From contig CAZQLM010000001.1 of assembly GCA_964594175.1 (NCBI GenBank), forward strand, positions 1 through 33,025: a stretch of DNA of 33,025 nucleotides, given 5' to 3'. This document shows positions 1-33,025 of the stretch, in pieces. Numbering within the stretch: position 1 is the stretch's first letter; every line of letters starts with the position of its first letter. Source of the stretch: an uncultured archaeon. Lineage in GTDB: Archaea > Aenigmatarchaeota > Aenigmatarchaeia > Aenigmatarchaeales > SZUA-1535. The notes below the pieces were generated by a model that was not told the origin of the DNA, searched no databases, and saw nothing but the letters and a program-made list of their open reading frames with translations. A program made the position numbers and the translations under genes.

Positions 1-2
1 CT

Positions 3-167
3 AAGGAGATTCTGAGAAATATTACAAAGGCAAAGGATATTGTTGCTGTGTTTTACAACATAACTTTTAGGCATCCTAAAATACTTAAGGATGGAAAGGA
101 ATGTAAGGAGTGTGAGATAATAGAGTATGATAGGGAGAAAGGGGTTTTGAAGGTGAGGATAGGGTGA
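3..167 (+). CDS. 3' end of an unidentified CDS that enters from upstream (..KEILRNITKAKDIVAVFYNITFRHPKILKDGKECKECEIIEYDREKGVLKVRIG*)
   Basis: The frame is open from the window edge to TGA at 165-167. It contains a CxxC pair. It is absent from the ORF track because the start lies outside the window. The family is not recognised. Confidence 0.4.
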   Translation, partial: KEILRNITKAKDIVAVFYNITFRHPKILKDGKECKECEIIEYDREKGVLKVRIG

Positions 168-193
168 TGAAAGTTTTATTACGCTGTAATAGG

Positions 194-208
194 CGAAAAG
201 TTTAAATA
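194..208 (+). promoter_or_regulatory. Archaeal BRE/TATA promoter for the thermosome gene
   Basis: Purine-rich cgaaaag is followed by tttaaata, which matches the archaeal box A consensus TTTAWATA. It lies ~85 nt upstream of ATG 293, which has a GGAGGTG Shine-Dalgarno at 281-287. Confidence 0.5.
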
Positions 209-292
209 TACCTACATATACATAATTCTTTGAAATAATGAAATTCTTGGAAACAATCCTGATAGGAGAAATACTCAAAAGGAGGTGGTTAA

Positions 293-1933
293 ATGACAAT
301 GGCAACTCCGCAGATGGGAGGGCAGCCGATTTTAATCCTGCCTGAAGGCACGCTTCGCCAGATTGGTAAGGATGCGCAGCACAACAACATAGCAGCAGCA
401 AAAGCAGTGGCAGATGCTGTGAGAACAACTCTCGGCCCGATGGGCATGGATAAAATGCTTGTAGATAGCATAGGAGATATTGTAATAACAAATGATGGAG
501 CAACGATTCTCGATGAAATGGAAATCGAACACCCTGCAGCAAAAATGCTCGTGGAAGTGGCAAAAACACAGGAAGAGGAAGTTGGAGATGGTACAACAAC
601 AGCAGTGGTGCTTGCGGGAGAGCTTTTGAAAAATGCCGAAAAGCTTTTAGATCAGAACATACATCCGACAATGATTACAAAAGGTTTCAAGCTTGCAAAG
701 GAAGAAGCTTTGAAGTTTCTCAAAGATATCGGCAAGAAAATTTCTTCTGAAGAGGAAGAAGTTCTGAAGAAAATAGCAATGACAGCTATAACAGGAAAAT
801 CTGCTGAAAAAGCGAGTGAGCATTTGGCAGAGATAGCGGTAAAGGCTGTAAAAGCTATAATGGAAGAGGTTGACGAGAAAATAAAGATAGATACGGATAA
901 CATTCAGCTTGTTAAAAAGCAGGGCGGAAGCATAGCTGATACGGAGTTAATAAAAGGTGTGATCATAGATAAGGAGGTTGTTCACAGCGGAATGCCAAAA
1001 ATGGTTAAAGAAGCTAAAATAGCGCTCATAGACAGTCCTTTAGAAATTAAGGAAACAGAAACAGATGCGGAGATAAGAATAACATCTCCTGAGCAATTGC
1101 AAGCCTTTGTAGAGCAGGAAGAGAAAATGCTCAGGGAAATGGTAGAAAAGATAGCAGAAACAGGAGCAAATGTCGTTTTCTGTCAGAAAGGAATAGATGA
1201 TATAGCACAGCATTATTTAGCAAAGCACGGCATACTTGCTGCGAGGAGGGTGAAGAAAAGCGATATGGAAAAATTAGCAAAAGCCACAGGAGCCAGAATA
1301 GTGAGCAATATAAAGGATTTAACAGAGAAAGATCTCGGATATGCGAAAATGGTTGAAGAAAAGAAGATCGCAGGAGAGGCAATGATTTTTGTAAAGGGGT
1401 GCAAAGATCCAAAGGCTGTGAGCGTTCTCATTCGCGGAGGAACGGAACATGTTGTGGAAGAAGTAGAAAGAGCCCTTGAAGATGCTATAGGCGGTGTAGC
1501 AAGCGCGATAGAAGATGGTTATGTTGTGGCAGGAGGGGGAGCACCGGAAGAAGCTGTCGCAAACCACCTGCGCGATTACGCGCAAAAGTTCAGCGGGAGA
1601 GAGCAGCTAGCAATTCTGGCTTTTGCAGATGCGATGGAAATAATCCCAAGAACGCTTGCGGAAAATGCCGGACTAGACCCAATAGATATAGTAGCGGAGC
1701 TCAGAACAGTACACGAAAAAGGAAAGTACACATATGGAGTTGATCTCTTCTCGGGAAAAGTTGTTGATATGTGGGAAAAGGGAGTAATAGAACCTTTGAA
1801 GATAAAAACACAAGCAATCAAAAGCGCGGCTGAAGCTGCTGAAATGATTCTGCGTATAGACGATGTTATCGCAGCAAGCAAGGCAGAAAGCAAGGGAAAG
1901 GAAGCTCCTGAAGCTGGAGATTTTGAAGAATAG
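293..1933 (+). CDS. ths: Thermosome subunit (group II chaperonin, Cpn60/TCP-1 family)
   Basis: 546 aa. It has ITNDGATIL and [16 protein letters not shown] nucleotide-binding motifs and a GGGAPE motif, all typical of archaeal thermosomes. A strong SD precedes the start. Confidence 0.97.
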
Positions 1934-1987
1934 GGGTAATTTTGCGTTTTTATTATTTTTATATTTTCCGAGAAACAATAATGTTAT

Positions 1988-2407
1988 ATGAAATCGCAAG
2001 TACTAACGGTAGAGAATGTTCTTTTTTTCTCTTTAGGGATAATGATGGTTCTTATTGTTTATAATATGTTCGTTTCGATTTCCAATGAAATAGAAAAAGA
2101 AACAGTAGAAAAGGGTATGGAAAAACTTGCCACATATCTTTCTTATGAAATTAACAGAATTTATCAGATAGGAAACAAAACAAATTCTACTATCTCACTT
2201 ACGATTTCACTGCCAATTCAAATTTCAAAAAAATACTATTTTTTAAAAGAAGGTGATAATTGTCTATATCTTTTCGTACCGGAATACGGATTCAGAACCA
2301 ACTTAACTTTATATGGAATCAACGCAAAAATTAGAACAAAATACATACCATCTTCCAAGAGATTCATAACAATAAAATATTCGAAAGGAAGGGTGGAAAT
2401 TGGATGA
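1988..2407 (+). CDS. Small N-terminally anchored protein, candidate class III (type IV pilin-like) signal peptide
   Basis: 139 aa. The N-terminus MKSQVLTVENVLFFSLGIMMVLIVY has a short basic leader, then Q, an acidic residue, and a ~20-residue hydrophobic helix. It is the first gene of the pilus-type operon, and its stop overlaps the ATPase start (ATGA). Confidence 0.55.
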   Translation: MKSQVLTVENVLFFSLGIMMVLIVYNMFVSISNEIEKETVEKGMEKLATYLSYEINRIYQIGNKTNSTISLTISLPIQISKKYYFLKEGDNCLYLFVPEYGFRTNLTLYGINAKIRTKYIPSSKRFITIKYSKGRVEIG

Positions 2408-4176
2408 ATGCGCTTAACATACTGTTGCTAAGAGCTATTTTGGGTGCGAGGAAAAGGGGATATGAATTTAAAAAGAAAAGAAAAAAAGAAACGGCTTTGG
2501 AAATTCCTTTTGAAAAACCTCTTCCTCCTTCTTTACCTTTTCCGCCATCGAAGGAAATTAAATTAAAAGTAGAGCCAGAGATTGTAGGAAGGGTTAAAAG
2601 AATAAAAGTTGAAGAGGGGCTGGATTTAAGCAAAATAAAAGAATACAGATTTTACTATCCAAGAGAAACAGTTGATTTGAGAAGAATAGATATTAGATAT
2701 CCCCTCATACCAAGAAAACCGAAAAGAGGAGAAAGGGTATTTGCGTATGCGTGGATAAGATGGTCTTCGAGGGATTCTGCTCTTGTTTATTACGTGATAG
2801 AACCTCAGCTTTCCAACGAAGAAAAACACTTACTTGAGAGAGTGAAAAAAATTATAACAGAAAAACTTGATGTAGAATTTACTGCTCTGAAAAAGGAGGA
2901 AGCAAAGGAATACCTGAAAAAAAGATTCAGGGAAATAGTTTCTGATGTGGCTCCGTACCTTTCTGAAGAAAAAAAAGAGGAATTTCTTTACTATATCGAA
3001 AGAGATTTTCTAGGTTTAGAGCGTATAGAACCGCTGATGCAAGACCCTAACATAGAAGACATTTCCTGTGACGGTGTTGGAATACCAATTTTTGTCAACC
3101 ACCGCGACCCGGTAATAGGGACTGTAAGAACAAATATAGTTTTCGCATCTTCTCAGGAGCTCGACAGATTCGTGCACAAACTTGCACAGAGATGCGGAAA
3201 AATGATATCTGTTGCAAAACCATTACTCGATGCTACATTGCCAGATGGCTCAAGATTGCAAGCAACTCTCGGAACTGATATAGCGAGGAAGGGTAGCAAC
3301 TTTACGATAAGAAAATTTCCAGAAGAACCTTTAACACCGGCAATACTAATAAAATACGGAACGATAGATGCGAAGCTTATGGCTTATCTGTGGTTTCTTG
3401 TCGAGCATAGAAGGTCTCTGCTGATAGGTGGGGGTACAGCAACAGGAAAAACAACACTGCTAAATGCCCTTTCCCTTTTCATACCTCCAGATGCCAAAGT
3501 AGTGACTATAGAGGATACAGCAGAACTTCGCTTGCCACATCCTCACTGGGTTCCTCATGTTGCGAGAAAACCGATAGCGGAAATCGGAGGTAAAAAGCTA
3601 GGTGAGGTTGACATGTTTGATCTTGTTGTAGAATCTCTAAGACAAAGACCGGATTATATCATTGTAGGAGAGGTTAGAGGAAAGGAAGCTTATGTTCTCT
3701 TTCAGGAAATGGCCACGGGCCATGCTGGTCTGGCAACTATTCATGCTGATACAATAGAAAAGCTTCTTGATAGGCTTACAACACCCCCGATCTCTCTTCC
3801 AGAGGGTTTGATAGAAATTCTCGATGCTATAGTTTTTCTTTCAAGAATAAAGAGAGGAAGAAGCTATATAAGAAGGATTACGGGAATTCATGAAGTGGTG
3901 GGATATGATAAAGCGAAAGAAATGCCGATTATAAATACACTTTTCGAATGGGATGCAAATAGCGATACTTTTGTGCAAACAAGCAAGAGCATAGCTCTCA
4001 AGCGTATCTCAGAGCAATTTGGTCTTGACGAGAAAAAAATTTACTTCGACATTTCAAAGAAAATAAAGGTTCTCGAATGGGCTGTAGAAAAGGGCTATAC
4101 AGGCTACAAAATGTTTTCATATATAATAAATCTCTACTACACGCAAAAAGAAAGACTTTTCGACATTATAGGGTGA
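2404..4176 (+). CDS. Type II/IV secretion-family ATPase (FlaI/ArlI, EpdL, TadA-like)
   Basis: 590 aa. Walker A is GGGTATGKTT, followed by IEDTAEL, a Walker B-like DYIIVGEVRG and an ATGHAG His box. This arrangement is typical of GspE/VirB11/FlaI ATPases. Confidence 0.93.
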   Translation: MNALNILLLRAILGARKRGYEFKKKRKKETALEIPFEKPLPPSLPFPPSKEIKLKVEPEIVGRVKRIKVEEGLDLSKIKEYRFYYPRETVDLRRIDIRYPLIPRKPKRGERVFAYAWIRWSSRDSALVYYVIEPQLSNEEKHLLERVKKIITEKLDVEFTALKKEEAKEYLKKRFREIVSDVAPYLSEEKKEEFLYYIERDFLGLERIEPLMQDPNIEDISCDGVGIPIFVNHRDPVIGTVRTNIVFASSQELDRFVHKLAQRCGKMISVAKPLLDATLPDGSRLQATLGTDIARKGSNFTIRKFPEEPLTPAILIKYGTIDAKLMAYLWFLVEHRRSLLIGGGTATGKTTLLNALSLFIPPDAKVVTIEDTAELRLPHPHWVPHVARKPIAEIGGKKLGEVDMFDLVVESLRQRPDYIIVGEVRGKEAYVLFQEMATGHAGLATIHADTIEKLLDRLTTPPISLPEGLIEILDAIVFLSRIKRGRSYIRRITGIHEVVGYDKAKEMPIINTLFEWDANSDTFVQTSKSIALKRISEQFGLDEKKIYFDISKKIKVLEWAVEKGYTGYKMFSYIINLYYTQKERLFDIIG

Positions 4177-4181
4177 TATAT

Positions 4182-5048
4182 TTGTGGGAAGTGTTTAAAA
4201 AAGCGGCTTTCAAAGTTTTCGGAAAATCTCTGGATCCTGTTATTGATTATTTTGAAAATCTAAGACCTGATATAGAAAAATCTGGAATACCGCTTTCTTT
4301 AGAGGAATACGTCTACGTGATGTTTTTCTGTACGCTTCTTGTTTTTCTGATTGAATTTCCCTTATTTTCATTTATTGGTGGTATTTTCTTTCCTCCACTC
4401 TTCGCTTTTTTTCTTTCACTCACAACAGCTCTTGTGCTTTCCATGATAGTGTTTTTCTTCTTTTATGTGTATCCTGCATTCCTAACAAAAAGAAGGGTAA
4501 AAAAGATAGAAGCCTCTCTCCCATTCATTTCTCTTTACCTCTCTTCTCTAACAGCAAGTGGCATACCGCCTGTCGCTATGTTTAAGCTTCTCTCAGGTTT
4601 CAAAGAATATGAAGAAATATCCAAAGAAGCAAAAAAAATATGGCGAGACATGGATTATTTCGGAATGAGTTTTGATCAAGCGATAAGAAGGGCTGCAATG
4701 AGAACTCCGTCTAAAGAGTTTAAAGAAATGCTTCTTGGTTTGCTTGCTGTAGCAACGTCTGGTACAGATATATCAAAGTACTTCAAGGAAAAATCACGCG
4801 AGTTTATGAATGAGCACAGAAGAAGATTGGAAGCATATTCTCGAATACTGACAATTTTGGTAGAAATATACTTGACTTTAATTACAGTCGGATCGATATT
4901 TTTTATAGTCCTTACCGTCGTAATGTCAACCTTCGGAACATCGTCTCTGTTCTTAATATTTTTGCAGTTCTTGGTTGTTTTCATATTTTTACCATTAATT
5001 TCTATAGGTTTCATGATTTTATTCAAACTCCTTGAACCGGGGATGTGA
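4182..5048 (+). CDS. TadB/TadC-, FlaJ-like polytopic membrane protein (single T2SSF-type domain), copy 1
   Basis: It has hydrophobic N- and C-terminal helices flanking a soluble helical domain (..EISKEAKKIWRDMDYFGMSFDQAIRRAA..), as in T2SSF/FlaJ halves. I chose start TTG 4182 because GGGTGAT (SD-like) lies 5-6 nt upstream. The longer ATG 4077 would overlap the ATPase by 100 nt. Confidence 0.8.
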   Translation: MWEVFKKAAFKVFGKSLDPVIDYFENLRPDIEKSGIPLSLEEYVYVMFFCTLLVFLIEFPLFSFIGGIFFPPLFAFFLSLTTALVLSMIVFFFFYVYPAFLTKRRVKKIEASLPFISLYLSSLTASGIPPVAMFKLLSGFKEYEEISKEAKKIWRDMDYFGMSFDQAIRRAAMRTPSKEFKEMLLGLLAVATSGTDISKYFKEKSREFMNEHRRRLEAYSRILTILVEIYLTLITVGSIFFIVLTVVMSTFGTSSLFLIFLQFLVVFIFLPLISIGFMILFKLLEPGM

Positions 5049-5981
5049 ATGAAAGGGAAAAAACTTGAGGTATCCGTTGAAAATATCCTTGCATTGGTAG
5101 GTGTATCGATACTGATTGTTGGTGGAATTCTTTCCTATAAAGATATAGGAATCTTCGGGAATTTCATTTTATTATCTCTCCTATTCATCGTTTTTCCGAG
5201 AGTAATTATAGCATTTTTCAAATATCAGAGAATAAAAGTATTCGAAGAAATTTTTCCAGTATTTCTTCAGGATCTTGCGGAATGGCAAAAGTCAGGACTC
5301 ACCTTTCAAGAAGCTTTAAGAAACGCCTCCCACACAAATTACGGAAAACTAACAGGTGAGATAAAAAAGATTGTGGCACAAATTTCTTGGGGTGTTTCCG
5401 TTCAAGATGCGTTGAGAAGCTTCGCAGAAAGAGTTAACTCTAATATGATAAGAAAGGCAGTAGAAATAATAATAGAATCCTACGAGTCTGGAGGAAATCT
5501 ACAGGAAACACTCGAAGCGCTTGCAAAAGATATTTATTCATTGAAGGAAATTGATAGACAGAGACAGAGCGTAATGTCTCAGCATATAGTTACGATGTAT
5601 ATAATTTATTTTGTGTTCCTCGGAATTTCAACAGGGCTTCTGAAAACTATAGTACCCTTAACATCTTCGATGGGTCCGATGGAAGGTGGAACTCTTTTTT
5701 TCCAAGATCCGTGTGCACAATGCAAAGAAACCCATGCAATGGAGTGTATCTCATGCACAGTATTTCTTGGAGTTGCCAAAATGTTTTTTCTTGGTTCCGG
5801 TAGCATAGGTTATTACCGTGGCCTGTTTTTTTCGATGCTTGCGATAGAGGGTATTCTCGCTGGTCTTATATGCGGGCAAATAGGAGAGAAATCGATTAAA
5901 GGAGGTATCAAGCATAGTATAATTCTAACACTTTTAGGACTCGGAATATTCATGATAATAATAAGAGTTGGTGTTGTATGA
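5049..5981 (+). CDS. TadB/TadC-, FlaJ-like polytopic membrane protein (T2SSF-type domain), copy 2, with a Cys4 loop
   Basis: 310 aa. The soluble domain ..WQKSGLTFQEALRNAS..ISWGVSVQDALRSFAERV.. resembles the T2SSF fold signature. Several TM segments are present. The start abuts the stop of the previous gene (TGAATG). Confidence 0.8.
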   Translation: MKGKKLEVSVENILALVGVSILIVGGILSYKDIGIFGNFILLSLLFIVFPRVIIAFFKYQRIKVFEEIFPVFLQDLAEWQKSGLTFQEALRNASHTNYGKLTGEIKKIVAQISWGVSVQDALRSFAERVNSNMIRKAVEIIIESYESGGNLQETLEALAKDIYSLKEIDRQRQSVMSQHIVTMYIIYFVFLGISTGLLKTIVPLTSSMGPMEGGTLFFQDPCAQCKETHAMECISCTVFLGVAKMFFLGSGSIGYYRGLFFSMLAIEGILAGLICGQIGEKSIKGGIKHSIILTLLGLGIFMIIIRVGVV

Positions 5982-6442
5982 AGGCGCAAACGAAAGTAAG
6001 CTTTTTGATAACTTCATTTATTTTTATGGTTTTCATAGCATTTTTTTCCCTTTACTTCTCAGATGCGCTTACATCTATTGTTTACGAGGCCAAATTACAG
6101 AACGCTGAACTAAAAGCAGAACTTATAGCAGATATTCTTGTAAGAGAAAAAGGACTGCCTCAGAATTGGGAGAGCAATCCTTTCTCCGCTCCGTTGCGAT
6201 TGGGTCTTTCGAATGGCACTTCTCACATTCTTGATTCTGGAAAACTTTCTGTGCTCAATTCCCACTGCGAGCTTTTCGAGAAATCATTCGGAATCCTTAA
6301 TTATAGAGTACTCGTTATAGACGAGGATGGTGCGATTAGACTTGAATGCGGTGGCAAAGGTGGAGCAAAGGCTTATGTTGAAAAAACTGTCGTGTTAGAT
6401 GACGGGAAAAAAGCTATCCTTTCTCTCGAAATATGGTGGTGA
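5978..6442 (+). CDS. Small N-terminally anchored protein, candidate pilin-like
   Basis: 154 aa. The N-terminus MKAQTKVSFLITSFIFMVFIAFFSLYF has a short basic leader plus a hydrophobic helix. There is a 4-nt start/stop overlap with the upstream gene. Confidence 0.55.
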   Translation: MKAQTKVSFLITSFIFMVFIAFFSLYFSDALTSIVYEAKLQNAELKAELIADILVREKGLPQNWESNPFSAPLRLGLSNGTSHILDSGKLSVLNSHCELFEKSFGILNYRVLVIDEDGAIRLECGGKGGAKAYVEKTVVLDDGKKAILSLEIWW

Positions 6443-7668
6443 GTATGCAAAAGAGAAAAGCATTCACACATTTCATCGAAGTTTCATTTGCAATATTGAT
6501 TTTTACGATCTCCATCCTCACATCCCTTTCAGCGATAGATATAAAAACATCATTTTCATCGCACAGGCTAGTAACCACAGGAATTTCTCTTGCGGAAGTT
6601 TTGAGAAATACATATAAGCTTGAAAAAATATTTTCATCGCCTGAAGAATTCCAAACGGAAATAGAATATTATGTTCCGAAAAACATGTATTACGGTATTG
6701 AAATTACTGGAGCGCCGAAGTTTGTAATAAAAGTAGGCTGTGCAAACTGCTCTGGAAGAGCGTATCTTTTTCTAAAATCATTGCTTACACCTGTATATTA
6801 CAACAACAGGTGGGTGAATTTCACTGTTGAGATATTCGATTTTACAAGTATTTCTGATGCTCGGGAATTTGATTCGATAATTTTTGTTAATTTTTCAAAT
6901 TTTGACAATAACCCTTTAATACAGGAGTACCTTTCAAAAGGAGGGAGGCTAATTGCAATAAACGACATAAACTCAACGATTTTCAGTAATATGGATGAAA
7001 CATTCGCTCTTTCTCTCTCGGCAGGGGCTTCTACTTATCTTAATTTTTCATCATATCCTCAAAATCCAAAAATAGCAAAGTACTTTATCGCTTCTGGATT
7101 TGACGTAGCTGCTACTAATGCAATTAACGGCAAGAAAAATGGAAAATGGAAAATATGGGGAAATGCAAAGGATGTGAACATAACTTCTTCCCTTCAAGTG
7201 GAGATAGAGGGAGTGGGGGCACTTAAAGAGGGTGATGTATTTTGTCTTAACGGTAATAGTGAAAATCCCTCATTACCAAACGAGAATTTTTGCTTCAAAA
7301 TAAGAAAAGTATTTCCAGAACTTTTGTTCATTCAACCCTTGAATTCTTCCTTTCCTTTTCTTGATTTTTCTGACTCTGTAAAGGTAAGGGGGAGTGAAAA
7401 GGAAGGAAATATACTTTCTTCACATTCACAGAGCTACTCGCTCGTAATAATTAATAAAACGAGTTCCAGAGCAGTTTGGATTTCCTACTTTCCGCAATCA
7501 AGCGAGTACAGAGCCCTTCTTAAAGGTGTTATAATGGCAATGAACACAGAATTTATTATGAAAACGTTTCTCGGTAGCGAGGGAATAGAAATACCAATAT
7601 TTTACGAAACTTGCTGCGATATTCCAGAAACAGTAAAAATTCTGCTTAAGCTTGGTTATAAGTATTAG
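6433..7668 (+). CDS. Large N-terminally anchored extracellular protein, candidate pilus-associated or pilin-like
   Basis: 411 aa. The N-terminus ..MQKRKAFTHFIEVSFAILIFTISILTSL is class III signal-like. The alternative start ATG 6445 gives a shorter leader. The body is Asn/Ser-rich with several N-x-S/T sequons. It is the last gene of the operon. Confidence 0.6.
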   Translation: MVVSMQKRKAFTHFIEVSFAILIFTISILTSLSAIDIKTSFSSHRLVTTGISLAEVLRNTYKLEKIFSSPEEFQTEIEYYVPKNMYYGIEITGAPKFVIKVGCANCSGRAYLFLKSLLTPVYYNNRWVNFTVEIFDFTSISDAREFDSIIFVNFSNFDNNPLIQEYLSKGGRLIAINDINSTIFSNMDETFALSLSAGASTYLNFSSYPQNPKIAKYFIASGFDVAATNAINGKKNGKWKIWGNAKDVNITSSLQVEIEGVGALKEGDVFCLNGNSENPSLPNENFCFKIRKVFPELLFIQPLNSSFPFLDFSDSVKVRGSEKEGNILSSHSQSYSLVIINKTSSRAVWISYFPQSSEYRALLKGVIMAMNTEFIMKTFLGSEGIEIPIFYETCCDIPETVKILLKLGYKY

Positions 7669-8852
7669 CCGTGTTTTTTCTCATGTATTAAAATACCTAT
7701 TGTGGAAATAACAACAGTAAATACTATAACCCCGAAAATTGTTTGTGTTATAAACAATGTGTTTGGAATTCTTACGGAAACTATGCTTGCCAATACAGCT
7801 GTAGCAAGACCGCGAGGGTAAAGAAAAGTCATCAAAATTTTTTCCTTTCTATCAACCTTATTTAAAAGAGAAAAAAAGAAAACGCATACATATCTTGCAA
7901 GAAGAAGAACAAGAGCAATGGCAAATGCTGTATAAACTGGTTTTAACTCGTAAATCTCGGTACTCATTCCTATTGTGGTGAAGAAGAATGTTTTTATGAA
8001 AAATGTGATATATGAATTTAACTGTTTCAAATCTTTAGAAAGACCTTTGAATACATGCTTCAATCTGAGCATTTGTCTTATTTTTCTCATATTTCCAAGG
8101 ACTAGGCCTATGAAGAAAACGCTTATCGCTCCGTTTCCTCCTGATAAATCAGAAGCTACAAACATGAAAAAAAGAAAGGCAAGAGTTAACATGTAATGAA
8201 ATTCGAATTTCTCAAATTTATGCCAAATGAAACCCCAAAATATACCTGCGGCAAAACCTAATACGAGAGATGTGGAAAACATGTGAAGCACATCTATGAA
8301 AAGCTCGCGTGGATCTATTAGAGAAATGGATGAAGCACGGAGAAGAACAAGAGCAACTATTATCACAAGAGGATCAGTGAGAATAGATTCCAACTTAAGA
8401 ATAAGCGATATATCCTTTCTCAAACTTTTTAGGAGTTCGATCAATGGAGAAACTATTGCTGAGCTGCTTCCGCTGATTATTGCTGAAAGAATTAGTGCAT
8501 GTACTAGCTTTAGACCAGCTGCGTAGAGCAGGAAAATGGAAACAAAGGAAAATGATAGCAGGAAACTTAGCAAAGTAAGAACCAAAGCGTGTGGAGATTC
8601 CCTAACAAGCCTATAAATATCTATTCTCGATCCGCTATCGAAGAGTATGAGCATCAATGCCAACGCTGAGAAAAGCGGAAGAAGCGCGGCGACTGTTTTT
8701 GGATTTATTATTTTGAACACGGGCCCTATAAGAAAACCAAGAAACACGAGCCAGAGCACGTCTGGAATTTTTGTTTTTTTGAAAAAATAATTTGCAAAAA
8801 AACCAATTGTTATAATTGCTCCTGTCAAAACAAAAATTACATAGATGTCCAT
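7665..8852 (-). CDS. Cation:proton antiporter (Na+/H+ exchanger, CPA1/NhaP-like)
   Basis: 395 aa, hydrophobic throughout with ~11-12 helices. Sequence character matches Na+/H+ exchanger family proteins (..MLILFDSGSRID.., ..LESILTDPLVIIVALVLL..). The family call is from memory. Confidence 0.8.
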   Translation of the reverse strand: MDIYVIFVLTGAIITIGFFANYFFKKTKIPDVLWLVFLGFLIGPVFKIINPKTVAALLPLFSALALMLILFDSGSRIDIYRLVRESPHALVLTLLSFLLSFSFVSIFLLYAAGLKLVHALILSAIISGSSSAIVSPLIELLKSLRKDISLILKLESILTDPLVIIVALVLLRASSISLIDPRELFIDVLHMFSTSLVLGFAAGIFWGFIWHKFEKFEFHYMLTLAFLFFMFVASDLSGGNGAISVFFIGLVLGNMRKIRQMLRLKHVFKGLSKDLKQLNSYITFFIKTFFFTTIGMSTEIYELKPVYTAFAIALVLLLARYVCVFFFSLLNKVDRKEKILMTFLYPRGLATAVLASIVSVRIPNTLFITQTIFGVIVFTVVISTIGILIHEKKHG

Positions 8853-8887
8853 ATTAATACTGGGTGAAATATTTTAAAAAACTTATC

Positions 8888-9658
8888 TTACCTTATTTCT
8901 CCAGCATCTTCCCACCATTTTTCAAAATTCTCCTTAAAATCGTTTTCGCAATTCAAAAAGAAGAAACCTTTTATTTCCTTATCCATAGTTTCAACAACAA
9001 CTCCGTATTTTTCGTCAGAAACCATTATAAAAGGATATATAATCTCATAAGTATATCTAATCTGGAAACCTATTTTTTCGAGAAATCTTGCCTTTTCCTC
9101 CGGGAGTTCGCAGGCCAACCATCGCATTTCCACATTTCTTTCCTCGCATCTTCTCCACGCATCAAGAACAACAAAATCTTCTGGAACAAAATCAGCTATC
9201 ACACAAAGCTCTTTTTTTGCTACATCAGCTACATAAGCGCATACGAGCTCGAAATCTTCAGAAAATTTTCTTATTCTCGGTTTTTCTGAAACAGCACGTG
9301 AAACTATTAACCTTTCGTAGAATTTTTGAGCAGTAGTAAGTGCAGCTTTCCTTTCCAAATACTCGCTTGTTATTAAAGCTATTATTCTCGGAAATGGATT
9401 AACACGGGAAAGCCAGAAAAGTTTTTGCTTTTCTTCTTCAAAATCCACTATACCAAGCTTTGCTAGATTATAAAGGTATTTATAAGCATTTGTCACGTTT
9501 AGTCCTGCTTTTCTCGCTATCTCGCTTGCAGTATTTTTTACTTTTCCCATGCTTTCCAGCTCGAGCATTGCAGAAATAACGTTAACTTCGACTTTATCAA
9601 AGAATTTTGAACGCTTCAACATTTCAGTGATTTTTCCGTAATTTTCGAAATAAAACAT
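8888..9658 (-). CDS. TrmB-family transcriptional regulator
   Basis: 256 aa. It has an N-terminal winged HTH (..TASEIARKAGLNVTNAYKYLYNLAKLGIV..) typical of TrmB, followed by a C-terminal effector-like domain. Confidence 0.75.
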   Translation of the reverse strand: MFYFENYGKITEMLKRSKFFDKVEVNVISAMLELESMGKVKNTASEIARKAGLNVTNAYKYLYNLAKLGIVDFEEEKQKLFWLSRVNPFPRIIALITSEYLERKAALTTAQKFYERLIVSRAVSEKPRIRKFSEDFELVCAYVADVAKKELCVIADFVPEDFVVLDAWRRCEERNVEMRWLACELPEEKARFLEKIGFQIRYTYEIIYPFIMVSDEKYGVVVETMDKEIKGFFFLNCENDFKENFEKWWEDAGEIR

Positions 9659-9682
9659 AAAAATGATTTGTTGGAAAAAATT

Positions 9683-9694
9683 TTTAAGCTTAAA
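9683..9694. promoter_or_regulatory. AT-rich palindrome (TTTAAGCTTAAA) in a 53-nt divergent intergenic region; probable shared TATA or operator region
   Basis: This is a perfect 12-bp palindrome next to an A6T5 run. The midpoint between the divergent start codons 9658 (-) and 9712 (+) is 9685, about 27 nt from each. That fits leaderless transcripts on both strands. Confidence 0.3.
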
Positions 9695-17554: not shown

Positions 17555-19176
17555 AAGTGGATAAAAACTACTTGCTAAACCTTTGCAAAATTCCGGAAGA
17601 AGAGCTAAGGGAAGTTCTTACCATGATAAAGGCTCCGATAGACGAGGAAGAGGGAAATATTTGGAAGCTTGAGATAACTCCTGATCGCCCTGATTTGCTT
17701 TCGCCAGAAGGTGTGGCGAGAGCTGTAAAAGGTTTTCTCGGCATAGAAAGCGAGATTCCGCAGTATAGCGTGGTGGAAACTGGTATTAGCGTGGAAGTTG
17801 AAAATGTTGAAGCCCGTCCATACATAGCTTGCGCAGCAGTGCTTGATGTAAAGCTTAACGATTATTTAATAAAAAGCTTAATGCAGCTTCAGGAAAAAAT
17901 TCACGAAACTTTAGGAAGAAGGAGAAAAAAGGTTGCTATAGGTTTACACGATTTGGACAAGGTTGCTCAGCCTTTCCGCTACACGCAGGCAGAAGGAAAA
18001 GAAATAGTTTTTGCTCCTTTGGGAGAACTTAAACCCATGAGCCTGGAGGAAATTTTGAAATATCACGAAAAAGGCAAAGAATACGCTTTCTGCTTGGAAG
18101 GTTATGAGAAATATCCAGTAATTCTTGACAAATACGGCGAGGTTTTAAGCTTTCCTCCCATTATTAATGGAGAGCTTACAAGAGTTACAGAAAATACAAA
18201 GAATCTTTTCATCGATGTCACAGGCACTGATAAGCAAGCGGTGGAAAAAGCCTTGAATATTTTGGTTTGTTCAATAGCAGAAGCTTGCGGAAAGATAGGA
18301 AAGGTAAAAGTAGGAAATGAAATCTATCCAAAACTTCTTCCAGAAAGCTTTGAGCTAAGAGTAGAAAGTGTTGATCACCTGCTCGGGCTCGGGTTAAAGG
18401 AGCATGAAATAGCAGAAATTTTGAAAAGAATGCGCTATTCTGTGCTCGAGCTAAAAGGAGGTGTGCTAAAGGTTTTAGTACCTCCTTATCGTGTAGACAT
18501 TCTTCACGAAGTTGATTTAATAGAAGATATCGCTATAGGATACGGAATAAACAACATGCGACCAGTTTTGCCAAAACTTCCTACTATGGGCAAAAAACAC
18601 GAAAAAGAAAAAATCTCTGAAAAGGTAAGGGAAATAATGATTGGTTTTGGAATGCAAGAAGTTTTAAGTTTTATTCTGACAAACAAAGAAAAGCAATTTA
18701 AAAGAATGCTCATTCCTGAGCAGGCATGCGTTGAGATAGCAAACCCTGTTAGCGCAGAATACACCATTTGCAGAACATGGCTTTTGCCTTGCTTGCTTGA
18801 ATTTCTTTCAGAGAATACGCACAATAAATACCCGCAAAAAATTTTCGAAATAGGTGATTGTGTTTTGCTTCATGAACAAGCAGAAACAGGAGCAAGAGAG
18901 GTAAGAAAACTAGCATGCGCTATTGCTCATGACAAAGCTAATTTAACCGAAATAAAAGCGATATTGCAAGCTCTTGCAAAAGAGCTGAACACGAGCTTGG
19001 TTATAAAGCCTTGGGAGCATGCAAGCTTCATACCTTCTCGCTGCGGAGAAATTTATCTCAACGGCAAAAGCTCTGGATTTTTTGGCGAACTTCACCCTGC
19101 TGTTCTAGAAAACTGGAAAATAGAAAAGCCTGTAGTTGCTTTTGAAATTGAATTTAGAGGTAAAAATGAAGATTAA
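17542..19176 (+). CDS. pheT: Phenylalanyl-tRNA synthetase beta subunit
   Basis: The N-terminus MPVIEVDKNYLLNL.. is typical of archaeal PheT, and B3/4 and B5-like regions are present. It overlaps the pheS stop by 13 nt. The longer track ORF start at 17515 lies inside pheS. Confidence 0.92.
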   Translation: MPVIEVDKNYLLNLCKIPEEELREVLTMIKAPIDEEEGNIWKLEITPDRPDLLSPEGVARAVKGFLGIESEIPQYSVVETGISVEVENVEARPYIACAAVLDVKLNDYLIKSLMQLQEKIHETLGRRRKKVAIGLHDLDKVAQPFRYTQAEGKEIVFAPLGELKPMSLEEILKYHEKGKEYAFCLEGYEKYPVILDKYGEVLSFPPIINGELTRVTENTKNLFIDVTGTDKQAVEKALNILVCSIAEACGKIGKVKVGNEIYPKLLPESFELRVESVDHLLGLGLKEHEIAEILKRMRYSVLELKGGVLKVLVPPYRVDILHEVDLIEDIAIGYGINNMRPVLPKLPTMGKKHEKEKISEKVREIMIGFGMQEVLSFILTNKEKQFKRMLIPEQACVEIANPVSAEYTICRTWLLPCLLEFLSENTHNKYPQKIFEIGDCVLLHEQAETGAREVRKLACAIAHDKANLTEIKAILQALAKELNTSLVIKPWEHASFIPSRCGEIYLNGKSSGFFGELHPAVLENWKIEKPVVAFEIEFRGKNED

Positions 19177-19177
19177 A

Positions 19178-20509
19178 TTACGGAGGGCAGCACCATATCG
19201 GCCGTGAGGAATCACATGGTTCTGAACTACATAAACAACAAGAAGATGCTACACAATCCCACCTCCGTATCGCAACGTAGGTAGATCCCCTATAATAGCT
19301 ACTCGATCCACCGAAAGTCCATCTCTTACAAGTCCAATCATAAACACCACAATCCACCCATCCTAAATGATCTATTACTATAGTATTTCCAAAACCCCCT
19401 TCGAAACCTAAGGATGAGGGGATTGCCATCCTACAGGCAGGATCTCTCAAACACTGAGCCATTTCTGAAACGCTACAAAAATGCCAGCCTGATCCAAATT
19501 CTTGTTCACATTTGTCATTGGCTCCGCTAACTCCACCTAAGTTCCCGGTATAACTTGTGGAAGTTAAACGGGGTGGTGGAGTGCATGGGGAAGAGCCCCA
19601 ATCCCCACAATCATGAATTCCAGTATCAAACAAGTGTACTTCATCATCAGAGTCGTTCAGATCTCTAAACGGAAAAAATACACCTGAGGATATAAAAGCT
19701 GTACAATCTATTAATCCATCGTTATCTCCATCACAAGTCCCGTCTAAAGCTGAGTTTGCTGCAATTTTGTTACCTGTTATTAGTTCTGAAGTATCATCCG
19801 GATCCAAATATTTGCAGCTCGCTTGTAAGGCACCTGCAGATATATCAATATATCCGTCACCGTCCTCATCACATGTATTATCACTAGGCCTGCCTATAAC
19901 ATCATTATTTTGAATAGCACCTATTGTTGTCAAATTATCATTTGCATCTATATTTCCTAAGCTACCTCTTTCTTGACAGTTTAAACTTAGGGCTGCTGAT
20001 TCATCTATATAGCCGTCTCCATCACCATCACAGGTATTGTCAGATGCATTGATAATCTTGGGATCATTGTCATCACAATCATATCTCAAAGTTCCAGTTG
20101 GAAGATCTATAAAACCTGCGTAACCATCACCATCCAAATCCCCATAATAGACCCCACCACCAGAAGGCCACTCTTTCTTACACTCTCCACCTATGCAGAT
20201 TTCGTTTGCATTTACTTTTTCTGTTTCGATTTTTCTTGTATTGGTTATGTTATACCCGTTCATATCAATGTTTCCTGTGATTTCCATCAGGGAAGAATTT
20301 ATTTTTCCTGAAGAAGTGTTCAACTGCACATATTCTCCGTTTATTACTGTGTAAATATCTTTAAGTAAATGATAGGCAGGGCTTTGTTTTAAAACTTCTG
20401 TTTGGGTTAGAGCAGAAACAGAAAAGGAAATTACAGAAATTATTAGAACAGATAAAATTCCTGCCAAAACAAAAAAATGTTTTCTTTCAATTTTTATGGT
20501 TATTTCCAT
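19178..20509 (-). CDS. Secreted or membrane-anchored Asp-rich, Cys-rich repeat protein (443 aa)
   Basis: It has an N-terminal signal/anchor (FFVLAGILSVLIISVISFSVSA). Three DxxCDGDxDGxID repeats are present (DNTCDGDGDGYIDESA, DNTCDEDGDGYIDISA, DGTCDGDNDGLIDCTA), plus GDLDGDGYAGFID. The C-terminal ~150 aa contain many Cys and the sequence YTGNLGGVSGANDKCEQEF. Confidence 0.8.
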   Translation of the reverse strand: MEITIKIERKHFFVLAGILSVLIISVISFSVSALTQTEVLKQSPAYHLLKDIYTVINGEYVQLNTSSGKINSSLMEITGNIDMNGYNITNTRKIETEKVNANEICIGGECKKEWPSGGGVYYGDLDGDGYAGFIDLPTGTLRYDCDDNDPKIINASDNTCDGDGDGYIDESAALSLNCQERGSLGNIDANDNLTTIGAIQNNDVIGRPSDNTCDEDGDGYIDISAGALQASCKYLDPDDTSELITGNKIAANSALDGTCDGDNDGLIDCTAFISSGVFFPFRDLNDSDDEVHLFDTGIHDCGDWGSSPCTPPPRLTSTSYTGNLGGVSGANDKCEQEFGSGWHFCSVSEMAQCLRDPACRMAIPSSLGFEGGFGNTIVIDHLGWVDCGVYDWTCKRWTFGGSSSYYRGSTYVAIRRWDCVASSCCLCSSEPCDSSRPIWCCPP

Positions 20510-20541
20510 AACAATAATTTAAATCTTTAAAATATAAAAAA

Positions 20542-21306
20542 CTATCTTCCAAACAACTCAAGCAAAACATCCAGCAAACTTTTCCTTTCTTTTAATTTTT
20601 CTCCGGTAATAGTGCTTGCTATTTCCTTGAATTTTCTCGCAGCCTTTGAGCGCGGATGGGAAAAGACTATAGGAGTTTTTTTCAGGATTGAGATATGCAC
20701 GTTTTTATCTTCCGGTACAACTCCTATGACAGGATAATCAAGAATCTCTTCTATCTCCTCTGTTTTCAGTTCATGAGGATCGTTTCTCACTTTATTTACT
20801 ACAACTCCTGTTATTTCTGTTCCCAAGCTTTCAGCAAGTTTAACAACCTTTAAAGCATCTGTAATTGCTGGAAGTTCAGGATTCAACACTACTAAAACTT
20901 CATCACTGTGCTCTATAACACTTTGTGTTTCTTTACCAAGTCCAGGTGAGCTGTCTACAAGCACATATTCTGTTCTTCCCTTGAGCATGCGAAAAATTTC
21001 TTCAAATCTTCTTAGGTTAATATCTTTCAATGCGCTTAGCGAAATAGAAGCTGGTAAAATTTTTAACCCAGAGCGATGATAGAATATGGCATCTTCTATT
21101 TCTGCTCTTCCTTGAATTACTTCATGAATTGTATAAGGATAGAAGGGTATTCCCAAATGGAGAGAAAGATTTGGTGTTGTTAAATTTCCGTCCACGAGAA
21201 TCGTGTTTTTTCTCAGTAAACTCATCGCTGCTCCGAGATTTGAAACTGTAGTTGTCTTTCCTACACCACCTTTTCCAGAAACGACGCCTATAATTCTGGT
21301 TTTCAT
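20542..21306 (-). CDS. minD: MinD/ParA-family P-loop ATPase
   Basis: 254 aa. It has the deviant Walker A SGKGGVGKTT and Walker B-like YVLVDSSPG, typical of archaeal MinD-like proteins. Confidence 0.9.
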   Translation of the reverse strand: MKTRIIGVVSGKGGVGKTTTVSNLGAAMSLLRKNTILVDGNLTTPNLSLHLGIPFYPYTIHEVIQGRAEIEDAIFYHRSGLKILPASISLSALKDINLRRFEEIFRMLKGRTEYVLVDSSPGLGKETQSVIEHSDEVLVVLNPELPAITDALKVVKLAESLGTEITGVVVNKVRNDPHELKTEEIEEILDYPVIGVVPEDKNVHISILKKTPIVFSHPRSKAARKFKEIASTITGEKLKERKSLLDVLLELFGR

Positions 21307-21412
21307 AAAAATATTTTTCTGAAGAAAACGTTATAAAGATTTTCTGAACAACTTTTTGCGATATCGAAATATGCTAACTGGTTTATAAAAGTTGTTGAAG
21401 AAATAATTAAGC

Positions 21413-21755
21413 ATGGAAAGACAAATTTTCAAAATACTCGAAAAAATCGCAAGAGATTTTGATTTGAAGCTTAACAAAAAAGATATCGAAGTTCTTGCAC
21501 TCCCTAAGAAAGAAGTGATTATTCTAAACTACATTTTTTCTCTTAAATGACAGAAAGAGAAGGATCCTTGAAAAGTATTTGCCACAGATAGCAAAAAAGT
21601 TTCCGAGGAAAAGGTTCATTGCCTATGGGATAAAAAGTAAAGAAGTGCTTTTACACGAGGCGATTCATGCGCTTCTCTTGGCCAACGGTATATTCTTCCG
21701 TAACTATAAAATTAACGAGCTCCTTGTTAATTGCATTATGCGAAAATATCTTTAG
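21413..21755 (+). pseudogene. Small HExxH (putative zinc-metallopeptidase-like) gene split by a +1 frameshift at a T6 run
   Basis: ATG 21413 opens a 45-codon ORF that ends at TGA 21548. From 21528 the +1 frame is open to TAG 21753 but has no start codon. It encodes ..RKRRILEKYLPQIAKKFPRKRFIAYGIKSKEVLLHEAIHALLLANG... The two frames overlap at tttttt 21534-21539. TTTATAAA lies 24 nt upstream of the ATG. Confidence 0.5.
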
Positions 21756-21790
21756 AAAAGGTTAAAAAACTCTAACAAATGGTTTATTTC

Positions 21791-22372
21791 TCATTGAGAT
21801 CTTTGAGAAATCTTATCGTTTTTCAAGCTTTCGAATAATGCTATAACAAAGTCTTCATCAAAGAAAATAGAATTTGGATCCGGAGATCTTTCGATTGCCT
21901 CAAAAAGGAAGTCATCTAGTGTATATTTTCTTCGATTGTATTCAACCATTATACATTTTCCAAGACTCTGTAACATCGAGAACAAATCTCTTTCTATTTC
22001 TTTCCATATTTTTGGGTGCTTCTTTAATACGTGTCTTACAGCCCTTTCCAACTTATAGGTTCTAAAACCATCAATAGAACAATAAAACGGCTCTCTGCAT
22101 CGTGAGTTTAACATTTTTTCAAAACCAAATAAAATTAATTCTCTATATTCCCTTTCACGTTTTCCATATTTCTCTTCTTCACGAATTTTTTTAATTTCCT
22201 TGTTAAAGTAGTTCCACATTTCTCTAAGTTGAATGTAATCAGGGTATCCAAAGGTTTTTGCATATTTTCTCACAGTAGCTCTATCAACTTTTGCAATTTC
22301 AGCAGCATCTTTATATGAAACTGTTCTTTCAAGAGCGTTTTTTATAATTTCTGAATACCCTTTTCCTTTCAT
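21791..22372 (-). CDS. Hypothetical protein with N-terminal helix-turn-helix and a C2H2-like Cys/His cluster
   Basis: 193 aa. ..VSYKDAAEIAKVDRATVRKYAKTFG.. is HTH-like. CREPFYCSIDGFRTYKLERAVRHVLKKH has C-x5-C-x15-H-x4-H spacing. Confidence 0.65.
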   Translation of the reverse strand: MKGKGYSEIIKNALERTVSYKDAAEIAKVDRATVRKYAKTFGYPDYIQLREMWNYFNKEIKKIREEEKYGKREREYRELILFGFEKMLNSRCREPFYCSIDGFRTYKLERAVRHVLKKHPKIWKEIERDLFSMLQSLGKCIMVEYNRRKYTLDDFLFEAIERSPDPNSIFFDEDFVIALFESLKNDKISQRSQ

Positions 22373-22438
22373 TTTATCACTCTCCTTCTGTAAAGTAGAT
22401 TATGATAAAAATTTAAATTTATACTTTTAACTAGTTTT

Positions 22439-23473
22439 ATGCCTCTTGCAGAAGCAAGCTCTCTAGGAAAGTGTATTCTTTTCGGAGAGCATGCGGTGGT
22501 TTACGGCGAACCTGGAATAGCTGCTCCTTTAAGTTCTTGTAAAACAAAATCAAAAACTTATCCCTACGAAAAAGGTTTTCTCAAACTTGAAACGGATTTA
22601 GGAAAAGAGGAAGGAGAAGTTGGTGAATACAAGGAATACGGTAAATGGCTTAGCGAAAAATGGAAGTATTGCTGTAAACAAGATGATTTTTCAGAACTTT
22701 TTGAAGAAGTTAAAAAAGTACCAGAGAAAACTTGGCTGAGCGTTTTAGCTTATTATTTTGATTTTCCTGAAAATTTTTCGGCTTATGTTAAAGTAAAATC
22801 TTCTATTCCAATTGGAGCTGGGTTGGGAAGCTCTGCTGCTGTTAGCTCAGCTCTTGCCAAATGTTTTGCAAAGCTACTTAAAACTAGCGAAAAGCATAAA
22901 ATTTACCAGGCTTCTTTGCTTTGCGAAAAAATGTTTCACGGCACACCCTCTGGAATAGATAGCGCTATCGCTTGCTATGAAAAAGCGCTTGTTTTCAGAA
23001 AAGGAAAAGGTTTTGAGTTTTTTGAAATGAAACCTTTAGAAATTTTCATGATTTACACGCACAAACCAGAAAAAAGCACTGGCGAACTTGTGCAAGCGGT
23101 GAAAAATCTTGAAGAAGAATACCGAAATCCTAGAATTGAGAAAATCGGAGAGCTTGTAATAAAAGCGGAAAAAGCTTTGGAAGACGGAAATCTACGAGAG
23201 CTTACTAATTATGTAAAAGAAAACCAGTACTTGCTTGCTGAGCTTGGAGTAAGCAGCAAGGAAATTGATGAACTTGCACATATCATTAACAGTAAAAAAG
23301 ACATGGCTGTAAAGCTTACAGGGGCTGGTAGCGGTGGTATGGTTATAGGTTTTTACCTTCCTGGAAAAAAGCAAGAATTTGAAAGCATACTTGCAGAGCT
23401 AGGCTATGAAAAAATTCCTTCACCACAACTATCTCTTGAAAACAAAGTTTATTGGGAAGAAAGGTTAAAATAG
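22439..23473 (+). CDS. mvk: Mevalonate kinase (GHMP kinase family)
   Basis: It has KCILFGEHAVVYG at the N-terminus, the GHMP motif PIGAGLGSSAA, and KLTGAGSGG near the C-terminus. TATA-like tttaaattta lies ~20 nt upstream. Confidence 0.88.
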   Translation: MPLAEASSLGKCILFGEHAVVYGEPGIAAPLSSCKTKSKTYPYEKGFLKLETDLGKEEGEVGEYKEYGKWLSEKWKYCCKQDDFSELFEEVKKVPEKTWLSVLAYYFDFPENFSAYVKVKSSIPIGAGLGSSAAVSSALAKCFAKLLKTSEKHKIYQASLLCEKMFHGTPSGIDSAIACYEKALVFRKGKGFEFFEMKPLEIFMIYTHKPEKSTGELVQAVKNLEEEYRNPRIEKIGELVIKAEKALEDGNLRELTNYVKENQYLLAELGVSSKEIDELAHIINSKKDMAVKLTGAGSGGMVIGFYLPGKKQEFESILAELGYEKIPSPQLSLENKVYWEERLK

Positions 23474-23523
23474 CAGCTAAAAATTTTTATATTGAAATAA
23501 AATCTAAACTTTATTTGATTAGT

Positions 23524-26500
23524 ATGAGAAAAAAAGAGATTTTGCTTACATTGGGCATTTTTGCAATGCTTTTGCAAGCAGCTTTCTCAAGCTGGGTTTC
23601 ATCAACAACGGGCGAGTTCAAAGTTTCACCTTCTGTAGTTTACATAAACTGGACAGATACAAGCGGTTTAGGAGCTTATACTGCGAATATTTCGGTGAAC
23701 AACACGAAAGATTACAATATAACCATAGAAATATTGAATTATTCGGCTAATGCTGTTTTAGCTCCTGTATTTGATTTGGACGTGGAAAACATAAGCTACT
23801 GTTATTTCATTGGAGAAAGAAACGATACAAAAAACAAATATACATGTATTAACTTCTCTGTAATTCCAAGTAATGAAGTACTAGTAGAGAACAATAGTGT
23901 AAAAAATTTCACATTAAAACTGGAATACTTACCTACAGAATATCCTGGAAGGTATAGAAACTTTGTAAATTTACCCATAATAAATAAAACGAACTCTACA
24001 GAAAATGTGAGCATTATAGTATATGTTGATATCCCTGTAAACTTTACTCAAGAAAGGCATGTCAAAATAGGGAAATATTCTACTGCAGGGAATTATATGA
24101 CATACGAAATTCCAGCAAATAACGCAGGCAAGCAAGATGCTCATTTCTATTATTTCAATGCAAGCGAAATAGCTAATGCTTCTGCTATATTTGTTAACAT
24201 AAGTTCCTCTAAGCTTGCGATGTTTCTTTTCGACGAATACGAAAATTTTTTGGAAAATTCTGCTAATACAAGTACGGGAAAGCATGAACTTTTATATTCA
24301 CCAGAGGAGCTTCCGAAGGATAGATATCTCAAGCTTTACATTTATGGAAATGATACACAACCGATTTCTTATGAAGCTTTTATCTCGATTTTCGCAATAC
24401 AAGCTTTAAACGCGAGCGATTTATCGCAAAGTTTTGGCTATAATAAACAAATGCCCTTTGTAATAAATTTTTCGGCTGGTGAGAATAATTTTACTTCCGT
24501 ATTTGTTTTGAAGAATAAGGGAAATTATAATTATAGCAATGTTGCAGAGTCAAAAAGAGTTGAGCTAATTTACGAATTCACCTCTCAAACAGGAAATAAC
24601 ACTCATTACTTCATAGTTCCAAGTTCTACGCAAGATATTCATGCTGAGCTTATCTTCAACGACACAAATGCAAACTATTCTCTCTTTCTGAAAGATTATA
24701 ACGGAAATGTACTAAGAAGCGCTTATTATACAAAAGGCTATTATGAAGAAATTGTAAATAAAAGCAGAGTTGAATTAAGCTATCAAGCTTCCCTTTCACC
24801 AGGAAAATATAGTATAGAAGTGGTTAACATTTCTGGGAATGCTGAATATAATTTAACGATTTATCTTAATCTTTCTTCAAGCGATTTTGTTAGTACAAAT
24901 TATTCTTCTTATTCCTCAAAAGATTTCAGAGAATTTGGAATCGAGAACGATTCAAAAATAGTTAGCTTTAATTTCACCTTACCTTCTACTTCAATTCCAG
25001 GAATTTATAAAGTAACGCTAACCTACAGAGAAAACAATGGAAAAGGAGCAGGAATAAAAATTCCGATTTTCGTAAAAGCAGTTGGAACAAACTTTCTTGT
25101 AGATAAAAAATTACAAAATCAAATAACACTTACCGCTACACAAAACTTGGAAAGAAATGTTAAATTTAATTTAAGTTTTATCATCGAAAACTTTGGCAAT
25201 TATAATATAACTGATGTTTTTATAAACTTTACTAACTTAACTCTTTCTACCTCAAGCGGAGTATATTATGCAAATATAACAGCAATTTATATTAATGATA
25301 CAAAATATTCTCAAGCATTTACTATTCAAAATGATTCACAAATAAATGTAACGATAGAAATTCTTGTGAATAAAACAAAAGCTTCTCAAGAAGGAATTTA
25401 TCAAGGTTATGTTTTGCTCAATATGAGCAATTCTAAGTTCAAGGTTAAACCTTACGATTACCTTAACGTTACTATAAAGCTTAACATGACAAAATGGCTT
25501 ATAGTCAAATCCGCGAGCTTATCTCCCAGTAGTGTAAATGTTTCAGTCTCTGCAAAAAATGTTACTTTAACATTCAAAGTTTACTATGCAAATAACTCAG
25601 CCATAGTAGCAGGAGAAATAGGACTTAACAATATACTCAGCATAATATTAGTGCATAAGAATTTAACGACTAGAGTGAAGAATGTTACTTCCACAAAGAG
25701 TTTTGCAGAAGGAACTACTATTTGGTCTTCACCTGTCTACAAGCTAAATATCTCTATTCCAAGAAAAATGTGGGGCGGTTACTATGATGTCATATTCAAT
25801 TTTACAACAAAGGATACTAATAGATTAGTAGGAAAAGGAAAAACATTACTTGCTGTTCAGGATGAAGCGCTTGCAGTTGATGTGCTTTATCCATCTCAAA
25901 GTCTTTCTATGCAAAACGGGACTGAAAAATGGTTGAATATAAGCATAACAAATTACGGATTAGATAATATCGCCAATGCTCAGCTCAAAATTGAAAGCAA
26001 TTTAATACAAGAAGTAACATTCAGCTCAAAAACAGGCGATTGCAACGTTGATTCAGTTTCAAACAAAGTTATAACATTCGATATAAACGCACAAAAGAGT
26101 TGTAACATTTCAATGAAAATAAAAGCTTCCGGTTCTTCAGGATCTGGAACAGTTTATCTCAAAGGCGCTAGTGGTTTATGGATAAAAAATGATTCGTTTC
26201 AATTAACAGTTACAGCTCCTAGTTCAAGCTCTTCACAAGAAGAGGAAACAACACAAGAAACACAACAAACTACACAGCAACAGGAAGAAGAGGAAGAGGA
26301 AGAAGTATGGATAAGCGATTTCAAGTTTATTTCGTATCCTTCTCTGATTTCCATAGAACAAGGAAAAAGCAAAATCGTGAGCGTATCTGTCAAAAACACT
26401 GGTAATCTTACTCTGGTTAATCTAAGTTTAGTTGTGGAAAATATTGAAAGTTCCTGGGTTAAGATTTCTAATCCCGTATCTCTTTCAGCAGAAGAAACGC

Positions 26501-27135
26501 ATTCATTTACGGTAAACTTTACCATACCAAAAAACGCAAAACTCGGAAAAAGGGAAATAACTTTCAAGGTGTATTCCAAAAATTTATCTAAAAGTGTTAA
26601 GGCTACTCTTGAAATTCTTCCTTCAGAAGAATACAAAATGAATGTTGAGCAAAACCTTACAATAGCAAAAGAAATTTATGAAAACCTCACAGTTTTATAT
26701 AACGAATATGTAGAAAGGGGAATTGAAAACAAAACGATTAATTCTACGCTTCTTTCCATTCAATCCCTAATTGTTCAAGCTGAAAGTTTGATAAAAGCTA
26801 ACGACTATCAATCTGCAGCGAGCATAATATCCTCTGCATTAACTCTCTTGCAGAGGGCAAAAACCCAGATTCAGAGCTTGGAAGAGATTGCAAAAAAGAA
26901 AGAAAGAGAAAGCACGTTCATGACGCTTGGCATTATTCTTATAATTTTCGGTGTTTGCCTAATCGTATACTTATTACTTCCTCCACCGCACGGCTATGAG
27001 CCAGAAAGAGGTTTTCGTTACGTTCCACCACATCACAGAGGAAAGCCAAAATTGAAAAGATTGGTAGAGGAAATTAAACATAAATGTAAAATCATAAAGA
27101 AAAAAATAAAACAACTGAAAAAGAGCGAGGTTTAA
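23524..27135 (+). CDS. Large cell-surface (S-layer-like) glycoprotein candidate with a C-terminal membrane anchor
   Basis: 1203 aa from ATG 23524.
- Signal peptide: MRKKEILLTLGIFAMLLQAAFS
- Long beta-rich body with ~60 N-x-S/T sequons (manual count)
- Ser/Thr/Gln/Glu linker: SSSSSQEEETTQETQQTTQQQEEEEEEE
- CARDB/NEW3-like module: ..SWVKISNPVSLSAEETHSFTVNFTIPKNAKLGKREITFKV..
- Coiled segment
- TM helix: TFMTLGIILIIFGVCLIVYLLL
- Basic tail. Confidence 0.85.
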   Translation: MRKKEILLTLGIFAMLLQAAFSSWVSSTTGEFKVSPSVVYINWTDTSGLGAYTANISVNNTKDYNITIEILNYSANAVLAPVFDLDVENISYCYFIGERNDTKNKYTCINFSVIPSNEVLVENNSVKNFTLKLEYLPTEYPGRYRNFVNLPIINKTNSTENVSIIVYVDIPVNFTQERHVKIGKYSTAGNYMTYEIPANNAGKQDAHFYYFNASEIANASAIFVNISSSKLAMFLFDEYENFLENSANTSTGKHELLYSPEELPKDRYLKLYIYGNDTQPISYEAFISIFAIQALNASDLSQSFGYNKQMPFVINFSAGENNFTSVFVLKNKGNYNYSNVAESKRVELIYEFTSQTGNNTHYFIVPSSTQDIHAELIFNDTNANYSLFLKDYNGNVLRSAYYTKGYYEEIVNKSRVELSYQASLSPGKYSIEVVNISGNAEYNLTIYLNLSSSDFVSTNYSSYSSKDFREFGIENDSKIVSFNFTLPSTSIPGIYKVTLTYRENNGKGAGIKIPIFVKAVGTNFLVDKKLQNQITLTATQNLERNVKFNLSFIIENFGNYNITDVFINFTNLTLSTSSGVYYANITAIYINDTKYSQAFTIQNDSQINVTIEILVNKTKASQEGIYQGYVLLNMSNSKFKVKPYDYLNVTIKLNMTKWLIVKSASLSPSSVNVSVSAKNVTLTFKVYYANNSAIVAGEIGLNNILSIILVHKNLTTRVKNVTSTKSFAEGTTIWSSPVYKLNISIPRKMWGGYYDVIFNFTTKDTNRLVGKGKTLLAVQDEALAVDVLYPSQSLSMQNGTEKWLNISITNYGLDNIANAQLKIESNLIQEVTFSSKTGDCNVDSVSNKVITFDINAQKSCNISMKIKASGSSGSGTVYLKGASGLWIKNDSFQLTVTAPSSSSSQEEETTQETQQTTQQQEEEEEEEVWISDFKFISYPSLISIEQGKSKIVSVSVKNTGNLTLVNLSLVVENIESSWVKISNPVSLSAEETHSFTVNFTIPKNAKLGKREITFKVYSKNLSKSVKATLEILPSEEYKMNVEQNLTIAKEIYENLTVLYNEYVERGIENKTINSTLLSIQSLIVQAESLIKANDYQSAASIISSALTLLQRAKTQIQSLEEIAKKKERESTFMTLGIILIIFGVCLIVYLLLPPPHGYEPERGFRYVPPHHRGKPKLKRLVEEIKHKCKIIKKKIKQLKKSEV

Positions 27136-27917
27136 ACATTCATAGAAACACGAAGCATATTTCTTGTTCCAAGAGCAAAGCCAAGTGTTATTATTATGAA
27201 TTTCAAATAATTTTTCAGATTTTCATTTTCCGAGTATTTGTCTATCATAAGCACGGCAACAAAGCTTAGAAAAAATTTTACAGGAACGAAAATCCATGTG
27301 CCGAAACTTTCCATAAGCCAAGAACTCAGAACATGCTGCTCTCCGTACCCGAAAAGTTCGATTGAGACAAAAGCTGAACAAGCGTCAAGAAGCTGAGCAC
27401 TTACAGCAATAGGGCTCAGAACACTTTGGCTTTTGATAATTTTAAATAGAAAAAATGAAAGGGTAGCCAGCACTCCCCATAGAGCGAGAATGTAAATTAA
27501 TGCTTCGAAATTGGTAATCTGTACTAAAAATAAATGAAAAATTAGCAATACTACTCCAAATACTGTTAAAATAAAATTTTCATTTTTTTTCATTTTTTCG
27601 GCCAATTTTTTCGAAATAAGAACAAATGAAAATACAAGAACAAACATAAAAAAATAAATTGGTGGAGAAACGAAAAGCACACTTGTGTAAATTATTTGAG
27701 CGTCTCTCAATGCCCTTATAACTCCACCCAAAAATATAAATGGTAAAAGTGCGAAAACAAACTCTTCTGTGAATTTTATTTTCATTCTTTCGCAAAGCTT
27801 GTAAACTAGATACAAAGACACAAGAAAAATAGCAGCATAAGTAAGAGTTGCTGGGAGAGTGTAATATTTACCAAGAGGCTCTACATAATACCTGAGAAAA
27901 AAATCACCAATATTCAT
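27132..27917 (-). CDS. Polytopic membrane protein (possibly archaeal DUF63 family)
   Basis: 261 aa with ~7 hydrophobic helices. The DUF63 assignment rests only on recollection of size and N-terminal character. Its stop overlaps the stop of the surface protein gene by 4 nt in convergent orientation. Confidence 0.6.
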   Translation of the reverse strand: MNIGDFFLRYYVEPLGKYYTLPATLTYAAIFLVSLYLVYKLCERMKIKFTEEFVFALLPFIFLGGVIRALRDAQIIYTSVLFVSPPIYFFMFVLVFSFVLISKKLAEKMKKNENFILTVFGVVLLIFHLFLVQITNFEALIYILALWGVLATLSFFLFKIIKSQSVLSPIAVSAQLLDACSAFVSIELFGYGEQHVLSSWLMESFGTWIFVPVKFFLSFVAVLMIDKYSENENLKNYLKFIIITLGFALGTRNMLRVSMNV

Positions 27918-28019
27918 GAATTTAGTTAAAAGTAATAACTTAAATATTTGTTTTCCAGAAAATCATAAGTATGGCTTTCTGCTAGTAAAAGTTAAATAAA
28001 ATTGCATACAAAAAAATTT

Positions 28020-28535
28020 ATGCCAGACTTTTTCGAAGTCGTGAAAAAAAGAAGAAGTATAAGAAGATACCTGCAAAAAGATGTTGAAGAAGAAAAAATA
28101 AAAACAATTTTAGAGCATGCAATAGTTTGCCAGAGTGCTGGAAATTTACAGAGCTATGAAATCTTTGTGATAAAAAATAAAAAAATTAAACTTGATTTAG
28201 CAAAAGCTGCTTTGAATCAAATGTTCATTGCCCAAGCTCCTGTTGTTTTTGTTGTTTGCGCAAATCAGGAAAAAGCTGCAAGATATTATGGCAAGCGCGG
28301 ATACGAACTTTATGCGATAAACGATGCGAGCATAGTTGCTACACATATAGAGCTTATAGCCTGTGCTATTGGATTAGCAAGCTGTTGGGTTGGAGCATTT
28401 GATGAGGAAAGGGTTAAAGAGATTCTTAACTTGCCAGAGGGGATAAAACCTATAGCTATTATACCTTGCGGTTATCCTGCAGAAAGACCAAAAATGCCAA
28501 GCAAAAGAAAAGATATGATTCGAATAATAGAGTAA
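28020..28535 (+). CDS. Nitroreductase-family flavoprotein
   Basis: The N-terminus is FFEVVKKRRSIRRY, followed by ..AIVCQSAGNLQSYE.., ..ASCWVGAFDE.. and ..PIAIIPCGYPAE... This is the classic nitroreductase fold signature. ATG 28020 is preferred over TTG 28002. Confidence 0.85.
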   Translation: MPDFFEVVKKRRSIRRYLQKDVEEEKIKTILEHAIVCQSAGNLQSYEIFVIKNKKIKLDLAKAALNQMFIAQAPVVFVVCANQEKAARYYGKRGYELYAINDASIVATHIELIACAIGLASCWVGAFDEERVKEILNLPEGIKPIAIIPCGYPAERPKMPSKRKDMIRIIE

Positions 28536-28566
28536 TAAATAAAAAAATTTCTGTGAAAGTCTTTTC

Positions 28567-29022
28567 ATGGTTACTCGAAGAGAATTTATAAAAGGAATTG
28601 GCAAAGCGTTTGCTTATGTGTATTGTATAAACGATTTCTTTAACGCACTCCTTCAGCTGGAAAATTTTCAATTCTCATTTTTTGATTTTTTTAATCCATT
28701 TTACTCTCATAATAGTGAAATAGTTAAAAGGGCTATTGAAGCTAAAGAAATTGAAATAACAATATATGATATAAATCCTACAGAAAATGAAAAAATAAAC
28801 TTTAAAAAATTAGAAGAAATTATCAAAGCACTCGATGATTTTGAGTTATATGTGAATTATGAACCTATATTTATAGATAAAGAAGTTGTAGATGATTTTT
28901 CCAAGAAAATAAATGTTCTCACAAACAAAATTAAAAATTTAATTCACCAAAATAATTTTAAAGAAGCAAAGAATGTTTCTAAAAACTTTCTAATGAGATT
29001 GGGGCATGTGTTGAGAATTTAA
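28567..29022 (+). CDS. Hypothetical protein with a twin-arginine-like N-terminus (151 aa)
   Basis: MVTRREFIKGIGKAFAYVYC resembles the Tat consensus S/T-R-R-x-F-L-K, but the hydrophobic region is short. The rest is Lys/Glu/Asn-rich with no recognised domain. It may be the remnant 5' part of the downstream metzincin gene. Confidence 0.5.
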   Translation: MVTRREFIKGIGKAFAYVYCINDFFNALLQLENFQFSFFDFFNPFYSHNSEIVKRAIEAKEIEITIYDINPTENEKINFKKLEEIIKALDDFELYVNYEPIFIDKEVVDDFSKKINVLTNKIKNLIHQNNFKEAKNVSKNFLMRLGHVLRI

Positions 29023-29107
29023 TGAAATATAGGGCAGGCAGATTTCAAAGAACACAATAAACATTTTCTTCTCAGATTTTCACTTTAAAGATAGTGGAGG
29101 TTTTTAT

Positions 29108-29347
29108 TTGAACGAGTTTGATAAAAATATAGTATTTTTGAAAAGAGATAACGAACTGAATGAAAGCTTCATAGCCCATGAAATAGGACACGCGCTAGGT
29201 TTGCCTCATACAATTATAATACCAGATGTTATGAGTTATGCTCCTTCAAATTATTTAATAGAAAAAGTGTTTGATTTAAATTTTTTTGGTCCAGAATCGA
29301 AACTAAACTGGTATAAAGTAAAAATTAATTATAAGAACTCAGAGTAA
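29108..29347 (+). CDS. Metzincin-type zinc metallopeptidase catalytic core, probably N-terminally truncated or disrupted
   Basis: HEIGHALGLPH matches HExxHxxGxxH and is followed by the Met-turn DVMSYAP. The only possible start is TTG 29108. The same frame is open and protein-like back to the TAG at 29030-29032 (GRQISKNTINIFFSDFHFKDSGGFY..). Confidence 0.6.
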   Translation: MNEFDKNIVFLKRDNELNESFIAHEIGHALGLPHTIIIPDVMSYAPSNYLIEKVFDLNFFGPESKLNWYKVKINYKNSE

Positions 29348-29386
29348 TAACGCAAGCAAAAGAAAAGATGTCATACATTTTATTGA

Positions 29387-29680
29387 CTAAGCTATCTTTT
29401 TTATTTTTTCCAAATCTTTTTCCAAAATCTTTTCTATGTCTATTCCGTAATAATCGGCAATAGCTACGAGAAAAATTATAGCATCTGCTATCTCTTCTGC
29501 TATTTTCTCTTTTCTCGTTTCAGATCTACCAATTTTTTCATTGACAAGTTCTCTTGCAATTTCTCCAATTTCTTCTACCAAATGTATAAATAAGTGTTCG
29601 GAATCCATTTTTGTGTTTTTAGTTTTACTAAAAATTTCAAAAACTTTTTTGACCTCTTGCTGAAATTCTTTAATATTCAT
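29387..29680 (-). CDS. MazG-like nucleotide pyrophosphohydrolase (all-alpha NTP-PPase)
   Basis: 97 aa. LVEEIGEIARELVNE and EEIADAIIFLVAIADYYGIDIE carry the EExxE..ExxD metal-binding helices of the MazG superfamily. Confidence 0.8.
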   Translation of the reverse strand: MNIKEFQQEVKKVFEIFSKTKNTKMDSEHLFIHLVEEIGEIARELVNEKIGRSETRKEKIAEEIADAIIFLVAIADYYGIDIEKILEKDLEKIKKIA

Positions 29681-29731
29681 AATTTATGGTTCCTCACATA
29701 TTTTTATAAGCTTATACAAAAATCTCTTATC

Positions 29732-30274
29732 ATGGAGGTAAGAGATAAGTGGTACCGTTTGCTTCATCCAAAGATAGCATTACTTTTAGTGGTGGATAGC
29801 AATGTAATGACTCTTGCCTGGGCAATGCCTGTGGATGATGAAGCAAATGTTCTTGCGATTTCTATGTGGAAGGGGAATTATAGCTATGAGCTTGTGGAAA
29901 AGAAAAGAGAGTTTGTGCTCTGTGTTCCTACAAGTAACATGCTTAAAGAAGTTTGGTTTTGCGGAACAAAAAGTGGAAGAGACGTGAATAAAATAAAAAC
30001 TCTTAATCTCGAGCTTGAGAAAGGCGTGAAAATAAAAACTCCGCATCTGAAACACTGCGCTGGTTTTCTCGAGTGTAAGGTTATAGATTCTATTTCACGG
30101 GAAGAATTTGGAGAGCACGTTGTTTACTTTGCTCGCGTGCTGTATGCATGGGTAGATGAAAATCTTTTCGATAAAACTTGGAAGGAAGGTGCAAAGATTT
30201 TAATGCACGCTGGAAGCGTGCTTTTTACTACACCTTCAAAGTTCTTAAATGCGAAATTAAGTAAGAAAATTTAA
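29732..30274 (+). CDS. Flavin reductase-like FMN-binding protein (flavoredoxin family)
   Basis: 180 aa from ATG 29732. ..LLHPKIALLLVV..NVMTLAWAMPV.. and ..CGTKSGRDVNK.. match the flavin reductase-like domain pattern. TTTTTATAAG lies 22 nt upstream, so the transcript is likely leaderless. The longer track ORF from 29594 would overlap the MazG gene on the other strand. Confidence 0.8.
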   Translation: MEVRDKWYRLLHPKIALLLVVDSNVMTLAWAMPVDDEANVLAISMWKGNYSYELVEKKREFVLCVPTSNMLKEVWFCGTKSGRDVNKIKTLNLELEKGVKIKTPHLKHCAGFLECKVIDSISREEFGEHVVYFARVLYAWVDENLFDKTWKEGAKILMHAGSVLFTTPSKFLNAKLSKKI

Positions 30275-30278
30275 ATTT

Positions 30279-31694
30279 TCAAACTTTTTTCCTTACCTTT
30301 GGTCCATGAGGAGTATCTTCTACCTCGTATCCCATTGCTCTAATCTTTTCTCTTATAGCATCTGCCTCTTTATAGCGTTTTTCTTTGCGAAGCTTTTCTC
30401 TTTCTTCAAGTAATTTTTTAATTTTTTCGGGAATTCTAAAAATTAAAGCTTTTTTTAAGTTGAGCCCGAGCACCTTATCAAGATCGAGCATCGCTTCTAT
30501 TATTTCTCTGGCATTCTTTTTTGGAATTTTATTTTCATCAATAAGTTTGTTTACTGCGTGTACAAAATCAAAAAGTACAGCAAAAGCTTCTGGTGTGTTT
30601 AAATCATCTGCCAAAGCTTTTAGAAACTTTTCTTTCATTTTCTCAAGACTCTCTGATATGGTTTTATCATAGCCTTTTTTATTAATTTTTTTAAGTCTTT
30701 GCAAAAAGTTTATTAGCGATTCAAGATTTCTTTCTGCCTGCTTTAGAGCTTCAAAAGTGAAGTTGAGTTGCTTTCTATAATGCCCAGAAAGGAAAAGTAA
30801 CCTAATAGCAAGCGGGTTATAACCTTTGTTAAGTATATCTCTTAATGTGTAAAAATTTCCAAGAGATTTTGACATTTTTTTCCCATTTACAAGTATGTGC
30901 TCGCAATGCACCCAAAAGCGAGAAAATTGCTTTCCTGTATAAGCTTCGCTTTGTGCAATTTCATTTTCATGATGCGGAAATATTAAATCTACCCCACCAG
31001 AGTGTATATCAATTGTTTTTCCTAAATATTTCATTGCTATTACACTACATTCTATATGCCATCCAGGCCTACCTTTACCCCAAGGAGAAATCCAATAAAT
31101 TTTTCGCTTTATTTCTTCTGGTGTTGAAGCCTTCCATAAAGCGAAATCTGCAGGATTTTCTTTTCCGTATTCGTCAACATCAACTCTTGCTCCTGGTTTC
31201 AGCTTTGAAAGCTTTATTTTCGAAAGCTTCCCGTAATCTTTGAACTTTTTTATTGAGAAATACACACTTCCTTCACGAACGTAGGCAAAGCCTTTTCTTA
31301 CAAGTGCCTTTACCACTTTTATCATTTCAGGAATTTCACTTGTAGCTGGAACGAGCTTTGTTGGAGGTTTTATATTTAAAGCTTTCATATCTTTAAGGAA
31401 TTCTTTTGTGTAAAATTTCGTAAGTTTTTTCAGGCTCCATCCAAGTTCTTTAGAACGGTTTATTGTTTTATCGTCTATATCAGTAGTGTTCATTACATGC
31501 TTTACTTCATAACCGAAATATTCAAGCACGCGCTTAAGCAAGTCTTGCCTTACATAAGTTGCAAAATTTCCAATGTGGGCGTAATCGTAGACTGTTGGGC
31601 CGCATGTATAGTAAAGCACAGTTTTACCCTTTAGTGGTTTGAAAATTTCTTTTTTCCTCGTTAAGGTGTTGAAAAGCTTTACCTTTATTTTCAC
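30279..31694 (-). CDS. cysS: Cysteinyl-tRNA synthetase
   Basis: 471 aa. It has class I HIGN (YAHIGNF) and KMSKS motifs and a WHIECS zinc/cysteine-binding region. Its start overlaps the stop of the upstream ThiI-like gene by 4 nt. Confidence 0.95.
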   Translation of the reverse strand: MKIKVKLFNTLTRKKEIFKPLKGKTVLYYTCGPTVYDYAHIGNFATYVRQDLLKRVLEYFGYEVKHVMNTTDIDDKTINRSKELGWSLKKLTKFYTKEFLKDMKALNIKPPTKLVPATSEIPEMIKVVKALVRKGFAYVREGSVYFSIKKFKDYGKLSKIKLSKLKPGARVDVDEYGKENPADFALWKASTPEEIKRKIYWISPWGKGRPGWHIECSVIAMKYLGKTIDIHSGGVDLIFPHHENEIAQSEAYTGKQFSRFWVHCEHILVNGKKMSKSLGNFYTLRDILNKGYNPLAIRLLFLSGHYRKQLNFTFEALKQAERNLESLINFLQRLKKINKKGYDKTISESLEKMKEKFLKALADDLNTPEAFAVLFDFVHAVNKLIDENKIPKKNAREIIEAMLDLDKVLGLNLKKALIFRIPEKIKKLLEEREKLRKEKRYKEADAIREKIRAMGYEVEDTPHGPKVRKKV

Positions 31695-32356
31695 TTTATC
31701 ACCTCCTTGAACTCTTCAGGAGATTTTATAAAACAAGCTTCTTCGATGATTTTCGCTATTAATTTTTCTACCTCTATTTCTTTGAAAATTTTTTCGACTT
31801 TTTCATAGGAAGCCATTGTTACAGGGTAGCGAGGTACATATCTGCATGTTCCCACGTGCCTTTCTACTCCCAATCCAAACCTTCTTGCAAGCTTTACTAT
31901 TTCTTCTTTGTCAAAGCAGAGCAAAGGATGCAGCACAGCATGCCTTACTCCAAAATGCGTTGCTTGCATGTTGTAAATTGTTTGCGATGCTTTTTGTGCA
32001 AGAACTTCACCGGTAGCGATGGCTTTGCAGTTGAGCCTTTCGCAGAGTAAATCGCAAGCAAAGAGCATGCTCTTCCTGCAGAGCACACAAATGTATTTTC
32101 TTTTAACTCTGAGAGAAAGTTCTTTAAGCACGGTAGAAAAATTTACAATAACCATTTTTTTAATTTTAATCCTTTCCCAAATACTTTCAAGAATTTCCTG
32201 AAGAGTTTGGGTGTATTTCCTGGGAAAAACTTTTTCCAGAGAAAAATGTACAGGTGTTACTTTGTAAACTTTTGAAAGAAGTTTCATAGCCACTGGGCTA
32301 TCTATACCACCTGAAAACATGAAAAGAATTTTGGAGCCGCGGGGGAGATTTTCCAT
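31691..32356 (-). CDS. thiI: ThiI-like PP-loop ATPase (tRNA 4-thiouridine/thiamine sulfurtransferase core) lacking the N-terminal ferredoxin-like and THUMP domains
   Basis: It has the PP-loop FSGGIDSPVA, ..ATGEVLAQKASQT.., ..LHPLLCFDKEEIV.. and CRYVPRYPVT. Start ATG 32356 gives MENLPRGSKILFMFSGG. The track ORF extends to 32476 only by reading through the tRNA-Cys gene. Confidence 0.82.
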   Translation of the reverse strand: MENLPRGSKILFMFSGGIDSPVAMKLLSKVYKVTPVHFSLEKVFPRKYTQTLQEILESIWERIKIKKMVIVNFSTVLKELSLRVKRKYICVLCRKSMLFACDLLCERLNCKAIATGEVLAQKASQTIYNMQATHFGVRHAVLHPLLCFDKEEIVKLARRFGLGVERHVGTCRYVPRYPVTMASYEKVEKIFKEIEVEKLIAKIIEEACFIKSPEEFKEVIK

Positions 32357-32438
32357 TTCAAGAGAGTTGGACTCCCTTATATTTGAACTCCCGTCAACCG
32401 GTCTGCAGCCGGTCGCATAGCCCCTCTGCCACCGCGGC
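32332..32438 (-). tRNA. tRNA-Cys (anticodon GCA) with a ~33-nt intron in the T-loop, CCA encoded
   Basis: Minus-strand read: GCCGCGG-TG-GCAG-AGGGGCT-ATGC-G-ACCGG-CTGCAGA-CCGGT-TGAC-GGGAG-TTCAAAT-[33 nt]-CTCCC-CCGCGGC-T-CCA. It has a perfect acceptor stem and anticodon stem and a U73 discriminator. It is a GC-rich island in AT-rich DNA. Confidence 0.8.
32348..32380 (-). other. Putative non-canonical tRNA intron (T-loop, about position 59/60) of tRNA-Cys
   Basis: ATAAGGGAGTCCAACTCTCTTGAAATGGAAAAT must be removed to join T-loop TTCAAAT to the T-stem strand CTCCC. The boundaries can slide by 1-2 nt. There is an internal hairpin AAGGGAGT/ACTCTCTT. Confidence 0.6.
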
Positions 32439-32796
32439 ATGAGTAAAAAATTACTATCCAAAGCAAAGATATTCACCTTTCACAATACCACCTCACATAG
32501 GAATTAACAGGAATAATTTATAAATCTGATGGCAGTAGTTTTTATAAAACCTGAAATTAGAAAATCTGGCATGTGGAATGGATTGTAAATGAACCGTGGG
32601 TGTAAGCTTCAAAGTAATGCAGAGATAGAATTCGTTGTGGATGGTGAGTTTTTTTCGTGATTTCGAAATCGAGATTTTAAAGCTTTACAAAAGCGGAAAA
32701 GTTAGGATTGCTCAAAGAAATTTTTTACCGAGATTCGATTGGACCAACAATTCCCTTTTGAATAGCTGCGCGTTTTAAATGGTCCCGCGGGCCGGA

Positions 32797-32842
32797 ATCT
32801 CTGGCTCGGATGGGTTGATAAGGGCGGGGAAGGCGCCCTTAT
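32797..32842 (-). other. Putative intron 2 of tRNA-Tyr (T-loop, about position 59/60)
   Basis: 46 nt lie between TTCAAA and T-CCGGC. The intron starts with ATAAGGGCG, which pairs with CGCCCTTAT to form a 9-bp hairpin. The boundary is ambiguous by 1-2 nt. Confidence 0.6.
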
Positions 32843-32864
32843 TTTGAACCGGCGGCCTGACGGT

Positions 32865-32907
32865 TTCTTTGCGAGCGCAGGCTACGAAACCGCGCAAAAG
32901 CGCAGCC
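32865..32907 (-). other. Putative intron 1 of tRNA-Tyr (canonical 37/38 region)
   Basis: 43 nt lie between anticodon-loop CTGTAG and A-CCGTC. The anticodon GTA is retained for every placement that restores a 7-nt loop. There is an internal hairpin CTGCGC-TTTT-GCGCGG. Confidence 0.6.
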
Positions 32908-32969
32908 CTACAGCCGTCCGCTCTTCCAGACTGAGCTACCGCGGGATATAAATTTGAAGTGAAGAAGGG

Positions 32970-32977
32970 TATTTAAA
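32970..32977 (-). promoter_or_regulatory. TATA box for tRNA-Tyr
   Basis: On the minus strand TTTAAATA ends 24-25 nt upstream of the mature tRNA 5' end at 32945. Both the sequence and the spacing are canonical for an archaeal box A. Confidence 0.55.
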
Positions 32978-33025
32978 TTTTTAATCTAGGTGAGTTGAGT
33001 TGATATGCTCAATCCTCTATATATG

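Follow-up and report, generated by a model that had tools for sequence, protein, structure and literature searches.

On the minus strand of the window, by which we mean the whole 33,025-nt stretch of DNA that was analysed, a very short open reading frame (ORF) with its own Shine–Dalgarno (SD) sequence lies downstream of a putative promoter and is followed by a tRNA-Cys(GCA) gene with an intron in its T-loop, a gene for a ThiI-like protein and the gene for cysteinyl-tRNA synthetase (CysRS) (Table 1). The CysRS gene overlaps the ThiI-like stop codon by 4 nt and has an SD of its own, AAGGAGGTGAT. We compared this locus with those of nine distinct relatives, which are DPANN archaea carrying the label Aenigmatarchaeota or Nanoarchaeota, for a total of 13 loci including the window; all our evidence is comparative and comes from metagenomic contigs. 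The gene order tRNA-Cys, ThiI-like, (CysK), CysRS is common to the nine relatives, with CysRS downstream in the window and in most of them, and with both CysK/M and CysRS downstream in L008 and L126. Judged by this comparison, the arrangement is a conserved cysteine operon comprising a promoter, an SD-led small ORF with one Cys codon, tRNA-Cys, the ThiI-like gene, CysK in some lineages and CysRS, of which tRNA-Cys is the second element.

Table 1 Features of the tRNA-Cys/ThiI-like locus, in window coordinates
Feature	Position	Strand	Remarks
TATA-like box TTTATAAA (P1, putative operon promoter)	32517..32524	minus	Ends 33 nt before the small ORF start
Shine–Dalgarno GAGGTGG	32488..32494	minus	4 nt before the small ORF start
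Small ORF, GTG AAA GGT GAA TAT CTT TGC TTT GGA TAG (MKGEYLCFG, then stop)	32454..32483	minus	Single Cys codon
GGTGA-ATAT-CTT-TGC, candidate +1 frameshift site	32463..32477	minus	SD-like element, 4-nt spacer, slippery CUU_U, Cys codon
ATG whose G is tRNA nucleotide 1, in the ThiI frame	32438..32440	minus	In 13/13 loci
tRNA-Cys(GCA) gene with 33-nt T-loop intron	32438..32332	minus	
tRNA-Cys 5′ exon, nucleotides 1–59	32382..32438	minus	ThiI-frame translation (M)PRWQRGYATGCRPVDGSSN
T-loop intron, 33 nt, 59/60 register	32349..32381	minus	Bulge–helix–bulge scan and minimum-free-energy fold
tRNA-Cys 3′ exon (U60, T-stem 3′ strand, acceptor 3′ strand, U73, CCA)	32332..32348	minus	
Long ORF, 261 codons from GTG 32476, with the ThiI-like PP-loop domain at its end	31691..32476	minus	ORF list
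CysRS gene	30279..31694	minus	TIGR00435 cysS, E=1.5e-155

The original prediction divided the tRNA gene into the segments of a cloverleaf that forms only once 33 nt are removed, and the sequence reads exactly so. ARAGORN finds no tRNA at this position in the unspliced genomic sequence, Rfam reports none at the locus either at the gathering cut-off or at E ≤ 10, and a search of 32200..32600 at E ≤ 10 gave no match, partial tRNAs included. With the 33 nt deleted, ARAGORN, which had been proposed as a check, returns a tRNA-Cys(GCA) of 74 nt with the perfect 7-bp acceptor stem, 5-bp anticodon stem, GCA anticodon and U73 that had been claimed, together with a 5-bp T-stem and an encoded CCA. The same exons recur at 12 further loci, well beyond what chance would give, and ARAGORN calls tRNA-Cys for all 13 spliced sequences. 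The cloverleaf shows 94% pairing in an alignment extended to outgroup tRNA-Cys genes, compared with roughly 50% when the partners are slid, and the pairs 27:43, 3:70 and 5:68 covary. Scanning the contig collection with 19-mers of the exons yielded 108 stretches, nearly all of them chance matches in G+C-rich bacteria; the relevant ones were L038 and L105 only, the Pyrobaculum matches being coding sequence and a Halorientalis match being an unrelated tRNA.

That ARAGORN and Rfam are blind to the unspliced gene would fit a degenerate remnant whose present role is confined to that of coding or leader sequence, with a working tRNA-Cys encoded elsewhere. We give this reading hardly any credence: the exons are near-invariant across lineages although the adjacent ThiI-like proteins are only 50–78% identical, the few stem changes are compensatory (27:43 occurs as A-U, U-A and G-C), the anticodon and U73 can be read, with the CCA, straight from the sequence, the T-loop is intact, and splice sites resembling a bulge–helix–bulge (BHB) are kept, including those of two independent 12-nt mini-introns of one design. 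We take the locus to be a functional tRNA-Cys(GCA) gene in a thermophilic, hot-spring-type DPANN archaeon.

Splice cuts from 56/57 through 60/61 all yield one identical product, and the junction can therefore slide by 4 nt rather than by the 1–2 nt stated earlier. For the 59/60 cut a near-canonical 3-4-3 BHB can be drawn, in which the T-stem (5 bp) is the outer helix, the central helix UUCA/GGAA comprises three base pairs and an A·G mismatch, both bulges are AAU and the inner helix has 2 bp. The original prediction had found no strict 3-4-3 BHB by hand; the 3-4-3 layout does exist, and its central helix still contains the one mismatch. The intron's own hairpin, also predicted, is present in the minimum-free-energy fold with 8–9 bp, and the intron contains in addition an ATG at 32356..32354. 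The BHB pattern of the window recurs in L003 and L009, and a sister tRNA in L120 combines, at the same site, a perfect T-stem, an AAU bulge and a perfect 4-bp helix. In the relatives with introns ending in GUGAAU we found no strict BHB; a relaxed BHB is possible there in the 58/59 and 59/60 registers, and the consensus fold pairs UUCR with UGAA, leaving a 1-nt bulge. We rejected duplication at an integration site as the origin of the insert because its position in the T-loop is the same in all lineages and is accompanied by splice-site architecture. A non-canonical T-loop intron in tRNA-Cys(GCA) is borne out, and it has a DPANN precedent in the pre-tRNA-Cys of Candidatus Micrarchaeum acidiphilum ARMAN-2, whose T-loop likewise contains a relaxed-BHB intron that the epsilon2 splicing endonuclease cuts in vitro (PMC3488258). 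L3-loop EndAs of DPANN archaea have been linked to disrupted tRNA genes (PMC5829648); no EndA gene lies within the 33-kb window.

The protein encoded downstream of the tRNA matches Pfam ThiI (PF02568, E=2e-38) from residue 49 of the long ORF, and position 2 of NCBIfam PRK08349 aligns with that same residue (K49). Its SGGIDS sequence (SGGxDS motif) is invariant. AlphaFold assigns a pLDDT below 50 to residues 1–38 and above 88 from residue 41 onward, placing the onset of the folded domain at about residues 41–49, with strand β1 formed by KILFM (residues 49–53 of the model). The N-terminal ferredoxin-like and THUMP domains of ThiI are absent according to the TIGR00342 match, the PDB alignments and the AlphaFold model. 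Because the match to TIGR00342 spans positions 173–369 only and reaches 137 bits where the cut-off is 264.5, because the nearest PDB entries, 2c5s and 4kr6, align from residues 173–187 onward and thus over the PP-loop domain of ThiI only, and because disorder is predicted for the N-terminal 38 residues, we class the protein as ThiI-like, a stand-alone PP-loop protein resembling PRK08349 rather than an equivalog of ThiI.

The ORF that leads into the ThiI-like protein contains the complete tRNA gene in frame, the intron as well as both exons. An overlap of this frame with the intron and 3′ exon had been anticipated and is confirmed, the 3′ exon reading LPRGS(K); the accompanying claim that ATG 32356 is the only start to preserve the strand before the PP-loop does not hold, as the frame is open above the intron, through the 5′ exon, to ATG 32440..32438 and GTG 32476. 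All ten protein clusters that are at least 50% identical to the ThiI-like protein were called with the N-terminus MPRWQRGYA.GCRP..GSSN followed by a variable insert and LPRGSK; P0011, the sole match at this level to be called without the tRNA-encoded N-terminus, comes from a contig that begins inside the intron. We discarded a folded function for the tRNA-encoded peptide, given the predicted disorder (pLDDT <50) of residues 1–38; according to the model, this stretch would be a disordered N-terminal extension only. The tRNA dictates the sequence of the extension, for which no function as protein is evident.

Comparison across relatives reveals a coding-type constraint on the intron. The T-loop introns at this one site measure 12, 24, 27, 33, 51, 57 and 90 nt in the window and its relatives, and L008 has two introns, one of them an extra 12-nt intron in the D-loop; every one of these lengths (seven distinct T-loop lengths and that of the D-loop intron) is a multiple of 3. 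The introns contain no stop codon in the ThiI frame (frame 0), compared with 21 and 7 in the other two frames, and the product of the shuffle probabilities for stop-free introns is 7e-5, a value that overstates independence, since the relatives share ancestry. The spacer upstream of the tRNA behaves in the same way, frame 0 being free of stops and the other frames containing 8 and 20, and its phase relative to the small ORF is conserved. As a control, the intron of L120, which is not followed by ThiI on that strand, contains two frame-0 stops. The seven distinct T-loop intron lengths and five distinct spacer lengths imply at least about ten insertion or deletion events, through which selection has evidently kept the ThiI frame intact and stop-free. 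Literature searches returned no precedent for such selection on a tRNA intron.

Introns that are 3n in length, stop-free and in frame with the 5′ exon indicate that translation enters upstream of the intron; with an intronic start, no constraint on intron length would be expected. The original prediction had placed the start of the ThiI-like protein within the intron, at ATG 32356. In a model on these lines, with the equivalent GTG used in relatives, the 5′ exon would never be translated and the open frame above the intron would be coincidental. This ATG is present, is the nearest canonical start upstream of strand β1 and supplies the methionine at about residue 41, where order begins in the AlphaFold model; furthermore, seven relatives keep a GTG one codon further down (GTG-AAT or GTG-AGT directly before the 3′ exon), and in L009 and L123 a GTG in the ThiI frame stands five codons ahead of the 3′ exon. 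However, ATG 32356 is unique to the window among the loci compared, the introns of L003 and L038 lack a start codon, as do the final 35 nt of the L126 intron, the sole part of it present on the contig, and no SD precedes the intronic start codons in any locus, whereas genes of the host genome otherwise start with a GGAGGTG SD or leaderless. The conserved GUGAAU can also be read as a splice-site helix (UGAA with UUCR), and the fact that all eight intron lengths are 3n, the absence of frame-0 stops and the phase-locked, stop-free spacer are left unexplained. We consider an exclusively intronic start unlikely, and the intronic ATG to be at most a secondary one.

Gene callers often extend ORFs across undetected tRNAs, and G+C-rich tRNA exons are naturally stop-poor. 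The long ORF might accordingly be an artefact of a stop-free tRNA with no true overlap, the protein starting instead at ATG 32320 (MFSGGIDS..), 12 nt beyond the CCA. This start would remove strand β1, which precedes the SGGxDS loop and before which all outgroup homologues begin by 2–5 residues; the Pfam and NCBIfam matches start upstream of it, at K49, L038 has TTG in place of that ATG, and the 3n, stop-free, A+T-rich introns and spacers would again go unexplained. We regard such an artefact as very improbable.

Of the candidate starts above the intron, the ATG that overlaps the first nucleotide of the tRNA (G1) has no SD; in L005, the locus lacking the small ORF, the centre of a TATA box lies about 26.5 nt upstream of the A of this codon. 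Because the sister tRNA in L120 is likewise preceded by an AT dinucleotide, and no ORF follows there, the conservation of this ATG may be due to transcription or processing of the tRNA and not to translation. A frame-0 start at GTG 32476, chosen by some gene callers, was set aside as unlikely: the SD would be 12 nt away, and in leaderless-looking lineages this GTG would be an internal codon without an SD. Among the starts considered, that of the small ORF alone has an SD at the spacing usual in the genome. The spacing of its GAGGTGG equals that of the thermosome and CysRS genes in the window, and in most relatives GGTG(A/G) stands at a comparable distance. The TATA-like box, a putative promoter, has counterparts in relatives, in which TTTAAATA or TTTATAAA ends 20–33 nt before the first in-frame start codon of the small ORF; because this gap is 22–24 nt where the small ORF begins with an ATG without an SD, it suggests a leaderless start in those lineages.

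The small ORF is found in 11 of the 12 other complete loci, L005 being the one without it, and varies in sequence (MKGEYFCTK, MKGEYLC, MNGERLCPGK and MGGHLCLE, each followed by a stop, and MIGEGVCC..). It has 7–10 codons, among which the Cys codon is invariant (L003 and L038 have two), and its stop lies 0–3 codons past the Cys codon in 9 of 11 loci. No analogous small ORF upstream of PheRS was obvious by eye. The sequence around the Cys codon resembles a slip site, with motif and spacing invariant and NUU UGY in 11/11 loci: the slippery codon is CUU U in the window and five lineages, L002 and L006 have UUU U, L003 and L038 have GUU U, a weaker form, and GGUGA or GGUGG stands exactly 4 nt upstream of it in every one of the 11. 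GGTGA is part of the genome's SD. The GGUGA bases, however, also specify Gly-Glu in the small ORF and, in frame 0, supply a GTG. The distance from the Cys codon to G1 is 9, 27, 39, 48 or 51 nt, always 3n, and the +1 frame is the ThiI frame, running with its phase kept into the ThiI-like domain in all 11 loci. We infer that CUU-UGC is a candidate site of +1 frameshifting. Two other devices were considered and rejected: as regards an intrinsic terminator or oligo-T attenuator, 32250..32700 yielded no terminator-like site and the T6 run of the window is not conserved; a switch based on a leader hairpin, in which the SD pairs with the ATG plus the acceptor strand, is striking in the window and not conserved in relatives.

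On the basis of these comparisons, we propose that a tRNA-Cys with a BHB-type 59/60 intron is embedded in the ThiI frame, that its transcript is either spliced to tRNA or translated, and that translation enters upstream, a reading to which we assign a probability of about 0.65. Translation would run across the tRNA gene with its intron and on into the ThiI-like protein, and each primary transcript would be either cut and spliced into tRNA-Cys or translated. Two entry routes can be envisaged, the ATG overlapping G1 or a +1 shift at CUU-UGC from the small ORF. The original suggestion that tRNA maturation and full-length translation would exclude each other on one RNA molecule is supported. Against our reading, a stable tRNA fold would hinder the passage of ribosomes, and in most relatives the 3′-terminal part of the intron contains an in-frame GTG at which translation could start.

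More tentatively, and with considerable doubt, we suggest that the small ORF could sense charged tRNA-Cys through programmed +1 frameshifting. Ribosomes would load at the small ORF, the sole start with a usually spaced SD or a position compatible with leaderless initiation. If Cys-tRNA-Cys were scarce, peptidyl-tRNA-Leu would slip to UUU, aided by pairing of GGUGA with the anti-SD 4 nt upstream, and reading in the +1 frame would continue across the tRNA-Cys gene and intron into the ThiI-like protein, the passage of ribosomes keeping the transcript unfolded and uncut. If Cys-tRNA-Cys were plentiful, translation would terminate after 0–3 codons, and the pre-tRNA would then fold and be excised and spliced, thereby severing the mRNA. 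The read-through product would contain PRWQRGYATGCR.., from the tRNA-encoded stretch, and PRWQRGYATGCRPVDGSSNIR, with MKGEYL|ALDSNFLLMPR as the junction in the case of a +1 shift.

Several known systems share parts of this arrangement. In tmRNA, and in tRNA–mRNA co-transcripts such as that of the thrU-tufB operon, one RNA likewise has tRNA-like and translated parts, which there form separate segments, whereas here the same nucleotides serve both. Yokobori et al. reportedly described in 2009 a BHB intron in the cbf5 pre-mRNA of Crenarchaeota, similarly a BHB-type intron within a translated archaeal reading frame; in cbf5 its removal restores the frame, whereas here the unspliced RNA keeps the frame and the exons are tRNA. 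The ARMAN-2 pre-tRNA-Cys resembles the present gene in host group, tRNA identity and intron, but no overlap with a coding frame is described there (PMC3488258), whereas here intron and exons lie in an ORF and the intron length is 3n. The non-canonical and multiple tRNA introns of Thermoproteales and Nanoarchaeota, hBH and HBh′ motifs among them, are comparable in being short, in lying in D- or T-loops and in needing an endonuclease of broad specificity (PMC3488258, PMC5829648, PMC4033280), and differ in having no known coding constraint.

For the putative slip site the closest parallel is the +1 site of Escherichia coli prfB, which encodes RF2 and in which an SD is followed by 3 nt and CUU UGA (PMC10798248). 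Both have an SD-like element a few nucleotides before CUU_U, an A-site codon that is decoded slowly, its decoding factor encoded in the same operon, as in autoregulation, and, in the +1 frame, a long ORF that is functional. In contrast to prfB, the A-site codon here is a sense Cys codon rather than a stop, the spacing is 4 nt rather than 3, and the site is a putative one in an archaeon. Cellular +1 frameshifting has not been demonstrated in Archaea, where attenuation and frameshifting are essentially undemonstrated (PMC8211752). Leader peptides with Cys codons have been predicted upstream of cys operons in Actinobacteria (PMC1262725), and these, too, are short upstream ORFs with the cognate regulatory codon ahead of cysteine biosynthesis genes. 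They are bacterial and contain runs of Cys codons, whereas the small ORF has one (two in L003 and L038) and is separated from the genes by a tRNA gene. As in an attenuator, a short leader with a Cys codon precedes an operon that encodes CysRS, tRNA-Cys and, in some lineages, CysK/M; a search of 32250..32700 gave none of the alternating terminator and antiterminator structures expected downstream of such a leader.

Because standard tRNA finders do not see this gene, its recognition helps to explain the ‘missing’ tRNA-Cys of DPANN genomes. It also accounts for deposited proteins that begin with a spurious-looking MPRWQRG.. peptide, since the calls cross the tRNA in all ten clusters of the collection searched. 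Coding-type selection on a tRNA intron points to an RNA that must choose between becoming tRNA and being translated. The operon, with its one-Cys mini-ORF and RF2-like slip motif, is a candidate for translational sensing of an aminoacyl-tRNA in Archaea. If this proves true, it would represent an RF2-like autoregulatory loop acting on a sense codon and the first cellular +1 frameshift described in Archaea, and the fate of the transcript, tRNA or mRNA, would be set by the charging level of its own tRNA.

Read on the minus strand, the segment follows exactly the segmentation proposed for a tRNA-Cys(GCA) interrupted in its T-loop, GCCGCGG-TG-GCAG-AGGGGCT-ATGC-G-ACCGG-CTGCAGA-CCGGT-TGAC-GGGAG-TTCAAAT-[33 nt]-CTCCC-CCGCGGC-T-CCA. 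The cloverleaf forms only without the 33 nt: ARAGORN then calls a 74-nt tRNA-Cys(GCA), confirming the interrupted gene on the spliced window sequence. On the whole unspliced window it calls tRNA-Phe alone and no tRNA-Cys, and Rfam gives no match over the gene at either the gathering threshold or E<=10. The junction is freer than the 1-2 nt slide claimed for it, any cut from 56/57 to 60/61 giving the identical product, and the bulge-helix-bulge (BHB) that could not be folded strictly by hand exists in near-canonical form for the 59/60 cut. The outer helix is the 5-bp T-stem, the central helix comprises U54-A, U55-A and C56-G with an A57.G mismatch, and the bulges are 3 nt each, AAU in both; inside lie a 2-bp inner helix and then the intron's own hairpin of 8-9 bp. 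The minimum-free-energy (MFE) fold contains this hairpin together with the T-stem and the 3' AAU bulge.

The protein search, queried with the ThiI-like sequence from the intronic Met, 5' exon excluded, returned nine clusters at 50-78% identity. As called, the N-termini of all nine read MPRWQRGYA[TSA]GCRP..GSSN, a variable insert and LPRGSK, which corresponds to the tRNA 5' exon, intron and 3' exon read as codons; additional members of these clusters carry the same N-terminus. The loci compared comprise the DNA of all nine clusters, four loci from DNA-pattern scans, and L126, reached through the contig encoding the ThiI-like protein P0011; all relatives are metagenomic. The tRNA-Cys exons are near-identical in every relative locus, the insert occupies one common T-loop position, and every relative, once spliced, is called tRNA-Cys. 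Cloverleaf pairing across loci is 94%, against ~50% in slid controls, and pair 27:43 is seen as A-U, U-A and G-C. The tRNA-Cys gene is genuine and conserved, and it carries an intron. GUGAAU-ended introns of relatives form only a relaxed splice-site structure. A relaxed-BHB T-loop intron in the pre-tRNA-Cys of ARMAN-2 (DPANN) is cleaved in vitro (PMC3488258), so this part of the locus joins a known type; non-canonical and multiple introns are frequent where endonuclease specificity is broad (PMC5829648).

The tRNA-Cys gene sits in frame inside an ORF that selection keeps continuous. The T-loop introns measure 33, 57, 51, 12, 24, 27, 90, 57, 57 and 57 nt. In the relative L008 (343..485) the D-loop of this tRNA-Cys is interrupted as well, by 12 nt (TCATCGACCTAA); this second intron is in frame and stop-free, and its design repeats that of the L003 12-nt T-loop intron, where a 5-nt loop is closed by 3 bp plus a purine-purine mismatch. 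All these lengths are multiples of 3, the D-loop intron included; across introns and spacers, at least ~10 separate length changes each preserved the frame. Across 10 non-redundant loci the introns contain no stops in the frame joining the 5' exon to the ThiI-like protein (the ThiI frame), compared with 21 and 7 in the other frames; the product of per-locus shuffle probabilities, 7e-5, takes no account of phylogeny and overstates significance, the loci being related. Because the query lacked the 5' exon, out-of-frame cases were retrievable as shorter calls; there are none among the protein search matches, the sole short call, P0011, coming from a contig that starts within the intron. A control is provided by L120 (9..142), a sister tRNA-Cys with acceptor GCGGAGG and a 60-nt intron at the same T-loop site. 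Its splice site (perfect T-stem, AAU bulge, 4-bp helix) is a better BHB than the window's, two stop codons interrupt that frame in its intron, and no same-strand gene follows it. The gene downstream of the L120 tRNA lies on the opposite strand and looks GatB-like by eye.

In the window and five relatives (L001, L006-L009), a conserved intron hairpin, AUAAGGG...CCCUUAU, directly follows the AAU bulge, with compensatory changes at two base pairs, and is itself followed by a conserved CAACCCUUCC block. In the window's anticodon loop, U33-G34-C35 (32403..32405, minus) reads as a UGC codon in the ThiI frame; that the tRNA-Cys anticodon loop encodes cysteine is probably a coincidence.

The order tRNA-Cys, ThiI-like, CysRS is kept among relatives, and since two lineages place a cysteine synthase (CysK/M, scoring above the cut-off of TIGR01136) between the latter two (L008, 1121..2546; L126, 689..2929), we regard the unit as a cysteine operon. 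In the window the CysRS start GTG has its own near-perfect extended SD, AAGGAGGTGAT (31694..31712, minus), within the final codons of the ThiI-like gene. The ThiI-like protein scores well under the ThiI equivalog cut-off, and profile and structure searches found no THUMP domain in it. Its Pfam match begins at K49 of the 261-codon ORF; in the AlphaFold model pLDDT is below 50 for residues 1-38, the confident domain starts from ~residue 41 and beta-1 spans residues 49-53. The tRNA-encoded N-terminal extension thus appears, from this model, to be a merely tolerated, disordered appendage.

Thermosome, FtsZ and archaeal PheRS genes mark the window as archaeal, and two relatives labelled Candidatus Aenigmatarchaeota and Nanoarchaeota place the lineage in DPANN. 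The tRNA-Phe is a second tRNA in the window near its cognate synthetase genes; a CTTAAAAAT box centred ~29 nt before its G1 suggests a very short leader. The 1227-codon ORF has no Pfam match at E<=1e-5.

Features of the window and the evidence for each
Feature	Position	Strand	Basis or remark
tRNA-Cys(GCA)	32438..32332	minus	sequence reading; ARAGORN call after 33-nt removal
Small ORF MKGEYLCFG*, GTG AAA GGT GAA TAT CTT TGC TTT GGA TAG	32483..32454	minus	conserved
Promoter-like TTTATAAA, GAGGTGG SD and small ORF, in pre-tRNA-Cys 5' leader	32454..32524	minus	sequence
Stand-alone ThiI-like PP-loop protein	first gene downstream, same strand	minus	Pfam ThiI E=2e-38
CysRS	second gene downstream, same strand	minus	4-nt overlap with ThiI-like stop
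tRNA-Phe, intron-less	15414..15490	minus	ARAGORN
PheRS alpha and beta	16295..19176	plus	~0.8 kb from tRNA-Phe, divergent
1227-codon ORF	23452..27135	plus	ORF reading

At the head of the cysteine-themed operon stands a small ORF that is conserved and contains a Cys codon. Promoter-like BRE/TATA followed by this ORF is found in the window and 11 of the 12 other complete loci (the exception is L005). The GAGGTGG SD has a 4-nt spacing, as at the thermosome gene; in SD-less lineages 22-24 nt separate the end of the TATA box from the small-ORF ATG, which suggests a leaderless start. Relatives encode MKGEYFCTK*, MKGEYLC*, MNGERLCPGK*, MGGHLCLE* and MIGEGVCC..., and the Cys codon is invariant, always preceded by NUU, with GGUGA or GGUGG exactly 4 nt upstream of the NUU codon. 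The distance from the Cys codon to tRNA nucleotide 1 (G1) is 9, 27, 39, 48 or 51 nt, always 3n, and this spacer has 0 stops in the ThiI frame, which is the +1 frame relative to the small ORF, compared with 8 and 20 in the others. By analogy, the GGTGA-N4-CTT-TGC motif resembles the prfB frameshift site, SD-3 nt-CUU UGA (PMC10798248), except that a hungry Cys codon stands where prfB has the stop UGA. Leader peptides with Cys codons are predicted upstream of actinobacterial cys operons (PMC1262725); our literature search found none described before an operon of archaeal tRNA and aaRS genes. In the window (32438..32495, minus) the leader folds into a long hairpin that sets the SD and small-ORF start against the AUG and 5' acceptor strand, and a U6 run; it appears in the MFE and centroid folds, and in the fold comparison its pairing is not kept in relatives.

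Where ribosomes would enter the ThiI frame may differ from the original prediction, which held an intronic ATG to be the only start preserving the strand before the PP-loop. That codon is present, but the ATG is confined to the window, seven relatives having a GTG one codon downstream of its position and L009 and L123 one located five codons before the 3' exon; no intronic start codon occurs in L003, L038 or the last 35 nt of the L126 intron (the sole sequenced part), and no SD precedes the intronic ATG or GTG codons at any locus. The frame moreover stays open further, through an ATG at G1. The earlier interpretation is thus partly supported: the overlap of tRNA and ThiI frame held, and the intronic start is not general. 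The ATG whose G is G1 lies in the ThiI frame at 13/13 loci. In L005 a TATA box centred ~26.5 nt before its A fits a leaderless mRNA doubling as a pre-tRNA with a 2-nt leader, and four lineages with 60-nt spacers have a second TTTAAATA box ~32 nt before G1. The L120 tRNA, too, is preceded by AT, so conservation of this dinucleotide may be tRNA-related.

If translation through the tRNA is real, entry at the G1 ATG, through leaderless or short-leader transcripts or re-initiation, is a tentative candidate. Slippage into the +1 frame at CUU-UGC of the small ORF, the only route that would account for the fixed phase between small ORF and tRNA, is a similarly tentative candidate on that premise and a slightly weaker one without it; in Archaea a single -1 frameshift has been established, and no +1 case from a cellular gene (PMC8211752). 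Initiation at GTG 32476 in the same frame seems improbable even on that premise, and an additional start within the intron is possible. Our literature search found no described case in which a coding sequence holds a tRNA gene, intron included, in frame, and the interest of the locus considerably exceeds what was originally stated. As read from the sequence, ribosomes would traverse the tRNA, and each transcript would be either processed to tRNA or translated, processing depriving the downstream message of any start codon.

Follow-up and report, generated by a model that had tools for sequence, protein, structure and literature searches.

Positions 32780-32945 of the stretch of DNA analysed here (the window, 33,025 nt) hold, on the minus strand, a real tyrosine tRNA gene with two removable introns, one at the canonical 37/38 site of the anticodon loop and one in the T-loop at 59/60. 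The window corresponds to contig C1 of an Aenigmatarchaeota-like assembly (G000; 744 kb, 36% G+C, 84% complete). This is very probably a functional tRNA-Tyr(GUA) gene, the only one in the assembly, of a small DPANN archaeon related to Aenigmatarchaeota, and both introns would be removed by a splicing pathway that we infer below. From comparison with orthologues, the 37/38 intron appears to be ancient and conserved across the class, and the 59/60 intron appears to be a recent, mobile acquisition. The parts of the gene, in window coordinates, are as follows.

32970-32977, minus strand: TATA-box-like promoter element TTTAAATA, ending 24 nt before the first tRNA base
32780-32945, minus strand: whole tRNA-Tyr(GUA) gene, a 166-nt precursor body with the CCA encoded
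32908-32945, minus strand: exon 1, tRNA positions 1-37 (38 nt), with the acceptor 5' strand, D arm, anticodon-stem 5' strand and CUGUAG
32865-32907, minus strand: intron 1 (43 nt) at the canonical 37/38 site, with homologous introns in orthologues
32889-32906, minus strand: hairpin of intron 1
32881-32884, minus strand: TAGC of intron 1, which pairs with G31-G34
32873-32879, minus strand: TGCGCTC of intron 1, which pairs with exon positions 22-28
32867-32870, minus strand: AAAG of intron 1, the 3' strand of the bulge-helix-bulge (BHB) central helix
32843-32864, minus strand: exon 2, positions 38-59 (22 nt), with A38, the anticodon-stem 3' strand, variable loop, T-stem 5' strand and UUCAAA
32797-32842, minus strand: intron 2 (46 nt) in the T-loop at 59/60, with a hairpin and a C-rich linker; its boundaries come from the empty site of congener G003
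32818-32842, minus strand: 9-bp hairpin of intron 2, ATAAGGGCG/CGCCCTTAT
32799-32802, minus strand: AGAG of intron 2, which pairs with U54-C56
32780-32796, minus strand: exon 3, positions 60-76 (17 nt), with U60, the T-stem 3' strand, acceptor 3' strand, A73 and CCA

An earlier note, made from the letters alone, had transcribed the minus strand of this region, and its reading agrees with the sequence letter for letter. Its arithmetic also holds: 43 nt at 37/38 and 46 nt at 59/60 are removed, that is 89 of the 166 nt, to give a 77-nt tRNA. The spliced 77-mer is called as tRNA-Tyr(gta) by ARAGORN, which bears out the proposed identity with both introns. With both inserts taken out the exons form a perfect cloverleaf of 77 nt; the note had described all stems as perfect, and 21/21 stem pairs are Watson-Crick. 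The conserved tRNA nucleotides U8, A14, G18G19, U33, G53, U54U55C56, A58 and C61 are all in place. The C1-G72 pair, A73 and the anticodon GUA, which the note had listed as a tyrosine identity set, can be read straight from the sequence, and the C1-G72/A73 identity rule is established knowledge of the Methanocaldococcus jannaschii (M. jannaschii) TyrRS. A promoter box had been placed 24-25 nt upstream, and TTTAAATA was found there, 24 nt before +1. Boxes of the TTTAAA type, starting at -30 to -36, are found at about 20 of the 31 tRNA genes recovered from the genome.

In its unspliced form the tRNA-Tyr gene was not detected by ARAGORN with intron mode or by Rfam at the gathering threshold, and tRNA-Phe was the only tRNA that the two programs found in the window. 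When intron 2 alone was removed, ARAGORN reported a tRNA-Tyr with a 43-nt intron at position 37. The same blindness extends to the whole assembly, in which standard tools found 6 tRNA genes, against at least 31 found by an anchored scan. Weak Rfam matches in the assembly corresponded to tRNAs with an insert after GGTTC[AG]A[AGT]. In the anchored scan, acceptor and T-arm pairing was sought, the 59/60 insert was cut out, and the remainder was passed to ARAGORN. The count of 31 is a lower bound, as the scan is blind to introns in the acceptor or T stems. ARAGORN gave a wrong isotype for some of the odd precursors; for instance, the correct isotype is Lys-UUU for "Stop tta", Ile-UAU for "Ala tgc" on C29 and Arg-UCU for "Ser tga" on C23.

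The 31 genes comprise 5 that are uninterrupted, 1 with a canonical intron only and 25 with a 59/60 intron, and at least 11 of these 25 carry a further intron. All 25 share the architecture TTC[AG]A[AGT], intron, T, with the 3' exon beginning at U60. Moreover, in 25/25 of the 59/60 introns, 3-4 pairs are possible between positions 54-57 and intron bases L-5 to L-2, a pairing that accounts for the conserved intron ending ..GAAA[CU]. Heavy tRNA disruption was also seen, from counts of intact tRNA matches, in two other families of the order. The tRNA-Tyr gene is therefore typical of its genome and not exceptional: a 59/60 intron is found in 25 of 31 tRNA genes, and the suggestion that the gene is a special marker of this genome was not borne out. 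Since 59/60 introns hide most tRNA genes from standard finders, such genomes falsely look tRNA-poor, and manual curation of DPANN tRNA sets has been called for (Kaneta et al., 2018, PMC5829648).

The earlier note regarded a second, uninterrupted tRNA-Tyr gene as the finding that would undo its reading. Such a gene was looked for, and no second tRNA-Tyr gene of any form was found in the 84%-complete assembly by ARAGORN, Rfam, the anchored scan or a covariance model (R1). An uninterrupted or one-intron tRNA-Tyr gene could still lie in the unassembled ~16% of the genome and carry the load. The assembly is 84% complete, 31 tRNA genes and no more were recovered, and RtcB and TyrRS are likewise missing from it. 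Against this, one copy per isoacceptor is usual in genomes of such size, and the top match of R1 is a single tRNA-Tyr locus per genome in 26 order-level genomes, with the exception of G041, which has two identical-scoring loci. R1 includes the G000 sequence, and its score of 123 bits for G000 is therefore circular and was discounted as evidence. A redundant gene of this kind is judged unlikely, and the gene in the window is taken below as the working tRNA-Tyr gene of the genome.

Comparison with relatives gave the two introns separate histories. Near-identical exons are found in the orthologues of three same-genus or same-order genomes and in those of ~38 genomes of the class. Exon 1 is conserved among them, with CTGTAG invariant. 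In the same-genus genome G003 the tRNA-Tyr gene carries a homologue of intron 1 that is 42 nt long, while its T arm, GCCGG-TTCAAAT-CCGGC, is uninterrupted. Because G003 has this empty site, intron 2 can be defined as exactly 46 nt between A59 and U60, and the 59/60 junction is unique, as a one-base shift either way fails to give the G003 sequence. A poor covariance score had been named as a sign against the gene; the one-intron orthologue of G003 scores 55.6 bits on the Rfam tRNA model (RF00005), above the gathering score of 29. G002, also of the same genus, has both introns, and its tRNA-Tyr gene, like that of G000, is not seen by Rfam. Exon 3 is 100% identical in G002, and the T-loop intron there is 51 nt long and unrelated apart from its ending, ..GAGAU.

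A homologous 37/38 intron of 39-70 nt was found in the tRNA-Tyr gene of 26/26 order-level and 12/12 class-level genomes examined. Only 3 of the 26 order-level tRNA-Tyr genes also have a T-loop intron. From these comparisons we conclude that the 37/38 intron is ancient and the T-loop intron recent and polymorphic. The note had proposed the gene as a phylogenetic marker. The T-loop intron makes a poor one, since it is absent in one congener and of unrelated sequence in another; it is the 37/38 intron that has been kept throughout the class.

The 37/38 junction of intron 1 is the sole placement that gives the loop CUGUAGA, conserved in all orthologues. Intron 1 ends in ...AAAGAA followed by A, and a one-base shift likewise restores a 7-nt loop, here CUGUAAA. 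A cut at 36/37 would therefore leave the anticodon unchanged and alter position 37 alone, to A37. CTGTAG is invariant in the orthologues while the base that follows varies (G, A, C or T), and the rule for the 3' bulge, two intron bases and nucleotide 38 beside the anticodon stem, gives a cut at 37/38; both argue against the shifted cut. The tRNA-Tyr of M. jannaschii also has G37. The 36/37 placement is judged unlikely, and 37/38 is used in what follows.

Intron 2 of tRNA-Tyr is one of a set of related T-loop introns (family A). Members, 58-91% identical to it, are carried by at least 11 tRNA genes of the genome, and the closest, at 91%, is the T-loop intron of tRNA-Ala(CGC) on C14. Eleven T-loop introns have a common hairpin, with compensatory changes, followed by CUUAUCAACCC-UCC(UCACC). 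In G000 the hairpin module is confined to tRNA T-loop introns. In congener G001, tRNA-Ala(GGC) has an identical 25-nt hairpin module, UAAGGGCGCCUUCCCCGCCCUUAUC, in its 37/38 intron and again in its 59/60 intron; the G000 copy of this gene is uninterrupted. Homologous introns in non-homologous tRNA genes are thus combined with presence and absence between close relatives, as expected of a mobile family, and the family appears to have colonized this one T-loop position in most tRNA genes of the genus. Within a single genus, then, the 59/60 site of tRNA-Tyr is empty in one genome and holds an unrelated intron in another, and a module is common to 37/38 and 59/60 introns; together these amount to a natural experiment on intron movement. 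That the T-loop insert is a mobile element which stays in the RNA and has turned the gene into a pseudogene is highly improbable: the insert does come from a mobile family and its splice motif is relaxed, but the same kind of insert is found in 25/31 tRNA genes for most amino acids, translation would be impossible were those dead, no stem is damaged, congeners have identical exons, and no other tRNA-Tyr gene was found in the assembly.

The splice motifs were drawn in the canonical geometry, in which the central helix is placed between X-5..X-2 and L-5..L-2, with bulges [X-1, X, i1] and [L-1, L, X+1]. For intron 1 the central helix consists of C32-G, U33-A, a G34xA mismatch and U35-A, and bulge 2 of A, A and A38. 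For intron 2 it consists of a U54.G wobble pair, U55-A, C56-G and an A57xA mismatch, and bulge 2 of A, U and U60; the final two intron bases AU together with U60 form the 3' bulge. Each 3' site therefore falls in a bulge of 3 nt, flanked by a 5-bp exon stem on one side and by a helix of three pairs and one mismatch on the other. Both 5' sites adjoin a local hairpin and have no closed bulge, and in both introns a single-stranded linker of 16-18 nt takes the place of the usual inner-helix partner.

The strict 3-4-3 form (hBHBh'), which alpha4 or alpha'2 EndA can cut, requires exactly four Watson-Crick or GU pairs between two 3-nt bulges, and an inner helix made by the two intron ends. The earlier note could draw no strict BHB for either intron, and rightly, as a 3-4-3 motif is ruled out by G34xA, A57xA and the missing inner helix. 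It had proposed a search for relaxed motifs, and both introns do have a motif of the hBH type; at the exon-intron boundaries the BHB is found in this relaxed form only. Enforcing the hBH fold on the T arm costs no more than 1.9 kcal/mol relative to the minimum free energy. Many orthologues have a 37/38 intron with the ending ACAG|AA|A, which gives a perfect central helix with C32-U35, and for this reason the AAAG of the genus is regarded as a degenerate form. The mismatch in each central helix counts against the preferred reading of a functional, spliced gene. The 4-bp helix between TAGC and G31-G34 was also considered as the true BHB central helix and was rejected: part of the intron would stay in the tRNA after the corresponding 3' cut, and a 2x1 internal loop, not a bulge, is found on the other side.

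The note's proposal that a relaxed-specificity endonuclease would be needed fits the genome, which encodes two tandem endA paralogues, one with a Lys-rich L3-type insert. An inventory of endA genes, suggested there as a check, gave two PF01974 matches in tandem (C3, 22251-23374; the genes are at 22251-22811 and 22796-23374, minus strand), whose products match TIGR00324 at 101 and 78 bits. The 178-aa paralogue is closest to the catalytic subunit NEQ205 of Nanoarchaeum equitans (3IEY_A, E 3.7e-34) and has a Lys-rich insert, GVHPLKRGKKTAREH, before the catalytic His, which matches the "L3" loop of Kaneta et al. (PMC5829648). EndAs with an L3 loop, a feature linked to broad specificity, correlate with disrupted tRNA genes in DPANN (PMC5829648). 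The 171-aa paralogue is without the L3 loop. On the 350-aa model NF006795, the 171-aa protein aligns with the N-terminal (structural) half and the 178-aa protein with the C-terminal (catalytic) half. The two could be the structural and catalytic subunits of an (alpha-beta)2 heterotetramer. The Tyr and His of the triad are conserved in both paralogues. The triad Lys is aligned with A in each of them (RAQ and RAK; M. jannaschii has RKK), which counts against the preferred reading, but it is likewise replaced in all Aenigmatarchaeota EndA homologues examined, and these have to be active enzymes. The tandem pair was confined, among the Aenigmatarchaeota loci compared, to this genus, where it was seen in G000 and G002 (MAG SZUA-1535). 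Judged by these homologies, the genome appears to encode an endonuclease able to cut relaxed motifs.

No PF01139 match for RtcB was found in this 84%-complete assembly; RtcB was found in congener G002 and in 15/15 high-quality genomes of the order. TyrRS was likewise not found in the 84%-complete assembly, in which the only class-Ib synthetase match is TrpRS. Both absences weigh against the preferred reading of a functional, spliced gene. TruD/Pus7 is present. The idea that the intron serves pseudouridine-35 formation is a weak hypothesis, because Pus7 of Pyrococcus abyssi (P. abyssi) modifies an intron-less tRNA-Tyr, for which the intron is not required (PMC2651775).

Taken together, maturation of the functional gene may be pictured as follows. 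A precursor of at least 166 nt would be transcribed from the gene's own TATA-like promoter, and the archaeal splicing endonuclease EndA would cut it at four sites. The 3' sites would fall in 3-nt bulges, each with an exon stem (the anticodon or the T stem) on one side and, on the other, a short helix in which loop nucleotides 32-35 or 54-57 pair with the four intron bases preceding the last two. Each 5' site would lie two unpaired bases past the short helix, at the foot of the intron hairpin, in the relaxed "hBH" geometry. RtcB would then join the three exons to give a 77-nt tRNA with C1-G72, A73 and the anticodon GUA.

The gene belongs to a known kind, the multi-intron archaeal tRNA genes of DPANN lineages with broad-specificity EndA. 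The nearest parallel is provided by pre-tRNA-Cys(GCA) and pre-tRNA-Pro(GGG) of Candidatus Micrarchaeum acidiphilum ARMAN-2 (Fujishima et al., 2011, PMC3239211), likewise a DPANN archaeon with a T-loop intron at 59/60 and a relaxed hBH motif. In ARMAN-2 a 59/60 hBH intron was cut in vitro by the broad-specificity EndA, and two-intron tRNAs are found as they are here (PMC3239211). The ARMAN-2 enzyme is a three-unit epsilon2 EndA, whereas two separate tandem endA genes are present here; the ARMAN-2 tRNA-Cys intron has 13 nt, whereas that of tRNA-Tyr has 46 nt with a conserved hairpin and a linker; and, unlike in ARMAN-2, ~80% of the tRNA genes here carry a 59/60 intron.

Thermoproteales tRNAs have up to three introns at canonical and non-canonical sites (Sugahara, 2008; Fujishima, 2010; reviewed in PMC4033280), and similar introns in different tRNA species indicate transposition, in association with an EndA of broad specificity (PMC4033280). 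Multiple introns, related introns across tRNA species and the association with a broad-specificity EndA are all shared with the genome studied here. The Thermoproteales are Thermoproteota whose EndA has a CSL/L1 loop, while the present case is from DPANN with an L3 loop, and the insertions here are almost all at one site, 59/60. As in N. equitans (NEQ205/NEQ261; PDB 3IEY; PMC5829648), EndA is encoded by two genes, with a Lys-rich insert before the catalytic His (GVHPLKRGKKTAREH here, GVIPKKGKRSEREH in NEQ205). Unlike there, the endA genes are tandem paralogues and the triad Lys is not conserved in the alignment; the N. equitans enzyme serves mainly trans-spliced split tRNAs.

The 37/38 intron resembles those of eukaryotic and many archaeal tRNA-Tyr (PMC2651775; PMC12168002) in its site, its deep conservation within a lineage and its pairing with the anticodon. 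It differs from described tRNA-Tyr introns in that it also pairs, with covariation, with exon positions 22-28. What this case adds is the empty site and intron turnover within one genus, the near-saturation of one insertion site and this covarying exon-intron helix.

The helix emerged from folding of the precursor, which gave a rod and not a cloverleaf. The 3' part of intron 1 pairs with exon positions 22-28, a stretch that runs from the D-stem 3' strand through G26 into the top of the anticodon stem; TAG[CU] pairs with positions 31-34, which include the first anticodon base. Pairing in the rod reaches 94.2% across 26 aligned orthologues and drops to 30-47% once the partner columns are shifted by one to three positions; the control anticodon stem is 100% paired. 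Changes on both sides of the rod were counted in 26 cells, a number reached by 0/500 shuffles. Pair types were counted at 27:intron (AU 10, CG 6, GC 4), 28:intron (UA 9, AU 4, CG 4) and 31:intron (GC 20, AU 5). RNAalifold, unprompted, chose the rod together with the intron hairpin. Further support came from the duplex energy of exon 22-34 with the intron, which has a mean z of -2.3 against shuffled introns and lies below -2 in 21/38 orthologues, while the mean z of two control exon segments is near 0.

The rod is incompatible with the D stem, the anticodon stem and the BHB. The nearest-neighbour model makes it more stable than the cloverleaf by up to 13 kcal/mol, with a difference of 4-13 kcal/mol in 8/9 orthologues tested. 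That the model favours a non-cloverleaf precursor fold, by about 6-9 kcal/mol, counts against the preferred reading of a functional, spliced gene. Because the rod excludes the splice-competent BHB, the precursor would need a conformational switch before splicing. Two other readings of intron 1 were rejected. It has no C or D boxes, in contrast to the tRNA-Met intron, which speaks against a box C/D guide; and its complementarity to the exon does not come from a duplicate of the anticodon-stem 3' strand, as the partners of 31 and 28 are separated by a single base and a copy would have two.

In the literature no description was found of an intron pairing with exon 22-28 in tRNA-Tyr. Somewhat doubtfully, we suggest that the class-wide 37/38 intron may be more than a passive BHB insert, the alternative exon helix being kept by selection. 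The rod could serve as a checkpoint that keeps unspliced pre-tRNA-Tyr out of the L-shape. It could also order end-processing or modification before splicing, for example by exposing U35-A36-G37 or the D-loop, or the excised intron could act in trans on tRNA-Tyr. The covarying helix in pre-tRNA-Tyr offers a handle on why the tRNA-Tyr intron persists. As a separate observation, the tRNA-Ile(UAU) intron of this genome shows the same kind of exon complementarity, twice.

In pre-tRNATyr(GUA), the 3′ part of the canonical intron pairs with three exon elements (the D-stem 3′ strand, nucleotide 26, and the anticodon-stem 5′ strand), producing an alternative helix (the rod) that excludes both the cloverleaf and the bulge-helix-bulge splice motif (BHB). 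The partners are located as follows:

32865–32907, minus strand: canonical intron of tRNATyr
32909–32924, minus strand: exon partner of the rod

In the orthologues (loci L004, L023, and L070–L118), covariation was found at exon positions 26, 27, 28, and 31 of the rod, which is conserved class-wide. A further gene of the same genome (G000) lies outside the window:

G000 contig C29:249–399, minus strand: tRNAIle(UAU) gene with 37/38 and 59/60 introns

Its canonical intron contains two copies of GCGCUCU(G) which are complementary to exon positions 20–27. Judged from this complementarity, the predicted pairing between intron and D-stem is of the same kind as that in tRNATyr.

G000 encodes two adjacent paralogues of the splicing endonuclease:

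G000 C3:22251–23374, minus strand: endA tandem pair

Among the Aenigmatarchaeota loci examined (G000 and L033–L041), this tandem duplication was found in this genus only. In every EndA of this set, the position of the catalytic lysine (K156 of M. jannaschii, motif RKK) is occupied by Ala, Ser, or Thr within an IRA[NQE] motif. The Tyr and His are retained. For the ligase RtcB, the reading frames of two relatives (G014:C25 and G021:C5) each span about 1000 amino acids, and their Pfam match to RtcB falls into two pieces (1–50 and 46–426). These proteins probably contain an intein.

T-loop introns were also found in other tRNAs. tRNAPhe has short 59/60 introns (10–11 nt) in G010 (L008) and G003 (L019) and none in G000, and tRNAAsn of G017 (L015) is interrupted by an intron at 37/38 as well as one at 59/60. 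Therefore T-loop introns are present in the order as a whole. Between congeners, tRNAAla(GGC) was compared at two loci:

G001 C1, approximately 9200–9500 (L006/L022): tRNAAla(GGC)
G000 C11:16413–16487: its orthologue, without any intron

In G001, an identical 25-nt hairpin module is found in the 37/38 and 59/60 introns alike, and the T-loop intron contains an additional long inverted repeat.

Other canonical introns of G000, all outside the window, carry repeated or shared motifs:

C13:15232–15421, plus strand: tRNAMet(CAU) with a 69-nt 37/38 intron
C23:7825–7985: tRNAArg(UCU)
C33:4509–4655: tRNATrp
C20:14014–14154: tRNAGlu
C57:1455–1641: tRNALeu(UAG)

The tRNAMet intron contains two copies each of GUGAUGA and CUGA, which suggests a box C/D-like RNA within it. 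A GUUGAGC-loop-GC(A/G)AUGA(A/G)A hairpin is common to the canonical introns of the other four tRNAs; it resembles a K-turn or K-loop and is a possible L7Ae site.

At the contig end, the final 19 nt of C1 (window 33007–33025) are identical to the initial 19 nt of C15 (C15:1–19). The tRNA genes concerned are:

G000 C15:65–140, minus strand: tRNAThr(CGU)
Window 32332–32438, same strand as tRNATyr: tRNACys

If the contigs join at this overlap, tRNAThr(CGU) would lie about 125 nt upstream of tRNATyr, and Thr, Tyr, and Cys would form a same-strand run.
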